Virus genome (UHGV): UHGV-0060588 | DNA: 16,053 nt | Strand: one strand, 5' to 3' | Source: a virus | Translations under genes and position numbers: made by a program | Shown here: piece after piece, positions 1 to 16,053 of the stretch | How the letters are laid out: each line of letters opens with the position of its first letter | How positions within the stretch are numbered: the stretch's first letter is position 1 | The notes under the pieces: model-generated | The model's database searches: none | Seen by the model: the letters and a program-made list of their open reading frames with translations, nothing else | What the model was told of the DNA's origin: nothing

Positions 1-12
1 TAAGATTCATGT
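1..12 (-). CDS. 5' end (first 4 codons) of a leftward gene that runs off the window
   Basis: Minus-strand ATG at 12..10 preceded by AAAGGGGAAAC (GGGGA Shine-Dalgarno, 4-nt spacer). Only the start is visible, so the product is unknown. Confidence 0.25.
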
Positions 13-33
13 TTCCCCTTTCTCGATAAGTAA

Positions 34-56
34 AGCCCCGCCTTAAAGCGGGGCGC
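34..56. terminator. GC-rich stem-loop GCCCCGC-N6-GCGGGGC, possible terminator or 5'-UTR structure
   Basis: 7-bp perfect stem seen directly. On the minus strand it is followed by TTTACTTATC and then the SD/ATG of the leftward gene; there is no clean U-tract on either strand. Confidence 0.35.
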
Positions 57-319
57 TAGTCCTTATCATTTAAACATAGAAACGGCGTAATCTCAGTAAA
101 CCAGTTACTTTTTACACAAGCAATAGAGTATGGCCCTTCCGAACGCGTCAGCGTAACTACACTCAGGACTTACGTCCAGCTCCGTTACCTGCCGCGCCGC
201 GGTCGCTTGCTCATACTTCACAAGCTCAGGTGGAGCTTATCATATTTTTAGTGAAAAGTCAAATATTCGAATAGTTTATTCCAACATTTACAATTGAGTG
301 GAATAACTGGAATACGTAA

Positions 320-348
320 ATAAATAGTTTGCGCGCACCAACATAATA
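320..348 (+). promoter_or_regulatory. sigma70-type promoter P1 (TTGCGC-N17-TACTAT) for the clamp-like gene
   Basis: -35 TTGCGC at 320-325, 17-nt spacer, -10 TACTAT at 343-348, in an AT-rich leader 37 nt upstream of the ATG. It shares the core AATAGGGTACTATTCA with two minus-strand promoters elsewhere in the window. Confidence 0.5.
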
Positions 349-384
349 GGGTACTATTCAGTTAACTTAAACAGGAGATGAGAA

Positions 385-906
385 ATGGTTACTACAGTAA
401 TTACTTTCCCTGCGTATGTAGGGGCGAAAATATGCAGGGCTAAAAATGATGTTCGCTACTATTTGAACGCTTTTTACATAGACCCTGAAGGATTGATAGT
501 GTCTACGGACGGTCATAGATTGTTCTGCGACAATGTGAAGACCAACGTTGAGAAAGGGACTCTCATAGACATCAAAGGGAGAGAGCCTTCTAAATTTAAC
601 TACGCGGAGGTAAACCACGACAACGGCAGTGTATCTTTCTATGACGATAATCGTGCGCTTATATGTACACTTCCGGTAGATGTTGTAGAAGGAAACTTTC
701 CTGACTGGAGACGCGTGGCGCACATCACACCGGGTGTTGTCGATAGTATAGGGTTCACCCTGCGTTATTTGGCAGACGCGTACAAGATTTCTAAGGCATA
801 CAAAAATGAAATTGCTCGTTTTGATTTCCAGGACCAAACCAGAGGATGCAAAATACAATTTTCAAACACGGCCTTTATGGTGTTAATGCCTGCGCGATTT
901 AAATAA
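385..906 (+). CDS. truncated DNA polymerase III beta sliding-clamp (DnaN) homolog, 173 aa
   Basis: AGGAG SD 8 nt before the ATG and a terminator immediately after the stop. The protein carries DVRYYLN and TDGHRL, then VEGNFPDWRRV, then IGFTLRYL...AFMVLMPARFK, which line up with E. coli DnaN segments QDVRYYLNG...ATDGHRLAV, VDGRFPDYRRV and IGFNVSYVL...AAYVVMPMRL (DnaN recalled from memory). The overlapping minus ORF 367..858 has no such support. Confidence 0.7.
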   Translation: MVTTVITFPAYVGAKICRAKNDVRYYLNAFYIDPEGLIVSTDGHRLFCDNVKTNVEKGTLIDIKGREPSKFNYAEVNHDNGSVSFYDDNRALICTLPVDVVEGNFPDWRRVAHITPGVVDSIGFTLRYLADAYKISKAYKNEIARFDFQDQTRGCKIQFSNTAFMVLMPARFK

Positions 907-912
907 AACTAA

Positions 913-933
913 GGCCCCATTATGGGGCCTTTT
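913..933. terminator. rho-independent terminator (GGCCCCA-TTA-TGGGGCC followed by TTTT), probably bidirectional
   Basis: Perfect 7-bp GC stem with 3-nt loop and a T-run on the plus strand directly after the clamp-like gene stop. On the minus strand it follows the stop of the Ig-like ORF (945) with a U-rich tail (TTAGTTTTA). Confidence 0.7.
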
Positions 934-944
934 ATCATTCTGGC

Positions 945-1280
945 TTAGTAACCTTCGCCCGCCGCATTAACAGTCAGAGACAGAGCCTCTTCCGGGGCGT
1001 TCACCACTTCCTTCCCGTCTTTGTACCAGGTCAGTACATACGGCGCTTTACCCGCCTTAACCTCGACAGTGATAGTCGCACTTCCGTCCGCCAGTTCAGC
1101 GCCCTGCGGTTGTACAGAGAAATACACATCTCCAGCGTCAGCCAGATACGGAACCTCGTAAAGCATACCCGCCGCAGGGAGTGCGATACCGGTTTTATCT
1201 GCAAACGGCATATCATCTACCGGTGTACCTAGTACACTTTCGTCTTCAATAAACACCACGTTCTCACCAGAGCCAGACAC
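945..1280 (-). CDS. Ig-like (Big-type) domain protein, 111 aa as drawn; true start uncertain
   Basis: Sequence has an Ig-like beta-sandwich flavour (ATITVEVKAGKAPYVLTWYKDGKEV). The track start is a GTG with no SD, and the frame stays open 28 codons further upstream without any ATG/GTG/TTG. Confidence 0.5.
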   Translation of the reverse strand: MSGSGENVVFIEDESVLGTPVDDMPFADKTGIALPAAGMLYEVPYLADAGDVYFSVQPQGAELADGSATITVEVKAGKAPYVLTWYKDGKEVVNAPEEALSLTVNAAGEGY

Positions 1281-1342
1281 ACGGGCGTACTGGACTACGC
1301 GGCGCGCAGGTACATCAGTTACTTTAAAAAAAAGCCCATAAA

Positions 1343-1963
1343 CTAAACCTCTTTCATTGAGTTAATCTTACGTAAGACGCCTTCGAAAAGGCGTGGGTCT
1401 ATGCTATCGCAAAGACCTTTGTATTCATATGCTAATTCAATTTTTCTATGAAACCATGCTACGTGTGCCTCTTGAGCGGTTTCGTAAGCGCCTATTTGTT
1501 CAGATACGCCATCCACGGATACTTGAGCGATGAATCTTTTCTTTTGTTTATGGAAATGTACGCCGAGTGGGTGTTCGCCTCGAAGAGCGTGGGCTGTTAG
1601 GAAAGTATTGAGGGATTTAGGGATGAAAACACAGTTAGAAGCATCGTAAACCTTATTTCCCGGGTTAAGTAAATCCTTATCTATCTGCCACCCAGGTACA
1701 TAAAAATCATCAAACCAGACCTTGAAATTACTGAACACCAACCAATCGTCCGACACGCGGCAACCTATATAAGTTCTGTTTCTTTGCTGCCATTTCTTGT
1801 CGTAGCACCTCTTTAACATGTTCTTCCATACGGCGTAGGACGCTATATGCACCCCTCCGCAACTTATTGGTGAAACATCGTTAATACCCACACCAAAAAC
1901 AATTCCCATATTAAACCCTATAAGAAAACCCCATGAAGATTGGTCGATGCCAGAGATAGGCAT
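1343..1963 (-). CDS. HNH-like homing endonuclease with C-terminal AP2-type DNA-binding domain, 206 aa
   Basis: N-terminal signature ASYAVWKNMLKRCYD...IDKDLLNPGNKVYDASNCVF typical of phage HNH-family endonucleases, and C-terminal GVHFHKQKKRFIAQVSVDGVSEQIGAYETAQEAHVAW matching the AP2 pattern. It sits between head morphogenesis and Ig-like ORFs as a free-standing insertion. Confidence 0.65.
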   Translation of the reverse strand: MPISGIDQSSWGFLIGFNMGIVFGVGINDVSPISCGGVHIASYAVWKNMLKRCYDKKWQQRNRTYIGCRVSDDWLVFSNFKVWFDDFYVPGWQIDKDLLNPGNKVYDASNCVFIPKSLNTFLTAHALRGEHPLGVHFHKQKKRFIAQVSVDGVSEQIGAYETAQEAHVAWFHRKIELAYEYKGLCDSIDPRLFEGVLRKINSMKEV

Positions 1964-1977
1964 ACCTTCATGGGGTT
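1927..1977 (-). promoter_or_regulatory. 12-bp perfect inverted repeat (AACCCCATGAAG-N27-CTTCATGGGGTT) enclosing the HNH start codon
   Basis: Plus-strand 1927-1938 and 1966-1977 are exact reverse complements. In the minus-strand mRNA the ATG at 1963..1961 lies at the 5' edge of the loop. Confidence 0.4.
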
Positions 1978-2033
1978 ATATTCTTTCTCTATTTTTAGTA
2001 GTTCACCGACCAAAGCTAGCTACTAGATATACT

Positions 2034-3110
2034 TTATACCGACCTAAGATATTCAGCAACCCTGTTATCTAACGCCGCCATCTCCTTCAAGGTTAAAGGT
2101 CTACCAAAAGCGTCGACGGATATTACCCGGAATTCCTCTGGGGATATCCCACTATTCCTGAATATAGCACCGCGGGTAGGTCCGAGTGCTTCATCCACGA
2201 ACCATGCCGGTTGCTGTTTCAGGAACTCGTAATAGGTGGTGTCTGCGCTTACCTGCATACCGCCGTCCGCACCCTTAGCCGCGCGTTTTGCACCTTTATC
2301 TAGGAAGTCGAACTCCGAACTGATTACCGGTGCAGTGGTACTTCGACAATTCGGATGGGCGGGGGGCATCGGCCCCTTACCAATTTCCCACGTCATTCCG
2401 TCTCTGGCTCTGCAAATCGTACTGGTACGGCTGTCCAGTGTTGATACCCACTCGTACTTCTCGATGATGTCGTCGTTCTGGCGGTACGTCTCGTTGCGGG
2501 CTTCGTTGGATACGTGGGAAAGCGCGGTGCGAATTACAGTAGTTGCGTTTCGCTCAGAGATGTCAGCCAGCCCACCCGCGCCTACGACATTCTTAACAAT
2601 CTGCCGTGTGGTCTGGCCTTGTACGAAACCCATCTTAACGCCAGTTACCAGGCGCGCTACTTCTGTTTCGCCCCAACCATTCATCAGCTTAGTGAAGTCG
2701 ACAGGCTTGTCGCTTAATGAGAGCGGCTGAAACTCGGCAGCGGCCCACACCTGTTCAGCGGTAGGCGTAACAAATTCCGCGTCTACGTTGGCGGTCAGTG
2801 TCTTTACGTTCCACTCCGCTTCATATGCTGCCAGTTCCTTAAGGTCTTCTGTCAGCTTCGTCTGCCAGCCGCCTGTAAGTCCTGTTAATGCTTCTTCGAG
2901 GTCGCGTAACAATTTATTCAGCCGCGCGGTGCTCCGCCCGTCGTCGCCGAATAACAGCACCTGCCGTTTGATTTCGTCCCGCATCTCCTGAAGGAACGGT
3001 GCGAGGTCTTTCACTTCACCGGATGCGGTGCGTTGCAGCCATATCTGGTGGCTGATTAGAGATGTAAGTAAGCTCATAGCTAAACCCTGTGGTGCTAAAG
3101 TTAATAGCAT
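2034..3110 (-). CDS. phage head morphogenesis protein (SPP1 gp7 / Mu F-like minor head protein), 358 aa
   Basis: C-terminal signature WVSTLDSRTSTICRARDGMTWEIGKGPMPPAHPNCRST (W-x-TLD-x-RT...H-P-N-C-R) characteristic of this family, and position directly downstream of the portal gene. Confidence 0.8.
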   Translation of the reverse strand: MLLTLAPQGLAMSLLTSLISHQIWLQRTASGEVKDLAPFLQEMRDEIKRQVLLFGDDGRSTARLNKLLRDLEEALTGLTGGWQTKLTEDLKELAAYEAEWNVKTLTANVDAEFVTPTAEQVWAAAEFQPLSLSDKPVDFTKLMNGWGETEVARLVTGVKMGFVQGQTTRQIVKNVVGAGGLADISERNATTVIRTALSHVSNEARNETYRQNDDIIEKYEWVSTLDSRTSTICRARDGMTWEIGKGPMPPAHPNCRSTTAPVISSEFDFLDKGAKRAAKGADGGMQVSADTTYYEFLKQQPAWFVDEALGPTRGAIFRNSGISPEEFRVISVDAFGRPLTLKEMAALDNRVAEYLRSV

Positions 3111-3146
3111 ACTATAAGAAAGCCCCTTTCGGGGCTATATGTGAAC

Positions 3147-4631
3147 TTACTGCTGAGCGGTGTCTTGTTGTTGCTGCGCCGACTGCGGAATCTCTCCTGC
3201 TACCTGAGTAACCGCGCCTAACGGCAGCGGCGCGTCCTCAATAGCGTTCTGGATGTCTTCGTCCGTCCAGTCGGTTACGCCTGCCTTACGCAATGCCGAG
3301 TAATAGGCAGTAGCCGGTAACAGGCCCGCGTTAATGTCCGCCATCCACTGCGCTCGGTCCTGCGCGGTCATCGGTTGCAGGAAGAACTCCATGTTTAGCT
3401 TGAACTCAATTTCTGTGTCATCACGCAACCCAAGCATGGCAGCCGCCCAGCGCAACGCATCGGTATACGCCATGCTTACGTTACACGCGATTGTCGCCAT
3501 AACGGACGTATCGGCGCTGCGTTGTAGACGGGCTGATTCCGCAGTGATTTGCTGCGTCGGGGTGATAAGCTGCGCACCAATCCGGATGGCCTGATTCTCT
3601 TTATCCAGCATGTTCTGCTTGGCCAGGTTATTCTCTCCGGCCTGGACCAGAAACGCATTGCCGCCGTAGCCGATGTTATGACCTGAACGCGACCCCATGC
3701 GCACACCGTGTGGGTTAGCCTCTTTCCACTGTTCCATGCTCATGTTCTCACCCGGGGCGATGAACAGAGTTGGCTGACCTACAACGAAGCTGGATTCCTC
3801 ATTGTCTGCGCTGTTGCGGAAATGCCCGATATTAAGCTCGGCCAACGGCAGCAAAGGCGCATCGTCAATGGTCGCGTCGTTATTGCTTGCGCCAATAAAC
3901 GTGAACGGGATTTTGCCGCGCAACTGTTCGCCAAGTTCCGGGAATATTTCGATTACTTCATCCTGAGCGCCACCTTCGGCATCGAAGCGGTAAATGCGCT
4001 GGCGGTAGCGCCCATCAATCAGGTCAAGGACGCGGTATTGCTCGCCGAACTTTGTTTCGAACTCTGCACCGGGTTCAGAGTATTCCCATACTTCGCGCAA
4101 CACGACCATTGTCACGCGGTTAACTGAACCAACGCGGGTCAGTCTCCAGTTGATGATGTTCTCCGCGGTGTAGAATGCGATGACCGGGTTTAATAATCCT
4201 GCGTTCTGTTCGGCTGCCGTTGCTGCGGCGGTCTCTGGTGCATCAACCAGCAACCCGCCACGACCTACCGAGTCAATTTCCATCAAAGTATCCTGCGCGT
4301 GCTGCCATAGCCCGACACCTGAACCGTCAGCGTTGCGTAACAGGTACTCAAGTTCAGGCGGGATAATCTGCTCAGGGTCTTTACGCATAACACTGCCGAC
4401 CATCCCCGCCAGGGTACGTTTAGTGAAGTTGTAGCAGATAGCGCCGTTCTCGTATTCTTCCTGGCGCTGTGCCGCATAGGTCGGGTCAGGCTCGTTCTTC
4501 CCGACATTGCGCAGGTAACGGATGAGGTCGCCTTCCAGCGCGTGGCGCACCTTCTGCCATTTATTGAAGTGATGCAGCCATTCCCGGTGTTTTGTCTTAA
4601 CACCCTGATTCTGACCGTTCATAGTTAACAT
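3147..4631 (-). CDS. portal protein, 494 aa
   Basis: Size and position between the large terminase and head morphogenesis genes. GAGGA SD before the ATG at 4631, 12 nt after the TerL stop. No specific motif recalled. Confidence 0.7.
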   Translation of the reverse strand: MLTMNGQNQGVKTKHREWLHHFNKWQKVRHALEGDLIRYLRNVGKNEPDPTYAAQRQEEYENGAICYNFTKRTLAGMVGSVMRKDPEQIIPPELEYLLRNADGSGVGLWQHAQDTLMEIDSVGRGGLLVDAPETAAATAAEQNAGLLNPVIAFYTAENIINWRLTRVGSVNRVTMVVLREVWEYSEPGAEFETKFGEQYRVLDLIDGRYRQRIYRFDAEGGAQDEVIEIFPELGEQLRGKIPFTFIGASNNDATIDDAPLLPLAELNIGHFRNSADNEESSFVVGQPTLFIAPGENMSMEQWKEANPHGVRMGSRSGHNIGYGGNAFLVQAGENNLAKQNMLDKENQAIRIGAQLITPTQQITAESARLQRSADTSVMATIACNVSMAYTDALRWAAAMLGLRDDTEIEFKLNMEFFLQPMTAQDRAQWMADINAGLLPATAYYSALRKAGVTDWTDEDIQNAIEDAPLPLGAVTQVAGEIPQSAQQQQDTAQQ

Positions 4632-4643
4632 TGAATAATCCTC

Positions 4644-5894
4644 TTAAAGTGCGAAAGTCACCGGGATGTTGATTACTGGCTTAACCACCGGCATCTCATA
4701 AACTACAGGATAGCCGAGAGCATCCGCCATATGGTCAATGACGCCGTCTTTAGCAGGCTCTCCGTTATCATCATATGCCTGCTGCTCCAGTGTCTTCGCT
4801 ATCTCAGGGCATAAGTGGTCGTTAACCCACAGCTTACCTTTTTCCAGCGCGGTATTCACGGCTAAAACACGGTCTTTAACCGGTGGGTTGGCGGATTTAG
4901 CGCGAACATCAAAACCGGCCTGCTGTAGTAAGGCGATATCGGAGATTGACGCCGAGTTGGTTTTGCGGTTCTTGCCGCTGGCGTCCGGGTAAACGACGAT
5001 GCGGTGGCCTTGCGACTTCCACTTCTCGGTAATCACACGCACGGTATCTGGCGTATCGAACAGGCCCTTCAGTTCTGCTACCGCGTGCCAGCCGTCTTTA
5101 CGTTGCACATACACGGCGCTGGCGTTCTTCGTAACGTTGAAGTCCTGCCCGATGTACAGCGTGTCGCCCGGTTGGATTGTCTCTTTGCTGCGATGCTTAC
5201 GTCGGTCGTAGGCGTAGTAGACGCTGCCGGATGTCAGGTTAACGAACTCCCCATTCAGATACGCGTTAATCAGTTGCGCTGGGTAAGTCTCGGTCAGCGA
5301 GCTAATGTAGTCAGGCGGCAGGAATCGCGCGTTCTCGTGGGTGGAAGCCTGCACCATTGAGTAACTCGGTGTCGGGTTCTCTTTGAACTTGGCGTAGACG
5401 AACTTGAACCCTTCCGGCGTCGTGGTGACGGAGATGTGGTTGGTTACACCAGGGATAACCAGACGCATACGGGCGACGATTTTGTTCCATGCCAGTTCAG
5501 CTTTTTCTCGGCTCAGTACGTCCAGTTCATCCACGACCGCGGCGGCGATTTTGAAACCCACAATCGAACCGGGGTTATCCATAGAACGACAGATAACCGT
5601 TCCGAGCACCGTCTTACCGCGAGTAACCACGACCTCTTTGTCTCCGGATTTAACCAGCACATCAAGGCCGAGCAGGTTAGCCGCTTCCTCGAATGTCGGG
5701 TAGAAGATGTCACGGATGGCGGGATAGGTAGGGCCGAAGTAGCCCAGGCGTGTACCAGGGTGCTTGAGCATAAACGTAAGCAGGTCAAGGCAGCCGACAA
5801 ACGTCTTGCCACTACCGAAGCCGCCTACGTAGGCCTTGTATTTGTTGTCACAATTCAGGAACAGTGCCTGCGGCGCGGATAGCTGAATACTCAT
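4644..5894 (-). CDS. terminase large subunit (TerL), 416 aa
   Basis: N-terminal ATPase with Walker A GGFGSGKT and Walker B VVDELD, and a C-terminal nuclease-like region with conserved acidic residues (IGQDFN, YPDASG). The start overlaps the TerS stop (ATGA). Confidence 0.85.
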   Translation of the reverse strand: MSIQLSAPQALFLNCDNKYKAYVGGFGSGKTFVGCLDLLTFMLKHPGTRLGYFGPTYPAIRDIFYPTFEEAANLLGLDVLVKSGDKEVVVTRGKTVLGTVICRSMDNPGSIVGFKIAAAVVDELDVLSREKAELAWNKIVARMRLVIPGVTNHISVTTTPEGFKFVYAKFKENPTPSYSMVQASTHENARFLPPDYISSLTETYPAQLINAYLNGEFVNLTSGSVYYAYDRRKHRSKETIQPGDTLYIGQDFNVTKNASAVYVQRKDGWHAVAELKGLFDTPDTVRVITEKWKSQGHRIVVYPDASGKNRKTNSASISDIALLQQAGFDVRAKSANPPVKDRVLAVNTALEKGKLWVNDHLCPEIAKTLEQQAYDDNGEPAKDGVIDHMADALGYPVVYEMPVVKPVINIPVTFAL

Positions 5895-6436
5895 TCCTCT
5901 ACCTCACCCATGTTCGTTGTTACAATTTTACCTACAGGCTCCGCAACACTGAAAATAATCTCAGTCGGTGCCGTTTCTTCGGCGGATTCAACTGGTTTCT
6001 CTTTGCCAAGGCCAAGTTTCGCAGCGGCAAACGTAGCAGAGATACCTGCAGCCCCTGTCTCAGTGAAGTATGCCTCTTCCAATGCCTGTGCTGTCTCATA
6101 GGCTTCGGCAAATGCGGGAATCTCACGCAGCCACAGCTTAATAATCGGGATAGTGACGCCGATGTGTAGGGCGAAGCGGGCCAGTGACGGTGGCTTATCC
6201 TGAATCAGCGGGCGTTCGTCACCCTTAGACGTGGGCGCAAGTTCCCATGACGTGCGGTCGAAGAACTCGATTAACGCGTCGCAATAGTCCGGGTCCCACA
6301 ACGCGGCGGAATTACGGGACGATTGATAAAGGCTCTGTTTACCGCGCGGTCGTTTACGGCGACGGTTTGCGCTAACAGCTTCTTCATGTGCAGCTTGCAC
6401 CACCTCTGGCGATGGCTGCTTGAGTTTCAGCTTCAT
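5891..6436 (-). CDS. putative terminase small subunit (TerS), about 181 aa from ATG 6436
   Basis: Directly upstream of and translationally coupled to TerL. AAGGGGA SD 5 nt before ATG 6436 (the track ORF extends to 6475). Basic N-terminal segment followed by a helical segment, consistent with DNA binding; assignment is mainly positional. Confidence 0.55.
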   Translation of the reverse strand: MKLKLKQPSPEVVQAAHEEAVSANRRRKRPRGKQSLYQSSRNSAALWDPDYCDALIEFFDRTSWELAPTSKGDERPLIQDKPPSLARFALHIGVTIPIIKLWLREIPAFAEAYETAQALEEAYFTETGAAGISATFAAAKLGLGKEKPVESAEETAPTEIIFSVAEPVGKIVTTNMGEVEE

Positions 6437-6529
6437 AGAATCCCCTTGCATATGCGTCTGACCATCAGAGCGCACCAGACGCGCCCTACGCGTCTAAAGG
6501 GATTATATAAGGGGATTAGGCAGGATGTA

Positions 6530-6553
6530 CAGAAAAGCCCTCCGTAGAGGGCT
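6530..6553 (-). terminator. rho-independent terminator (AGCCCTC-CGTA-GAGGGCT then UUUUCU on the minus strand)
   Basis: 7-bp stem with 4-nt loop, 10 nt downstream of the last gene of the accessory operon (stop 6564) and upstream of TerS. Confidence 0.5.
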
Positions 6554-6563
6554 TGTGGTGTGA

Positions 6564-6719
6564 CTATTCGGTTATATCGCCGCCGTCTACCAGTGCTAAC
6601 GGGATTCTCACTTCACCGTTGAATGTTTCGGCGTACCAGAACTTCTCACATTGCGTTACGTTGAAAACATCAAGTTCTGATGTAGCGCCTGTCTTCCAGT
6701 ACACCGTTAACTTTTTCAT
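6564..6719 (-). CDS. hypothetical protein, 51 aa (below the ORF-track cutoff)
   Basis: ATG at 6719 preceded by GAGGAGG with a 7-nt spacer and overlapping the stop of the upstream gene (ATGA). Found by manual translation. Confidence 0.45.
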   Translation of the reverse strand: MKKLTVYWKTGATSELDVFNVTQCEKFWYAETFNGEVRIPLALVDGGDITE

Positions 6720-6952
6720 ACATCACCCTCCTCTCGTGCGATACGTTGCTCTGTTTTAGTGATACCACGGCGCGTGAATAGCACCGGGCTTGTCTTAACG
6801 TGCGTCATGAGACGATTGTTATAAATTACGTGGCGCTCGCAGTTCACGTCTTTACTGTACTTCGCAATCGTCATTTCGTTGAGGCCAGTTTGTCGGCATG
6901 TCTCCGCCATCGTGCCGAATTCTTTAATCAGGTTAGGAATGCTGGTAATCAT
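6716..6952 (-). CDS. small putative helix-turn-helix DNA-binding protein, 78 aa from ATG 6952
   Basis: The track ORF starts at GTG 6976; ATG 6952 has a GAGGAA SD and overlaps the upstream stop (ATGA). The segment FGTMAETCRQTGLNEMTIAKY looks like an HTH. Confidence 0.5.
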   Translation of the reverse strand: MITSIPNLIKEFGTMAETCRQTGLNEMTIAKYSKDVNCERHVIYNNRLMTHVKTSPVLFTRRGITKTEQRIAREEGDV

Positions 6953-7119
6953 CCTAAGAAATTCCTCGTTGACCACATCGCATTCGGATATTTGTTATCC
7001 CGGTCCTGCACTACGGCAATCATGTTACCGCGTTGCACGAGGCAAAAGTGCCGCTGTTGCTCGCCGTTATAGCGCCGCCATATTGCTTCTTCGATTGCTG
7101 CGTTGATGTCACTGAACAT
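6949..7119 (-). CDS. hypothetical protein, 56 aa (below the ORF-track cutoff)
   Basis: ATG at 7119 sits 2 nt after the stop of the upstream gene and is preceded by GGGGTGA; its own stop overlaps the next start (ATGA). Manual translation. Confidence 0.4.
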   Translation of the reverse strand: MFSDINAAIEEAIWRRYNGEQQRHFCLVQRGNMIAVVQDRDNKYPNAMWSTRNFLG

Positions 7120-7121
7120 AA

Positions 7122-7304
7122 TCACCCCACTACCTCATCGCCAAGCCACGCCGTTTCTCGTATATCATCGACCACACAAGCGGCGTGCTCACGGCTAATT
7201 GCAAAAATGTAGAAGCTAAACTTCTTCCCGTCGGCGTCGATGTGGTTAACCGAGTAGGGTTTCCACAGGACGCCATCAATTACTACTGGCTTAGGCGACT
7301 CCAT
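7122..7304 (-). CDS. hypothetical protein, about 60 aa from ATG 7304 (track ORF 7122..7388 starts at GTG)
   Basis: Open frame in the coupled minus-strand operon. ATG 7304 with a GGTGAAG SD keeps the overlap with the upstream gene to 14 nt, whereas the GTG start would overlap by about 100 nt. Confidence 0.45.
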   Translation of the reverse strand: MESPKPVVIDGVLWKPYSVNHIDADGKKFSFYIFAISREHAACVVDDIRETAWLGDEVVG

Positions 7305-7530
7305 ACGCTTCACCACATTTAATGCACGTGGCTCGATGTAACCCGCCAACCACATGTAAGTAGTAGTCATGCGCACAAGGCTTTTCACCCTCTTTCAACT
7401 TATCAAGCAACAACTTAAATGCCTCCAGTTGAAACTCACCGTTAATCGACAGTTGCCCGCTTAACGTCTGTTTCTCCGACTCAAGCACCAGAATACGGCG
7501 CTCGAGTGACGCGATTGTGATTTTAGGCAT
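7291..7530 (-). CDS. hypothetical protein, 79 aa; coiled-coil N-terminus and C-terminal Cys/His cluster (possible zinc ribbon)
   Basis: Start overlaps the upstream stop (TAATG). Heptad-like LERRILVLESEKQTLSGQL and C-terminal CAHDYYLHVVGGLHRATCIKCGEAYG. Confidence 0.5.
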   Translation of the reverse strand: MPKITIASLERRILVLESEKQTLSGQLSINGEFQLEAFKLLLDKLKEGEKPCAHDYYLHVVGGLHRATCIKCGEAYGVA

Positions 7531-7766
7531 TATTCGGCCCCCTCATAAAAATCTCCATTTCGGTAATCCCCATCGAAATCGTCAGAAATAGCGCACCCCT
7601 TGTTCAGGTTGAAGCGGTTAATCAGTTCACGGCGAGTCTCGTAAAGCGACTCTACCATTTGCTCCGCTACTGCGATTTTAGTATTCAGAACGTGCATCAC
7701 GTGGCTTACGTCTACGCCGCCGTTAACGGCCTCTACCATCATCTTTTCGTATTCACGGTCAGTCAT
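7530..7766 (-). CDS. hypothetical acidic protein, 78 aa
   Basis: ATG 7766 is 3 nt after the upstream stop. Asp/Glu-rich C-terminus (SDDFDGDYRNGDFYEGAE). Confidence 0.5.
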   Translation of the reverse strand: MTDREYEKMMVEAVNGGVDVSHVMHVLNTKIAVAEQMVESLYETRRELINRFNLNKGCAISDDFDGDYRNGDFYEGAE

Positions 7767-7769
7767 TCT

Positions 7770-7907
7770 TTACGCTCTCCCCACATGCGATTGAGATACT
7801 TGTTCTTGTCCGGCCCCGGGAAACTGTTTCTCGCGTGTCGGGAACGGGGTGTGACTGACTTTACGGCCTACCCGTAATGGCTGGCTTACTGGACCTTGTT
7901 CGCTCAT
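7770..7907 (-). CDS. hypothetical protein, 45 aa, Gly/Pro/Gln-rich (below the ORF-track cutoff)
   Basis: ATG 7907 overlaps the upstream stop (ATGA) and is preceded by GGGAGA; the stop lies 3 nt before the next start. Low-complexity sequence, so coding status is uncertain. Confidence 0.35.
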   Translation of the reverse strand: MSEQGPVSQPLRVGRKVSHTPFPTREKQFPGAGQEQVSQSHVGRA

Positions 7908-8101
7908 TTTACAATCTCCCATTTAACGCCGTGGAAGCCATCACCTTCATCGTTACCAAAGTCTATGAAAATATCGCAGTCGTCGTCGGAGACTATATAA
8001 CCGAAACCAGTAGCTGTCGGGTTGTATACATCATACACTTTACCCTCTGTCACATAGTCAAGGGCGGCTAACCAGAGAATTTTAGCGGCTTTAACTTTCA
8101 T
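7904..8101 (-). CDS. hypothetical acidic protein, 65 aa
   Basis: ATGA overlap with the upstream gene. Very acidic C-terminal half (VSDDDCDIFIDFGNDEGDGFHG). Confidence 0.5.
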   Translation of the reverse strand: MKVKAAKILWLAALDYVTEGKVYDVYNPTATGFGYIVSDDDCDIFIDFGNDEGDGFHGVKWEIVK

Positions 8102-8247
8102 TTCTTCTCTCCTGCATAGGCTGCTTTCAGTGTCTGCATAGCGGCGAACCAGAACGCGTCCGCCTGGATGCTGTTGCTCAGGTTACTGACAGCGATATGT
8201 GCCATCAATTGTGCGTCTTTGAATGCTTCGATATCTGTGATTTTCAT
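8098..8247 (-). CDS. hypothetical protein, 49 aa, predicted helical (below the ORF-track cutoff)
   Basis: ATG 8247 overlaps the stop of the first operon gene (ATGA), and its own stop overlaps the next start (ATGA). Manual translation. Confidence 0.4.
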   Translation of the reverse strand: MKITDIEAFKDAQLMAHIAVSNLSNSIQADAFWFAAMQTLKAAYAGEKK

Positions 8248-8432
8248 TTATCATCTCCGTAAAAAGCCGCCACTTGTCCAACAATGATAATAAAATCATC
8301 CATACTCACGTTAACACTAACTGATTCGTCGCTAGCACCGTCGGTACAAGTTATAGATAATGTCCCGTCCCGGCACTTCTCTATCTCCATGTAATCCCCC
8401 CAGTTATCTGTATGCTTAATCTTAGTCATCAT
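8244..8432 (-). CDS. hypothetical acidic protein, 62 aa; first gene of the accessory operon
   Basis: GGAG-type SD (GGAGTAGAGAGAA) before the ATG; sits downstream of promoter P4. Asp/Glu-rich. Confidence 0.5.
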   Translation of the reverse strand: MMTKIKHTDNWGDYMEIEKCRDGTLSITCTDGASDESVSVNVSMDDFIIIVGQVAAFYGDDK

Positions 8433-8466
8433 TTCTCTCTACTCCGTTCTCGTTGTTGATGGAGTA

Positions 8467-8495
8467 AATATAATAGGGTCTAGGATAATAGTCAA
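8467..8495 (-). promoter_or_regulatory. sigma70-type promoter P4 (TTGACT-N17-TATATT) driving the accessory operon
   Basis: Minus-strand -35 TTGACT (plus 8490-8495), 17-nt spacer, -10 TATATT (plus 8467-8472), between the lysis-operon terminator and the first accessory gene. Confidence 0.5.
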
Positions 8496-8517
8496 CTAGT
8501 CATTACGGAAAATAGAT

Positions 8518-8551
8518 AAAAAAAAAATCCCGGCTGGGTCAGGGCCGGGAT
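8518..8551 (-). terminator. strong rho-independent terminator (8-bp stem ATCCCGGC/GCCGGGAT followed by U10 on the minus strand)
   Basis: Perfect GC-rich hairpin and a run of 10 A on the plus strand (T on minus), about 65 nt downstream of the endolysin stop. Confidence 0.8.
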
Positions 8552-8615
8552 AAAACTGGAGAGTAGAGGGATGAAGCAGGAGGTGATTTAAGTATCGTAG
8601 GATTAGTCTCAGGTG

Positions 8616-9101
8616 TCAACCTTTCACCGCGCGCCCGATAGCCTCCGCCTCCTGCCACGGCTTACCGTCGAACAGCGCAAGACGCCCGGCGGTACGGCGA
8701 CGCAGACCGAGTAATGGTTTGCCGTTCTGGTTGATGAACAGCGCCAGCTTAGCCCGCAGTGTCGCAATATCACCAGAACGCAGAGCCTTACCGGTTCCGG
8801 TAGTAGCCGCAATCACACCGGCACCCGCGTTATAGACCAGGTCACACACAGCGTCGAACTGCGCCTGTGTCAGGGAGTGGTGTGCTGCCGCATCAACCGC
8901 AGCTACGGCCTTAGCCATATCGCGATTCAGTAACAGGAGGCCTTGGCCAGGGGTGATGGTCTTACCTTCATACACATGAGGGCCATAGCTTCCGTAGCCT
9001 ATGGTTAAGTATTTTTCCGAAGGTGTCGCGCGGTAGGCGGTCCCGCGGAAATCTTCCCAAGCCGCAGTAAACTTGAGGCCGTTGTCACTCATCGAGCGCA
9101 T
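8616..9101 (-). CDS. endolysin, phage lysozyme (T4/lambda-type glycoside hydrolase family 24), 161 aa
   Basis: Lysozyme signature FTAAWEDFRGTAYRATPSEKYLTIGYGSYGP (catalytic Glu/Asp/Thr context). GGAG SD 8 nt before ATG 9101, which overlaps the HNH gene end. Confidence 0.85.
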   Translation of the reverse strand: MRSMSDNGLKFTAAWEDFRGTAYRATPSEKYLTIGYGSYGPHVYEGKTITPGQGLLLLNRDMAKAVAAVDAAAHHSLTQAQFDAVCDLVYNAGAGVIAATTGTGKALRSGDIATLRAKLALFINQNGKPLLGLRRRTAGRLALFDGKPWQEAEAIGRAVKG

Positions 9102-9604
9102 AAAGAGAACTCCTTGTGGTATTTATCTCGGGCTTCGCTAGCTACTAACTCAGCGAACTCAAGGTCATCGAAGTAACCGAAAAACTTGCGCACACCTTTT
9201 TGCAAACGGATTCTCACCATCCATTTCCCTTGCTGTCTATGGACGCCTGATACTCCGCTGGTGTTGTTGCGCGATAACCCACGGTTGCGGTTGTTGTCCT
9301 GCGAGTCACATTCTCTCAGGTTACAAAACCTATTATCGTCTCTTACCCCGTTCCTGTGGTCTATCTGCCCGCTGGGCCACTCTCCTGTTATATAGAACCA
9401 TGCAAGCCTGTGTTGCCGTAGGTATTTACCTTTGAGCATGATTACTTTATACCCGTCCGGGTCTCTCCCGTCTGGCACAGTCCCTTTAGGGGCTTTTGAA
9501 CTAACCGTCTTAAGCCACGTGAATAACCCCGTGTCAGGGTTGTAATCTAAAACGCTACGAACATAGTCACGGCTAAGTTCATTATCTGAAATGTTTCGAG
9601 ACAC
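9089..9604 (-). CDS. HNH-AP2 homing endonuclease, about 171 aa from GTG 9604
   Basis: HNH motif QHRLAWFYITGEWPSGQIDHRNGVRDDNRFCNLRECDSQDNNRNRG and AP2-type C-terminus GVSGVHRQQGKWMVRIRLQKGVRKFFGYFDDLEFAEL. GTG 9604 has a GGAGGA SD 7 nt upstream; the track start at ATG 9655 has none and would overlap the upstream gene by 70 nt. Confidence 0.8.
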   Translation of the reverse strand: MSRNISDNELSRDYVRSVLDYNPDTGLFTWLKTVSSKAPKGTVPDGRDPDGYKVIMLKGKYLRQHRLAWFYITGEWPSGQIDHRNGVRDDNRFCNLRECDSQDNNRNRGLSRNNTSGVSGVHRQQGKWMVRIRLQKGVRKFFGYFDDLEFAELVASEARDKYHKEFSLCAR

Positions 9605-9854
9605 GCTTATGTCCTCCGTATGACAGCCACGCCTGTCGAATCTGACGCAGCGCAACTAATGTGATTAATGTCTCAGGCAACGTGGGCGACATGCTGCCCT
9701 GTAACAGGTGAATGCCCCCGGCAGCGCAGACAATAGCGGTCAGGATATAGAGCACCCGACCAAATAGCCCGTCGTCAACGCTGGGGTGATACACATTAAA
9801 CAGCGATGTGCCTCCGATTGCCAGCATACCGCCGAACCAGAATAACTCATTCAT
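9582..9854 (-). CDS. small membrane protein with two predicted transmembrane segments (holin/antiholin-like), 90 aa from ATG 9854
   Basis: Internal ATG 9854 has a GGAGG SD and overlaps the holin stop (ATGA); the track ORF 9582..9935 begins earlier, inside the holin gene. Two hydrophobic stretches (LFWFGGMLAIGGTSLF and VLYILTAIVCAAGGIHLL). Confidence 0.55.
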   Translation of the reverse strand: MNELFWFGGMLAIGGTSLFNVYHPSVDDGLFGRVLYILTAIVCAAGGIHLLQGSMSPTLPETLITLVALRQIRQAWLSYGGHKRVSKHFR

Positions 9855-10155
9855 CCGGGCCTCCTCGACGTGCGATGTATTCTCCGGCGACGATGCCAGA
9901 AAGGCGGGAATAGATAGGCATCCAGAGAATGGCAATGATGAATCCGAGGCCAGCTATCTCGCTCTCGCCGGTAATGCCGAACCATTGAGCCGCGAGAGGT
10001 GCGCCAAATACGGCGCAAGTGAAGCCGGTAGCGATAAAGCAGAAGCCATCGATGGGGCCAGAAATAACGGACTTATGTTGCCTTAGTCCGATTACCCCTC
10101 CGGCTAGCGCGGCAGCGAGAAGCCAGCCTGTCACTGTTTCAGTAAATTTATCCAA
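9847..10155 (-). CDS. putative holin, 102 aa, three hydrophobic segments, TTG start
   Basis: Hydrophobic segments WLLAAALAGGVIGL, FCFIATGFTCAVFGAPLAA and IAGLGFIIAILWMPIY. First gene of the lysis cassette; GGAGGA SD 6 nt before TTG 10155. Confidence 0.6.
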   Translation of the reverse strand: MDKFTETVTGWLLAAALAGGVIGLRQHKSVISGPIDGFCFIATGFTCAVFGAPLAAQWFGITGESEIAGLGFIIAILWMPIYSRLSGIVAGEYIARRGGPDE

Positions 10156-10160
10156 GATGA

Positions 10161-10200
10161 ATCCTCCAGGTGCGTATTAAGTATGCAGTAACTGGAGGAT
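10161..10200 (-). promoter_or_regulatory. RNA hairpin (9-bp perfect stem ATCCTCCAG/CTGGAGGAT) that sequesters the holin Shine-Dalgarno
   Basis: Plus 10161-10169 and 10192-10200 are exact reverse complements. In the minus-strand mRNA the 3' arm contains the GGAGGA SD 6 nt before the holin start. Confidence 0.45.
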
Positions 10201-10230
10201 ACCACGGGTAGGAATTATCTTAATAACGGT

Positions 10231-10524
10231 TTATTTGTGTCTCCAGATGTATTGTCGTCTCTGTGGCTTCGTCGGAATATCATCGTACCCCAGCGATTTC
10301 CAGTAATTAAATAACCTATTTGCGATTGCTGCGCGTTCCTGTGTTTTAAACTCACCCAGGTTAACGGCCTTCCCGTTCTGGAACCCGCAGGCGCGGACTG
10401 CTTTGCGTCTGGCTTGAATCTCAGGGTACAGCGCGTTACGGCGGCGCTTGTATATTCGGGTGTTCGTTCTCGGTGACAGCGGCGCAAGGCCGCTTCGTTT
10501 CAGGATGTCAGTTGCAAGGCTCAT
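10231..10524 (-). CDS. small basic protein with AP2-like DNA-binding segment, 97 aa from ATG 10524
   Basis: ATG 10524 overlaps the upstream stop (ATGA); the track ORF extends to 10569. Arg/Lys-rich, with GFQNGKAVNLGEFKTQERAAIANRLF resembling the AP2 GK...LG.F.T.E.A..A pattern. Confidence 0.5.
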   Translation of the reverse strand: MSLATDILKRSGLAPLSPRTNTRIYKRRRNALYPEIQARRKAVRACGFQNGKAVNLGEFKTQERAAIANRLFNYWKSLGYDDIPTKPQRRQYIWRHK

Positions 10525-10715
10525 ATTCCGAGAATCTCGCGGGCCATTTCTTCTGTAACTTTCGAACAAGGTTCGTACATTACCTGTTCAGCGAATTCAC
10601 GTAACTTTGCTTCCAGTTTAAGATAAGCGTCGTATTCTACATAATCGCCGTATGCGTACTCAGCCATCTCAGGCTCTGGCAGGCCCCACGCTTTTACCTC
10701 ATACCTCTGTACCAT
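10521..10715 (-). CDS. hypothetical protein, 64 aa, paralog B of a tandem pair (begins MVQRY)
   Basis: ATG 10715 overlaps the stop of paralog A (TGATG). Shares the N-terminus MVQRY and a central Y-V-E-Y-D...L-K-L-E-A motif with the upstream gene. Confidence 0.5.
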   Translation of the reverse strand: MVQRYEVKAWGLPEPEMAEYAYGDYVEYDAYLKLEAKLREFAEQVMYEPCSKVTEEMAREILGI

Positions 10716-10918
10716 CACTCCACCCCTTCCAAATGTGTAACTGACCCACAGTTCGCGCACTCGACGTAATCAGGGAACTGGTCTTTGTATTTCTGTAACT
10801 CGGCTTCAACTTCCAACAGCTTGTGGTCAAGATTCTGGTAGTCCTCAAACTTAACCCACGCCCCGTGACGGTCCCCGAAATGGTTGTCAGACCCATACTT
10901 AGAGTATCTCTGTACCAT
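10715..10918 (-). CDS. hypothetical protein, 67 aa, paralog A of a tandem pair (begins MVQRY)
   Basis: AGGAG SD 8 nt before ATG 10918 (the track starts 2 codons earlier at GTG). Ends in a C-x2-C motif (ECANCGSVTHLEGVE). Confidence 0.5.
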   Translation of the reverse strand: MVQRYSKYGSDNHFGDRHGAWVKFEDYQNLDHKLLEVEAELQKYKDQFPDYVECANCGSVTHLEGVE

Positions 10919-10920
10919 AA

Positions 10921-11124
10921 TCACTTCTCCTGTTTACCAAGTCGCTTAGGTGAGCAGATAGCGCGTACCTCTGAGTCGTTGGGCTTGTCACCCTGAAACA
11001 GAAAGTGCGCGTTCTCTGCGGCGCGTGCCGCTGACTGGCACGCCTCCATCGAATAAAACGTTTCTGATGCCGCTAGCTGCATCTGGCCTGCGGACAATAC
11101 CCAGATAAATAATATGCTGGTCAT
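10921..11124 (-). CDS. small protein with N-terminal signal-peptide-like hydrophobic segment, 67 aa from ATG 11124
   Basis: MTSILFIWVLSAGQMQLAAS followed by a polar domain with two Cys. Its stop overlaps the next start. Track ORF 10921..11139. Confidence 0.45.
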   Translation of the reverse strand: MTSILFIWVLSAGQMQLAASETFYSMEACQSAARAAENAHFLFQGDKPNDSEVRAICSPKRLGKQEK

Positions 11125-11612
11125 TTGATCACCCCGCATTTAGAGCACTGCTGTAAGTCGCTACACCACAGAACCAAACGATAGTCATGTTCACATTCCT
11201 GTGTGTCAATCTTGTATTCCACTATGTCTGCGTATGTTCCATCCCAAATCCACGACCGCTTTTCTGCTGCTACACTGTGTTTCGGCTCCTCCCCGTTGCG
11301 ATACCGGATAAATACCATAGTCCCATCCGGCACAGGTTGTCGTGCACCATAATGAGGCCTCCAGGCGTTGTACTGAGTATCTTCCTTACGGCAACCAGAT
11401 TGCTCTGCTGCTATATAAGCGCCTACGTCACCTGTAGCTGTAGCCAACGCCTTATGCAACCCCTTAATATGTTCTGACGCATCACGTAACTGATTCTTGA
11501 GTGACAACACCTCGTACGCCAGGTCTTCGCACTGTTGCTTGTACGGGTTGCTATTTACCTGCTGCCGTAGTTGGTCAATCAGCCACTCGAATACTTCGTT
11601 TTTGTTACTCAT
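11121..11612 (-). CDS. hypothetical protein, 163 aa from ATG 11612; C-terminal Cys-rich segment
   Basis: GAGGAGAG SD 7 nt before ATG 11612 (the track begins at TTG 11639). C-terminal ECEHDYRLVLWCSDLQQCSKCG. Confidence 0.55.
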   Translation of the reverse strand: MSNKNEVFEWLIDQLRQQVNSNPYKQQCEDLAYEVLSLKNQLRDASEHIKGLHKALATATGDVGAYIAAEQSGCRKEDTQYNAWRPHYGARQPVPDGTMVFIRYRNGEEPKHSVAAEKRSWIWDGTYADIVEYKIDTQECEHDYRLVLWCSDLQQCSKCGVIK

Positions 11613-11631
11613 CTTCTGTCTCTCCTCTCGC

Positions 11632-11904
11632 TTATTCAACAGCGCCTGTTATTGCGATAAGCCCGGTGTTATCGCGGCGACGATACTTACGAATCACAGT
11701 TTTAAGTTCTTCATTACTACTCTGATGCCCGAACGTGATCGGCAGCTCTTCTCCTCCTGACATCCCGAACTCAGTGTCCGTCGGTTTGTCCCGCCACCCC
11801 TGAATAAACCCGAAACGGTCGCGAGTTATATACCGGTAGTTGTTAGGGAGGGGCAACTCCAGCCCCTCAAAATCAACGGTCACGGTGTAGCTGCTAAAAT
11901 TCAT
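11632..11904 (-). CDS. hypothetical protein, about 90 aa from ATG 11904
   Basis: Open frame in the coupled operon; the track begins at TTG 11910. No recognisable motif. Confidence 0.45.
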   Translation of the reverse strand: MNFSSYTVTVDFEGLELPLPNNYRYITRDRFGFIQGWRDKPTDTEFGMSGGEELPITFGHQSSNEELKTVIRKYRRRDNTGLIAITGAVE

Positions 11905-12043
11905 AGTCAATTACCCCGAACTCATTGATGATTTGAGCCTTGTAGAAGTTGCCGTTTGAGGCCAGGTGGTACGCCTGCGTCATAGTCATCTCACGATATG
12001 TTGCAGCGCTGTTTTCGAACTCCATAATCATCAAAGTAACCAT
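11894..12043 (-). CDS. hypothetical protein, 49 aa, first gene downstream of promoter P2 (below the ORF-track cutoff)
   Basis: ATG 12043 directly preceded by GAGAGGAGAGAGAAG (SD). Manual translation: MVTLMIMEFENSAATYREMTMTQAYHLASNGNFYKAQIINEFGVIDYEF. Confidence 0.4.
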   Translation of the reverse strand: MVTLMIMEFENSAATYREMTMTQAYHLASNGNFYKAQIINEFGVIDYEF

Positions 12044-12072
12044 CTTCTCTCTCCTCTCGTTTGTGTAAATGA

Positions 12073-12101
12073 ATAGTAACCTATTCTATCCTAGCGTGCA
12101 A
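12073..12101 (-). promoter_or_regulatory. sigma70-type promoter P2 (TTGCAC-N17-TACTAT)
   Basis: Minus-strand -35 TTGCAC (plus 12096-12101), 17-nt spacer, -10 TACTAT (plus 12073-12078). Shares AATAGGTTACTATTCA and the downstream AAACGAGA with P3. Confidence 0.55.
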
Positions 12102-12175
12102 GTAAATTTTATTGGTGTTTGTATTGTTGCATCTCCTGCAATAGTCGCTTCGATTGTTGCGTTTGGTGAAATAGA

Positions 12176-12215
12176 ACAAAAATGAGAAAAATGATACGCT
12201 GCTGTGTAGCAGCGT
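12176..12215 (-). terminator. rho-independent terminator (ACGCTGCT-GTGT-AGCAGCGT followed by a U-rich tract on the minus strand)
   Basis: 8-bp perfect stem at 12196-12215, with ATCATTTTTCTCATTTTT immediately downstream on the minus strand; sits after the DUF551 gene stop. Confidence 0.65.
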
Positions 12216-12248
12216 AAGTCACTCAGTAAAATCCCAAACTATTGAACA

Positions 12249-12449
12249 TCACACTTCTGACGGCTCTGGTAACGGCATCCAGTGTGTCACGTACTTATCA
12301 TAGTGATTCCAGAACGGCTTTCTCCCGTCATCAGGAACGATGTAATAGTCGTGCTGAACTGCGTTATTCAACGTTTCATACACCAGAAACTCTTTATCAG
12401 TACTTCCGTTACCTGGTAGCATCTCACTACACTTAATCCACTCGCTCAT
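12249..12449 (-). CDS. DUF551 domain protein, 66 aa
   Basis: MSEWIKCSEMLP...VTHWMPLPEPSEV matches the recalled DUF551 signature (W-I-x-x-x-E-x-LP near the N-terminus, VTHWMPLPEPP-like C-terminus). ATGA overlap with the upstream gene. Confidence 0.7.
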   Translation of the reverse strand: MSEWIKCSEMLPGNGSTDKEFLVYETLNNAVQHDYYIVPDDGRKPFWNHYDKYVTHWMPLPEPSEV

Positions 12450-12607
12450 AAATCACCTCTCTTTTCGAATGCACCAGCCATTACATTCGCACCAGCTTTC
12501 CACGCCCGCCACGCGAGACGCGTCTTAACGTTCAGGTACTCTTTCTTTGAACCCTTATTAACGGGCAGACCCTCGACGACGGCCCACCGTTCGAATGCTT
12601 CTCTCAT
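12446..12607 (-). CDS. hypothetical protein, 53 aa (below the ORF-track cutoff)
   Basis: ATG 12607 overlaps the upstream stop (ATGA) and its stop overlaps the DUF551 start (ATGA). Manual translation. Confidence 0.4.
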   Translation of the reverse strand: MREAFERWAVVEGLPVNKGSKKEYLNVKTRLAWRAWKAGANVMAGAFEKRGDL

Positions 12608-12759
12608 TCCAGAACCTCGCATTCGTCCCGATACACGAACAATAATGACCCTTTGTACTCAATCATAAAACCATAATGGTTGCTGCTGAACGCCATAAAA
12701 ACATCACCTACCGAGATACCGAAATCGATAAGCCCGCGGTCAGTTATTCGAATTCTCAT
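12604..12759 (-). CDS. hypothetical protein, 51 aa (below the ORF-track cutoff)
   Basis: ATG 12759 preceded by GGGGG (5-nt spacer); its stop overlaps the next start (ATGA). Manual translation. Confidence 0.4.
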   Translation of the reverse strand: MRIRITDRGLIDFGISVGDVFMAFSSNHYGFMIEYKGSLLFVYRDECEVLE

Positions 12760-12819
12760 ACCAACCCCCACAACGCGTGCACCGCATAAACGGCGCTGAC
12801 AATTAAAATAAACGGATAG

Positions 12820-13077
12820 TTATTCACGGCAACCTCCCTCAGAGTCGTCGGCACGAGCATCATGATTCGATGCCGTTCTGAATGTTACCGCTGGTGTGCC
12901 CAGGACATTCACGGTAAAGGCTTCACCATGTGATTGCTCTAAATCCCACTCATCACCTTCCTCGTCTAAAACGTAGAGACGACCGTCGTAGTGTACTTTC
13001 AACGAATACTCGTTGCCTTTTATAAACCAACCGCCCATTTCTGCTTTAGACTCAATACAAATTAATTCTTCCATCAC
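12820..13077 (-). CDS. hypothetical protein, 85 aa
   Basis: Track ORF; its start overlaps the stop of the upstream gene. No recognisable motif. Confidence 0.5.
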   Translation of the reverse strand: MMEELICIESKAEMGGWFIKGNEYSLKVHYDGRLYVLDEEGDEWDLEQSHGEAFTVNVLGTPAVTFRTASNHDARADDSEGGCRE

Positions 13078-13274
13078 TTCGCCCCTTTGAATTTAAAATT
13101 GTTGCCTATGAGCTTCATTTCATACTCTCGGTAATACGCCGTGGAACTTAACCCGTGCTCCCTGAGTAAGCTAACGACATAAGAACTTCGGTACACTGTC
13201 GATTTCTTTTCAATAATACCTAAGCTACCGTACATCGTTTTCACCAACTGACCCTTCCTAAACATAACCCTCAC
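13074..13274 (-). CDS. hypothetical protein, about 63-66 aa, first gene downstream of promoter P3
   Basis: Track ORF starts at GTG 13274; an in-frame ATG at 13265 follows GAGGG. Lys-rich. Confidence 0.45.
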   Translation of the reverse strand: MRVMFRKGQLVKTMYGSLGIIEKKSTVYRSSYVVSLLREHGLSSTAYYREYEMKLIGNNFKFKGAK

Positions 13275-13299
13275 TCATCTGTCTCGTTTCGATAAGTGA

Positions 13300-13328
13300 A
13301 TAGTATCCTATTATGTTGGGGTGTGCAA
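13300..13328 (-). promoter_or_regulatory. sigma70-type promoter P3 (TTGCAC-N17-TACTAT)
   Basis: Minus-strand -35 TTGCAC (plus 13323-13328), 17-nt spacer, -10 TACTAT (plus 13300-13305). Near-identical core to P1 and P2. Confidence 0.55.
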
Positions 13329-13400
13329 GAAAATAGTTACGTTGCCGTTGTGATTCTTCAGGTAGGGTTGTGCCTTTATTCTTATTACTTGGTAACTAAA

Positions 13401-13421
13401 GGGCAGGCCCTAAGCCTGCCC
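13401..13421. other. GC-rich hairpin GGGCAGGC-CCTAA-GCCTGCCC in the divergent intergenic region
   Basis: 8-bp perfect stem with 5-nt loop and A/T-rich flanks on both sides; lies upstream of P3, so it is not an obvious terminator of any annotated gene. Confidence 0.35.
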
Positions 13422-13575
13422 ACTAATCGTTACATTTTTACGGTTGCGAATCTACGGCACATTAAGAAAATCAGATACTTAAGAGATATGCTGCCGATGA
13501 GAATAGAGCTTGCCCAGGGCAACCGGAGATACTAAGGAAGGAAAGTTACAATAATTCTAATGTTCAGTAAGCCTG

Positions 13576-13609
13576 TGTTTAACCCTTTGCTTGACGCACG
13601 GGTTAAACA
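13576..13609. promoter_or_regulatory. 10-bp perfect inverted repeat TGTTTAACCC-N14-GGGTTAAACA (candidate operator)
   Basis: Exact reverse-complement arms at 13576-13585 and 13600-13609 with TTGACG in the spacer, in the 450-bp divergent intergenic region upstream of the plus-strand HTH gene. Confidence 0.4.
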
Positions 13610-13698
13610 TTCTTACAAGGTGAACAAGAATAAAAGTAACTAAGATATAGAAGCACCTTAAACGAAGATTTCCATAATGTCAATAGGTGCGATTATGT

Positions 13699-13727
13699 TT
13701 GATTTCCCATTATTCGCAATGTATACT
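13699..13727 (+). promoter_or_regulatory. candidate sigma70 promoter (TTGATT-N17-TATACT) for the rightward operon
   Basis: -35 at 13699-13704 and -10 at 13722-13727, about 33 nt upstream of ATG 13760. Does not carry the AATAGG-TACTATTCA core of P1-P3. Confidence 0.4.
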
Positions 13728-13759
13728 TGGTTTCGTTGACTGATAATGAGGGTTTGAGA

Positions 13760-13930
13760 ATGACACAGAATGAGGTAGCTGAGCGTATTGGGGTTACTCG
13801 CCGCACGCTTAATAACTGGTTAAAGAGTGGGAAGTTCCCGGATTGTTGTATCCGCATTATGGGCCGCCGCCAGCCCGGTACGTTTGACCCAGAGAAAGTG
13901 GAAGCGTGGATTAAGGAGAACGTTAAATGA
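13760..13930 (+). CDS. small HTH DNA-binding regulator (AlpA/excisionase-like), 56 aa from ATG 13760
   Basis: MTQNEVAERIGVTRRTLNNWLKSGKFP matches the AlpA/Xis-type HTH pattern. GAGGG SD 7 nt before ATG 13760 (the track starts at 13727). Confidence 0.6.
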   Translation: MTQNEVAERIGVTRRTLNNWLKSGKFPDCCIRIMGRRQPGTFDPEKVEAWIKENVK

Positions 13931-14160
13931 CCGAGTTCCAGTCACGCGTATTTACGGCGGTCGTTTCGTTAACCCGCAAAAAAGGGTCGTGCAGCGTTAT
14001 GGACTTGCGCCGTAGTTATTTTAAGTACTATAGTTCCGCCATTATTGAAGGGTCGTTGAAGGTACTGGTTAAATCGGGTGTCGTGAAAAACGTTGGTGGG
14101 AAATATGGTGCTGTTGCTGAAGTTCGCGGAATGGCTGCTACTTTAGAAGACCTGGAATAA
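13927..14160 (+). CDS. hypothetical protein, 77 aa
   Basis: ATG overlaps the upstream stop (ATGA). Possible winged-helix-like segment, not assignable. Confidence 0.5.
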   Translation: MTEFQSRVFTAVVSLTRKKGSCSVMDLRRSYFKYYSSAIIEGSLKVLVKSGVVKNVGGKYGAVAEVRGMAATLEDLE

Positions 14161-14218
14161 AAGAAAGCCCCGACGTTAGAGCGCCGAGGCCAAATTACTT
14201 GCTGAAGGAAATACAACA

Positions 14219-16053
14219 TGTCCGATGTAATTTTATCCTACTCGTGGTCTCGTCGCAACGCGCCGGCAGAGAAAAAGGATATAAACGTCAGAACCACCCA
14301 CACGGCAACACTGGACGACCTGAAAGAGCTAATCCAGCCACTCGATGCCGTTCGTGATGGGATTAACCCTAAGACCGCGCCCGGGTATATCACCGCTGCG
14401 TGCGACTCTACACACAGCACCGTAAAAGACCCGGAAACAGGAGACTTTAAGCGGGCGCGTAAAGGCTTCTTCTATCGCTGTGACGCGTCTGTAAGCAAAT
14501 CGTCGCTCGCTTATCTGGACTTCGACGGTGCAACACCGGAAGAGTATCAGGAAGCTGTGCGCCTGGTTAAGCGCAGCCGCCTGGCTATGTGCCTCTACAC
14601 CACGGCATCCCATACCGATGAGTCACCACGCTTTCGCGTCGTCATGCCGCTGGGCCGCCCGGTTGAAGGTGGAGACATCATCCGTGTTCGCCATGGATTG
14701 CTGGAACACTTCTTCAAAGGCATGGGCGCGGACCGCAGCGGTTTCACTCTGTCGCAGCCTATGTACCTGCCGCCGGTTGGCTCTACCGTTATCTGGTCGC
14801 GCCGAAACGACCTGATTGACCCGGAAGAGTTACTGGAAGGCATCCCGGATTACGAGGTGAGCAGCGCATCTGACTACCAGATACCAGAAGAACTGCGTAC
14901 CGCGTTTACTGATGCGTTTGAGGCGCTGGCGTTTGAGTACGGCGGTGTTATGACGCCCCGCGGCCTTAAGATGCCAGCTACGCCGGAACATGCAGAAAAT
15001 TACAGCGACCCTACGCCGCGCCCGGACGACTTCCTGCTGTGCTTCCCGCGCGAGGGCTACGAAGCGCCGAACGTAACCATGATCCACGACACTGACATTA
15101 CGGCAACCGAAGGCATGTCGCCGAAAGAGGTGTGGAAATATGCGTGTGATGCGACTGGTCTCCCGTTCAGTGAAGTCGCTGAGGCTATCGGCTGGGGCGC
15201 ACGTGAATCTGTTTCATGCAGCCTCGACGACCTGGAAGACGACGAGGACCCCGAGGAGGACGAGCTACCGGAACCGGTAAAGGCTGATTTCGTCGTAGAA
15301 GGGTATATGCCGTCAGATTGCATCTGGGATATTGTCGGGGAATCCGGCACGTACAAATCATTCTATACGCTGGGGATGATGTACCTGAGCGCCGCCGGAT
15401 ACCGGTTCGCCGGGGCGGACACCCAGCGTTGCCATCACTTCTATATCGACGGTGAGGGTGGCGCGGCTACACGCACACGTATTGACGCACTAGCGGCTAA
15501 ATATGGTGAGGAAGGTAAAGATTATGTACATGTCATCGACATGGGCGAAGTCGGAAAACTGAAAAGCCTTATTAAGTTGATGCGTGAAACTGCGGGTGAC
15601 GAACCCATCGGCATGGTTGCCTTCGACACCCTAAACCAGACCCTGGCTTTGACGATTGATAAGTTCGACGAGAACAGTTCATCGACGGCAATCGGCATGG
15701 GTAAAGTCATTGCCATCCTGAAAGAAGTACGTGACGTGACTAAAGCCGCAGTAGGCGTTGTCCACCATACGCCGAAAGGTGGAAAGAAAGCCCGCGGCAG
15801 TGGTGCGCTGTATGCTGGCGTCGACGTGGAACTGACAATTGAACGCGCGACCGACCGTCAGATAAACGTATACCACTCTAAATTTAAGCACGGGCCCCAA
15901 CAGAAAACGGTTGGCATGGTGCTGGAGTCGGTACAGTTCCGCGAAGCGCCACCGCCGAAAGAGTACCGTGCTGTTGAGTTCCTGGGTAGCACAGAGGAAT
16001 ACGGCACAATCGTAAACCTCGACCTGCCAGAACCACATAAGGCACTTGTGCTG
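14219..16053 (+). CDS. putative bifunctional primase-polymerase (Prim-Pol)/RecA-like helicase, 5' part (over 611 aa, no stop within the window)
   Basis: Not in the ORF track because it runs off the end; translated manually. AGGAA SD 7 nt before the ATG. N-terminal Prim-Pol-like motifs (LAYLDFDG, then TTASHTDESPRFRVVMPLG) and C-terminal P-loop ATPase (IVGESGTYKS, Walker B IGMVAFDTL, VVHHTPKGGKKARGS). Confidence 0.7.

Follow-up and report, generated by a model that had tools for sequence, protein, structure and literature searches.

Homology searches and a predicted structure showed the plus-strand gene near the start of the phage DNA analysed here (genome UHGV-0060588; 16,053 nucleotides, hereafter the window) to encode a form of the bacterial beta sliding clamp that is folded, is kept by selection and has been reduced to the piece that bears the client-binding pocket. 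The beta clamp is a central hub of bacterial replication and repair as well as an antibiotic target, and clamp-binding motifs of the QLxLF type are found in the alpha, epsilon and delta subunits of Pol III, in Pol II, IV and V, in Hda, in MutS and MutL, and in others. As the leading functional reading we tentatively propose, as a possibility that falls short of probable, a soluble, non-ring pocket module that would be produced early and would compete with the host clamp in binding the clamp-binding motifs that host proteins carry.

The first 4 kb of the window share 94% identity with phages fPoEco01 and fFiEco02, 308 phage records match, and the window belongs to Kagunavirus (Guernseyvirinae), i.e. 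to an E. coli siphophage. Translation reproduced the open reading frame and the 173-residue product reported in the initial annotation, and the Shine-Dalgarno sequence and terminator proposed there were recovered by direct reading and by a generic signal scan, respectively (Table 1). The description of the gene as the only plus-strand gene among minus-strand structural genes holds for the structural block, as judged against annotated relatives; plus-strand early and replication genes are present at the far right of the window. According to the ORF list of the window, no plus-strand ORF of at least 50 amino acids lies within positions 10-384, and an Rfam search of positions 1-1400 yielded only sub-threshold chance matches.

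Comparison with phage fBC-Eco01 delimited the unit to which the gene belongs. The fBC-Eco01 clamp protein is 100% identical, with its gene located between the head-morphogenesis and portal genes, while the slot used in the window is occupied in that phage by a different two-gene cassette on the opposite strand. Homology between the two loci starts at the -35 element and stops past the terminator hairpin, the flanks being unrelated, and the hairpin itself is kept in the relocated cassette with an altered loop and loop-proximal stem pair. The occurrence of the same cassette in another slot, with homology confined to the block, indicates a self-contained cassette that is able to move. Judging from these boundaries, the promoter-to-terminator block is a self-contained, mobile, moron-like unit, in line with the earlier suggestion of a moron-like gene, which had been based on its own promoter and terminator and its opposite orientation and to which the differing location in fBC-Eco01 is now added.

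Table 1. Features of the clamp-gene cassette and related promoters in the window.
Feature	Position	Strand	Basis or remark
Mobile cassette (promoter, leader, CDS, terminator)	328..935	+	Homology limits vs fBC-Eco01
Promoter TTGCGC-N17-TACTAT (-35 at 329-334, -10 at 352-357)	329..357	+	Recurrence, conservation
Shine-Dalgarno sequence AGGAG, 7 nt 5' of ATG	373..377	+	Direct reading of sequence
CDS, short beta-clamp homologue (ATG 385, TAA 904-906)	385..906	+	Homology, model, dN/dS
Equivalent of DnaN domain II (residues ~17-116 = DnaN 145-252)	433..732	+	Alignments; second helix absent
Equivalent of C-terminal half of DnaN domain III (residues 117-173 = DnaN 312-366)	733..903	+	Alignments
Intrinsic terminator, bidirectional (hairpin with 9-bp stem and a T-run on each strand)	911..931	both	Generic signal scan
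Paralogous promoter TTGCAC-N17-TACTAT	12073..12101	-	Ahead of small early ORF 11894-12043 (-)
Paralogous promoter TTGCAC-N17-TACTAT	13300..13328	-	Ahead of small early ORF 13074-13274 (-)

The clamp-gene promoter put forward in the initial annotation was overlooked by a generic promoter scan because only 7 of the 12 sigma-70 consensus positions match, but it is upheld by near-identical copies in the window and by its conservation in relatives, the relocated fBC-Eco01 cassette included. Its core, ATAATAGGGTACTAT, occurs four times in the window at up to three mismatches compared with 0.34 expected occurrences, and none of 200 shuffles reached four. At three sites in the window the full elements align as TTGCGC/TTGCAC-N17-TACTATTCA with similar leaders after each; the fourth core match (position 3101, plus strand, three mismatches) is without a TTGCRC -35 element and was therefore left out of the promoter count. 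In the Kagunavirus Ivi, for which the complete genome is available, the promoter pattern is present in exactly four copies (0.01 expected). Three of them precede gene 1, gene 76 and the clamp gene, and the fourth precedes an island on the opposite strand with genes for a superinfection-immunity protein and an exonuclease. From this recurrence we infer that TTGCRC-N17-TACTAT represents the early promoter class of the phage, presumably read by the host polymerase.

The three blocks of similarity to E. coli DnaN reported initially all proved real in a phmmer search against the PDB, in which residues 16-116 aligned to DnaN 144-252 and residues 117-171 to DnaN 312-365 (whole-sequence E 4e-5). The region equivalent to domain II carries the motifs RYYLN, TDGHRL and FPDWRRV, and the region equivalent to domain III carries IGFxxxY and MPxR, the latter of which also ends DnaN. 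Taken as a single sequence, the protein scored 17.2 bits (E 0.006) against PF02767 (DNA_pol3_beta_2), for which the gathering threshold is 27 bits, and 20.3 bits against TIGR00663 (cutoff 137.65), with the match limited to model positions 146-247. Eight of nine longer relatives tested reached 34-62 bits against PF02767, and other family members have precomputed matches to this domain. No match to DNA_pol3_beta_3 (PF02768) was obtained for the 173-residue protein or the nine longer relatives; of domain III, the alignments show the second half only. The checks proposed in the initial annotation, a profile search and a structure prediction of the protein by itself, both returned a clamp. A family profile built from an alignment of 51 homologues scored E. 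coli DnaN at 109.6 bits and retrieved 55 matches from the PDB, all of them beta clamps (best E 1e-30); together with the other alignments, it covers approximately DnaN 138-253 and 313-366. An AlphaFold2 model based on the same alignment (pLDDT 95.6, pTM 0.91) shows the beta-alpha-beta-beta-beta fold of clamps and matched only beta clamps in a Foldseek search of the PDB (probability 1.0). It superposes on experimental clamps at 2.4 A over 161 residues, which indicates that the predicted placement of domain II against the half of domain III is native-like. Thus, the gene product is a genuine beta-clamp homologue consisting of domain II and, abutting it, the C-terminal half of domain III.

The model comprises three beta-alpha-beta-beta-beta units arranged as in known clamps, of which the first two (residues ~3-101) are the counterpart of DnaN domain II and the third, a helix (126-138) plus three strands, is that of the second half of domain III. 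In this subfamily the helix of the second unit has been lost, as none is modelled between strands 59-63 and 73-77, and longer, more distant family members show an insertion at this position of the alignment. One of the three channel-lining helices, the second helix of domain II, is lacking. Relative to DnaN, domain I and the stretch of about residues 253-311, the first half of domain III, are missing, which agrees with the initial estimate of about 1.5 clamp domains. This deleted stretch contains the I272/L273 dimer interface and a loop contacted by delta (PMC11139829). Compared with the bacterial DnaN clamp (Pfam families DNA_pol3_beta, DNA_pol3_beta_2 and DNA_pol3_beta_3; TIGR00663), the phage protein has 173 instead of 366 residues and is without domain I, the dimer interface and one channel helix. 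Going by these alignments, it is unable to assemble into the canonical ring, a head-to-tail dimer, and the earlier statement that it cannot be a conventional three-domain protomer is sustained by the absence of both domain I and the I272/L273 region. A tblastn search with E. coli DnaN found no other DnaN-like piece in the window, so that the gene does not belong to a full-length dnaN, an alternative that the initial annotation had left standing and that is hereby ruled out.

The sequence is not new: it is already annotated and widespread, yet uncharacterised and often mislabelled. GenBank names on relatives include 'DNA polymerase III sliding clamp', 'beta clamp domain-containing protein', 'DNA polymerase III beta subunit' and 'RusA-like Holliday junction resolvase', and a genome paper simply calls the orthologue a sliding clamp (PMC9825357). 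No functional study of short phage clamps was found in the literature, and clamps are not mentioned in the 2017 polyvalent-protein paper. The protein is a full-length member of PHROG 3007 ('RusA-like Holliday junction resolvase', E 3.6e-36), and this membership accounts for the RusA-like name borne by pharokka-annotated relatives. The RusA domain corresponds to Pfam PF05866. A Pfam scan at E<=1 returned DNA_pol3_beta_2 only, and with fold and sequence both being those of a beta clamp, identification as a RusA resolvase was rejected; the PHROG 3007 label appears to be wrong.

To assess the pocket, we used the 18 residues of subsites I and II that are listed as binding the clamp-binding motif in a review (PMC11139829). 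Fifteen of the 18 are identical in the phage protein (R24, L27, T41, G43, H44, R45, L46, P106, R110, V111, V166, M168, Y128, P169 and R171), the exceptions being, in DnaN numbering, N320 to T, V344 to T and M364 to A, with V344 itself not conserved among clamps (PMC11139829). Within the 51-member alignment, mean conservation was 0.81 in pocket columns compared with 0.42 elsewhere (Mann-Whitney p=3e-7), and of the 19 positions with the highest conservation, 12 belong to the pocket. In the same alignment, Y25 and Y26, the equivalents of Y153/Y154, are 90-98% conserved, and W108 and K134 are family-specific invariant residues outside the listed pocket. The motifs TDGHR[LMI], [FY]PDWRR[VI] and MPxR are near-universal in a set of 211 family proteins that were retrieved. 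Comparison with 92-93% identical relatives gave a dN/dS of ~0.10-0.15 at dS ~0.3, which indicates that the gene is under purifying selection. The pocket of the 173-residue protein is hence intact and conserved as a predicted site for clamp-binding motifs, and the initial proposal that the partner-binding cleft is kept gains the further point that no other positions of the family are as well conserved as those of the pocket. As the pocket is also the most conserved part of ordinary DnaN, its retention may partly reflect constraints of the fold.

When 1.84 billion representatives were searched exhaustively with the profile, at least 279 proteins, each representing a cluster, were retrieved at E<=1e-30, and the best 150 of these are all 141-265 residues long with one contiguous match each to the whole profile. 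By tblastn the gene was located in at least 238 phage genomes, which include Kagunavirus, Dhillonvirus, Skatevirus and relatives, Sodalis phage SO-1, and phages of Proteus, Vibrio, Acinetobacter and Burkholderia. The BFVD contains many structurally matching short viral proteins (TM up to 0.87), and in 80 IMG/VR and five reference loci nearly every clamp-like ORF encodes 169-240 residues, with 32 lineages being distinguished at 60% identity. Clustering of the neighbours of these 85 loci revealed mixed contexts without a single constant partner. In opposite-strand islands of the head module, the gene stands alone in Kagunavirus, is co-transcribed with Nmad5 (said to have been defined by Iyer et al. 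in 2013) in Dhillonvirus, and accompanies a ParB-like protein in Skatevirus, where the two are co-transcribed, and in Klebsiella phage ZCKP8. Other lineages carry it in early or replication regions adjoining genes for a DUF5906 primase-helicase, a DUF2800 nuclease and a family-A polymerase, and one lineage belongs to temperate phages, in which integrase and CI-like genes lie close by. ZCKP8 has the clamp gene together with a primase, a helicase, an SSB, ExoVIII and a DUF3987 protein and has no polymerase-sized ORF, which indicates that the function does not depend on a phage polymerase. Long-form members have conserved PxW tails; nine longer members contain no informative domain fusions, PF02767 being their sole match, and neither the 173-residue protein nor three relatives matched any PADLOC-DB defence model. 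The adjacent nmad5 gene of Dhillonvirus is dispensable and proved toxic on cloning, and a K-to-E change in it escapes the Tmn defence (PMC11846954); the clamp gene is not mentioned in that study.

The initial idea of a clamp decoy or replisome hijacker is plausible, and we take it up in a broad form. According to the tentatively favoured reading, the pocket module would be made early in infection from the early-gene promoter class, would not be loaded as a ring on DNA, and would rival the host clamp as a docking site for the clamp-binding motifs of host replication or repair proteins, so that the bound host proteins would be diverted or silenced. Monomeric beta offers the closest experimental analogy for such a module. 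It still binds partners, with delta bound ~50-fold more tightly (7.5 vs 460 nM), and it cannot tether Pol III for processive synthesis (PMC11139829). A scan of the Ivi proteins found no canonical clamp-binding motif in the replication proteins, which makes host proteins the likeliest ligands; the scan returned three implausible matches only, all in structural proteins. Likewise, the ParB-like and Nmad5 proteins encoded next to the clamp gene in other genera yielded no such motif. Some findings count against the pocket module or restrict it. The loop that makes the secondary contact with delta is absent, as it forms part of the half of domain III that has been deleted. Phages such as ZCKP8 must use host Pol III and beta and should themselves be harmed by a general competitor, which favours a selective target or an adaptor, and the co-transcription with ParB-like or Nmad5 genes argues against indiscriminate competition; it hints at a DNA-centred role that lies outside the reach of the decoy idea. 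The weak match of the promoter to the consensus was also counted against this reading.

An oligomeric clamp, in which the protein would form a ring or arc and act as a true processivity factor, either of host Pol III or of the family-A polymerase of the phage, seems unlikely to us. Four copies with three half-domain units each would add up to the 12 units that a normal ring has; alternatively, two half-domains could complete one pseudo-domain in a dimer with two-fold symmetry. The clamp fold with its native-like geometry is in keeping with such a role, which existing GenBank annotations assume, as are the family-A polymerases encoded by many carriers and the proximity of the gene to DUF5906 primase-helicase, DUF2800 and PolA genes in distant lineages. 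Moreover, the segment 117-123, whose DnaN counterpart is a strand joining the sheet that is missing here, is modelled as coil in the monomer and could pair with a partner molecule. A precedent might be seen in E. coli beta*, reportedly described by Skaliter, Paz-Elizur and Livneh in 1996 as a UV-induced, 26-kDa, internal-start product of dnaN that comprises domains II-III; this two-domain form is said to trimerise into a six-domain ring and to act as a clamp. The phage protein resembles beta* in its N-terminal shortening, with a start near the beginning of domain II, and in keeping the pocket, but beta* has the entire domain III, whereas the phage protein is without the half-domain needed for the beta* interface. 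The head-to-tail interface is likewise gone with the loss of both domain I and the I272/L273 region, and one of three channel helices has been lost in the subfamily. No clamp-loader gene was found in the genomes of the relatives Ivi and ZCKP8, the family extends to the polymerase-less ZCKP8, and the termini of the phage polymerase carry no clamp-binding motif. With a pI of 8.3 (family median 7.7) and a net charge near neutral, the protein does not have a strongly basic DNA-binding face, and a monomeric clamp confers no processivity (PMC11139829).

The herpesvirus polymerase accessory proteins HSV UL42, HCMV UL44, KSHV PF-8 and EBV BMRF1 have a clamp fold without a closed ring. In contrast to the near-neutral phage protein, they consist of two full domains with a strongly basic DNA-binding face; no sequence relationship between them and the phage protein is detectable, and no polymerase tail motif was found for the phage.

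A role as adaptor, which we also rate as unlikely, would have the pocket capture a host protein with a clamp-binding motif (e.g. Pol III core, ligase, Pol I or delta) and a second surface tether it to a phage protein or to phage DNA, resulting in recruitment to the phage replisome instead of inhibition. This would explain both the kept pocket and the presence of the gene in phages that rely on host Pol III, and it fits the co-transcription with the DNA-binding ParB-like protein or Nmad5 in Skatevirus and Dhillonvirus. The invariant residues W108 and K134 outside the listed pocket are compatible with it, and the PxW tails of the long forms could be a second interaction motif. However, the second interaction surface and its partner are hypothetical, the Kagunavirus cassette is without a ParB or Nmad5 gene, and the mobility of a single-gene cassette suggests independence from a linked phage partner.

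Much less probable is a binder of DNA ends or primer-template junctions, in which the pocket would bind single-stranded DNA at primed sites and mark or protect phage DNA structures. In E. coli beta, this pocket also accommodates single-stranded DNA, and the monomer retains DNA binding, but the affinity of beta for single-stranded DNA is weak and is outcompeted by a polymerase peptide (PMC11139829); the high conservation of Y25 and Y26 would suit DNA binding, whereas the charge of the protein gives no strongly basic surface. That the ORF is a decaying fragment of a captured dnaN, a pseudogene or a mis-called ORF without function would find support in the scores of the single sequence below the Pfam and TIGRFAM thresholds, and is effectively refuted by the dN/dS of ~0.1 at dS ~0.3, by the same short architecture in all of the best 150 of the 279 representative matches, by the confident and compact model, by the conserved promoter, Shine-Dalgarno sequence and terminator of its own, and by the absence of flanking dnaN remnants in the window.

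In a wider and more doubtful version of the pocket-module reading, the short clamps would constitute a widespread, unrecognised class of host-takeover proteins, i.e. pocket mimics that titrate motif-bearing proteins, likely delta, Pol III and Hda, off the host clamp early in infection, and that may act as a two-fold dimer in which the half-domains complete one pseudo-domain. Such a dimer arrangement is not known to have been described for the clamp fold. Staphylococcus phage Twort Gp168 and MuC of phage Mu target the host clamp, and the short phage clamp is presumed to intervene at the same hub of beta clamp and clients. Gp168 and MuC differ from it in that they bind the clamp, MuC enlisting beta via a clamp-binding motif (PMC12867686), whereas the short phage clamp would instead imitate the client-binding site.

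What emerges is a clamp pared down to its client-binding pocket and spread over hundreds of phage lineages. If motif binding holds true, the protein would be a natural competitor or adaptor for the clamp hub, which may provide a tool for following clamp-client traffic and a template for inhibitors. It would also explain a gene that is mislabelled as a processivity factor or as a RusA resolvase in many phages, candidates for therapeutic use included.

Assignment of the window protein to a PHROG family placed it in PHROG 3007, which carries the label 'RusA-like Holliday junction resolvase', an annotation that has since spread to many pharokka-annotated phage genomes. However, no match to a RusA domain was detected in the window protein, and as both sequence and fold are those of a beta clamp, the resolvase label was rejected.

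Analysis of the short phage clamps outside the window revealed that about half of the family extends at least 10 residues beyond the MPxR motif that ends DnaN, including the members P0043, P0044, P0045, P0052, P0059 and P0090; the window protein itself has no such tail. An Ala-Ala C-terminus, resembling an ssrA-like C-terminal degron, was present in 44 of 105 such tails, and a PxW motif (for example ...VPGWVSDKPVAESVAA) in 47 of the 105. The PxW motif could act as a partner- or self-binding peptide. Acidic C-terminal sequences were observed among the replication proteins of the related Kagunavirus Ivi, where the exonuclease and the primase-helicase-like AAA ATPase (genes 66 and 73) end in the identical peptide VTEEDLE, and the SSB carries an acidic DDLEDDEEDE stretch directly followed by a basic, Arg-rich C-terminus. 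These acidic tails look like docking tails for one partner that the proteins have in common, comparable to those of the T7 replication proteins.

In other genera, the genes next to short clamps include those listed in the table. A gene with an Nmad5 domain (E 7e-56) lies directly 5' of the short clamp in Dhillonvirus, while in Skatevirus and the Klebsiella phage ZCKP8 a ParB-HTH/KorB protein is encoded in the same operon. Sensing by the Tmn defence system has been linked to the Dhillonvirus nmad5 gene (PMC11846954), and a functional coupling of these neighbours with the clamp gene is possible.

Coordinates of features in the window and in related phage loci
Feature	Position	Strand	Remark
Hairpin, GC-rich with T-rich tail	window 35-54	minus	just upstream of spanin start codon (8-10, minus)
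Promoter-plus-leader element	window 329-357	+	one of three copies
Promoter-plus-leader element	window 12073-12101	minus	one of three copies
Promoter-plus-leader element	window 13300-13328	minus	one of three copies
Ig-like head-decoration or 'tail protein' gene, start region	window 1280-1345	minus	T-run at about 1323-1330
HNH endonuclease gene	window 1343-1963	minus	between Ig-like and head-morphogenesis genes
Ivi gene 73 orthologue	window, start at about 14219	+	runs past window end
Promoter-plus-leader element, phage Ivi	L002 69-99, 10817-10847, 20011-20041, 43526-43556		exactly four copies in complete genome
Two-gene cassette, fBC-Eco01	L091 695-1137	opposite	slot equivalent to window ~10-940 (Ig-gene/spanin intergenic)
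Nmad5 neighbour, Dhillonvirus	L003 5147-5911
ParB-HTH/KorB neighbour, Skatevirus	L008 5897-6706
ParB-HTH/KorB neighbour, ZCKP8	L010 21999-22850

The repeated promoter-plus-leader element TTGCRC-N12-TAGGnTACTATTCA defines a single promoter class. In Ivi, two copies stand at the head of early-gene units, one heads the clamp cassette and one an island within the tail module that encodes a superinfection-immunity protein and an exonuclease.

Within the adjoining structural genes, the Ig-like gene contains 8 T immediately 3' of its ATG (ATGGGCTTTTTTTTAAAG), where relatives have TTTTTC or TTTTTT, and the resulting +2 shift leads to a stop after 6 codons. The leftover ORF (945-1280), for which GTG is the sole possible start, encodes 111 aa compared to 152-153 aa in relatives; the T-run could reflect an error in sequencing the homopolymer, a genuine frameshift or expression that depends on slippage. 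The neighbouring HNH gene is missing from Ivi, where the sequences on either side of it adjoin directly, as well as from several further relatives, and it looks like a homing-endonuclease insertion.

On the other side, the hairpin upstream of the spanin gene falls in the 375-nt non-coding stretch that separates this gene from the clamp gene and might terminate or attenuate transcription before it reaches the lysis and scaffold genes. In phage fBC-Eco01, the Ig-gene/spanin slot holds a cassette that differs from the clamp cassette and encodes hypothetical proteins of 114 and 33 aa. It seems that this slot is a hotspot at which accessory cassettes can be exchanged. Comparison with Ivi revealed 97.5% identity across window 1-959, which comprises the clamp cassette with the sequence to its left, versus 86-89% across the structural genes (954-7297), and only 5 differences, all synonymous, within the clamp CDS. 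This contrast in identity, together with the exclusively synonymous differences, suggests that window 1-959 was recently exchanged among Kagunaviruses.

Follow-up and report, generated by a model that had tools for sequence, protein, structure and literature searches.

A Hoc-like decoration gene with two private frame-breaking lesions on a low-coverage Kagunavirus contig

The closest described counterparts of the gene analysed here are the Hoc-like/Ig-like head decoration proteins of the Guernseyvirinae (PHROG 3945; PE1_005 of fPoEco01, gp006 of Schulenburg, gp05 of K1H), which are encoded at the same locus and behind the same Shine-Dalgarno (SD) sequence and ATG; in these phages too the gene lies after the MuF-like head morphogenesis gene and before a bidirectional terminator. 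Our copy is ~95% identical to these proteins at the amino acid level over residues 3-128, but it differs from their genes in that a run of eight T (T8) breaks the frame at codon 5, and in that 56 nt, two strands of the Ig-like domain and the native C-terminus are missing. In a second group of known systems an Ig-like domain also lies out of frame, with a slippery run in between, as in the capsid of phage T3, in Lactobacillus phage A2 and in Listeria phages A118, A500 and PSA (PMC5009743): there the upstream structural ORF is complete, the unshifted and the shifted protein are both produced, and the layout is a conserved one, whereas in the locus studied here the upstream ORF has six codons, the two-frame layout is private, and the relatives encode the protein in a single frame. 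In a third group, represented by the A8 run of apoB, by Citrobacter tssM and by the T9 run of Shigella mxiE, an indel in an A/T run is partly corrected in the mRNA (PMC1088944, PMC4256274). Such a correction is conceivable here as well, but the run measures 8 nt and not the at least 9 of efficient slippage by polymerases of the E. coli type, and a rescue would leave the protein truncated all the same. Finally, our protein resembles Hoc of phage T4, a non-essential outer capsid protein, in being Ig-like, surface-exposed and presumably dispensable, which is consistent with the occurrence of broken alleles in nature. T4 Hoc, however, consists of more than one Ig domain and binds the capsid through a C-terminal domain (PMC10385173), whereas our protein combines a single Ig-like domain with a conserved N-terminal segment.

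The stretch of DNA that we analysed (the window) consists of 16,053 nt of the virus genome UHGV-0060588. Megablast against GenBank phages identifies it as a Kagunavirus (Guernseyvirinae), the best match over positions 700..3200 being Escherichia phage fPoEco01 (94.9% identity). On the minus strand the order of the genes is portal (4631..3147), a MuF/SPP1-gp7-like head morphogenesis gene (3110..2034), an HNH homing-endonuclease-like gene, the Ig-like gene and the bidirectional terminator (Table 1). The HNH gene, whose product is 99.5% identical to the 'putative HNH endonuclease' of fPoEco01, is an optional insert between the MuF-like and decoration genes, and its 3' end holds the SD of the decoration gene; most relatives are without it, and in these the stop codon of the MuF gene overlaps the start of the decoration gene.

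By direct reading of the minus strand, the TAG stop codon of the HNH gene is followed, after 3 bases, by an ATG, and the spacer between the SD and this ATG is 8 nt. The ATG opens a mini-ORF (ATG GGC TTT TTT TTA AAG TAA), in whose zero frame, inside the T8 region (A8 on the plus strand), the heptamer U_UUU_UUA is found at 1331..1325. The Ig-like domain is encoded in the -1 frame relative to the ATG, where an ORF of 111 aa (945..1280) is listed as starting from a GTG. A preliminary description of this DNA had maintained that the T-run parts the two frames and that a -1 shift or an extra T would fuse them, and our reading bears this out: with either event (the latter producing T9) the ATG would be joined to the Ig frame. 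The same description had the Ig frame open upstream of the GTG over 28 codons with neither a start codon nor an SD. There is indeed no ATG, GTG or TTG in this frame between 1361 and the GTG, and no SD before the latter, but the open stretch, bounded on its upstream side by a TAA at 1364..1362, amounts to 27 codons. In the entire window there are 5 homopolymers of at least 6 bases, two of which reach at least 8 bases.

Table 1. Position of the decoration gene, its lesions and the neighbouring features in the window.
Feature	Coordinates	Strand	Remarks
HNH homing-endonuclease-like gene	1343..1963	-	206 aa from ATG 1963; stop TAG 1345..1343; ORF list
Shine-Dalgarno AAGAGG	1348..1353	-	Same in HNH-carrying relatives (alignment A1); annotated ribosome-binding site in phage Schulenburg
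Start of the decoration gene and mini-ORF	1319..1339	-	Conserved ATG 1339..1337; the +2 insertion leaves MGFFLK*
T8 homopolymer	1326..1333	-	Frame-breaking lesion, +2 nt with respect to the T6 (or T5C) of relatives
Body of the decoration gene, -1 frame (KVTDVPARRVV ... AAGEGY)	948..1325	-	PHROG 3945 positions 3-128 of 152; comprises some three-quarters of the Ig-like domain and, ahead of GTG 1280, the conserved N-terminal part
GTG chosen by ORF logic	1278..1280	-	Internal codon Val-20 (RVSGSG) in relatives; no SD
Junction of the 56-nt deletion, lone GGCGAA copy left	954..959	-	Alignment A1; overlap of BLAST HSPs
Bidirectional intrinsic terminator hairpin	911..931	both	Shared with the convergent gene; annotated terminator in Schulenburg
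Beta-clamp-like gene, convergent	385..906	+	Shares the terminator 911..931

In the annotated relatives the CDS that comes after the HNH gene (or after the MuF gene, if HNH is absent) is 459-462 nt long, begins exactly at the ATG that matches position 1339, and goes by the names of 'capsid decoration', 'Hoc-like head decoration' or 'putative tail protein'. The fPoEco01 orthologue aligns with the PHROG 3945 profile (Hoc-like head decoration) over positions 1-151 of 152 (E = 1e-85), and the window translation 948..1334 only over positions 3-128 of 152 (E = 9e-71); weak Pfam matches to Ig_3, Big_2 and I-set cover residues ~72-146 of the fPoEco01 protein, while those of the window product end at 114. 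For a full-length homologue (P0001) the AlphaFold2 model reaches a mean pLDDT of 61 overall, with values of ~67-86 in the Ig part, and its top structural matches are classical Ig domains and the capsid decoration proteins of Moo19 and N4, two phages. The homologues are also very uniform in length and at their N-terminus: among the 120 best protein clusters (of 388 homologues) 117 are 149-155 aa long, M(M)GFF opens every full-length homologue among the cluster sequences that we read, and the 20 N-terminal residues upstream of the codon equivalent to GTG 1280 are nearly invariant. The ATG of the relatives, the cluster sizes and the invariant N-terminus together show that ATG 1339 is the authentic, conserved start of a ~152-aa Ig-like, Hoc-like decoration gene, and that GTG 1280 is its internal Val-20. 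The preliminary description had already identified the ATG behind AAGAGG as the natural start, and this view agrees with the fact that the relatives open an intact gene at the same ATG. The location of the protein on the capsid of Kagunavirus is a matter of annotation and not of experiment, and a search of the literature for virion proteomics of this decoration protein in Kagunavirus found none.

The T-run was compared first in a DNA alignment of the window with six GenBank relatives (alignment A1), and then in 40 IMG/VR loci encoding the protein. In the 42 related loci with a parsable start the run is either T5C (37 loci) or T6 (5 loci), and never longer; the complete loci among them all encode an intact 152-aa ORF (ATG GGC TTT TTC/T AAA GTA ...). 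A blastn search with a 67-nt query across the run returned 111 GenBank records, and since the full-span matches listed occupy 64-65 nt, there is no T8 among them. Exact-pattern scans also came back empty, both for the T8 allele in IMG/VR and for T7-T10 alleles in metagenome and genome contig collections (0 matches). A 41-nt T8 probe found no match by megablast in GenBank phages, an outcome that is uninformative, since the low-complexity filter may mask the run. With respect to fPoEco01 the 2-nt gap in the T-run is the sole frame-breaking indel in the 4.9-kb structural block. As the relatives have only T5C or T6, the window carries a +2 insertion that is private to this contig. A trait of the PHROG 3945 family, a single uninterrupted ORF from M(M)GFFKV, is thus absent from the window, where the frame of the ATG stops after MGFFLK. 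A comparison with homologous loci had been recommended in the preliminary description; its outcome is that all 42 are in frame and that the two-frame layout recurs in none.

A second lesion, which had gone unnoticed in the preliminary description, affects the other end of the gene. In alignment A1 the window is without 56 nt near the 3' end, between two 6-bp direct repeats GGCGAA, of which a single copy remains; the BLAST HSPs with fPoEco01 overlap exactly at this copy. Where the relatives read GG(C/T)GAA TAC TTC GTT AAA GTT ACT GAT GCC GAT GGT ... AAA GCG GCG AAG GTT ACT AAG CCA GAA TGA, the window reads GGC GAA GGT TAC TAA. The residues lost are the equivalents of EYFVKVTDADGVEAVSKAAKV, that is, Ig strands F and G, the last two strands (128-135 and 141-150) of the AlphaFold2 model of P0001. 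The deletion also shifts the frame, with a new stop codon (TAA 947..945) ahead of the ancestral one (TGA 937..935 on the minus strand), and the coverage of PHROG 3945 accordingly ends at profile position 128. The pattern of the deletion junction is absent from IMG/VR: the 56-nt deletion is private to the window contig and removes strands F and G. The window product therefore does not possess the complete Ig-like beta-sandwich (residues ~72-148) that is typical of the family, and because of the deletion even a product with a restored 5' frame (131 aa with T9) would still have an incomplete sandwich.

These results are best interpreted, with a probability of about 0.5, as an ordinary decoration gene caught broken, a real and very recent null or near-null allele (a pseudogene) in the sampled phage. 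In the intact state translation would start at the SD-ATG directly 3' of the upstream gene and proceed straight through the short T-run. At some point the run would have gained 2 nt by slippage (T6 to T8), so that translation from the true ATG would end after six codons, and a second event of slippage type would have deleted 56 nt between the GGCGAA repeats near the 3' end, at the cost of Ig strands F and G; such an allele of an accessory, dispensable gene would have little or no function left. If T8 is real, slippage of the RNA polymerase from U8 to U9, or -1 slippage on U_UUU_UUA, might still give rise to traces of a 131-aa, C-terminally truncated protein: any such rescue would be an adventitious leak and not a designed one, and is likely to be small. 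Two of the alternatives listed in the preliminary description, a decaying gene and a homopolymer-length sequencing error, are the ones favoured by the evidence, and we infer that the lesions were present in the phage, rather than made in library preparation or assembly.

The age of the lesions can be appreciated from the frame-corrected coding sequence, in which 24 synonymous and 6 non-synonymous codon differences separate the window from its nearest relatives, all six changed residue states occurring in other homologues. From these counts it follows that the gene evolved under purifying selection until very recently, and the breaks are very young or not real. Other alleles are damaged or rearranged independently, and they suggest that loss of the gene is tolerated, although some may be assembly noise: one locus (L049) has an additional A at codon 16, on three contigs; another (L050) has TGG changed to TAG at W104; one protein (P0122) has a frameshifted tail after residue ~70, and another (P0123) a 15-aa tandem duplication. 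The sequence of P0121, a cluster-mate, is not that of a close relative. T4 Hoc likewise tolerates loss, and the gene studied here is probably dispensable as well. If the lesions are real, they represent one more case of a dispensable Ig-like decoration protein that is repeatedly lost in wild Kagunavirus populations. The gene itself is ordinary and well known, and the locus would open neither a new mechanism nor a long-standing question.

An alternative that must be taken seriously, although we consider it somewhat less than an even chance, is that the gene was intact in the phage of the sample and that the indels are errors, introduced by faulty reads or, while the DNA was amplified or the library prepared, by a polymerase that slipped or switched templates; with so few reads at each position, such false indels would have survived. 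The window corresponds to ENA metagenome contig ERZ1690229:NODE_513 (cov_2.365046), whose decoration locus (L048) is found letter for letter in the reverse complement of the window, and at a k-mer coverage of just 2.37x single molecules or even single reads can set the consensus. Within 16 kb this contig carries four private indels, all of slippage or microhomology type: besides the +2 in the T-run and the 56-nt deletion, there are a 14-nt deletion at 7829/7830, which frameshifts a conserved 52-aa gene intact in ~30 relatives, and an in-frame contraction of 3 nt in the HNH gene (ACGACG to ACG), which is not found in five relatives. The stretch around the 14-nt deletion is otherwise identical at 1272 of 1273 positions (1 substitution) to IMG/VR contig 3300045988_028451. 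Such a ratio of indels to substitutions is unusual for natural divergence and compatible with artefacts of amplification or assembly. The spectrum of the four indels is what one would expect either of replication slippage in vivo or of a polymerase that slips and switches templates in vitro, and is unlike simple base-calling error. The codon differences described above, which show no relaxation of selection, also favour an artefactual origin, and the private HNH allele is carried by no other assembly, so that the window has no independent confirmation.

Other observations speak against an artefact, and for lesions that were present in the phage. The genes for TerS, TerL, portal, MuF, HNH, clamp, endolysin, holins and helicase-primase are all intact in the window (TerL, portal, MuF, helicase-primase and the lysis genes at 87-100% amino acid identity), and three homopolymers have the same length as in the relatives (G6 at 2361, A10 at 8518, A6 at 13978); the matching homopolymers and intact genes make a general base-calling problem unlikely, and the former argue against a platform with difficulties in homopolymer calling. 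Furthermore, essential genes, which make up ~45% of the contig, have been spared by the three frame-breaking lesions, all of which hit accessory genes, although the weight of this distribution is small (p ~0.17). A +2 in a 6-mer and clean deletions of 14 and 56 nt are atypical base-calling errors, and De Bruijn assembly is not known to collapse 6-bp repeats.

In the preliminary description programmed -1 frameshifting or transcriptional slippage had been listed first among the possible explanations. According to this hypothesis a -1 shift on U_UUU_UUA, or slippage from U8 to U9, would fix a low level of decoration protein, an arrangement that we consider very improbable. The local sequence does have the form of a shift site, since a canonical X_XXY_YYZ heptamer is in phase with the ATG and the Ig-like domain is read at -1. 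Runs of 8 A/T can slip measurably, as about a tenth of the apoB product is rescued at A8 and some IS elements use 8A (PMC1088944), and phage Ig-like domains are sometimes joined by frameshifting (PMC5009743). Given the rescue of ~10% at an A8 run in one eukaryotic case, a small leak is plausible if T8 is real. However, a programmed event would be expected to leave other signs. The two-frame layout is private, being found in 0 of 42 loci, in none of the 111 GenBank matches as listed, and not once in the scans of metagenome and genome contigs; read without a shift, the ATG yields just six residues, for which no function is plausible. The RNA 3' of the run is no more stably folded than shuffled controls (z +0.22, -0.71) and behaves like that of the relatives, so there is no stimulatory structure, and the gene is disabled by the second lesion at its 3' end. 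The sole SD is the initiation SD, at 16 nt from the heptamer, and the optimal spacing for stimulation of -1 frameshifting by an SD is 10-14 nt. In E. coli U_UUU_UUA is much less shift-prone than A_AAA_AAG (PMC5009743). As for transcriptional slippage, a programmed site would be expected to be conserved and long enough to slip efficiently (at least 9 nt in many bacteria), and the run in the window is 8 nt long and private; selection against A/T runs is evident from 9 nt in a large share of bacterial genomes (PMC1088944). More generally, a slippery-looking heptamer that lies within a private homopolymer indel is no evidence of recoding.

A related idea, which we regard as no more credible than programmed recoding, is that the T-run is a hypermutable switch that toggles the display of the decoration protein by replication slippage, and that the contig happens to be an OFF variant. 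The homopolymer is in fact located at codons 3-5 of a protein that is surface-exposed and can probably be dispensed with, a T8 tract mutates more readily than T6, and other independently broken alleles exist. Those alleles, however, are hit at different sites, and the relatives have only T5C (37) and T6 (5), both in frame, and no tract length that breaks the frame occurs among them; the C of T5C splits up the run, contrary to what one would expect if mutability had been selected for, and the 56-nt deletion is irreversible. For a genuine T8 one could also imagine a combination of these proposals, with transcriptional, ribosomal and replication slippage at codons 3-5 acting together as a throttle or switch that sets or toggles the number of decoration proteins displayed, and with the contig as an OFF or weakly expressing variant of a phage contingency locus; the chances of this being the case appear to us just as slim.

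Least probable of all is that the annotated ORF is right and that a 111-aa protein starts at GTG 1280, or is reinitiated there after the mini-ORF, because this codon, although no other canonical start precedes it in the Ig frame and it lies 39 nt past the mini-ORF stop, has no upstream SD and is an internal Val-20 in all relatives, as the preliminary description had anticipated in doubting it as a start, and the resulting product would be devoid both of strands F and G and of the 19 near-invariant residues at the N-terminus. The gene caller used for the ENA record picked a different start (103 aa), so the choice of start is arbitrary. Reinitiation at ATG 1315 was also considered and discarded, as this codon is in the wrong frame (MYLRAA*). 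The locus therefore calls for some caution with automatic annotation, since the ORF call at GTG 1280 conceals that the copy of this well-conserved decoration gene on the 2.4x contig is frameshifted and truncated at its 3' end.

Two other sites of the window were evaluated as possible errors and rejected. The change of G3 to G2 at ~194, in a 36-aa ORF, is common to two related loci (L007 and L010) and is a natural polymorphism. The C5 run at 7538..7542 might have been a further broken homopolymer, but G5 is normal in the IMG/VR relatives, where the region consists of two overlapping genes (TAATG); the outlier at this site is GenBank PQ429079, which has C9 and is annotated with a 159-aa fusion.

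The conserved 52-aa gene of family phrog_4684, which is unbroken in about 30 relatives, is frameshifted in the window by a private 14-nt deletion (GGAACTGATGAAAC) that is flanked by the imperfect repeats GGAAC and GAAAC. Over the 1273 nt surrounding the deletion there is one substitution with respect to the IMG/VR contig 3300045988_028451.

Differences in run length are found elsewhere (the locations of these and other features are listed in the table). In the 36-38-aa ORF a G2/G3 polymorphism is present at about position 194, and in the window it cuts off the conserved ATG from the remainder of the frame. The G2 state is natural, because it is shared by two IMG/VR loci (L007 and L010); the polymorphism puts in question either the status of this ORF as a genuine gene or the choice of its start. 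A run that is G5 in the window and in its IMG/VR relatives is instead G9 in PQ429079, where it joins two overlapping genes (78 and about 81 aa, with a TAATG overlap) into a single annotated protein of 159 aa; the deviation probably lies in that record, through either a homopolymer error or a private mutation, and not in the window. The A10 run, the longest homopolymer in the window, also varies in length among relatives, being A10 in fPoEco01 and A8 in PQ429079.

Features compared between the window and its relatives
Feature	Location	Strand	Remarks
36-38-aa ORF	105-221	minus	annotated in relatives as Schulenberg_008, Bas72_0007
HNH homing-endonuclease-like gene	1343-1963	minus	
G9 run region	1338-1817 of L051, GenBank PQ429079 (vB_VIPECOTPH05A); corresponds to window 7538-7542		
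52-aa gene, phrog_4684	about 7907..7766	minus	deletion at 7829-7830
A10 run	8518-8527	plus	non-coding, upstream of lysis genes

The HNH gene is optional and sits as an insert precisely between the stop of the MuF-like head morphogenesis gene and the ATG of the decoration gene. Among kagunaviruses a minority carry it (fPoEco01, fFiEco02, Schulenburg, K1ind3, 536P11 and five IMG/VR loci); most lack it, and in these the MuF stop overlaps the start of the decoration gene (TAATGATGGGC). A Pfam search with the HNH gene returned no match at E ≤ 0.1. Near position 1591 the window copy carries a private in-frame contraction of ACGACG to ACG. The MuF-like capsid morphogenesis gene of the related phage Snoke (GenBank MK931441) is annotated as carrying an intein, an insert that is absent from the window copy (3110..2034).

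The decoration gene is independently damaged or rearranged in further metagenome assemblies. An allele with an additional A at codon 16 occurs in three contigs (L049, 1501-1878), and at another locus (L050, 1501-1815) W104 is changed from TGG to TAG. Among the homologous proteins, the tail of P0122 is frameshifted beyond residue about 70, and P0123 contains a 15-aa tandem duplication (two copies of AGKAPYVLTWYKDGK).

Follow-up and report, generated by a model that had tools for sequence, protein, structure and literature searches.

What does a perfect 12-bp inverted repeat do beside the start of a phage endonuclease gene? The question is raised by a stretch of 16,053 nt of the virus genome UHGV-0060588, which is called the window here. 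Free-standing homing endonuclease genes must be expressed well enough to spread and yet must not harm the phage that carries them. To our knowledge, the regulation of such genes is known almost only from T4-like phages.

The repeat is exactly as it was described in a sequence-only reading of this DNA. Its arms, AACCCCATGAAG (1927-1938) and CTTCATGGGGTT (1966-1977), are reverse complements at 12 of 12 positions and are separated by 27 nt. No other perfect 12-bp inverted repeat with a gap of 3–60 nt occurs in the window. When the window was shuffled with its dinucleotides preserved, at least one such repeat appeared in 43 of 1000 shuffles. Taken alone, the repeat is no more than mildly unusual.

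The window is that of a Kagunavirus-like (Guernseyvirinae) E. coli siphophage. In megablast, it was 91–95% identical to the phages fPoEco01, fFiEco02, K1ind3, 536P11 and Schulenburg. The genes and leader elements that matter for the repeat are listed in Table 1. A second HNH gene of the window is located at 9089-9655.

Table 1. Positions of the genes and of the observed or proposed leader elements, in the order of transcription
Feature	Position	Strand	Basis
Large terminase gene	4644-5894	minus	
Portal gene	3147-4631	minus	
Look-alike small hairpin AGCCCCgaaaGGGGCU + UUUCUUAUAG, between portal and head-morphogenesis genes	3121-3136	minus	conserved in relatives with or without the endonuclease
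Mu-F-like head-morphogenesis gene	2034-3110	minus	
Speculative sigma-70 promoter: -35 TTGCTG (2059-2054), 17-nt spacer, -10 TAAAGT (2036-2031, over the head-morphogenesis stop)	2031-2059	minus	hexamers of relatives
Inserted cassette, relative to endonuclease-less relatives	1340-2046	minus	junction comparison with L003 and L004; homology break at ~2047
P1, upstream hairpin: UAGUAG (2025-2020) pairs with CUACUA (2001-1996)	1996-2025	minus	covariation, RNAalifold
P1 loop segment UUUGGUCG	2007-2014	minus	complementary to 1946-1940 in the P2 internal loop
A-rich linker between P1 and P2	1978-1995	minus	variable sequence, conserved composition (alignment A2)
P2, terminator-like hairpin with G+C-rich base: AACCCCAUGAAG (1977-1966) pairs with CUUCAUGGGGUU (1938-1927)	1927-1977	minus	exact repeat, fold, covariation, RNAalifold
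P2a, inner hairpin: AUGCC (1963-1959), loop UAUCUCU (1958-1952), GGCAU (1951-1947)	1947-1963	minus	alignment
P2 3' internal loop CGACCAAU (CGACCAAA in most relatives), proposed partner of the P1 loop	1939-1946	minus	alignment
U-rich tail, reading UUUUCUUAU (1928-1920) with two U of the stem base	1920-1926	minus	tail composition in 19 sequences
Shine-Dalgarno (SD) sequence AGGG of the endonuclease gene	1916-1919	minus	conserved SD position in 19 sequences
'HNH' ORF, longest reading	1343-1963	minus	
Endonuclease-like gene (188 aa) from the conserved ATG 1909	1343-1909	minus	PHROG 953 match, N-termini of homologues
Hoc-like decoration gene		minus	adjoins the endonuclease cassette

RNA structure prediction had been suggested in the sequence-only reading as a check on the repeat. 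As RNA of the minus strand, which is the gene strand, the repeat folded into the hairpin P2 with -26.7 kcal/mol (z = -6.9). Nineteen distinct versions of the leader were collected from GenBank phages, IMG/VR, metagenomes, Logan assemblies and Salmonella whole-genome contigs. All 19 were located between a Mu-F gene and an endonuclease of one clade (51–100% amino-acid identity), and the leader was not present in relatives with an endonuclease identity of ≤47%.

In the alignment of the 19 sequences (alignment A2), 5 of the 12 pairs of the outer P2 stem were changed on both sides, and 99.6% of the cells were paired. Compensatory variants include AUGAAG/CUUCAU, AUGGAG/CUCCAU, GUUGAG/CUCAAC and ACGUAG/CUACGU. 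A second hairpin, P1, was found upstream, and five of its six stem pairs were changed on both sides in the same alignment. The observed covariation score was reached by none of 500 shuffles. With slid partners as a control, pairing collapsed from 96% to 25–43%. Moreover, RNAalifold independently predicted the same P1 and P2 helices. The repeat is far beyond chance because 19 distinct relatives keep it through compensatory substitutions.

The covariation also indicated the strand. About 13 cells were G·U when read as gene-strand RNA and A·C when read from the complementary strand, versus a single reverse C·A cell. Therefore, the structure acts in the sense RNA and not as a DNA palindrome. On this comparative evidence, the repeat forms the stem of an RNA hairpin that is conserved and resembles a terminator. 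Together with a second hairpin, it makes up an undescribed leader just before a mobile endonuclease gene.

The position of the hairpin relative to the gene depends on the start codon. The repeat had been described as wrapped around the start, with the ATG at the edge of the loop and the 3' arm in codons 9-12. This holds for the longest ORF, which begins at ATG 1963, but not for the conserved start. Most of 20 aligned homologues (41–97% identity) begin with M-(V/A/T)-G-x-V-F-G-V-G, which corresponds to ATG 1909, and the 18-residue N-terminal extension from ATG 1963 is missing or unconserved in them. A purine-rich SD (AGGG, AGGA, GGTG, GAGG, GGAG or GGGG) precedes the aligned ATG by 6–9 nt in all 19 leaders. 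The distance between the upstream ATG (the equivalent of 1963) and the aligned ATG varies from 52 to 57 nt in the 19 distinct leaders, 8 of which have the upstream ATG out of frame. In the window, ATG 1963 is open and in frame, and an AAGG is found only 1 nt from it. Two GenBank records use this ATG; the annotations are split 2:2 between the starts 1909 and 1963.

Judged by the homologues and the SD positions, the real start is ATG 1909, and ATG 1963 is not the conserved one. Hairpin P2 therefore sits in the untranslated 5' leader. Its stem ends 17 nt upstream of AUG 1909 and 7 nt upstream of the SD. For annotation, this means that half of the GenBank records use a start inside an RNA structure, which adds 18 spurious residues to the protein. 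The idea that the stem acts as a brake on endonuclease expression survives in part. A selected RNA hairpin does lie beside the gene, and restraint on endonuclease expression is its most plausible role. The brake would not consist in sequestration of the start codon in the stem, however, as the stem ends 17 nt before the AUG.

Small leader peptides were considered as well. A peptide from the ATG in the 5' arm was rejected, since this ATG is unconserved. An ORF from the invariant AUGCC was also rejected: its frame shifts with the length of the loop, and the resulting peptides are unrelated (MPISGIDQ... vs MPSFRHRP...).

The leader is linked to an insertion. Two endonuclease-less relatives (L003 and L004) were compared with the window, and an insertion of ~700 bp was found between the head-morphogenesis and decoration genes. 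In the two relatives, these genes abut (...GATTATCTGAAAGGGGATTAATGATGGGC...), and the junction reads ...TATCTGAAAGGGGATTAATGATGGGC... The insertion brings new last codons and a new stop to the head-morphogenesis gene. It also brings a leader of 124 nt between the stop codon at 2034 and ATG 1909, the ORF of the endonuclease, and a new SD that serves the decoration gene. The endonuclease gene was present in 7 of 262 related phage records and absent from 255, where the two flanking genes abut. Presence and absence thus alternate at one precise site in otherwise collinear genomes, as is typical of a free-standing homing endonuclease cassette.

The protein matched PHROG 953 'HNH endonuclease' (E = 5e-77), and a Pfam search of it gave no match. 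Its HNH_3-like motif reads DKD, and D95, K96 and D97 are invariant in 21 homologues. The Lys stands where we take the HNH_3 consensus to have the catalytic His. Overall, the gene appears to be a free-standing homing-endonuclease-like cassette.

The P1-P2 leader is part of the insertion; neither the repeat nor the other conserved motifs of the leader occur at the endonuclease-less loci. This counts against the other role that had been suggested for the repeat, an endonuclease recognition or insertion site. A palindromic recognition site or a target-site remnant was rejected: the arms covary (5 pairs changed on both sides), the wobble pairs fit the sense RNA only, and the core motifs are absent from both endonuclease-less relatives. 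Hence, it is very improbable that the repeat is a DNA site recognised or nicked by the endonuclease, or that the stem sequesters start codon 1963. The latter idea has the open frame and the two GenBank records on its side; against it are the unconserved extension, the frame in the relatives and the close AAGG.

Along the RNA, the order of the elements is P1, A-rich linker, P2, U-rich tail, SD and AUG. The P2 part reads AACCCCAUGAAG-GU-AUGCC-UAUCUCU-GGCAU-CGACCAAU-CUUCAUGGGGUU and is followed by UUCUUAUAGGGUUUAAUAUG. In the relatives, P2 has a conserved CCCC/GGGG base and a middle part that covaries; its interior (GGU, the AUGCC/GGCAU stem of P2a, and CGACCAAA) is invariant. Both strands of the P2a stem are invariant in the 19 sequences, and its loop has 7 or 8 nt and a variable sequence. 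The AUG within P2a is the misleading start of the long ORF. In all 19 sequences, 5–7 of the 9 nt after GGGG are U, despite sequence change; in the tail of the window, only four U are consecutive before the run is interrupted. The linker contains AAGAA, which is able to pair with UUCUU of the tail.

P1 carries an 18-nt loop, CUAGCUUUGGUCGGUGAA (2019-2002), that is nearly invariant: 15 positions never vary, and conservation is at least 90% at the remaining three. Part of this loop is complementary to CGACCAA in the P2 internal loop, with 7 bp in the window. With CGACCAAA, as found in most relatives, 8 bp can form. The energy of the duplex is about -9 kcal/mol. Both strands of this possible kissing contact are invariant within the clade; the sole change is A to G at one position of the P2 internal loop, and it keeps a U·G pair. 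A local GGU:ACC pairing was given by RNAalifold as an alternative to the kissing contact.

The distribution of the leader was narrow. Pattern scans of viral, metagenome and genome collections, using the core with or without the P1 loop, found it only upstream of the endonuclease clade, and the remaining matches were chance matches in coding DNA. A covariance model (R1) was built from alignment A2. Applied to the window, it found no second copy and nothing before the HNH gene at 9089-9655. Weak matches were obtained just upstream of endonuclease homologues with 38–41% identity: 30.9 bits for L038, 22.7 bits for L031 and 19.9 bits for L193.

In these distant leaders, the elements follow one another as in the window (P1, P2 on a CCCC...GGGG-type base, U-tract, SD, ATG), and the loops are again complementary, with other sequences. 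In L038, UGGAAC can pair with GUUCCA; one strand lies in the 3' internal loop, at the place known from the window, and is complementary to an upstream segment. In L193, UAGGAA and UUCCUA are found, again at the same 3' internal-loop place. L031 has 7-nt apical loops, GUACCAG and CUGGUAC, and L034 has GUACGAG and CUCGUAC, with one change per side with respect to L031. The distant leaders occur after a large terminase gene, near a DnaB-like helicase gene and near an antirepressor gene. A near-copy of the L034 leader (L205) precedes a DUF4942/methyltransferase gene, which shows that leaders of this kind are not confined to endonuclease genes. Covariation of the kissing contact is suggested by a few distant leaders, which are possibly non-homologous. 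As their homology to the leader of the window is uncertain, they are treated as architectural parallels. A search for relatives of the L038 protein returned L038 alone. A generic detector of kissing hairpins was uninformative (29 of 71 upstream regions versus 117 of 266 controls).

The element did not match a known family. In Rfam 15, region 1850-2100 gave only a chance mir-454 match at E values up to 10 (17 bits versus a gathering score of 60), and nothing in the whole window reached its gathering score. No description of the P1-P2 element was found in the searched literature on Kagunavirus or Guernseyvirinae.

How could the leader restrain the gene? Our leading reading, to which we give slightly less than an even chance, is that P2 is a leaky Rho-independent terminator and insulator that limits the endonuclease ORF to read-through transcripts, while P1 kisses P2 and thereby shapes or stabilises the fold. 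Transcripts from the strongly expressed late structural operon would mostly stop at P2, as would those from any promoter that the cassette carries immediately before P1. The endonuclease ORF and the decoration gene would be reached by read-through alone, which would keep the endonuclease level low. The P1 loop would pair with the 3' internal loop of P2 in a kissing or pseudoknot contact and compact the leader. The compact fold might tune termination, stabilise the RNA end or do both.

P2 resembles a terminator in its G+C-rich stem, with the CCCC/GGGG base, the 12-bp outer stem, the stable fold and the covariation. The short loop of 3–8 nt is not found in it: 27 nt separate the arms, and they contain the inner hairpin and the 8-nt internal loop. 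P2 was not flagged by a terminator scan of the window because the loop limit of the scan is 8 nt. Terminator-like sites were found just upstream of endonuclease homologues in 18 of 59 windows versus 29 of 412 controls; this is modest evidence, as the controls were mostly coding sequence.

A small hairpin of canonical terminator-like form is located between the portal and head-morphogenesis genes (Table 1). It gave the sole R1 match in the window, a weak one (15.3 bits, 3101-3220), and the 15-nt motif GGGGYTTTCTTATAG of the P2 tail also follows this hairpin. In the relatives L089 and L171, a small G+C hairpin with a U-rich tail likewise comes after the portal gene, and behind it lies an ORF on the other strand.

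The decoration gene lies downstream without its own promoter, and an efficient terminator at P2 would be polar on it. A plain terminator also leaves the near-invariance of the 18-nt P1 loop, P2a and the internal loop unexplained.

A speculative promoter was noted upstream of P1. A -10-like hexamer (with A2 and T6) was found 17–18 nt from TTGCNG in all 18 relatives with enough upstream sequence, and seven of those sequences have a TGn extension. The candidate is absent at the endonuclease-less junction. It was below the threshold in a promoter scan of the window and was not evident before the distant leaders. Speculatively, such a promoter would start transcripts at the 5' base of P1, giving the layout promoter, leader, terminator, gene.

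Other functions of the leader have to be weighed against a leaky terminator. P1-P2 could be an element of RNA processing or stability, cut by RNase III or RNase E or blocking an exonuclease. It would then protect the 3' end of the head-gene mRNA or provide a 5' structure for the mRNA of the endonuclease and decoration genes, offsetting the damage of the insertion. The R sites of T7, which are cut by RNase III, consist of a lower stem, an asymmetric internal loop and an upper stem. The leader resembles such phage sites, its fold is very stable, and P1 would be at the extreme 5' end of the transcript if the promoter is real. Transcripts of seg and mobE are known to be processed by RNase E (PMC2988022). 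We nevertheless regard this function as unlikely: the helix has only 17 bp, which is short for RNase III, no cleavage site is identifiable in P1-P2, and the conserved U-tract is left unexplained. Translational control, in turn, seems quite unlikely. Here, P2 at the 5' side of the SD, together with a small hairpin between the U-tail and the AUG (UUCUUAUA with UAUGGGAA), would lower initiation at AUG 1909, or P2 would insulate the RBS by shielding it from ribosomes and from the context of the upstream gene. The seg43(25) gene shares the layout of a hairpin followed by the RBS, and the AUG of the Kagunavirus-type leader has a predicted unpaired probability of only 0.01–0.08. However, the AUG mini-hairpin is not conserved in other variants of the cassette (unpaired 0.4–0.9), and the SD region is about half open everywhere.

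The leader could also be a responsive riboregulator: riboswitch-like, bound by the endonuclease, or itself active in trans as a small RNA by way of its complementary loops (cf. CI RNA immunity of phage P4). In this case, the contact between the P1 and P2 loops would choose between termination and read-through. Near-invariant unpaired nucleotides framed by covarying stems would fit such a device, as would the missing match to a known Rfam family and the layout given by the possible upstream promoter. Moreover, ACC at columns 87-89 pairs either with the local GGU or with the P1 loop, and the two pairings are mutually exclusive. If P2a were given up, the pairing of the P1 loop could grow to 11 bp (UUUGGUCGGUG with CAUCGACCAAA). 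We consider a responsive device unlikely, however. The leader is narrowly distributed, in one endonuclease clade at one genomic site, there is no candidate ligand, and the distant leaders show no such candidate promoter in front of them. Covariation within the clade also gives no support to the elements that are invariant. A wider proposal is possible but doubtful: P1-P2 may represent an undescribed class of cis-regulatory RNA, a kissing two-hairpin attenuator that moves among phages with free-standing endonuclease genes and occasionally with other genes. As a switch, the contact would balance termination against read-through, perhaps modulated by the endonuclease, a host factor or accumulated leader RNA acting in trans.

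Irrespective of the mechanism, P1-P2 is an RNA element supported by covariation and without an Rfam match. It is inherited with the endonuclease gene in the clade, and leaders of comparable architecture occur in other phages. Should the kissing contact govern termination, a selfish gene would bear a compact and portable module for the control of its own expression.

The leader is best filed as a two-hairpin kind of RNA element, and the closest known kind comprises the structures and partial terminators that restrain phage homing endonucleases. With Rho-independent terminators of E. coli and its phages, P2 shares the G+C-rich base of the stem, the U-rich 3' tail and the A-rich 5' flank. It differs from them in its length of 51 nt, its asymmetric internal loop, its inner hairpin and sequence-invariant interior, its interrupted U-tract and its conserved partner hairpin ~20 nt upstream. 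Loop pairing that controls termination or translation is found in the CI RNA of phage P4 with seqA and seqC, and in the repZ pseudoknot of IncI-alpha. As in these systems, the leader of the window has complementary loops in one transcript, which may be linked to the control of termination or initiation. There is no sequence or structural homology, and action of the leader in trans is only hypothetical.

In T4 and Aeh1, the expression of homing endonucleases is limited by weak terminators, hairpins and RNase E sites (PMC2988022). The hairpin of seg43(25) in Aeromonas phage 25 is the nearest to P2: it is likewise very stable, is located 5' of the RBS without enclosing it, and belongs to a free-standing homing endonuclease gene (PMC2988022). 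Its function is likewise putative. It differs from the leader in that it is a single predicted structure, with no reported covariation, partner hairpin or kissing contact (PMC2988022). Moreover, seg43(25) is a GIY-YIG seg gene, while the endonuclease of the window is HNH/AP2-like. The weak terminators of T4 mobE and segF and the RBS-sequestering hairpins of I-TevI, I-TevII, I-TevIII, segB and Aeh1 mobE also limit endonuclease expression (PMC2988022). In T4, the terminators are found within the 5' part of the coding sequence, and the SD is enclosed by the hairpins of the T4 type, whereas P2 is upstream of both SD and AUG and is coupled to P1. Both signals lie 3' of P2, and only the non-conserved ATG 1963 is inside it. 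The trait that appears to set the leader apart from the known restraining RNA structures is its covariation-supported two-hairpin architecture, combined with a predicted loop-loop contact.

The leader found in L205, one of the phage and metagenome sequences compared with the window, was near-identical to that of L034, a distant endonuclease homologue: the loops were again GUACGAG and CUCGUAC, and a U-tract came next. The gene downstream of the L205 leader was a 542-aa DUF4942/methyltransferase gene and not an endonuclease gene. Upstream of the second HNH gene of the window, a copy of the P1-P2 leader (the two-hairpin RNA element preceding the endonuclease gene) was absent, the top nearby score being 8.9 bits with R1, the covariance model built from the 19-sequence leader alignment. 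The P1-P2 leader was also absent from L173, where a G+C-rich, different upstream region was present instead. Because the upstream coding end is similar, the L173 homologue appears to lie at the same genomic site as the window's endonuclease; its N-terminus is longer.

Features within the window and in the compared sequences L173 and L205
Feature	Position	Strand	Details
Kissing two-hairpin leader	L205:934-1048		IMGVR_UViG_3300020049_003725
Second HNH gene, unrelated to the first	9089-9655	minus	Pfam HNH_3, PHROG 99
Endonuclease homologue, 47% identical	L173:100-245		Logan ERR15093836
Hairpin AGCCCCgaaaGGGGCU plus UUUCUUAUAG	within 3077-3136	minus	between portal and head-morphogenesis genes
Perfect, bidirectional terminator-like hairpin AAGGCCCCAUUAUGGGGCCUU	911-931		between decoration gene (minus) and plus-strand ORF 385-906
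Decoration (Hoc-like) gene start	ATG 1339	minus
8-T run just 3' of the decoration gene ATG	1333-1326	minus

The hairpin between the portal and head-morphogenesis genes was kept in relatives. ATG 3077 is the more likely start of the head-morphogenesis gene, over 3110; it has the SD sequence AGGG and is the start used in the fPoEco01 annotation. The P2 base, tail and RBS of the leader (ATATAACCCC..GGGGTTTTCTTATAG|GGTTTAATATG) resemble the region 3077-3136 minus 25 nt, and this likeness hints at recombination between the two regions.

At the position of the 8-T run, all relatives checked (17 of 17) carried TTTTTC or TTTTTT, and the decoration gene of the window therefore has a +2 frameshift. The frame meets a stop 6 codons on, and the ORF picks up only at GTG 1280..945. 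Either the homopolymer was misread in sequencing or the gene is a genuine pseudogene. The neighbouring plus-strand ORF encodes a sliding-clamp-like protein according to the GenBank annotation of relatives.

In a DNA-level comparison with nine close relatives, one codon was missing from the window's endonuclease gene at ~1520-1530 (minus strand; AHDALRG to AH-ALRG). The 'HNH' protein encoded by this gene (1343-1909, minus strand) had no match in Pfam. It matched PHROG 953, and one region weakly resembled an AP2 DNA-binding domain. The sequence of the HNH_3-like motif is (I/L)DKD...N, and its Lys was invariant in 21 of 21 aligned homologues. This Lys stands at what we take to be the catalytic His position of the HNH_3 consensus, and the protein is therefore only a putative nuclease.

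Follow-up and report, generated by a model that had tools for sequence, protein, structure and literature searches.

The window, a 16,053-nucleotide stretch catalogued as UHGV-0060588, is a piece of the genome of a Kagunavirus (Guernseyvirinae), a phage of E. coli, and is ~91% identical to published phages in which the genes considered here are labelled hypothetical. Between the lysis and terminase genes lie ten ORFs (g1 to g10), all on the minus strand and packed tightly from 8432 to 6564, together with the following features:

8591–8619, minus strand: P1, sigma-70-type promoter TTGACA-N17-GATACT (10/12 match)
8518–8584, minus strand: candidate ~65-nt non-coding RNA read from P1, with a CU-rich 5′ half (ACCUCCUGCUUCAUCCCUCUACUCUCC) followed by T1
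8551–8518, minus strand: T1, terminator upstream of the block; 8-bp GC-rich hairpin at 8551–8527, then U10 at 8527–8518
8467–8495, minus strand: P2, block promoter TTGACT-N17-TATATT (10/12 consensus match)
8433–8466, minus strand: leader and ribosome-binding site (..ACGGAGUAGAGAGAA AUG)
8244–8432, minus strand: g1, 62 aa, pI 4.2; optional first-slot cassette, 6/44 blocks, pN/pS 0.25
8098–8247, minus strand: g2, 49 aa, phrog_2180; backbone, 44/44 blocks, pN/pS 0.13
7904–8101, minus strand: g3, 65 aa, acidic; optional cassette in the slot between g2 and g4
7770–7907, minus strand: g4, 45 aa, disrupted DUF2737 gene; 14-bp deletion after codon 26, causing a frameshift
7530–7766, minus strand: g5, 78 aa, phrog_1402; 44/44 blocks, pN/pS 0.085
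7291–7530, minus strand: g6, 79 aa, phrog_9023; backbone, 35/44 blocks
7122–7304, minus strand: g7, 60 aa, phrog_10509; genus backbone, 39/44 blocks, pN/pS 0.077
6949–7119, minus strand: g8, 56 aa, phrog_5407; genus backbone, 39/44 blocks, pN/pS 0.044
6716–6952, minus strand: g9, 78 aa, NinH-like helix-turn-helix protein; 44/44 blocks
6564–6719, minus strand: g10, 51 aa, phrog_22569; optional last-slot cassette, 6/44 blocks, pN/pS 0.09
6529–6554, minus strand: T2, intrinsic terminator closing the block; 8-bp hairpin at 6554–6535, then UUUUCUGU
6502–6531, minus strand: P3, promoter-like TGTACA-N18-TATAAT for TerS and the structural genes; conserved, outside the block

Conservation of promoters and hairpins was judged over ~45 related phages of two genera (Kagunavirus and Jerseyvirus-like phages), and the presence or absence of genes was scored in 44 blocks of 997–2668 bp each. 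P2 is one of only three 10/12 matches to the sigma-70 consensus in the window. Since promoter-like sites as a whole are no more frequent than chance predicts (20 against 17.4 expected), the support for P2 comes from conservation, its hexamers being invariant in the relatives of both genera while the spacer varies. The leader that follows is conserved though the first gene differs between loci, and serves whatever gene stands first. At the other end, T2 folds with −15.2 kcal/mol (z = −4.7), and its stem carries a compensatory change from GCCCTC/GAGGGC to GCCCGC/GCGGGC in the Jerseyvirus-like relatives; the fold energy of T1 is −13.8 kcal/mol, and both hairpins are conserved in the related phages. 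A consensus terminator scan of the window overlooked T1 and T2 alike. P3 begins within the tail of T2, and TerS starts at 6436. The near-consensus promoter and the terminator before TerS that a first-pass annotation had proposed are thus both in place at 8495–8467 and 6554–6529. The same annotation took the upstream terminator to be that of the lysis operon; a terminator is indeed present, but it is preceded by a conserved promoter of its own (P1, 8619–8591). Taken together, the block is confirmed as a real, self-contained, separately promoted and terminator-bounded operon of tiny genes.

The ORFs are real genes, because pN/pS against the relatives lies between 0.04 and 0.38 in all ten frames, indicative of purifying selection. 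Their lengths of 45–79 aa, four of them below 60 aa, are as first described, and so is their linkage by start/stop overlaps: five junctions are ATGA overlaps and one is TAATG, with one 14-nt overlap and two gaps of 2–3 nt besides, and a GA-rich ribosome-binding site precedes each gene. At least four products had been called strongly acidic. This description fits g1 (pI 4.2, net −7), g3 (4.3, −6) and g5 (4.6, −8), with an Asp and Glu content of 18–21%; g7 (pI 4.8, net −4) and g10 (4.7, −3) are mildly acidic. The view that the block encodes neither structural nor lysis proteins is supported. No informative homologue was found for eight of the ten products, and scans of all ten proteins with PADLOC, NCBIfam and Pfam returned no defence-related or otherwise informative family.

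Comparison of the blocks establishes an architecture of backbone and slots. The order g2-DUF2737-g5-(g6)-g7-g8-NinH recurs in 35–44 of the 44 blocks, which makes seven of the ten genes a genus-wide backbone. For four of these (g2, DUF2737, g5 and the NinH-like g9) conservation extends throughout the subfamily, and g7 and g8 are wholly absent from the Jerseyvirus-like relatives. The optional cassettes g1, g3 and g10 occupy fixed slots in 6–10 of the 44 blocks, and at least 25 alternative cassette families occur across the set, one of them DUF3850/ASCH-like and the rest without functional assignment. The label 'RNA-binding protein' found in relatives belongs to this DUF3850/ASCH cassette, which elsewhere stands between g7 and g8; no gene in the window matches it. 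Variability among related phages had been suggested as a check on the block: part of its content does vary, but with seven genes conserved it is not a free island.

Among the first six genes, g1 has no match in Pfam, NCBIfam, PADLOC or PHROGs. The g3 product is predicted, from its structural model, to be a compact SH3-like beta-barrel with one acidic loop; assignment as a cold-shock/OB protein was rejected, as no CspA-type OB profile or fold matched and an SH3-like barrel was preferred. The best structural neighbour of the model is Gp54 of phage Bas11 (PDB 9AXB, sensed by CapRel-SJ46), a small phage protein sensed by the CapRel defence protein (PMC11578894), and the two are alike as ~64-aa SH3-like barrels of E. 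coli siphophages. The g4 gene is broken. Every aligned relative, including the near-identical L004, has GGAACTGATGAAAC at the deletion site, and the 14-bp deletion is found in this window alone among them; it replaces the end of a 52-aa protein with a basic tail foreign to it. In its intact form the orthologue reaches 38.9 bits against DUF2737 (PF10930, cutoff 25 bits), a family with relatives in P22, HK97 and Stx phages. Pfam gives no match for the g4 of this window because the frame shifts after residue 26, the conserved core of the profile being positions 22–48. In g5 the N-terminal 57 aa are the backbone element, most blocks matching residues 1–57 only, and a minority variant ends in the acidic-aromatic tail SDDFDGDYRNGDFYEGAE; a weak match to P22 NinZ spans 18 residues. 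The coiled coil and Cys/His cluster ascribed to one product are both seen in g6, as a coiled coil at the N-terminus and a putative zinc motif, CxHDY...CxKCG, at the C-terminus; the first half of the protein is conserved and the second variable. The same motif also occurs in the ORF at 11639–11124. Searches of PDB sequences with g5, g6 and g9 returned nothing informative.

The real start of g7 is the ATG at 7304 and not an upstream GTG, the profile match beginning at residue 29 of the long ORF. Its model (pLDDT 84) predicts a generic small beta-beta-alpha-beta domain. One relative labels this protein a T7 Gp2-like RNA polymerase inhibitor. Arg56 and Arg58 of T7 Gp2 contact the beta-prime jaw of RNA polymerase, whereas g7 lacks arginine in its C-terminal strand. 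The label could not be reproduced: profile alignment with hhalign gives a probability of 0.7% against Gp2, a phmmer search of the PDB finds no match, Foldseek does not retrieve T7 Gp2 with the g7 model, and several unrelated folds score equal to or above Gp2 (PDB 2WNM, 2LMC) against it.

The g9 protein and lambda NinH are homologous, with 31% of residues identical over 51 aa (E 5e-9). P22 NinH is matched too, as are phrog_268 (E 8e-31) and, below the 29.8-bit gathering cutoff, PF06322 (Phage NinH; E 2.3e-4, 21.5 bits). NinH is described as a Fis mimic and a DNA-bending homodimer (PMC7166090), and by homology g9 is probably a dimeric Fis-like DNA binder and bender. The helix-turn-helix product noticed at first is therefore NinH-like, and no evidence was found that it acts as a takeover factor. 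RNA-seq of the Kagunavirus K1B4 shows the NinH gene transcribed and peaking with the bulk of 'middle' genes, including structural and lysis genes; the sampling was coarse and poorly synchronised, and the main text of that study classes NinH alone among the block genes (PMC12645636).

We consider it probable that the block is an accessory small-gene operon of Guernseyvirinae siphophages, non-essential and fitness-tuning, which modulates DNA transactions and host physiology. Host sigma-70 RNA polymerase would start at P2, read ~1.9 kb of ten coupled cistrons and stop at T2, short of the separately promoted TerS, TerL and structural genes. Recombination would exchange single-ORF cassettes, each bringing a ribosome-binding site and ATGA junction of its own, in slots before, between and after the backbone genes. 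The products, single-domain proteins of 45–79 aa, most likely bind nucleic acid or a partner protein and would not be catalytic; g3 (SH3-like), g7 (beta-beta-alpha-beta) and g6 (coiled coil and zinc motif) look like small protein-binding modules. The operon would thus act on phage or host DNA transactions and on host physiology, and would not be part of the structural, lytic or packaging machinery.

Such a block is ordinary in kind, a conserved backbone with swappable slots that is partly related to the dispensable nin genes of lambda. The nin (ninA–ninZ) and ea regions of lambda, P22 and HK97 are likewise made of tiny, overlapping, coupled ORFs read by host polymerase and dispensable in the laboratory, and they share with the block the homologies of NinH (g9) and DUF2737 (g4 orthologues) and the weak match between g5 and P22 NinZ; relatives of g4 and g5 sit in these dispensable early regions. 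The differences are equally clear. The block stands between lysis and terminase genes in a virulent siphophage, whereas nin lies between the replication genes and Q, and it has its own promoter and terminators, independent of N antitermination. NinB and NinG (recombination) and NinI (phosphatase) are absent from it, while g1, g2, g3, g6, g7, g8 and g10 have no lambdoid counterpart. In position the closer parallel is P22, in which rha, orf25, orf80 and orf59c form accessory, non-essential cargo between lysis genes and terminase, although these show no sequence kinship with the block and are read in a Q-dependent late transcript instead of a dedicated promoter-terminator unit. We infer dispensability of the operon from the nin/ea analogy and from one frameshift: the natural knockout of DUF2737 here, intact in the closest relative L004, is consistent with it. 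A genome reduction study of Salmonella phage seszw (PMC9825161) was set aside as evidence, since seszw is a Skatevirus and not informative here. On the other hand, pN/pS values of 0.04–0.13 and presence in 39–44 of the 44 blocks argue that g2, g5, g7, g8 and g9 matter more than typical dispensable cargo.

The first-pass annotation had placed host-takeover or anti-defence genes here, with acidic DNA mimics among them. On this reading the block would be a counter-defence island in which at least g1, g3 and g10, and possibly also the acidic g5 tail, inhibit host anti-phage systems. Slot-wise turnover of cassettes is the pattern of known anti-defence loci, g1, g3 and g5 are acidic (pI 4.2–4.6), and the g3 fold best matches Bas11 Gp54, although that protein triggers immunity and does not inhibit defence (PMC11578894). 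Neither the block genes nor the alternative cassettes match any anti-defence, Ocr/ArdA-type or defence family in Pfam, NCBIfam, PADLOC or PHROGs. In their models g3 and g7 are compact globular domains, g3 a barrel, and not extended arrays of charge; the net charges of g1, g3 and g5 are only −6 to −8. The phages Bas74 and Bas76 of the BASEL collection carry homologues of g2, g3, g7, g9 and g10 (and, in Bas76 only, g1), yet Kagunavirus isolates are reported to be highly sensitive to restriction-modification and to vary in their sensitivity to Old (PMC11990801). Restriction escape of the Ocr/ArdA type is thus not seen in carrier phages, an indirect comparison to which the full-length acidic tail of g5, absent from both phages, does not belong. 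The anti-defence and DNA-mimic role is not upheld for the block, and we regard a counter-defence island as unlikely; individual cassettes may nonetheless have anti-defence activity.

It is also rather improbable that the backbone proteins set up late expression or the start of packaging at TerS/pac, with the block being part of a longer late transcript. In this scenario g9 would bend DNA, g6 would act as a zinc protein and g7 might bind RNA polymerase. In every genome the operon lies directly upstream of P3 and TerS, its backbone is strongly conserved, NinH-type proteins bend DNA (PMC7166090), and in the RNA-seq the peak of NinH transcription coincides with that of structural and lysis genes (PMC12645636). 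Against this stand the 0.7% profile probability of g7 against T7 Gp2 and its empty phmmer and Foldseek PDB searches, the lack of g7 and g8 in the Jerseyvirus-like relatives, and the lack of any recognised Q-like antiterminator or activator in the window. That the ORFs are mostly non-functional filler, packed by chance in a compact genome, can be dismissed as highly improbable: g4 is indeed broken and most ORFs have no homologues beyond the subfamily, but pN/pS is well below 1 in all ten frames, junctions are precise and none of the genes lacks a ribosome-binding site, and backbone order is kept across two genera.

The most novel item at the locus is the candidate RNA specified by P1 and T1, which adjoins the block but lies outside it. 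The P1 hexamers are invariant and the spacer variable in Kagunavirus and Jerseyvirus-like phages, the endolysin stop codon is the TGA within the −35 hexamer, and the unit persists at loci that have a different gene upstream. It is single-copy and occurs only in contigs of 40.8–44.2 kb, the genome size of the subfamily, and in one short fragment. The predicted RNA would start near 8584 and end at the T1 hairpin and U10. In its fold the 5′ 35 nt are unpaired and followed by the hairpin (−13.8 kcal/mol); conservation across genera extends to the core UCAUCCCUCU and the loop CUGACCC, with a compensatory C-G to U-A change in the stem. It has no start codon, and a scan of 6400–8700 found no Rfam family, only sub-threshold terminator look-alikes. 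The unit has the sequence attributes of a trans-acting Hfq-type sRNA: a promoter of its own, no coding potential, a single-stranded seed and an intrinsic terminator with at least 7 U. Long U tails have a described role in Hfq-binding sRNAs (PMC5558911), and the U run of T1 is 7–11 across loci.

Similar in sequence to the 3′ end of 16S rRNA, the CU-rich 5′ half (ACCUCCU...UCAUCCCUCUACUCUCC) would be complementary to GGAG-type ribosome-binding sites such as those of the block leader GGAGUAGAG, the start region of g8 and the junction of TerS and TerL. Duplex prediction gives its best values at the start of g8 (−36.6 kcal/mol, some 5 sd below the mean), and the TerL start region is only among the best 1–13% of windows. 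The seed matches ribosome-binding sites as a class, however, and Jerseyvirus-like phages retain the RNA but have no g8, such that no specific target can be claimed from these predictions. The lambdoid P_R′-t_R′ unit (lambda 6S RNA; P-late/t-late in P22) is similar in its strong, constitutive-looking promoter, ~60-nt transcript and strong terminator, beside lysis genes and upstream of structural genes. However, P1-T1 lies downstream of the lysis genes and P_R′-t_R′ upstream, and here separate promoters serve the block and TerS. Antitermination of the lambda Q type at P1-T1 was rejected: no Q-like protein was found among the larger ORFs of the window, and a conserved pause-inducing element is unlikely because the initially transcribed sequence varies between genera. 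Our tentative proposal is that P1-T1 could be a dedicated gene for a ~65-nt phage small RNA, Guernseyvirinae-wide, acting as an anti-Shine-Dalgarno riboregulator of the accessory operon and/or of late genes or host mRNAs.

Kagunavirus and Jerseyvirus phages are often isolated and have been proposed for therapy and as chassis in synthetic biology. For such work the ~2-kb block, as a defined, insulated unit with fixed slots, is a natural landing pad for payloads, and it yields a shortlist of seven conserved small proteins. The analysis also cautions against annotating these genes as 'RNA polymerase inhibitor' or 'DNA mimic', neither of which finds support in the data. Should the upstream short RNA prove real, it would be a subfamily-wide phage riboregulator, present but unannotated in hundreds of deposited genomes.

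Over 200 deposited genomes of E. coli and Salmonella siphophages, all Guernseyvirinae, are 88-94% identical to the 2.2 kb around the ten-ORF block (g1 to g10, 8432-6564, minus strand); the best-matching ones belong to Kagunavirus phages, among them 590B, fBC-Eco01 and, from the BASEL collection, Bas74 and Bas76. In the records of these relatives, nearly all products of the block are hypothetical proteins, with the occasional labels NinH, DUF2737, 'RNA polymerase inhibitor' and 'RNA-binding protein'. Every gene in this part of the window is carried by the minus strand, and the features around the block are as follows.

From a divergent control region near 13.5 kb, minus strand: long run of small ORFs, first in gene order
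Minus strand, after this run and before the HNH endonuclease ORF: two holins
9089-9655, minus strand: HNH endonuclease ORF (PF13392, 47.6 bits), between holin and endolysin
9101-8616, minus strand: endolysin, directly before the block in gene order
8619-8591, minus strand: promoter P1, TTGACA-N17-GATACT; its -35 hexamer contains the endolysin stop codon, TGA
8551-8527, minus strand: hairpin of the upstream terminator T1 (-13.8 kcal/mol), followed by ten U
8495-8467, minus strand: block promoter P2, TTGACT-N17-TATATT, with hexamers conserved among relatives
6554-6535, minus strand: hairpin of the downstream terminator T2 (-15.2 kcal/mol), followed by UUUUCUGU
6436-5891, minus strand: TerS, after the block
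5894-4644, minus strand: TerL, after TerS, with the portal and head genes next

In most relatives the holin and endolysin genes overlap directly; in the window the HNH ORF is wedged between them. Elsewhere it is full-length only in locus L027, and is split into two frames in L004, while L032 and Bas74 carry a 44%-identical version; the ORF looks like a homing-endonuclease insertion within the lysis cassette. The small ORFs upstream include one for a DUF551 protein (12249-12449, minus strand; 43.8 bits), and the region from ~13.3 to 10.2 kb forms another, larger array of tiny genes, so that this phage has such an array besides the block.

The first-pass annotation had given the block its own promoter and its own terminator ahead of TerS, and both are borne out by comparison. 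Across ~45 related loci from two genera, both P2 hexamers are invariant and the spacer between them varies, which is the signature of a promoter in use. A promoter scan counted no more promoter-like sites in the window as a whole than in shuffled sequence; matches at 10 of 12 positions number only three, all within three intergenic gaps around the block. T1 and T2 are both conserved, with compensatory stem changes in Jerseyvirus-like loci for each. The strong terminator that had been assigned to the lysis operon is preceded by a promoter of its own, P1. Beyond T2, the leader between the TerS promoter-like site P3 and the TerS start (6437-6500, minus strand) is conserved and folds as two adjacent hairpins (-25.5 kcal/mol), and its segment CGCGUCUG can pair alternatively with upstream AGACGCG or downstream CAGACGC. 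This leader may be an attenuator-like switch or a piece of the pac region.

All ten ORFs described previously (45-79 aa, four of them shorter than 60 aa) were recovered with their ATGA and TAATG junctions, each behind a GA-rich ribosome-binding site. Compared with relatives, pN/pS is 0.04-0.38 in all ten frames, which identifies them as genes and not chance ORFs. The start of g7 is placed at the ATG at 7304 (60 aa) and not at an upstream GTG, because of where the PHROG profile match begins and of the annotated orthologues. At least four products had been called strongly acidic; three, g1, g3 and g5, are clearly acidic (pI 4.2-4.6, net charge -6 to -8), and g7 and g10 mildly so. The fourth ORF, however, is not an intact gene. 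At the junction 7829-7830, g4 (7770-7907) lacks 14 bases, GGAACTGATGAAAC, that are present in every aligned relative, including locus L004, which is otherwise nearly identical. The intact 52-aa orthologue is a clear member of DUF2737 (38.9 bits against a cutoff of 25 bits), a family with relatives in P22, HK97 and Stx phages, and the end of its ORF overlaps g5 by the usual ATGA. In the window the frame shifts after residue 26, the conserved DUF2737 core is lost and a Pfam search with this copy finds no match. Either the gene is a natural knockout or the source of the window contains an assembly error.

Whether the block varies among relatives was addressed by extracting the P2-to-T2 stretches of 44 loci, the window included, and clustering their ORFs. 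The stretches range from 997 to 2668 bp, yet a backbone recurs in constant order: g2, g5 and the NinH-like g9 are present in all 44 blocks, DUF2737 in 43, g6 in 35, and g7 and g8 in 39, comprising every Kagunavirus-type block and no Jerseyvirus-type block. Around it, fixed slots (before g2, between g2 and g4, g4 and g5, g7 and g8, and g8 and g9, and after g9) hold at least 25 other families of small ORFs; the window's optional cassettes g1, g3 and g10 occur in 6, 10 and 6 of the 44 blocks, respectively. The alternative cassettes include one DUF3850/ASCH-type domain and several small membrane proteins, and none has an assigned function. The block therefore combines a conserved module and an exchange platform in about equal parts and is not a free-form island. 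Within the backbone, g5 and g6 are themselves modular, with conserved N-terminal halves and variable C-terminal parts, and the acidic g5 tail quoted earlier is a minority variant. In two g7 relatives (P0016 and P0021), the g6 N-terminal coiled coil or the g5 N-terminus is fused in frame to g7 with the intervening sequence removed, indicating that recombination within the operon is tolerated.

Few of the products have an informative homologue. Protein g9 is similar to lambda NinH (51 aa at 31% identity, E 5e-9) and also to P22 NinH, with a score below the Pfam NinH gathering cutoff; lambda NinH is described as a homodimeric mimic of Fis that binds and bends DNA (PMC7166090). A weak match of 18 residues links g5 to P22 NinZ. 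Searches of Pfam, NCBIfam, PADLOC and PHROGs with g1, g2, g8 and g10 returned only PHROGs of no assigned function. For g7, modelled as beta-beta-alpha-beta (pLDDT 84), the label 'RNA polymerase inhibitor' stands in one GenBank record; Foldseek gave no significant match to the model and profile comparison with T7 Gp2 a probability of 0.7%, so that the label cannot be reproduced as an assignment to a family; the predicted fold would be compatible with it. In protein g6, whose family is confined here to Guernseyvirinae-type phages, a coiled coil precedes a CxHDY...CxKCG motif. A 172-aa ORF at 11639-11124 ends in this motif as well (the C-termini lie at 11124-11200 and, for g6, at 7294-7375). A coiled-coil-like segment precedes it in each (pairwise E 0.006), and it may represent a small zinc-binding module that the genome uses twice.

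Taken together, host RNA polymerase would initiate at P2, the ten cistrons would be translated as a coupled chain, and transcription would end at T2, before the packaging and structural genes, which are promoted separately. Small binders, and not enzymes, would be the products: g9, by homology, a Fis-like DNA bender, and the others probably protein-binding modules. In lambdoid phages, homologues of block genes belong to the nin and ea regions, which are dispensable, and P22 likewise has accessory ORFs between its lysis genes and terminase. We infer that the block is probably a fitness module, non-essential and comparable to the nin and ea genes of lambdoid phages, and its description as accessory and non-structural is reasonable.

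The more specific proposal of the first-pass annotation, that such a position is typical of host-takeover or anti-defence genes and that the acidic products may mimic DNA, is unsupported and in part contradicted as to anti-defence and DNA mimicry; the P22 arrangement bears out its argument from position in part. In Pfam, NCBIfam, PADLOC and PHROGs, no block product matches an anti-defence, DNA-mimic or takeover family. Of the structure predictions it called for, those of g3, the only strongly acidic protein modelled, and of g7 were run, and both are compact domains. Bas76 has homologues of g1, g2, g3, g7, g9 and g10, and Bas74 of the same set except g1, and BASEL Kagunavirus isolates are reported to be highly sensitive to restriction-modification systems and variably to Old (PMC11990801); this speaks against those proteins acting generally in the manner of Ocr, and does not bear on the full-length acidic g5 tail or on other defence systems. 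A counter-defence role for the optional cassettes is unlikely. Slightly less likely still is a backbone role in late expression or packaging initiation. One RNA-seq study of a Kagunavirus assigns just four genes to the early class and places the NinH gene, like lysis and structural genes, in a large 'middle' class (PMC12645636); with its coarse sampling the data show only that the NinH gene is transcribed. Non-function of the ORFs is highly improbable in view of their pN/pS values.

Upstream of the block, the P1-T1 unit (8518-8619, minus strand) has the anatomy of a small RNA gene and is a candidate for a subfamily-wide phage sRNA. The P1 hexamers are invariant across two genera with a variable spacer, and the unit is retained where the upstream gene differs. 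From a likely start near 8584, ~65 nt without a start codon lead to the U tract. The first 35 nt are predicted to be unpaired and are CU-rich with the invariant core UCAUCCCUCU; in the hairpin that follows, a covarying stem carries a conserved loop, CUGACCC. Each genome has a single copy of the motif, and all contigs with it are 40.8-44.2 kb long (as in Guernseyvirinae genomes) apart from one short fragment; the motif matches no Rfam family and carries no annotation in the GenBank records of relatives examined. In L019 the P1 region is replaced by sequence with a P2-type -35 motif, TAGTTGACTA, immediately upstream of the CU-rich segment, an arrangement that suggests recombination between the two promoter units. 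The putative seed is anti-Shine-Dalgarno-like, being complementary to GGAG-type ribosome-binding sites, the conserved leader of the block included. Among predicted duplexes no single target stands out. The best-scoring region, the g8 start, belongs to a gene absent from Jerseyvirus-like phages, and the TerL start region reaches only the top 1-13% of windows.

The block is an uncharacterised example of a familiar type of phage feature, and hundreds of database genomes already contain it; the adjoining candidate RNA is what most deserves an experiment.

Follow-up and report, generated by a model that had tools for sequence, protein, structure and literature searches.

A putative free-standing HNH homing endonuclease gene inserted at the 5' end of the endolysin gene in a Kagunavirus-type phage

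The HNH nicking homing endonuclease I-HmuI of Bacillus phage SPO1 (PDB 1u3e) has its reading frame inside a group I intron of a DNA polymerase gene, while the HNH-AP2 endonucleases, bacterial and phage relatives of the plant AP2/ERF domains, constitute a further family linked to homing. T4 MobE and other HNH enzymes of the free-standing homing type in T-even phages are reported to be encoded by intronless ORFs that are placed between or within conserved genes, are present in some relatives and absent from others, and are mobilised together with their flanks by gene conversion (PMC2790892; PMC2988022). An endonuclease gene placed within a set of lysis genes has been described for the T5-like phages Shivani and phiR201, where a GIY-YIG homing endonuclease gene of ~700 bp lies between the i-spanin and o-spanin genes, which overlap in relatives (Kongari et al. 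2018, PMC6139136).

The gene analyzed here lies in the lysis cassette of an E. coli phage of Kagunavirus type, within a stretch of 16,053 nucleotides of the UHGV virus genome UHGV-0060588 (referred to as the window). Like MobE it is a non-intron HNH ORF with patchy occurrence among relatives, and its co-conversion tract is the footprint expected of such an element; unlike MobE, which is reported to sit between nrd genes with a start of its own, the ORF described here is fused to the start and first 10 codons of its host gene, whose 5' end it rebuilds, and its predicted domain make-up is HNH_3 followed by AP2. With the Shivani and phiR201 loci it shares the arrangement of an endonuclease gene parting two lysis genes, such that the N-terminus of the downstream gene must be regenerated, but nuclease family, gene pair and phage group are different, and capture of the downstream start codon is not described for those phages (PMC6139136).

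The lysis cassette begins with a class II holin-like gene (holin II, 9847..10155 (-); phrog_2359, 1.2e-28), annotated as a holin in relatives, which is followed by a class I holin-like gene (holin I, 9582..9854 (-); phrog_2508, 4.3e-32). The next maximal ORF in the ORF listing (9089..9655 (-)) opens at a TTG; within it, GGAGG at 9616-9612 precedes GTG 9604 with a spacer of 8 nt, and the 516-nt gene starting at this GTG (9089..9604 (-), 171 aa) matches the annotation in SHAK7858 and DUEC01. Since the TAA stop codon of holin I lies at 9584-9582, its last 23 nt are shared with the HNH ORF, exactly the overlap given in the preliminary description of this DNA. Downstream lies a GH24 endolysin gene of 161 aa, with a likely restart at ATG 9101 (8616..9101 (-); Pfam Phage_lysozyme 5.5e-24; phrog_33703 and phrog_7). 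The proposed location of an HNH gene between the second holin-like membrane protein and the endolysin is thereby borne out with respect to ORF, family and neighbours. Directly from the sequence, a terminator-like hairpin with a T-run can be read 3' of the endolysin gene (8517..8548 (-); CCCGGC-N8-GCCGGG, then T10); it is absent from the list of the consensus terminator scan, and Rfam gave only sub-threshold, weak sRNA matches at this place. Within the insert, the search for promoters and terminators returned one promoter-like match of 9 out of 12 positions (9239-9210), which is at chance level, and no minus-strand terminator.

The 171-aa protein matches Pfam HNH_3 (PF13392) over residues 65-106 with an E-value of 1e-12 (47.9 bits, cut-off 24.8) as well as the PHROG family phrog_99 'HNH endonuclease' (1.4e-62), and at the amino acid level it shares 96% identity with the HNH genes annotated in SHAK7858 and DUEC01, and 93% with the S102 group. 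The span of the HNH_3 match and the conserved residues place the HNH (beta-beta-alpha-metal) nuclease core at 9287..9412 (-). Residues D82, H83, N91 and N95 are invariant in 48 homologues, N104 is conserved in at least 90% of them, and the predicted catalytic D-H and Asn residues align with the DH...NL...N of I-HmuI. Among solved structures, the latter is the one most closely related in sequence (the family profile matches it at 1.8e-8 and the single sequence at E=0.0075), and the aligned part takes in the HNH core and the strands before it; this link comes from sequence-profile searches, and I-HmuI is not among the top Foldseek matches. Unlike for I-HmuI, no intron was detected at the locus and the C-terminal domain is predicted to adopt an AP2 fold. 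This putative DNA-binding domain (residues ~115-162, 9119..9262 (-)) is assigned by homologues, family profile and structure model: Pfam AP2 (PF00847) does not match the 171-aa protein itself even at E<=10, whereas it matches 31 of the 48 aligned full-length homologues (best 1.6e-9), and the family profile, at positions ~107-162, matches the AP2/ERF structures WRI1 (1.5e-8), TEM1 (1.2e-5), AtERF1 (1.8e-3) and also ERF096. The structure model of the protein, with a mean pLDDT of 90.3, shows C-terminal strands at residues 121-124, 127-133 and 139-145 followed by a helix at 148-162, and in Foldseek the AP2-like domain model superimposes on 1gcc with an rmsd of 1.2 A over 48 columns (prob 1.00) and on TEM1 with 1.0-1.4 A; owing to its small size, the domain reaches only weak global Foldseek E-values against AP2/ERF structures (0.03-0.4). 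The gene product therefore resembles the HNH-AP2 endonucleases in its architecture, with an AP2-type domain of three strands and a helix placed C-terminal to the HNH_3 core, and differs from them in that its AP2 region falls below Pfam detection. In other words, of the label HNH-AP2 used in the preliminary description, the first half is confirmed by Pfam, while the second fails by the protein's own Pfam match and is recovered through homologues, family profile and predicted fold. Taken together with a dN/dS of 0.05-0.12 for the gene, the HNH_3 match, the invariant residues, the family-profile match to I-HmuI, the predicted AP2 fold and the pLDDT of 90, the protein looks functional.

To understand how the gene is accommodated in the cassette, its start region can be compared with phages carrying an empty site. 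The GGAGG Shine-Dalgarno sequence that serves the HNH gene here (9612..9616 (-)) is that of the endolysin gene in empty-site phages, the same sequence with the same 8-nt spacing to the GTG being found in the empty phages Ro145c2 and VIPECOMC04. Except for a polymorphism at 9579, the stretch 9576..9604 (-) has the same nucleotides as the opening 29 nt of the endolysin gene of phages whose site is empty, and the GTG with its first ~10 codons (V-S-R-N-I-S-D-N-E/G-L) forms an N-terminal tag on the HNH protein. In the model, HNH residues 1-10 have a mean pLDDT of 56, compared to the overall mean of 90. As the endolysin of the empty alleles starts on the same Shine-Dalgarno sequence and GTG, with the same 23-nt overlap with holin I, the insert of ~500 nt, which sits after endolysin codon 10, has captured the endolysin initiation region together with the first 10 codons. 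By comparison with the empty alleles, the HNH ORF begins at the native start codon of the endolysin, the main anatomical point, which the preliminary description had missed.

The insert in turn supplies a new AAGGAG Shine-Dalgarno sequence, located within the HNH C-terminal codons (9110..9115 (-)), an ATG at 9101 after a spacer of 8 nt, and a recoded endolysin 5' end, whose encoded N-terminus MRSMSDNGLKFTAAWEDF parallels the native VSRNISDNGLHFTAAWEDF. The AAGGAG site is conserved in S102 and in the loci L013 and L011, in the last as the variant GGGGAT. In the preliminary description, the HNH stop codon overlapped the endolysin start in an ATGA, and endolysin translation was coupled to the mobile gene. 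The ATGA does exist (9092-9089), but its ATG at 9092 is 17 nt away from the AAGGAG (9115-9110), while the in-frame ATG 9101 is at 8 nt, and in the diverged cassette L013 the second endolysin ATG is an ATA. Both the spacing and the ATA favor 9101 as the likely start, with a 13-nt overlap between the two genes, and the annotation of relatives likewise begins the endolysin at the equivalent ATG. We conclude that the endolysin probably starts at ATG 9101 and that the ATGA at 9092 is probably not used. Translational coupling to the HNH gene may occur but would not be required, since the endolysin has a strong Shine-Dalgarno sequence of its own and no RNA structure that would sequester it; the candidate regions 9060-9150 and 9570-9650 fold no more stably than shuffled sequences (z = +1.1 and +0.7, respectively).

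To assess the distribution of the insertion, a 2-kb query covering the locus was compared with related records. Coverage of at least 80% of the query was found in 2 of 173 matching records, mostly Kagunavirus, and with the S102 version as query the same coverage was reached in 14 of 354 records, mostly Jerseyvirus; among the IMG/VR loci, 47 of 50 are empty. In these alignments empty-site alleles are the rule among relatives, at a fixed site with collinear flanks. The suggestion that related phages should be searched for empty-site alleles was thus followed with many such alleles as the outcome, and the situation in which all relatives carry the gene does not apply. In a near-identical sibling genome (L058, IMG/VR 3300045988_028451), an apparent 1-nt deletion at window position 9484 shifts the HNH reading frame. 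Depositors had already labelled the locus 'HNH (homing) endonuclease' in AG11 (gp58), SETP13, SETP7, S102 (orf58), dunkel, SHAK7858 and DUEC01. These published Guernseyvirinae loci have the same gene at the same position, described there by annotation alone; in a literature search that had most subscription journals outside its range, no analysis of start capture, co-conversion tract or competing lineages was found for Guernseyvirinae or this locus, and the paper on KP15 and KP27 concerns other sites (PMC5219037).

Comparison with the Salmonella Jerseyvirus S102 outlines the mobile segment. From 9540 to 8986 the window differs from S102 at 23 of 555 positions (~96% identical), with 1 mismatch in the 154 positions from 9139 to 8986, whereas in the flanks identity drops to 28-73% for the holins and to 60-92% for the endolysin beyond ~8968. 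Compared to empty Kagunavirus alleles, the endolysin 5' end shows 52-82% identity and returns to Kagunavirus type (85-95%) beyond ~8968, which, together with the identity to S102, delimits a putative co-conversion tract at 8968..9101 (-) moving with the HNH gene. In S102, the backbone around this segment shares 97-100% identity with SETP3, a phage with an empty site. Judged by these identity profiles, the HNH segment is a cassette transferred between genera, its co-conversion tract measuring ~115-135 nt. At this site, and arranged in the same way, there is also a second HNH lineage (lineage B, 49% amino acid identity); its copies in Jerseyvirus AG11 and Kagunavirus BUCT825 are 95-100% identical, compared with 32-62% for the holins of these two phages. 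The S102 gene is a chimera of lineages A and B with a crossover in the conserved Y(N/D)PDTG region. The HNH-less alleles L019 and L021 carry the lineage-A endolysin 5' tract, so that the tract can also be transferred or retained where the HNH gene is missing. Among the three Kagunavirus carriers, the HNH dS of 0.19-0.35 is similar to the backbone divergence, so that spread within the genus is not demonstrably recent. In more distant relatives, at 63-77% identity, the HNH gene is located directly upstream of a Phage_lysozyme gene in all three contigs examined, in other phage backbones, and in one of them (L016) it is truly intergenic, with the native endolysin start intact. A candidate cleavage site at position three of the first Ala codon of TTCACCGCCGCG, where every occupied allele differed from the empty ones in the first ten loci, was discarded: the 47 empty IMG/VR alleles carry GCC, GCT or GCA at this codon, and GCC also occurs in one lineage-B carrier. 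Near the insertion, these 47 empty alleles vary among themselves at synonymous positions, and no recognition site could be inferred from them.

The preliminary description had paired the gene with a second HNH-AP2 gene as two independent insertions. This second gene, an HNH-like and AP2-like accessory gene between head-morphogenesis and Hoc-like decoration genes (1343..1963 (-)), matches phrog_953 'HNH endonuclease' (6.1e-78) and is covered in 7 of 247 related records. It occurs in other phages than the HNH gene of the lysis cassette, which argues that the two insertions are independent. Polymorphism and independence are therefore upheld, but not the assignment of the second gene to the canonical HNH class by Pfam, as its product has no Pfam match and carries IDKD where HNH_3 has DH.

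In light of these comparisons, we consider it likely that the gene is a free-standing homing endonuclease gene specialised on the 5' end of GH24 phage endolysin genes, borne by neither an intron nor an intein. The HNH ORF ends at a stop of its own and the endolysin begins at its own start, so that neither is embedded in the manner of an intron or intein, and a search of 8400-10300 with Rfam intron families gave no match to group I or II at E<=1. An intron-encoded HNH gene of the I-HmuI type was rejected, as no intron model fits and the endolysin 5' part is translated as the HNH N-terminus, the halves not being spliced; a packaging HNH protein associated with the terminase, as HK97 gp74, was rejected as well, since the terminase genes (4644-6475) are ~2.6 kb away and the gene is missing in most relatives. 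Fused in frame to the endolysin Shine-Dalgarno sequence, GTG and 10 codons, the HNH ORF would be expressed as a late lysis-cassette gene, and the new Shine-Dalgarno sequence, ATG and recoded copy of the N-terminus after the insert would ensure that endolysin is still made. In cells infected at the same time by a relative that lacks the HNH gene, the enzyme would then nick or cut the empty allele within the first ~45 endolysin codons, the region of the conserved N-terminal Glu motif and presumed target stretch, and recombinational repair from the HNH-carrying genome would copy the HNH gene along with ~115-135 nt of adjacent endolysin sequence. The gene is in this sense a mobile element of a well-known kind, and knowledge of homing endonucleases in general is unchanged by it.

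Alternatively, the segment might be passive cargo, that is, a nuclease gene, or a former one, now spread by ordinary homologous recombination rather than by its own cleavage. Recombination mosaics do occur throughout the region, including the partial lineage-A tracts of the HNH-less L019 and L021 and the A/B chimera of S102, the within-genus dS of the gene resembles that of the backbone, and the sibling genome carries a frameshifted copy. We nevertheless regard this as unlikely in view of the invariant catalytic residues and the dN/dS of 0.05-0.12, and of two HNH lineages that are each near-identical across genera only over the HNH gene and a short flank; the position of the whole clade beside lysozyme genes in unrelated backbones is likewise hard to obtain without site-specific drive. 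The strong purifying selection would also be compatible with a domesticated nuclease that benefits the phage, either by acting late in infection to exclude or degrade relatives in the same cell or the DNA of the host, or by re-tuning endolysin dosage or lysis timing, and both the expression from late lysis-gene signals and the exchange of the endolysin's GTG/GGAGG for ATG/AAGGAG, which could alter its translation, would suit such a role. It is a quite improbable one, however, for a gene absent in >90% of close relatives with otherwise identical lysis cassettes; no RNA structure points to regulated coupling, and marker exclusion of relatives is normal homing-endonuclease behaviour and not an alternative to it.

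As presence and absence alone give no direction, the gene could in principle also be an ancestral member of the lysis cassette lost by most Guernseyvirinae, and L019 may represent a precise loss between duplicated endolysin 5' ends. This reading has very little probability in our view: the HNH segment is ~96% identical between genera as opposed to 30-80% for the flanks, the duplicated, recoded endolysin N-terminus of occupied alleles is an insertion footprint, and L016 displays the unfused, intergenic state.

Returning to the homing endonuclease interpretation, one may speculate further, although we hold this extension to be somewhat doubtful, that the locus represents an HNH-AP2 clade with a distinct route of start-codon capture into tightly overlapping operons. 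Such an element would take the ribosome binding site, start codon and ~10 codons of its target and carry a portable Shine-Dalgarno sequence, ATG and recoded N-terminus, the recoding preventing deletion between the copies and shielding the carrier from the enzyme it encodes; two lineages (49% identical) would compete and recombine at one site across two genera, and the frozen 150-nt junction would be part of the device.

The insertion alters the start codon, Shine-Dalgarno sequence and first 10-45 codons of the endolysin, so annotation and cloning of these endolysins should allow for a restarted N-terminus. The locus is a clean natural example of a putative free-standing homing endonuclease on a late, essential lysis gene, and offers as study material hundreds of empty alleles, two competing lineages at one site, sharply bounded cross-genus tracts and the intergenic intermediate L016. 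It thus lends itself to quantitative work on homing, on marker exclusion and on mosaicism driven by endonucleases, in small siphophages now under development for therapy and synthetic biology.

The window comes from the genome of a Kagunavirus-type (Guernseyvirinae) siphophage of E. coli, its best database matches reaching about 90% identity across about 72% of its length, and all genes discussed here lie on the minus strand. Alongside genes for the small and large terminase subunits, the portal and head morphogenesis and a run of small ORFs, it carries a lysis cassette of holin II (9847-10155), holin I (9582-9854) and, as its last gene, a GH24 endolysin (8616-9101), with the HNH gene (9089-9604) between holin I and the endolysin. 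The maximal HNH ORF (9089-9655) opens further upstream, at a TTG; translation plausibly begins at the GTG at 9604, 8 nt past a GGAGG, giving a 171-aa protein as long as the annotated version of two close relatives. Holin I is overlapped by exactly the 23 nt stated in the preliminary description. The ATGA to which that description assigned the endolysin start is present at 9092-9089, but an in-frame ATG 9 nt upstream, at 9101, is preceded at 8 nt by AAGGAG, and a diverged cassette (L013) retains this first ATG and its Shine-Dalgarno (SD) sequence while reading ATA in place of the second. The endolysin thus most likely starts at 9101, overlapping the HNH stop by 13 nt.

Following the check proposed in the preliminary description, alleles lacking the HNH gene were sought among related phages and found to be abundant, an outcome in favour of the insertion. 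The HNH segment occurs in only two (SHAK7858 and DUEC01) of the 173 phage records matching the 2-kb lysis region and in 14 of the 354 matching the version of this region in Jerseyvirus S102; among 50 IMG/VR loci found via the endolysin, three carry the gene (two of the lineage-A type found in the window, one of a second type, lineage B) and 47 are empty. One of the carriers, vB_EcoM_SHAK7858 (OR594183.1), is filed under Autographiviridae/Kayfunavirus; since its 44.5-kb genome is 91% identical to and collinear with the Kagunavirus lysis region of the window, this taxonomy line looks wrong.

Pfam places the HNH protein in HNH_3 (E=1e-12, exceeding the gathering score), and PHROG in phrog_99 'HNH endonuclease' (1.4e-62). 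Across 48 homologues D82, H83, N91 and N95 of the HNH core are invariant and N104 nearly so; among solved structures, the homing endonuclease I-HmuI is nearest in sequence (E=0.0075 with the single sequence, 1.8e-8 with the family profile). The AP2 part of the original label holds at the level of the family: Pfam AP2 was not detected in the window's HNH protein alone, but is matched by 31 of the 48 full-length homologues, the family profile matches plant AP2/ERF structures at C-terminal positions, and in the structure model the C-terminal portion can be superposed at 1.2 A on the GCC-box-binding domain of AtERF1. The dN/dS between the window copy and four other lineage-A copies, computed after leaving out the captured tag and the tail, is 0.05-0.12, which points to selection keeping the protein functional. 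A near-identical sibling genome (IMGVR_UViG_3300045988_028451) differs by three substitutions and three indels in 3.48 kb; at the equivalent of window 9484 a 1-nt deletion (GGG to GG) frameshifts its HNH ORF, the other indels being a T-run of altered length and an insertion of 14 nt (equivalent positions 8528 and 7831). The frameshift is either a sequencing artefact or a sign that the endonuclease gene has begun to decay.

Comparison with the empty alleles shows how the junction is built. In relatives without the HNH gene the endolysin opens at an identical GGAGG-N8-GTG with an equal 23-nt holin I overlap and reads VSRNISDNGLHFTAAWEDF..., while in the window those 29 nt of native endolysin start (9604-9576) open the HNH ORF, HNH-specific sequence beginning past its Leu-10 codon. 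The endolysin resumes about 500 nt later as MRSMSDNGLKFTAAWEDF..., in a reading frame different from that of the original start. By this arrangement the insert has captured the endolysin initiation region and first ten codons. It supplies a replacement SD, a replacement ATG and duplicated N-terminal codons for the endolysin, the latter extensively recoded (relative to the Kagunavirus empty allele, 11 of 13 codons are changed and 12 of 13 residues retained). In the HNH model (mean pLDDT 90.3) only the captured tag (mean 56) and the last residues, which overlap the endolysin start (46), are of low confidence.

Sliding comparison of the window with Kagunavirus empty alleles and with S102 provides evidence for transfer between genera. 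The window's holins are 82-100% identical to the Kagunavirus empties and 28-73% to S102. Over 9540-8986, comprising the HNH body and the endolysin 5' end, the window differs from S102 at 23 of 555 nt, and within this at only one of 154 nt in 9139-8986, whereas the Kagunavirus empties lack the HNH body and share 52-82% identity in the endolysin 5' end. Beyond about 8968 the remaining endolysin is again closer to the Kagunavirus empties (85-95%) than to S102 (60-92%). S102 is the mirror image, its backbone being 97-100% identical to the empty Jerseyvirus SETP3 save for that same segment. Near-identity confined to one segment of differing backbones shows that the moving unit is the HNH body together with the first 115-135 nt of the endolysin, a co-conversion tract. 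In GH24 lysozymes this stretch codes for the region of the conserved N-terminal Glu motif; the endolysin's own Pfam match begins at residue 14. Among Kagunavirus carriers the HNH dS is 0.19-0.35, of the order of backbone divergence, and hence does not demonstrate recent spread within the genus.

The segment 9139-8986 (HNH 3' end, SD and first ~115 nt of the endolysin) is almost frozen among lineage-A carriers, which differ there at 1-2 of 154 nt, compared with 19-25 of 401 nt across the HNH body; even L013, whose protein identity is only 65%, retains a 50-nt core. The SD and the 13-nt dual coding account for only part of this conservation. Two HNH-less IMG/VR alleles bear the lineage-A endolysin 5' tract: in L019 the native ATTTCAGAT start is joined onto A-type sequence, and in L021 the endolysin is A-type only from the FRG codons on. 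These alleles could stem from HNH loss between the duplicated 5' ends, from partial co-conversion or from an ancestral donor allele.

A tblastn search places the lineage-B HNH, of 49% protein identity, at the same position in Kagunavirus ZCEC5, BUCT825 and locus L064 as well as in Jerseyvirus AG11, SETP13, SETP7, SB3, pink and others; its N-terminus is captured in the same way, and the endolysin re-starts as MRNISNNGIKF.... Between AG11 and BUCT825 this gene is 95-100% identical, against 32-62% for the holins. In S102 the gene is chimeric, lineage B over the initial ~27 codons and lineage A thereafter, with the join in a conserved Y(N/D)PDTG motif. In BUCT825 the gene (L007 1501-2034) is annotated as two short ORFs, although the captured GTG opens an uninterrupted ORF of 177 aa; in ZCEC5 (L006 1501-2004) it is unannotated and reaches the end of the linear record. 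Three metagenomic homologues (P0002, P0007 and P0012; 63-77% identity), each looked up on its own contig, all directly precede a Phage_lysozyme gene and belong to other phage backbones. Loci L011 and L013 are fused: the first codons are endolysin-like and the '...FSLCAR*' / ATGCGC overlap recurs; L016 is unfused, its HNH gene having its own ATG and its endolysin starting 1 nt past the HNH stop with the native MPRNISDNGLHF... sequence. On two contigs with the 65%-identical P0007, an IS605-type Y1 transposase and TnpB (OrfB_IS605/Cas12f-like) lie directly downstream of the HNH and endolysin pair (L014 2117-3463, L015 1102-2205). Remoter relatives (42-48% identity) adjoin other genes, for example those for ribonucleotide reductase, an exonuclease and an HslV-like peptidase, such varied neighbours among distant relatives being usual for homing endonuclease families. 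In Xanthomonas phage Xp10 the HNH homologue (46% identity) adjoins an HslV-family gene; a peptidase gene of this family is also a present/absent accessory upstream of holin II in several Kagunavirus genomes (L003 2948-3388; L007 450-890) and is absent from the window.

The second gene described as an HNH-AP2 insertion (1343-1963), between the head-morphogenesis and Hoc-like decoration genes, is an independent polymorphic insertion, as only 7 of 247 related records cover it and these come from phages without the lysis-cassette HNH; it is not a canonical HNH. It falls in phrog_953 'HNH endonuclease', with a C-terminal part that aligns to the AP2-like region of phrog_99, but a Pfam search gave no match and it reads IDKD where HNH_3 has DH, placing Lys at the catalytic His position. 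The adjoining head-morphogenesis gene (2034-3110) has an intein-carrying homologue in phage Snoke, as annotated in its record, and Salmonella UPWr_S phages have an intein-containing capsid morphogenesis protein (PMC8425127). The structural module around this gene therefore hosts several kinds of selfish element.

Other origins for the lysis-cassette gene were considered. An intron-encoded HNH is ruled out, as no group I or II intron model matches, and so is a packaging HNH, because the gene lies away from the terminase genes and is dispensable in most relatives. No significant RNA structure was found around the HNH or endolysin start site, and no promoter or terminator signal beyond chance inside the insert. 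The recognition site is not readable from the aligned alleles, as synonymous sites around the junction vary among the empties themselves. The gene is already labelled HNH or homing endonuclease in relatives' GenBank records; no publication analysing the captured start, the co-conversion tract or the pair of lineages was found in a search of incomplete literature coverage. The nearest described anatomical parallel to the endolysin rebuild comes from T5-like phages, where a GIY-YIG gene separates normally overlapping spanin genes and the downstream N-terminus likewise has to be rebuilt (PMC6139136), and we regard capture of a host-gene start with a recoded replacement as neat anatomy of modest novelty.

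The free-standing homing endonuclease cassette itself is real and well-supported, its anatomy, distribution, transfer and selection all being shown by the comparisons above. It would work in the manner of the free-standing HNH endonucleases known from T-even phages, MobE among them (PMC2790892, PMC2988022). Made late in infection from the lysis transcript, the enzyme, whose cleavage activity is predicted, would nick or cut co-infecting relatives' empty alleles close to the 5' end of the endolysin gene, and repair off the carrier genome would copy in the HNH gene along with the adjoining endolysin tract.

Follow-up and report, generated by a model that had tools for sequence, protein, structure and literature searches.

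A conserved hairpin over the holin ribosome-binding site of Kagunavirus-type phages and its possible role as a transcript-specific translational lock

The first holin gene of a Kagunavirus-type siphophage (Guernseyvirinae) is preceded by a stable and conserved RNA hairpin that holds the Shine-Dalgarno (SD) sequence of the gene in its 3' arm. It was found in virus genome UHGV-0060588, of which a stretch of 16,053 nt, referred to here as the window, was analysed. Structure, predicted stability and conservation of the hairpin are what the analysis shows. This element is quite possibly a cis-acting RNA lock of the T4 gene e type at the head of the lysis cassette, with an embedded promoter that would supply RNA devoid of the 5' arm, a reading that we hold with some reserve. 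Positions 9500-10700 have matches of 85-95% identity in 121 phage records, most of them from Escherichia phages, and the IMG/VR contig L004 has a leader identical to that of the window. The genes concerned all lie on the minus strand; the features of the hairpin and of the gene behind it are listed below.

10230..10156, minus strand: intergenic leader of 75 nt, which travels with the holin gene (relatives compared)
10200..10192, minus strand: 5' arm ATCCTCCAG, a cis anti-SD sequence that contains CCUCC
10191..10170, minus strand: hairpin loop of 22 nt, in which a weak 3-bp inner helix is possible (sequence and folding)
10169..10161, minus strand: 3' arm CTGGAGGAT, which includes the SD (sequence)
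10167..10162, minus strand: SD GGAGGA, with a 6-nt spacer to the start codon (annotated ribosome-binding site in phage Schulenburg)
10155..10153, minus strand: TTG start codon of holin 1, the first possible start of the open reading frame
9847..10155, minus strand: holin 1, 102 aa, three hydrophobic segments and a charged C-terminus (PHROG 2359 'holin')

The inverted repeat of the original prediction, perfect over 9 bp and with a loop of 22 nt, is present as described: a script located both arms, ATCCTCCAG and CTGGAGGAT being exact reverse complements with 22 nt between them. The SD at 10167..10162 falls within the arm at 10169..10161, where the same prediction had placed it. The stem had also been called stable, and the folding calculation bears this out: the isolated hairpin reaches -14.2 kcal/mol, and a 76-nt context gives -19.6 kcal/mol (z = -2.95, with 1 of 200 shuffles equally good), while a 57-nt context gives z = -2.4. 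The duplex predicted between the SD and the 3' end of 16S rRNA is worth -9.3 kcal/mol. On RNAs carrying both arms, the predicted probability that the SD is unpaired is approximately zero. Opening the SD region would cost 14.3 kcal/mol, which ranks second among the 39 putative starts in the window; for starts with a recognisable SD, this energy is mostly 1.6-8.5 kcal/mol. Perfect 9-bp inverted repeats with loops of at most 30 nt occur eight times in the window versus 1.8 expected, and the repeat by itself is unremarkable; its placement on the strongest SD and its pattern of conservation are what go beyond chance. With nine perfect pairs, six of them G-C, the stem is unlike the mismatch-rich RNA thermometers, and a scan against Rfam 15 with E values up to 10 returned no match on the minus strand.

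The gene behind the hairpin is well supported as a holin and begins with a weak codon. Holin 1 matches PHROG 2359 'holin' over residues 1-95 (E=1e-28), and its hydropathy profile displays three hydrophobic segments, as in a holin with three transmembrane domains. The TTG start that had been proposed agrees with several lines of evidence: it is the first start of the reading frame, the annotation of relatives gives a 309-nt coding sequence with an identical start, the PHROG match runs from residue 1, and a Dhillonvirus holin of 49% identity begins with ATG GAT AAG aligned with the TTG GAT AAA of the window. That this aligned holin starts with ATG at the same point supports the TTG. All 93 related sequences have this codon, among them the L044 lineage, whose holin is 68% identical. 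TTG is the sole start of the N-terminus M-D-K-F-T-E-T-V, which holds no second Met and no second start served by an SD; the next start-like codon in frame is a GTG (codon 8) with no SD.

Phage records, IMG/VR and metagenomes supplied 93 homologous leaders for an assessment of conservation; over the hairpin they reduce to 15 distinct sequences. Across these 15, 99.3% of the cells of the 9-bp helix are paired and seven pairs never vary. One of the others changes from C-G to U.G in a single sequence (L044), and another from A-U to G.U in four sequences and, in the metagenomic sequence L089 (T->C), to a mismatched A.C. The 5' arm changes, C->U in L044 and A->G in the four sequences, thus retain the pair as a wobble, and the 3' arm is invariant apart from L089. 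The 5' flank varies at 13 of its 30 sites and the loop at 8 of 22, the 5' arm at 1 of 9. The 15 sequences contain no compensatory double changes within the helix, so that the support is one of conservation and not of covariation; a shuffle control for covariation was not significant (96 of 500 shuffles reached the observed score).

Two lineages have lengthened the stem, and one has a new loop. A U->G substitution in L028 and L135 creates an extra pair adjoining it, and in a Salmonella-phage lineage (L032, L133 and L134) the substitutions C->A and C->U add pairs, which brings the stem to 13-14 bp and approximately -20 to -22 kcal/mol. The extra-pair substitutions of L028/L135 and of L032/L133 are independent. 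In L044 the loop has been swapped for an unrelated, shorter sequence, while the arms ATCCTCTGG/CTGGAGGAT still pair with two wobbles and the stem extends to 12 pairs. To judge from these comparisons, the stem extensions, the loop replacement in L044 and the varying spacing between the arms point to selection on the hairpin structure as such.

The holin family is small, comprising 13 representative clusters in a HMMER search, and includes members from Dhillonvirus (45-50% identity), phage KW1E_UTAR and the Klebsiella KLB phages (about 36%), Serratia phage Scapp and others. The Dhillonvirus leader reads AGTCCCAGTGAG-CTAAAA-CTTACTGGGACT-TTTTT directly before the ATG, that is, a 12-bp stem followed by U5-6, which folds at -19 to -21 kcal/mol (z = -5.9) and is terminator-like. 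Its 3' arm is the only SD-like sequence present, and among 14 loci variation is confined to the loop. KW1E_UTAR and KLB16 carry TCCCCGGA-loop-TTCGGGGA, an 8-bp stem followed by U7-8 and ATG, and the L044 hairpin, with its tail TTATTTTG, is likewise called terminator-like by the scan. These three hairpins share with that of the window their position relative to the start, a G-rich 3' arm that is the sole SD-like sequence, and a -10-like element that abuts or overlaps the 5' arm. They differ in having loops of 6-9 nt and tails of U5-U8, as expected of intrinsic terminators, whereas the hairpin of the window has a 22-nt loop and a broken U-tract. The spacing between the arms is 22, about 12, 9 or 6-7 nt depending on the lineage, with 6-7 nt in Dhillonvirus and KW1E. 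We found no experimental studies of the Dhillonvirus, KW1E_UTAR/KLB16 or L044 holin hairpins in the literature.

Other members of the family are organised differently. In phage Scapp the SD lies within a 6-bp hairpin and the start is TTG; the promoter-like/terminator pair of this phage lies about 60 nt further upstream, so that the hairpin would be on all transcripts; a constant throttle therefore fits Scapp better. In relatives at 33-39% identity (L111-L132) the SD is free and comes after a terminator-like hairpin, which means that the SD-in-stem layout is not universal in the holin family. In a MAFFT alignment of Kagunavirus with Dhillonvirus, CGTG-N-TAT, CTGG and the start codon align. RNAalifold predicted no pairs (0) on this cross-genus alignment, in which MAFFT sets the Dhillonvirus arms one register off. 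Outside a common CCAG/CTGG core, the two genera have ATCCT/AGGAT versus AGTC/GACT, differences that appear compensatory; given the register shift, this rests on a hand alignment and carries little weight.

The wider arrangement of the window places the hairpin between a long series of small genes and the lysis cassette.

16038 down to 10231, minus strand: string of small genes with no function assigned, upstream of the leader
12101..12073, minus strand: nearest upstream strong promoter-like site, TTGCAC-17-TACTAT (motif scan)
9582..9854, minus strand: holin 2, holin-like (PHROG 2508 'holin', E=4e-32)
9655..9089, minus strand: inserted HNH endonuclease open reading frame, between holin 2 and the endolysin in gene order
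8616..9101, minus strand: endolysin (phage lysozyme), last gene of the lysis cassette (PF00959, E=5.5e-24; PHROG endolysin families)
8551..8517, minus strand: strong intrinsic terminator that closes the transcription unit behind the endolysin (score d=+41.6, best of the hairpins compared; d is an approximate terminator score)

The motif TTGCAC-17-TACTAT recurs at 13300-13328 and corresponds to a repeated motif reported for phage fBC-Eco01 (PMC9825357). The copy at 12101-12073 is the likely source of read-through RNA entering the holin leader; it lies about 1.9 kb from the holin, with just a weak terminator-like site (10868-10856) between them. With the nearest canonical phage promoter-like site so placed, the lysis cassette looks like the tail of a longer operon. 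Beyond the terminator at 8551-8517 follow a promoter-like site and then the terminase, portal and head genes. The leader is kept beside the holin whether its upstream neighbour is a 97-aa gene or an inserted HslV-like peptidase gene. The stop codon of the upstream gene is 30 nt from the 5' arm, and no terminating ribosome reaches the arm. We found no open reading frame in the leader and no translational coupling able to open the stem, the frame past the upstream stop having no canonical start.

A sequence resembling a promoter element overlaps the base of the hairpin.

10204..10196, minus strand: candidate extended -10 element TGgTATCCT, overlapping the 5' arm (conservation)

The motif C-TG-N-TAT is invariant at the base of the 5' arm in Kagunavirus, L044 and Dhillonvirus, while its flanks vary freely in the MAFFT alignment; the Dhillonvirus counterpart of TGgTATCCT is TGaTATAGT. 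The non-consensus positions of the hexamer (CC in the window, AG in Dhillonvirus) are exactly those that pair with the 3' arm. The pattern TG.TAT..T has only two matches on the whole minus strand. In KW1E the scan reports a full promoter-like site at the same place, TTGACC-17-TACTAT, ending at position 376, and the hairpin from 377, and KLB16 is arranged likewise. The distance from the -10-like hexamer to the end of the 5' arm is just 4-9 nt in every lineage (counted by hand for the window and Gluttony), so that a start about 7 nt downstream would remove all or nearly all of the arm. For the window, this start is predicted near 10189, inside the loop. Folding of an RNA beginning at 10189 gives an unpaired probability of 0.03 for the first G of the SD and of 0.32-0.83 for the remaining five positions.

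TATCCT matches the -10 consensus at four of six positions, and the -35 region is weak and poorly conserved. In a single genome the element would arise by chance about 1 time in 64, since an arm complementary to GGAGGAT leaves just TG-N-T as extra information. The galP1 promoter (TGcTATGGT), a well-studied extended -10 promoter, has the same TAT--T pattern as the element of the window. For phage fBC-Eco01, neither PHIRE nor host-promoter prediction gives a promoter at the position of the holin leader, and we found no transcript maps for Kagunavirus or Guernseyvirinae in the literature. A second promoter-like site, GAGACA-18-GATAAT at 10243-10214, was considered and judged unlikely: relatives with the HslV insert lack its -35, and its GATAAT is degraded to GATAAA in L019 and to GATACC in L044.

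A lock with an embedded promoter would operate as follows. On RNA with both arms, for instance read-through RNA from the upstream operon, the CCUCC arm would pair with the holin SD and block the 30S subunit; the hairpin thus probably silences holin translation on read-through transcripts, as far as the folding model goes. Holin would then be made mainly from RNAs that lack the 5' arm, most likely through the extended -10 promoter at 10204-10196 with its start at about 10189. On such locally started RNA the SD would be largely free, and the invariant TTG start would still moderate holin output. In the sister lineages a hairpin followed by a U-tract would insulate the holin both transcriptionally and translationally, and in the phage of the window only the translational half would be left. 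We infer the translation block in vivo, the reality of the embedded promoter and any effect on timing from these features.

A compact three-in-one element, in which a -10, a terminator-type hairpin and an SD overlap within about 50 nt, may head one holin family in several siphophage lineages, namely Kagunavirus and the relatives labelled Jerseyvirus, the L044 lineage, Dhillonvirus and the KW1E/KLB phages; we offer this generalisation more tentatively than the lock itself. Such an element would make holin synthesis depend on the origin of the transcript: read-through RNA would be terminated, silent or both, and only RNA initiated within the hairpin would be translated. Its terminator half would have decayed in Kagunavirus, where a purely translational lock would be left. 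The element would amount to a version of the T4 gene e switch that depends on sigma70 and acts on the lysis clock itself.

The hairpin adds to a known class of translational locks on lysis genes. Early long transcripts of T4 gene e are translationally silent through a hairpin over the ribosome-binding site, and the 5' strand of this hairpin harbours late promoters; the same logic has been proposed for the relatives soc, 49 and I-TevI (PMC3014915). The holin leader of the window resembles that of gene e in that upstream transcription would enter a lysis gene, the SD and/or start of the gene lies in a leader hairpin, and a promoter, a candidate one in the window, lies within the DNA of the 5' strand. 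The differences are that gene e is an endolysin gene with gp55-dependent late promoters (TATAAATA), whereas the window offers a candidate sigma70-type extended -10 before a holin gene, and that its siphophage, unlike T4, has no known sigma factor of its own.

In lambda S, an upstream stem-loop (sdi, nt -21 to -7) controls ribosome access to a GGGGG SD, and the rate of holin translation sets lysis time (bioRxiv 10.1101/2025.05.14.654169). The likeness consists of a stem-loop just 5' of the holin start that gates ribosome access to the SD. The lambda sdi, however, splits initiation between the Met1 antiholin and the Met3 holin, whereas the holin of the window has no dual-start motif, and its candidate partner protein is encoded by a separate downstream gene, unlike in lambda S. 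The hairpin of phage Mu mom is opened by the Com protein, and the hairpin of the MS2 lysis gene is opened by termination of upstream translation. Both resemble the present case as late or lethal phage genes silenced by a hairpin over the translation initiation region; unlike them, the hairpin of the window has no evident opening factor or coupled reading frame.

The original prediction saw in SD sequestration and the TTG start together a plausible means of keeping holin translation low and setting lysis timing. The restraint itself stands: with the SD in a stable stem under selection and the TTG invariant in all 93 sequences, translational restraint of holin 1 is very plausible. The constant tuning is not supported as stated, although a throttle is a reasonable, if less probable, reading. 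According to that model, all holin mRNA would carry the hairpin, and breathing of the stem or standby 30S subunits, combined with the weak TTG, would yield a low and steady synthesis that sets lysis time. The sequestered SD and the invariant TTG are compatible with it, as are the distance of 1.9 kb to the nearest canonical phage promoter with no strong terminator between, the weakness of TATCCT as a -10, and the example of Scapp, which has a weaker SD hairpin and a TTG with no adjacent -10-like element; lambda, too, sets its lysis time through the efficiency of holin translation (bioRxiv 10.1101/2025.05.14.654169). What speaks against a constant throttle is the strength of the stem: at -14 kcal/mol here and -20 to -22 kcal/mol in the Salmonella-phage lineage, it exceeds the SD pairing of -9.3 kcal/mol, and selection has strengthened it in these sister lineages. 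Under the de Smit and van Duin thermodynamic rule, such a stem would cut initiation by many orders of magnitude. On these energies an off-switch describes the stem better than a tuning knob, and because it is stronger than the SD:anti-SD pairing, an essential holin would need a bypass. A throttle also leaves unexplained the invariant TG-N-TAT and the terminator-plus-promoter layout of Dhillonvirus and KW1E; given the terminator-like homologous hairpins and the -10-like element at the 5' arm, a transcript-specific lock fits better.

An essential gene behind a very stable lock would also be expected if the stem were opened late in infection by a Com-like protein or other trans factor, by a small RNA acting on the 5' arm or by a nuclease cut in the loop. 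The many small upstream genes with no assigned function and a loop that is fairly well conserved within Kagunavirus would suit such regulated opening, yet it appears improbable: the loop is unrelated and shorter in L044 and measures 6-7 nt in Dhillonvirus and KW1E, which leaves no shared recognition site, and neither an Rfam family nor a candidate factor was identified. A mainly transcriptional role, with burial of the SD incidental, is more doubtful still. The hairpin would then be a weak or decayed terminator, or a 5' stabilising stem-loop of RNA started at GAGACA-18-GATAAT; the homologous hairpins of Dhillonvirus, KW1E/KLB and L044 do have the features of terminators, the tail in the window has 5 U in 8 nt, and the scan does find that site at 10243-10214. 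The GATAAT site is not conserved, however, and the hairpin of the window is absent from the output of the terminator scan, its loop measuring 22 nt (11 nt with the inner helix) versus a criterion of 3-8 nt. Its U-tract is broken, the tail UUCAUCUU scoring 1.5-2.3, and its approximate d of -42 to -55 is clearly not that of a terminator; the real-looking terminators of Gluttony and at 8551-8517 reach +19 and +42. Finally, a perfect inverted repeat could be a DNA operator for a dimeric regulator or a product of chance, about 1.8 such repeats being expected in the window, and this we regard as very improbable. The changes in the arms are compatible with wobble pairing, which matters to RNA and not to DNA; arms spaced by 22, about 12, 9 or 6-7 nt do not suit a fixed protein footprint; and the pattern of conservation excludes chance.

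Holin supply sets the time of host lysis, and hence burst size and fitness, and the candidates for coliphage therapy commonly include both Kagunaviruses and Dhillonviruses. Our search for studies of lysis control in these two groups returned none, the literature found consisting of genome descriptions. If the lock and the embedded promoter are true, they would explain how lysis genes at the end of an operon that looks early escape premature lysis, and mutations in the arm, the -10 or the TTG would offer an engineering handle on lysis timing. The element would also be a reusable and very compact insulator part. If only the constant throttle is true, the hairpin would be a further example of the principle established for lambda S. 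The overlap of promoter, hairpin and SD before one holin family is of moderate interest and directly testable.

A pseudoknot or other alternative pairing of UAUUAAG (10225-10219) with CUUAAUA (10181-10175) in the loop was also examined and rejected: the pair TATTAGG/CCTAATA in L032 looked compensatory for it, while L028 is mismatched and the upstream element of L044 has no partner in the loop. On the plus strand, Rfam gave chance-level matches alone, at 9929-10018. Within the lysis cassette, holin 2 and the endolysin are not subject to the hairpin lock; both have their own SDs outside the hairpin, that of holin 2 being GAGGAGG, with an ATG that overlaps the end of holin 1.

The 9-bp perfect inverted repeat of the original prediction was confirmed by script at 10161-10200. 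An inverted-repeat search of 10050-10300 with a 6-nt seed missed it, its sole listing being a 7-nt pair.

Public records disagree on where the holin begins, as exemplified by two homologous loci from relatives:

514-786 in L134 (Salmonella phage TU03): holin called from an internal start, 90 aa
348-779 in L135 (EcoPhCCP1): holin called from an upstream ATG, 143 aa, with the ORF running across the hairpin

Since the position of the TTG/ATG codon is conserved, both of these starts are probably mis-calls.

A comparable holin start region was found in Serratia phage Scapp:

~180-300 in L141 (Serratia phage Scapp): start region of the holin homologue, with a TTG start

In this locus, the GGGG SD lies within a 6-bp hairpin with a loop of 19 nt, while a TACTAT -10-like hexamer is located ~60 nt upstream and is followed, beginning 4 nt after it, by an annotated terminator hairpin. 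This upstream site again displays a promoter-overlapping-terminator layout, but it is separate from the hairpin that contains the holin SD.

The lysis cassette and its surroundings vary through gene insertion. Within the cassette, the window carries an additional ORF:

9089-9655, minus strand: HNH homing-endonuclease ORF (HNH_3, PHROG 99) between holin 2 and endolysin

This ORF overlaps the end of holin 2 and is present in a few relatives (DUEC01, SHAK7858); most lack it, and in these holin 2 directly overlaps the endolysin. On the upstream side, approximately one third of the relatives (e.g., loci L008, L010, L015, L020, L022-L024, L036, and L037) harbor an inserted gene of ~420 bp that separates the holin leader from the 97-aa gene upstream of it, at a point corresponding to ~10231 in the window. 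Its annotation is either HslV-family peptidase or ATP-dependent protease. The insert ends precisely where the 75-nt leader begins, so the leader remains with the holin.

A second start-region hairpin was identified elsewhere in the window:

1929-1975, minus strand: 10-bp perfect inverted repeat CCCCATGAAG/CTTCATGGGG at the start of gene 1343-1963

Its 5' arm covers an SD-like GAAGG immediately upstream of the ATG at 1963, and its 3' arm lies inside the coding region (+26 to +35). The SD opening energy at this start, 16.6 kcal/mol, is the highest among the 39 putative starts compared in the window.

A promoter-like motif, CTTGCAC-N17-TACTATTCA, occurs in two copies:

12073-12101, minus strand: first copy
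13300-13328, minus strand: second copy

The motif looks like an ordinary sigma70-type promoter. The PHIRE motif 'tgAATAGTa' has been described as a 'phage promoter' in fBC-Eco01, and its reverse complement corresponds to the -10 part of the motif found here (PMC9825357).

The window's largest non-coding stretch, the 418-nt intergenic region 13275-13692, also contains a perfect inverted repeat at 13576-13609, in which a loop of 14 nt separates the two arms of a 10-bp stem, GTTTAACCC.../...GGGTTAAAC.

Follow-up and report, generated by a model that had tools for sequence, protein, structure and literature searches.

Predicted promoters and palindromic elements in the window

The window, a stretch of 16,053 nucleotides from the virus genome UHGV-0060588, belongs to a Kagunavirus (Guernseyvirinae) phage of E. 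coli. It contains three predicted promoters of similar build, designated P1, P2 and P3, each overlapped by a candidate operator, together with several related elements:

329-357, plus strand: P1, class A promoter; -35 TTGCGC (329-334), 17-nt spacer, -10 TACTAT (352-357)
343-360: candidate operator at P1, ATAATAG-GGTA-CTATTCA, exact match; 14-bp core at 345-358
3103-3116, minus strand: palindrome TATAGTATGCTATT, one mismatch, between the portal and head-morphogenesis genes
8467-8500, minus strand: P4; -35 TTGACT (8495-8490), 17-nt spacer, -10 TATATT (8472-8467); downstream of a terminator at 8551-8518
8500-8487, minus strand: P4 palindrome ACTAGTTGACTATT, one mismatch, over the -35 hexamer
12055-12062, minus strand: leader element AAACGAGA, 7 nt past the P2 core
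12070-12087, minus strand: candidate operator at P2, AGAATAG-GTTA-CTATTCA; core at 12072-12085
12073-12101, minus strand: P2, class A promoter; -35 TTGCAC (12101-12096), 17-nt spacer, -10 TACTAT (12078-12073)
13282-13289, minus strand: leader element AAACGAGA, 7 nt past the P3 core
13297-13314, minus strand: candidate operator at P3, ATAATAG-GATA-CTATTCA; core at 13299-13312
13300-13328, minus strand: P3, class A promoter; -35 TTGCAC (13328-13323), 17-nt spacer, -10 TACTAT (13305-13300)
13760-13930, plus strand: gene for a 56-aa HTH_17 (excisionase/MerR-like) protein; Pfam HTH_17, E 3.3e-7

The -35 hexamers match TTGACA at three of six positions in P1 and at four of six in P2 and P3, with TTG kept. 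The spacer measures 17 nt in all three promoters, and TACTAT represents a 4/6 match to the -10 hexamer, including T-12, A-11 and T-7. With totals of 7-8 matches out of 12, P1-P3 fall below the promoter-scan cut-off of 9/12 and are consequently absent from the scan listing. The hexamers and spacing of P2 and P3 were re-read in the sequence exactly as they had been given in the initial annotation. For P1, the sequence (TTGCGC-N17-TACTAT on the plus strand) was likewise correct, but its coordinates were 9 nt off, the promoter lying at 329-357 and not at 320-348. A backward reading of the three sites was rejected, as it offers no usable -35 hexamer.

P1 lies 27 nt upstream of the ATG at 385 and serves the ORF at 385-906, which matches phrog_3007 (annotated as a RusA-like resolvase; E 3.6e-36). 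P2, situated 29 nt upstream of the ATG at 12043, serves the ORF at 12043-11894 and the genes downstream of it; this first ORF matches DUF7170 (E 2.9e-18). A terminator-like hairpin is found upstream of P2 at 12216-12195. P3 is located 34 nt upstream of the ATG at 13265 and serves the ORF at 13265-13074 and four more small ORFs, as far as that terminator; it is itself preceded by a terminator-like hairpin at 13421-13401. The genes downstream of the motif promoters are small early genes and DNA-metabolism genes, not structural ones, and the temporal class of promoters that had been suggested would fit the genes served. Next to P3, at 13393-13683, there is also a conserved non-coding unit of about 255 nt with the appearance of a structured RNA, putatively encoded on the minus strand; scanning the window against Rfam and for tRNAs gave no hits.

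The three promoters had been described as sharing an extended core beyond the hexamers, and this description holds: the 16-mer AATAGGNTACTATTCA is found exactly at P1 (345-360, plus strand), P2 (12070-12085, minus strand) and P3 (13297-13312, minus strand). These are its only matches in the window, even when up to two mismatches are allowed, against 0.03 expected by chance, and a count of three was reached in none of 200 shuffles. All copies are intergenic, each within a TTGC(G/A)C-N17-TACTAT promoter that points towards the gene following it. What is conserved is an imperfect palindrome, (T/A)(G/T)AATAG-N4-CTATT, whose long form, also imperfect, spans 18 bp as (T/A)(G/T)AATAG-N4-CTATT(C/A)(A/T). 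The 14-bp palindrome with at most one mismatch occurs five times in the window (0.39 expected).

The downstream element attributed to both P2 and P3 is real, since AAACGAGA occurs in the window only twice and both times 7 nt past the core. The count is not significant, as at least two copies were obtained in 26 of 200 shuffles; the identical offset is the notable part. Related AACGAGA elements are present after P4 (8454-8448) and after one class B promoter (defined below) of the relative L001, and an element of this type also follows the P3-like promoter of Serratia phage Tsm2.

P4 and the rightward promoter at 13699-13727 had been set apart as lacking the core. This is correct for the rightward promoter, which is motif-free. 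In P4 the 16-mer is indeed absent, but a one-mismatch copy of the inner palindrome, ACTAGTTGACTATT, is present over the -35 hexamer. The P4 site is kept in the relatives L001, L003 and L004, and in the Jerseyvirus L002 an imperfect half is found on the other side. The palindrome TATAGTATGCTATT directly follows a hairpin at 3136-3121, and there is no convincing -35 hexamer beside it.

Distribution and geometry of the palindrome in related phages

In four complete relatives (L001-L004), the 14-bp palindrome occurs 10-12 times per genome, as compared with about 1.2 expected, and the set of sites is common to Kagunavirus and Salmonella Jerseyvirus phages. An unbiased scan of all 1024 palindromes of the 5-N4-5 type places AATAG at rank 1 in Kagunavirus, Jerseyvirus and two further lineages. 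A motif search had been proposed in the initial annotation, with random positions inside coding regions as the refuting case. The copies in the window are intergenic, and 10 of the 12 sites in L001 fall in annotated intergenic gaps, which account for about 10% of its length; a further site is found 52 nt upstream of the gene that follows.

Two classes of promoters were assigned by pattern and downstream gene; orientation by hexamer score is too noisy. In class A, which comprises P1-P3 and the L001 promoters 31275 and 11302, the palindrome is centred near -12.5, and at P1 it overlaps the -10 hexamer. Its right half is here largely the -10 hexamer itself, and only the left half AATAG (-19 to -15) is free of sigma-70 constraints. 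It could be argued that the core is merely a well-tuned sigma-70 promoter, with G-14, TACTAT and a fixed discriminator/start region, whose copies are alike through descent and homogenisation by recombination. In class A the conserved centre is explained by G-14, T-12 and A-11, CTATT overlapping the -10 hexamer, and in some genomes a stretch of 32 nt is the same or almost the same in P1, P3 and the L001 31275 promoter. The spacer CCCCAA(C/T)AT is common to P1, P3 and a third promoter, and the spacer variants gcgcgc/gcacac and caacat/caatat form a mosaic among copies and genomes, so that part of the similarity may stem from copying between promoters.

This explanation, with no further factor at work, is rather unlikely. 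The left half-site sits in the spacer between the hexamers, which is not read by sigma-70. In class B (L001 11346, 14368 and 18929; TTGAC(A/G)-N17-TATAGT), the same palindrome is reversed and lies 6 bp further upstream than in class A, inside the spacer, with its centre near -18.5. In Jerseyvirus, the promoter orthologous to L001 31275 carries it near -15.5, a 3-bp slide between the two genera which leaves the element intact. Taken over all sites, the centres lie near -12.5, -15.5, -18.5 and -33.5, in both orientations and overlapping core promoter elements. Moreover, two class B promoters of Jerseyvirus contain the asymmetric 14-mer AATAGAGTACGATT in opposing directions, at equal distance to the -35 and -10 hexamers. 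The palindrome both flips and slides, which would not be expected if sigma recognised it in a fixed geometry.

The pattern of conservation points in the same direction. Logos built from palindrome-selected sites are biased by that selection and were replaced by orthologs selected through an anchor. About 50 loci of the promoter of the single-strand DNA-binding protein (SSB) gene were chosen via the downstream anchor and not via the motif. In these orthologs AATAG and CTATT are kept, whereas the central 4 nt vary (TTAG, TTGG, CAAA, CAAG, TAAG, TTAA, TACT, TAGA), as do the 2-3 nt adjoining the -35 hexamer, 1-nt insertions included. Such retention of the half-sites with a drifting centre and flanks speaks against a tuned promoter sequence alone.

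Two readings of the extended core had been offered, namely a host sigma factor acting with a phage cofactor or a shared operator. The former finds no specific support, the hexamers and their spacing being ordinary for sigma-70. The latter is favoured by the palindromic form, the presence of both orientations and of several positions relative to the -10 hexamer, and the constancy of the half-sites around a variable centre.

A probable shared operator and its candidate reader

With moderate confidence, P1-P3 can be interpreted from these features as host sigma-70 promoters with a common operator, to which a dimeric phage repressor would bind. They would be ordinary promoters of the host sigma-70 RNA polymerase, each heading its own transcription unit, and the palindrome would be a distinct element superimposed on the core promoter at some ten promoters per genome. 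A helix-turn-helix protein of the phage would bind the palindrome as a dimer and block RNA polymerase, and the early and DNA-metabolism promoters would be turned down together once the repressor has accumulated.

The most likely candidate for binding the palindrome, as judged from sequence comparison, is a 71-aa Cro-like phage protein, which would be that repressor. Its gene lies just past the right-hand edge of the window, following the helicase-primase gene, and occupies 11056-11271 in the relative L001. The protein matches Pfam HTH_3 (E 1e-11), and the closest solved structure is that of phage 434 Cro, also of 71 aa, with an end-to-end alignment (E 4e-6). 434 Cro binds 14-bp dyad operators in which the outer bases are conserved and the centre is variable. 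Genes for the Cro-like protein are present in 556 phage records, those of the Kagunavirus and Jerseyvirus groups among them; window-related DNA was found in 471 records. The promoter of the Cro-like gene carries a weakened site, with AATAT for AATAG, which suggests autoregulation. The gene is divergent from a class B promoter whose operator is 44 bp from this weakened site.

Of the two HTH proteins compared, the Cro-like protein and HTH_17, only the former is present in every motif-positive lineage sampled. In a lineage whose recognition helix starts with TQ and not SQ, AATAC-N4-GTATT is found at the same promoter positions. Two lineages, TS6 and L105, have the Cro-like protein and lack the strict motif; in TS6 no replacement motif emerged from a search with exact k-mers, and only 2-mismatch versions are present at its promoters. 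The distant Cro-like homologs in L083-L085 were set aside as belonging to cI/cro-type switch regions of unrelated phages. One perfect 5-N4-5 palindrome, AACACAAACGTGTT, lies upstream of the Cro-like gene in L083, a weak parallel.

A counterpoint to early shut-off is that both putative late promoters carry a near-palindrome over the -35 hexamer, to which a simple shut-off of early genes does not fit. A broader and more tentative possibility is that the Cro-like protein, in a virulent phage without a lysogeny module, may act as a single global governor with an operator at nearly every promoter. It would then control when and how strongly the entire transcription programme runs, the late-promoter near-sites included, and operator and recognition helix would have diverged together across the Guernseyvirinae (AATAG with SQ, AATAC with TQ).

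A host protein of E. coli and Salmonella, in place of a phage protein, is an improbable reader of the palindrome. The recognition helices of the Cro-like proteins differ between Kagunavirus (SQGAINQ) and Jerseyvirus (SQSLITH), and AATAG is nevertheless common to these two groups with related hosts, as a host reader would predict. To our knowledge, the palindrome matches no enterobacterial operator consensus (Fur, ArgR, MetR, TrpR, CRP, FNR). The replacement of AATAG by AATAC at the same promoter positions in a related lineage looks instead like co-divergence with a phage-encoded reader.

A further proposal, in which the sites load the HTH_17 protein onto RNA polymerase as an antiterminator of the Q/AlpA type able to pass many terminators, has very little probability. 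The rightward helicase-primase operon, which is early and motif-free, begins with the HTH_17 gene; the HTH_17 protein is 85-89% identical between Kagunavirus and Jerseyvirus, both with AATAG, and hairpin terminators are frequent between the transcription units. The binding element of AlpA is likewise situated between the -35 and -10 hexamers (PMC9371919). However, HTH_17 is absent from the motif-positive Serratia phage Tsm2 and from lineages L093-L096. In AlpA, contact residues are numbered up to 142, the N-terminal ring is placed in the RNA exit channel, and one protomer is bound to an asymmetric 6-bp element beside a sigma-dependent pause (PMC9371919). The HTH_17 protein has only 56 aa, and the site is palindromic with variable positions. 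HTH_17 was therefore rejected as the motif reader, on account of the motif-positive lineages without it and of a size and binding mode unlike those of AlpA. A scan of genome contigs for HTH_17 retrieved three phage-like contigs only.

Earlier reports and comparison with known systems

The motif is already known from Kagunavirus genome papers, and the finding is real but ordinary. PHIRE, a phage promoter-finding program, lists it in phages fBC-Eco01 (PMC9825357) and VB_EcoS-Golestan (PMC7203180), with seven sites per paper, TAATAGGATACTATTCACTT and GAATAGGCTACTATTCATTT among them; the consensus given for fBC-Eco01, tgAATAGTa-ccTATTat-T, corresponds in reverse complement to the core in the initial annotation. 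The TATAGTATGCTATT site is PHIRE hit no. 1 in Golestan (PMC7203180). In the passages and tables consulted, neither paper remarks on the dyad symmetry, on the occurrence of both orientations or on any connection with the Cro-like gene. For fBC-Eco01, PMC9825357 lists the sites as phage-specific promoters and assigns them to a phage RNA polymerase. This reading is refuted in practice because the enzyme is absent, no RNA polymerase gene being annotated in the records of L001-L004 (complete relatives of 42-45 kb); in addition, every site is flanked by sigma-70-type -35 and -10 hexamers at 17-nt spacing, the motif occurs in both orientations relative to the served gene, and several of these places carry phiSITE promoter predictions in the GenBank record of Jerseyvirus PVP-SE2.

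Phages of Kagunavirus and Jerseyvirus are isolated widely for use in therapy and food safety, and a literature search found no transcription-start, binding or expression studies of Guernseyvirinae phages. The interpretation as sigma-70 promoters with one shared operator would correct the published view that the sites serve a phage RNA polymerase. It offers a simple model of how early genes may be shut off, in which the candidate protein is named and the sites are defined, in what would otherwise be an ordinary type of phage regulon.

The closest parallel is with phage 434 Cro and the lambdoid OR/OL operators. The candidate protein has 71 aa and finds in 434 Cro its best match of solved structure; the operators are 14-bp dyads, constant in their outer bases and variable at the centre, which overlap the core promoter, and the promoter of the regulator itself carries a site. 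In contrast to the tripartite lambdoid OR/OL, there is here one site per promoter, the closest pair being 44 bp apart in the divergent region, and some ten promoters spread round the genome are involved. The half-site is AATAG and not ACAA as in 434, and binding is here predicted. No integrase was found in the annotated relatives examined, and neither a CI partner nor a lysogeny module was seen in the annotations of L001-L004.

A second likeness, to morons or promoter-terminator cassettes and the T4-type PeSL (promoter-early stem-loop), concerns the spread of the copies and not the function of the palindrome. P1 is located between hairpins inside the late gene block and points in the opposite direction, and both P2 and P3 are preceded by a terminator hairpin. 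The cargo of P1 differs by relative, the orthologous promoter preceding a different gene in related phages.

Gene layout and the shared promoter core

DNA searches assign the window to Kagunavirus (Guernseyvirinae), siphoviruses of E. coli, with 88-95% identity to many isolates; the 471 related records are mostly Kagunavirus and Salmonella Jerseyvirus phages. The gene layout was read by mapping onto an annotated relative, PQ429079.1 (L001):

Left end: spanin gene, its start
385-906, plus: gene
Next, minus: head, portal and terminase genes
Next: lysis genes
Next, minus: small early genes, two blocks
Between these blocks and the rightward operon: non-coding region, 500 nt
Right end: rightward operon of a 56-aa HTH protein, a 77-aa protein and the helicase-primase gene, the last cut off by the window end

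The exact 16-mer AATAGGNTACTATTCA is found at 345-360 (plus), 12070-12085 (minus) and 13297-13312 (minus), three copies against 0.03 expected by chance, which bears out the core attributed in the initial annotation to promoters P1, P2 and P3. No further copy occurs in the window with up to two mismatches allowed. All three cores sit within TTGC(G/A)C-N17-TACTAT, aimed at a gene starting 27-34 nt downstream. P2 (12073-12101) and P3 (13300-13328) had been correctly placed, P1 belongs 9 nt further right, at 329-357, and the downstream element AAACGAGA ascribed to P2 and P3 is present at both, 7 nt past the core, and confined to them in the window. An intrinsic-terminator-like hairpin lies ~70-95 nt upstream of P2 and of P3.

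The core contains the palindrome AATAG-N4-CTATT, a putative operator. With up to one mismatch, it occurs five times in the window versus 0.39 expected; beyond P1-P3, one copy is at the leftward promoter P4 and one between the portal and head-morphogenesis genes. Three Kagunavirus genomes and Jerseyvirus PVP-SE2 contain 10-12 copies each versus ~1.2 expected, and L001 has eight copies of the 16-mer (up to two mismatches). Of the 12 palindromes of L001, 10 fall in annotated gaps, which cover about a tenth of the genome; of the other two, one precedes the next gene by 52 nt and one is intragenic.

The motif is already on record, since PHIRE, a phage promoter-finding program, lists seven of these sites each in fBC-Eco01 (PMC9825357) and Golestan (PMC7203180), according to the accessible portions of both papers. 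The consensus given for fBC-Eco01 reads as the reverse complement of the core first annotated here, and PMC9825357 attributes the sites to a phage-encoded RNA polymerase; the annotations of four complete relatives list no gene for one. The GenBank record of PVP-SE2 has phiSITE-predicted promoters at several of the same places, and no published account of transcript mapping was found for Guernseyvirinae. That the motif is a dyad, and that it is linked with a Cro-like gene, we infer from sequence; neither point is mentioned in those portions of the two papers.

Geometry of the palindrome

Judged by comparison among relatives, the conserved unit is the palindrome and not a sigma element. Two promoter types are distinguished by its orientation and position. 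Class A takes in P1-P3 and two further promoters, one for an operon that runs backwards inside the tail genes and one for a small HTH gene; the centre of the palindrome is near -12.5 in these, and its right half forms part of TACTAT. Class B comprises three promoters in relatives, serving the operons for recombination, SSB/DNA polymerase and helicase, with near-consensus hexamers TTGAC(A/G)-N17-TATAGT. Here the element is reversed, TGAATAG-N4-CTATTAT, and centred near -18.5, so that its left half lies in the spacer, unread by sigma-70. In Jerseyvirus, one class A promoter has an ortholog in which the element is moved by 3 bp and the -10 hexamer is TATTAT. Two class B promoters there both contain the asymmetric 14-mer AATAGAGTACGATT, oppositely oriented and equally far from the hexamers. 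Orthologs of the SSB promoter, selected by a downstream anchor and not by the motif, keep both half-sites over ~50 loci; at least eight variants of the central four bases occur among them, and the positions beside the -35 hexamer are variable, with insertions. AATAG ranks first of all 1024 possible 5-N4-5 palindromes in four lineages. An element that is found reversed and shifted, with only its outer two arms conserved, has the behaviour expected of a site bound by a symmetric dimer.

Other elements recur around these promoters. The leader element (A)AACGAGA lies 10-12 nt past the -10 hexamer of P2, P3 and P4 (12055-12062, 13282-13289, 8448-8454); in relatives it also follows a class B promoter, and in Serratia phage Tsm2 the P3-like promoter. 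It continues into a Shine-Dalgarno sequence at P2, not at P3. Upstream of the palindrome, the spacer (A/G)C(A/C)CCAA(C/T)AT is common to P1 (335-344), P3 (13313-13322) and the backward tail-gene promoter, with orthologs in L001 and two further complete Kagunavirus genomes, L003 and L004. The mosaic distribution of its variants over copies and genomes suggests copying between promoters. The palindrome between the portal and head-morphogenesis genes (3103-3116, one mismatch) directly follows a hairpin (3136..3121), has no convincing promoter, is kept in relatives and is listed by PHIRE in Golestan.

Candidate binding protein and proposed function

Two small HTH proteins were considered as binders. 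The 56-aa HTH_17 protein (13760-13930), 85-89% identical between Kagunavirus and Jerseyvirus, is missing from Tsm2 and four metagenomic lineages whose promoters still have the motif, and is therefore ruled out as a required binder. The gene of the 71-aa HTH_3 protein lies just past the helicase-primase gene, ~450 nt beyond the window end. Genes for this protein are present in 556 phage records, Kagunavirus and Jerseyvirus groups among them, and several records of these groups name it cro or repressor; its best solved-structure match is phage 434 Cro, which is equally long and aligns with it over the full length. The promoter of its gene belongs to class A, with the left half of the site weakened, and a divergent class B promoter has its operator 44 bp from that site. 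The lineage comparison is consistent with this protein as the binder, but is not clean. Recognition helices starting with SQ accompany AATAG in Kagunavirus, Jerseyvirus and Tsm2, and mixed AATAG/AATAC sites in lineages L093-L095; of the two TQ lineages, L096 has AATAC-N4-GTATT and TS6 only two-mismatch versions at the same promoters, and the SQ lineage L105 has no motif within the 20 kb examined.

A palindrome over the -10 hexamer or spacer should shut out RNA polymerase, and for this reason we read the Cro-like protein as a candidate repressor of the 434/lambda Cro type. Promoters with the site serve small early, replication and recombination genes; it is absent from the promoter of the neighbouring non-coding unit and from the rightward helicase-primase promoter (13699-13727), which had indeed been described as lacking the core. 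This distribution fits a coordinated turn-down, in which early and middle transcription would be reduced together, with a timing that we infer. Near-palindromes that lie over the -35 hexamers of P4 (8495..8467) and, less clearly, of a promoter-like site preceding the spanin gene do not fit the model:

8487-8500: near-palindrome ACTAGTTGACTATT of P4, likewise a putative late promoter, one mismatch, over the -35 hexamer
254-267: spanin-side near-palindrome AATATTTGACTTTT, two mismatches, over the -35 hexamer
TTGACT at 262..257, N17, TAAGCT: promoter-like site before the spanin gene, putative late promoter

P4 had also been said to lack the core, which holds in that it is not among the AATAGGNTACTATTCA matches and fails in that it has this near-palindrome. 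The Jerseyvirus P4 site has its imperfect half on the opposite side. A further promoter-like site without a palindrome (8591-8619, minus; TTGACA-N17-GATACT, 10/12) is found at the endolysin gene's 3' end, immediately ahead of a terminator and P4, and begins with TTGACACCTGA, as the class B SSB promoter does. On the spanin side, ~200 nt (within 35-267, minus) separate the promoter-like site 262..234 from a strong hairpin terminator (54..35) that adjoins the spanin start codon upstream; this stretch may yield a short transcript or regulated leader.

The non-coding unit and the P1 cargo

Some of the DNA best conserved between Kagunavirus and Jerseyvirus is the non-coding stretch from P3 to the rightward operon; for several Salmonella phage records, the match to the window is limited to ~13287-14073. 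The stretch holds a unit with ~80% identity between the two genera:

13393-13683, minus: unit, with no conserved ORF over ~255 nt
13683..13655, minus: conserved promoter TTGACA-N17-TAAG(G/A/T)T (TAAGGT in the window)
13421..13401, minus: terminator closing the unit

One hairpin of the unit exists in at least four sequence versions, all apparently able to pair, and RNAalifold identifies compensatory changes in two further pairs; no Rfam match was obtained for the unit. It looks like a candidate structured RNA or leader. It may instead be an origin-like DNA element, with five occurrences of GTAAC/GTTAC.

At P1, the promoter is conserved and the cargo is not (window 329-906; L003 4113-4356; L004 4930-5173): the window and L001 have a 173-aa protein of phrog_3007 there, and other Kagunavirus genomes one of 67 aa. 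The P1 unit opposes the direction of the neighbouring late genes and is closed by a two-way terminator at 911-931, resembling a moron slot.

Follow-up and report, generated by a model that had tools for sequence, protein, structure and literature searches.

The window analyzed here is a 16,053-nucleotide (nt) stretch of the virus genome UHGV-0060588 and belongs to a Kagunavirus-like (Guernseyvirinae), strictly lytic siphophage of E. coli. It contains a gap of 485-494 bp between the start of a leftward gene (ATG at 13265 or GTG at 13274) and that of the first rightward gene (ATG at 13760), and this interval (13266-13759) holds no conserved open reading frame (ORF). A GC hairpin, a 10-bp palindrome, a TTGACG motif, and recurring words, which an earlier reading of the same DNA (hereafter, the original prediction) had noted in the gap, were all found in place. 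The first rightward gene, previously described as coding for an AlpA/Xis-like HTH protein, encodes a 56-aa protein that matches HTH_17 (excisionase/MerR-like; Pfam E = 2e-7) and PHROG 66 (“excisionase and transcriptional regulator”), and the operon runs, as proposed, from this gene through a 77-aa gene into the AAA_25 helicase-primase gene. The counterpart of the HTH gene is an early gene according to RNA-seq of phage K1B4 (PMC12645636). The AF2 model of the 77-aa protein (pLDDT 78) has the H-H-H-E-E layout of a winged helix, and its best, albeit weak, matches are to the N-terminal domain of LexA (TM 0.65-0.68, E about 0.02); it is putatively the second small DNA-binding protein that the module encodes. 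Querying PDB sequences with the helicase-primase and HTH proteins was uninformative. The features discussed below are as follows:

1-262, minus strand: paralogous unit with a predicted promoter and about 200 nt of structured RNA, identified by homology
13297-13328, minus strand: P_L1, predicted promoter within a repeated motif
13393-13421, minus strand: GC hairpin and T-tract resembling an intrinsic terminator (terminator flag; ARNold in a relative)
13471-13546, minus strand: most conserved core of type A, nearly invariant in E. coli and Salmonella phages
13544-13641, minus strand: long imperfect inverted repeat of about 98 bp (fold), at the 5' end of the predicted leftward RNA (its first ~100 nt)
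13576-13609, no strand assigned: 10-bp palindrome, which forms the hypervariable hairpin at the tip of the long inverted repeat (16 tip sequences)
13655-13683, minus strand: P_L2, predicted promoter at a conserved position
13699-13727, plus strand: P_R, predicted sigma70-type promoter (consensus scan, PWM)
13760-13930, plus strand: gene of the 56-aa HTH_17 protein (Pfam, PHROG)
13927-14160, plus strand: gene of the 77-aa winged-helix protein (AF2 model)

Salmonella jerseyviruses carry an equivalent region that aligns with 86-100% of the interval at 75-81% identity. The protein encoded by the neighboring 77-aa gene shows only 65-70% identity, that is, less than the non-coding interval, and this largest gene-free stretch of Kagunavirus and Jerseyvirus genomes is strongly constrained. 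No similarity to the interval was detected in E. coli genomes. Exact-word scans of IMG/VR (14-mers) and GTDB genomes (16-mers) returned nearly exclusively chance matches and no bacterial homologue, and added about six real loci. A tRNA/tmRNA search found none, and Rfam 15 gave no match at the gathering score in the whole window and only chance-level matches (E about 7-8) at permissive E-values in 13200-13800. We found no experimental work on the interval in the literature: the K1B4 RNA-seq paper reports gene-level classes only (PMC12645636), and the paper on phage fBC-Eco01 (PMC9825357), the BASEL paper, and others contain only predictions for it. A genome-reduction paper deals with other phages.

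Predicted promoters and region types

The interval comes in five sequence types, denoted A-E; the gene of the 77-aa winged-helix protein occurs only with type-A regions. All promoters and terminators named here are predictions. P_R (TTGATT-N17-TATACT, start near 13734), the predicted promoter of the HTH/winged-helix/helicase-primase operon, is the top PWM match and lies at the same position in all five types. Its hexamers are invariant in 33 type-A sequences, and the record of phage PVP-SE2 has a promoter annotated at this position. A second predicted promoter, P_L2 (TTGACA, 13683-13678; N17; TAAGGT, 13660-13655; start near 13648), not included in the original prediction, would fire leftward. 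It stands back to back with P_R, with 15 bp between the two -35 elements. The hexamers of P_L2 and a spacing of 16-18 nt are retained in types A-E (TTGACT-N17-TAAGCT, TTGACA-N16-TAAAAT, and TTGAAA-N18-TATAAT in other types) even though the spacer sequences are unrelated. The consensus scan scored the P_L2 site of a type-D locus (L007) at 11/12, AATGTCAATAGGTG of P_L2 is invariant in type A, a promoter is annotated at the equivalent site in phage Jersey, and the equivalent in fBC-Eco01 is the predicted host promoter HP3 (PMC9825357, Table S2). Of the sigma70-like sites that occupy matching positions across the five types, the best two are P_R and P_L2. By score alone, P_L2 is unremarkable, with 18 sites scoring at least 11.5 in the full genome of a relative compared to 12-22 in shuffled genomes. 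Because the full genome yielded as many matches as shuffled sequence, PWM score alone was discarded as promoter evidence and only conserved position was counted.

The third site, P_L1 (TTGCAC, 13328-13323; N17; TACTAT, 13305-13300), corresponds to the leftward promoter “P3” of the original prediction and is the predicted promoter of the leftward genes. It sits within the repeated motif TGAATAGTAnCCTATTAT (13297-13314), which is present in four copies in the window (at 343, 8485, 12070, and 13297, the second being weak) compared to 0.04 expected; each of the three good copies precedes a start codon of matching orientation by 24-32 nt, and fBC-Eco01 carries seven copies (PMC9825357). The P_L1 block is 94-99% conserved in nearly all Kagunavirus loci compared, whichever region type follows. 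The notion of a control hub is thus borne out at the level of predicted signals: the interval holds the conserved divergent pair P_R and P_L2, along with P_L1.

Between these signals, sequence is exchanged. In one recombinant (L031), the P_R -35 element marks the breakpoint between the type-B HTH and second genes and a unique middle region; in another (L011), only the part containing the GC hairpin (hairpin 1) is swapped. Furthermore, the window contains a paralogous unit (1-262, minus strand) whose homologues in the interval are the middle regions of types B/C (alignment A1, 75% column identity). Here, the predicted promoter TTGACT (262-257)-N17-TAAGCT (239-234) precedes about 200 nt of structured RNA and a terminator, GCCCCGC-UUUAA-GGCGGGGC (54-35) with UUUACUUAUC. 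Directly 3' of this terminator are the ribosome-binding site and ATG (10-8) of an Rz-like spanin and the late structural operon. The paralogue shows the promoter hexamers of the interval unit, a long 5' hairpin, and a clear predicted terminator; the fBC-Eco01 counterparts of the paralogue are the predicted HP1 and T7 (PMC9825357). Judging from the sequence comparisons, the interval unit appears to be self-contained and exchangeable, consisting of a promoter, about 255 nt of folded non-coding RNA, and a terminator.

Selection on base pairing

The GC hairpin (hairpin 1a) consists of the arms GGGCAGGC (13401-13408) and GCCTGCCC (13414-13421) separated by the loop CCTAA. On the minus strand, it reads GGGCAGGC-UUA-GCCUGCCC followed by UUUAGUUA, that is, a 9-bp stem with seven G-C pairs and a 3-nt loop, and then TTTAGTTACC (five T in eight). 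This arrangement, a G+C-rich stem-loop succeeded by a U-rich tract, is that of an intrinsic terminator; the terminator flag was obtained on the minus strand, and the plus strand has no T-tract. The identical sequence in fBC-Eco01 is the predicted terminator T19, identified by ARNold (PMC9825357). One compensatory change in the stem (C-G to U-A) keeps the pairing in variants, and the stem and TTTAGTTAC are present in all hairpin-1a variants. Predicted P_L2 is located about 250 nt upstream on the minus strand, a position kept in the five types, and the hairpin would function as an intrinsic terminator or attenuator of a leftward RNA. Other region types have different hairpins in its place. No terminator flag was obtained for the equivalents of hairpin 1 in types B/C/D or in Jersey; in types B-D, an outer stem GAGUAC/GUACUC is followed by UUUU. 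Phage Jersey lacks the hairpin-1a terminator, and its P_L1 is degenerate as well.

The palindrome has perfect 10-bp arms, TGTTTAACCC (13576-13585) and GGGTTAAACA (13600-13609), 14 nt apart, with TTGACG (13591-13596) in the spacer. When the interval was dinucleotide-shuffled 500 times, 0.8% of the shuffled sequences contained a perfect inverted repeat with arms of at least 10 and a loop of at most 20, and 3% contained two or more repeats with arms of at least 8. The palindrome forms the tip of the long inverted repeat, which comprises a base stem AGUUAC/GUAACU, middle stems, a CACCUU bulge, a stem GUAAG/CUUAC, and the variable tip. About 30 distinct variants of this long hairpin conform to one common architecture. 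The 16 distinct tip sequences found among all type-A loci fall into several unrelated groups, and all of them form hairpins (-10 to -26 kcal/mol). Within the palindrome arms, TGTTTAACCC/GGGTTAAACA is replaced by TGCTTAACCC/GGGTTAAGCA with pairing kept; in the long hairpin, A-U, G.U, and G-C pairs interchange, as do G-C and A-U pairs, and a 1-nt insertion is compensated (TGTTCA/TGAACA to TGTTTCA/TGAAAC). RNAalifold predicted 46 pairs with 99.1% of cells paired, compared to 31-43% when the partners were slid, and three pairs are altered on both sides. The MAFFT alignment of the hairpin arms without the tip misaligned the 3' arm between the two genera, and therefore the covariation in those stems was taken from individual folds. 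In both the GC hairpin and the palindrome, selection acts on pairing rather than on sequence.

Two other readings of the hairpin sequence were rejected. The TTGACG in the loop, taken as a -35 element with TACAAG as -10 (score 9.0), is not conserved in other tip variants, and for this reason it was not retained as a promoter. The sequence GGTGAACA at 13619, which on the reverse strand we take to match the P4 alpha-protein iteron, has only two loose copies, and this lead was dropped because such copies are at chance level and the helicase is of the AAA_25 type.

Between the hairpins lies the core (13471-13546), which contains a small hairpin (13510-13522) and two of the recurring words. Its helices CGGCA/UGCCG and UUAAG/CUUAA are maintained through G.U changes, and a CU-rich stretch, CUUUCCUUCCUUAG (13530-13543, minus strand), is unpaired in the predicted fold, making it a candidate seed only. 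The recurring words themselves, GTAACTAAA (13392), GATACTTAA (13474), GATACTAAG (13528), and GTAACTAAG (13636), are all on the plus strand. Four of the nine matches to RWWACTWAR in the 16-kb window fall in the interval (expectation for both strands of the entire window: 4.1), an enrichment that is overstated because the pattern was defined after looking.

A putative terminated leader and the alternatives

We consider it about an even bet (probability of roughly 0.5) that the interval is the main divergent promoter hub, occupied for the most part by a self-contained non-coding unit on the minus strand, that is, a terminated leader or small-RNA cassette. Among the options of the original prediction, this reading favors the small RNA locus, given the predicted leftward promoter, the covarying hairpins, the terminator-like end, the exchangeability, and the paralogue at 1-262. 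Host RNA polymerase would transcribe rightward from P_R into the HTH, winged-helix, and helicase-primase operon, and a leftward start at P_L2 would yield an RNA of about 255 nt (about 13648 to 13394) that encodes no protein. This RNA is predicted to fold first into the ~98-nt hairpin, with the palindrome as its tip, and then into the core with its single-stranded CU-rich stretch, and would end at the GC hairpin and U-tract acting as an intrinsic terminator or attenuator. Just downstream of the GC hairpin, P_L1, as a member of a conserved phage promoter family, would drive the leftward genes. Read-through of the leader, via antitermination or partial termination, could set the transcription and timing of the downstream operons, and the released leader RNA might act in trans as well. 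Conservation, pairing constraint, promoter- and terminator-like signals, modularity, and paralogy were computed directly, and it is from these that we infer the firing of P_L2, the strand transcribed, termination, and a role in regulation of the downstream genes.

Several other functions have to be weighed against the leader. An origin of replication, also among the original options, seems unlikely. The interval would then be the loading site of the helicase-primase, with the inverted repeat, the words, and the promoters serving as structural, iteron-like, and transcription-activated elements. Its position next to the replication genes is suggestive, as are the GC content of 0.40-0.41, below that of most of the window, the combination of a long inverted repeat with clustered direct words, and the flanking promoters, predicted to be strong, which recall transcription-activated origins such as those of T7 and T4; the small putative DNA-binding proteins could act as origin binders. 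The cumulative GC-skew, proposed as a check of this option, does reach its minimum in the interval (13200-13600 in the window); this minimum, however, coincides with the switch in gene orientation and therefore provides no independent information on an origin. No perfect DnaA box (TTWTNCACA) occurs in the interval, one-mismatch boxes in the window are at the chance level (22 compared to 25 expected), and, apart from the 9-nt words, there are no regular 17-22-bp iterons or longer direct-repeat family, so that the interval has the makeup of neither an iteron nor a DnaA-box origin. Helicases that are 96-98% identical are accompanied by either type A or type B, and type B is also found in loci with 56-58% identical helicases; hence, the region type does not track the helicase-primase type. 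The middle region swaps independently of the adjacent proteins, and the homologous unit precedes the late structural genes, a long way from the replication genes.

The transcribed strand bears on a different and quite improbable reading, under which TCGATA-N17-TATGTT (13290-13318), in the left block, serves as a rightward promoter for a plus-strand RNA that runs through hairpin 1, ends at the palindrome tip, and overlaps the leftward RNA. Such a convergent sense/antisense pair would cause mutual interference, by analogy with the convergent promoters of coliphage 186 or P2. The promoter-like plus-strand site recurs in the left block of all types, albeit with modest scores (8.5-10.7). All three good copies of the P_L1 motif in the window point toward the downstream gene, which for the copy in this block agrees with a leftward promoter. 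An alternative hairpin of Salmonella phages, 1b, with GNRA loops (GUAA/GCAA/GUGA), pairs better on the plus strand, where alone its G.U pairs form, and the same applies to hairpin 1a with G.U pairs in two phages (L003 and L038). The tip hairpin is followed by a plus-strand T-tract in type D and a number of E. coli variants but not in the Salmonella phages. The consensus folding energies of the two strands are nearly equal, whereas for the window sequence itself, the fold is unusual on the minus strand (z = -4.1) and not on the plus strand (z = -1.5). The helices common to both strands have their G.U pairs mostly on the minus strand; folding of the plus strand yields wobble-supported helices of its own with nearly equal energy. 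Assignment of the strand by counting G.U versus A.C pairs, which seemed to favor the minus strand, was abandoned because a reciprocal run showed that the method is biased by which strand is folded.

The minus-strand leader also has to be set against an operator hub, in which the replication operon is controlled by binding of the HTH protein, or of the 77-aa winged-helix protein, to the palindrome, the words, or both; this we regard as very unlikely. The genes of the two small putative DNA-binding proteins are immediately downstream. The four RWWACTWAR words lie in the same orientation within 253 bp, and binding to direct-repeat arrays is a property of excisionase-like regulators (P2 Cox and 186 Apl, for example). 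The spacing of these words is irregular (82, 54, and 108 bp) and the cluster, recognized post hoc, is only partial in other region types. In most phages, the recognition helix of the HTH protein (RRTLNNW, RQTINNW, or TMTLNRW) and the second gene covary with the region type, but L031 combines the type-B proteins with a different middle region, and therefore any linkage reduces to the P_R core; judged by the recombinants L031 and L011, the HTH type is tied to the core promoter P_R only. The idea that the 10-bp palindrome is the HTH operator is not supported. A 100% identical HTH protein is encoded in 16 phages, and even among these, several unrelated palindrome sequences are found, each still forming a hairpin, which is not how half-sites of the same regulator are expected to behave. 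Nor does the palindrome overlap or abut a promoter core: it is about 45 bp from the nearest -10 element (P_L2, 13655-13660) and about 90 bp from the P_R -35 element (13699). Regulation of P_R or P_L2 by the HTH or 77-aa protein is plausible; the palindrome as the operator is not.

An unannotated small protein gene is highly improbable. There is a 79-aa ORF (13296-13535) and one of 27 aa (13560-13643), and some GenBank records of relatives have coding sequences annotated here (Bas73_0055, K22_047, and an SB15 ORF). However, the length of the ORF that starts at the shared GTG (13296) ranges between 14 and 116 aa among relatives, the frame is not conserved, and the substitutions lack 3-nt periodicity. 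Indel lengths are not divisible by three, the 27-aa ORF has no conserved start codon, and most annotators left the region empty.

Significance and relationship to known phage systems

Kagunavirus and Jerseyvirus phages are common, are used in therapy and biocontrol, and have been proposed as synthetic-biology chassis. The present analysis places two conserved back-to-back promoters in the gap and a second copy of the unit before the late genes, and recasts the hairpin and palindrome as structures of a separable non-coding unit. Should this unit be a terminated leader or small RNA, it would offer a direct handle on the early-to-late switch and account for the spurious ORFs that annotation pipelines call in the gap. 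Should it be neither, the palindrome-as-operator idea is removed all the same, and the search for the HTH binding site is narrowed to the P_R/P_L2 core. A more far-reaching possibility, which we regard as speculative and rather doubtful, is that Guernseyvirinae possess a previously undescribed family of exchangeable, structured leader RNAs of 200-260 nt that function as a temporal switch, with two or more in each genome, including one at the early divergence hub and one before the late operon, each with its own sigma70 promoter and terminator. Such leaders would act in cis by processive antitermination, either put-like or dependent on an unknown phage factor, or regulate in trans, and the hypervariable hairpin tip would be the specificity determinant.

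Among known systems, the origins of lambda (ori iterons) and T7 (the primary origin, with promoters plus an AT-rich segment) resemble the interval in being AT-richer non-coding segments with repeats and promoters beside a helicase-primase operon. Unlike these, the interval lacks regular iterons and DnaA boxes, its type is independent of the helicase type, and a homologous unit is present at the late operon. P2 Cox (Pe/Pc) and 186 Apl (pR/pL) are similar in that an HTH_17/excisionase gene lies beside close opposing promoters with direct repeats nearby; however, those phages are temperate, with a repressor gene on the other arm, whereas here a non-coding unit starts the other arm and the repeats do not track the HTH type.

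Closer in architecture to a promoter-to-terminator unit are lambda oop, P22 sar, the P4 CI RNA, and P1/P7 c4, short non-coding RNAs of control regions that are likewise modular and type specific. These are 70-200 nt long and antisense to, or processed from, a defined target, whereas no target or antisense partner gene is evident here, in a phage that is strictly lytic. The put RNA of HK022, which mediates protein-independent antitermination by promoter-proximal stem-loops, is also a structured RNA just 3' of an early promoter and upstream of terminators, and pairing is under selection here too. In contrast to the two ~30-nt stem-loops of put, the interval has one ~98-nt hairpin and the core, and no Rfam family at the gathering score.

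The leader function itself is drawn by analogy with lambda P_R'-6S RNA-tR', and would amount to a gate on leftward and late transcription. Searches against Pfam and PHROGs identified no Q-family or other known antiterminator among the 12 flanking small proteins, and the Bas73 annotation lists none; no recognizable Q-binding element or pause signal is present; the interval unit is followed by an own promoter, P_L1; and a ~100-nt hairpin dominates an RNA that comes in exchangeable types and has no sequence similarity to the lambda RNA. The similarity lies in the layout, in which a sigma70 promoter, an untranslated RNA of ~200 nt, and an intrinsic terminator stand directly upstream of lysis and structural genes. 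The interval unit has an equal predicted layout upstream of the leftward arm, toward the lysis and packaging genes, and the likeness is clearest in the 1-262 paralogue, where the same order of predicted elements precedes the late genes.

Setting and conservation of the divergent interval

The window shares 89-97% identity with E. coli Kagunavirus phages; its likeness to Salmonella Jerseyvirus phages is more distant, and both genera belong to Guernseyvirinae. Two long transcription arms diverge at the studied interval, the gap at 13266-13759. The right arm opens with the gene for an HTH_17 protein (56 aa, ATG at 13760), followed by the genes for a 77-aa protein and an AAA_25 helicase-primase. 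The left arm consists of many small genes of unassigned function and, on the complete map of the relative Bas73, runs on into the lysis, terminase, and portal genes.

Matches to the 495-bp interval were found in 448 phage records, with at least 80% of it covered in 299. Salmonella phages show 75-81% identity over 86-100% of its length, compared with just 65-70% amino acid identity for the adjoining 77-aa protein; constraint on the non-coding DNA therefore equals or exceeds that on its coding neighbors. Conservation is patchy, the near-invariant segments being 13471-13546, 13563-13572, 13613-13627, 13634-13641, 13677-13689, 13699-13712, and the TATACT at 13722-13727. No Rfam family matched, no similarity to the region was found in E. 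coli genomes, and the literature search yielded no paper treating it beyond automated promoter and terminator lists. We classify the region as a putative promoter-proximal, terminated phage leader RNA or a small RNA in a divergent control region.

The interval was originally predicted to be non-coding, and comparison with homologous sequences agrees: 33 of them lack 3-nt periodicity in their substitutions, and indels are not multiples of three. The length of a 79-aa ORF, which appears in the Bas73 annotation as a 106-aa CDS, varies between 14 and 116 aa among relatives. Bas73_0055, K22_047, and an SB15 ORF, all inside the interval, look spurious. In phage PVP-SE2, an unannotated homolog of the leftward gene (MLKKGQLV...) lies on the minus strand at ~1150-1336 of the locus and explains in part why a “900-bp gene-free” stretch appears in the RefSeq record.

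Other features were noted along the right arm. Between the 77-aa and helicase-primase genes, within the rightward operon, a strong terminator-like hairpin in minus-strand orientation (14166-14191, GGCCTCGGCGCTCTAACGTCGGGGCT + TTCTTTTATT) may stop antisense transcription or work on the plus strand without a T-tract. In two relatives, an additional ORF of ~45 codons separates the predicted rightward promoter P_R from the HTH gene, inserted precisely at the start codon of the latter (L017, 1905-2040; L019, 1598-1736). The Bas73 genome carries three identical near-consensus TTGACA-N17-TATAGT sites inside the replication arm (26884-26912, 31216-31244, and 33934-33962), all oriented along the arm, which may be internal early promoters.

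Predicted promoters and the proposed leftward RNA

Predicted transcription signals of the studied interval and of its paralog
13699-13727, plus strand: P_R, TTGATT-N17-TATACT, from a consensus scan
13683-13678 and 13660-13655, minus strand: P_L2, TTGACA-N17-TAAGGT, back to back with P_R
13297-13314: left-block motif TGAATAGTATCCTATTAT, predicted leftward promoter P_L1
262-257 and 239-234, minus strand: promoter of the paralog, TTGACT-N17-TAAGCT
Following that promoter, minus strand: RNA of the paralog, ~200 nt, opening with a ~110-nt hairpin
54-35, minus strand: terminator of the paralog, GCCCCGC-TTTAA-GGCGGGGC + TTTACTTATC

A position-weight promoter scan of nine representative sequences, covering five sequence types of the region (A-E, the window being type A), placed P_R and P_L2 among the top three sites in all nine, at ranks 1 and 2 in all but one (type D). 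The score by itself says little, a whole genome yielding as many sites as shuffled sequence, and we therefore argue for P_L2 from its conserved position. It reads TTGACT-N17-TAAGCT in types B and C, TTGACA-N16-TAAAAT in D (11/12, consensus scan), and TTGAAA-N18-TATAAT in E, with unrelated spacers. This site carries a promoter annotation in phage Jersey and is the predicted host promoter HP3 in fBC-Eco01 (PMC9825357, Table S2).

The 18-nt motif TGAATAGTAnCCTATTAT occurs four times in the window (343-360, 8485-8502, 12070-12087, and 13297-13314; 0.04 expected) and seven times in fBC-Eco01, where the copies are listed as “phage promoters” (PMC9825357). Three good copies sit 24-32 nt 5' of a start codon and read TTGCRC-N17-TACTAT toward that gene, so the left-block copy is assigned as P_L1, the predicted promoter of the leftward genes, which we take to be the leftward promoter P3 of the original prediction. 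The degenerate copy at 8485 may belong instead to a leftward TTGACT promoter. The spacer of the motif promoters is conserved and partly palindromic (AATAG..CTATT), suggesting coordinate control by some factor.

Transcription from P_L2 would start at ~13648 and head leftward. The RNA would open with a long hairpin (13641-13544), continue through an unpaired CU-rich stretch (13543-13530) and a conserved core with small helices, and end in a GC hairpin followed by UUUAGUU (13421-13393), a candidate terminator beyond which P_L1 comes next. The 13421-13393 segment scored as terminator-like on the minus strand in a sequence scan, and its fBC-Eco01 counterpart is T19, a terminator predicted by ARNold (PMC9825357). 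The predicted ~255-nt RNA contains no ORF and has an unusually stable fold (z = -4.1, versus -1.5 for the plus strand). In phage Jersey, this terminator segment is absent and P_L1 is degenerate, an arrangement that fits the proposed layout as if P_L2 fed the leftward genes.

Structural constraint and the HTH operator question

Both predicted secondary structures are present: 13401-08 pairs with 13414-21 in the GC hairpin (hairpin 1), and in the palindrome, perfect 10-bp inverted arms (13576-85/13600-09) flank a 14-nt spacer containing TTGACG. When the interval was shuffled by dinucleotides, 0.8% of the shuffles contained a perfect repeat of this length. The recurring words are borne out by four RWWACTWAR matches on one strand within 253 bp, four of the nine in the window (4.1 expected in 16 kb), with a pattern set after the words had been seen.

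Six variants of hairpin 1 occur, with one stem pair changing on both sides from C-G to U-A, and other region types have a different GC hairpin at this position. An imperfect inverted repeat of ~98 bp spans 13544-13641, and the palindrome makes up no more than its tip. There, 16 distinct sequences fall into several unrelated groups, all of them folding as hairpins (-10 to -26 kcal/mol); examples are TGTTTAACCC..GGGTTAAACA, TGCTTAACCC..GGGTTAAGCA, CGCTTAA..GCTGCGCGCAGC..TTAAGCG, CCGCC..GGCGG, and GCGTTTCCGC..GCGGAACCGC. About 30 distinct variants of the long repeat were folded, and all share one architecture. One lower-stem pair is A-U in E. coli phages, G.U in most Salmonella phages, and G-C in three phages; the adjacent pair alternates between G-C and A-U; and TGTTCA/TGAACA becomes TGTTTCA/TGAAAC, with one extra base per arm. 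In the 46-pair consensus structure of 27 sequences, 99.1% of cells are paired, versus 31-43% with partners slid by 1-3 columns. Cells changed on both sides number 16, versus 4.7 in shuffles, an excess that related sequences can produce without any structure. Judged from these patterns, hairpin 1 and the palindrome are kept as structures.

A convergent plus-strand transcript across the interval is a live rival. Although G.U pairs in the helices shared by both strands fall mostly on the minus strand, folding of either strand gives helices of its own, backed by wobble pairs, at similar energy. Several tip variants have a T-tract on the plus strand, and the left block has a recurrent, modest promoter-like site on that strand. 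Several Salmonella loci, including L004 and PVP-SE2, contain an extra or alternative hairpin 1b, GCGCTTGCC-GNRA-GGCAAGTGC (tetraloops GUAA, GCAA, and GUGA), with GNRA loops and a fixed G.U pair in the plus-strand reading only, opposite to the strand favored for the rest of the unit.

The idea that the palindrome is the HTH operator is not supported: among 16 phages with 100% identical HTH proteins, several unrelated tip sequences occur. The TTGACG of the loop is not conserved. One recombinant (L031) combines type-B HTH and second genes with a unique middle region, its breakpoint at the P_R -35; another (L011) combines type-A proteins and right half with a type-B hairpin-1 module. Given the tip diversity and these recombinants, the HTH recognition site most likely lies in the P_R core rather than at 13576-13609. 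The 77-aa protein (gene 13927-14160) is a predicted winged helix (pLDDT 78) with weak LexA-N-like matches (TM 0.65-0.68). It accompanies type-A regions only; its place is taken in type D by a distant 91-aa homolog and in types B, C, and E by an unrelated 96-aa protein. The “UvsX-like” label of this gene in some records looks wrong.

A paralog at the late operon and comparison with lambda

The first ~165 nt of the paralog at window positions 1-262 align to the middle regions that types B/C have at the studied locus, with 75% column identity; type A and types B/C have shorter homologous stretches in common. Directly after its terminator come a ribosome-binding site and the ATG (10-8) of an Rz-like spanin gene, with which the head/tail arm begins. 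Since there is no space for another promoter in between, transcripts of the late structural genes apparently need to cross this terminator, the alternative being read-in from a more upstream start across 911-931. There, after a RusA-like gene, lies an inverted repeat with perfect 10-bp arms (AAGGCCCCAT-A-ATGGGGCCTT), whose fBC-Eco01 counterpart is a predicted bidirectional terminator.

An origin of replication, for which the AT-richer composition and the adjacent replication genes would speak, is unlikely: the interval contains neither DnaA boxes nor regular iterons, region type does not track helicase type, and a homolog of the region is located at the late operon.

Computation shows the unit to be conserved, exchangeable, and duplicated; its ends resemble a promoter and a terminator, and its interior is constrained for pairing. 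From this we infer that the unit is transcribed leftward and terminates at the GC hairpin, and that termination or read-through would gate the downstream operons. The released RNA may equally act in trans, for example through the CU-rich single strand. A scan of 12 neighboring small proteins turned up no Q-like protein, so gating would need a put-like mechanism or a new factor. In the inferred gating of downstream operons by termination and read-through, the unit would resemble the P_R'-6S RNA-tR' arrangement of phage lambda.
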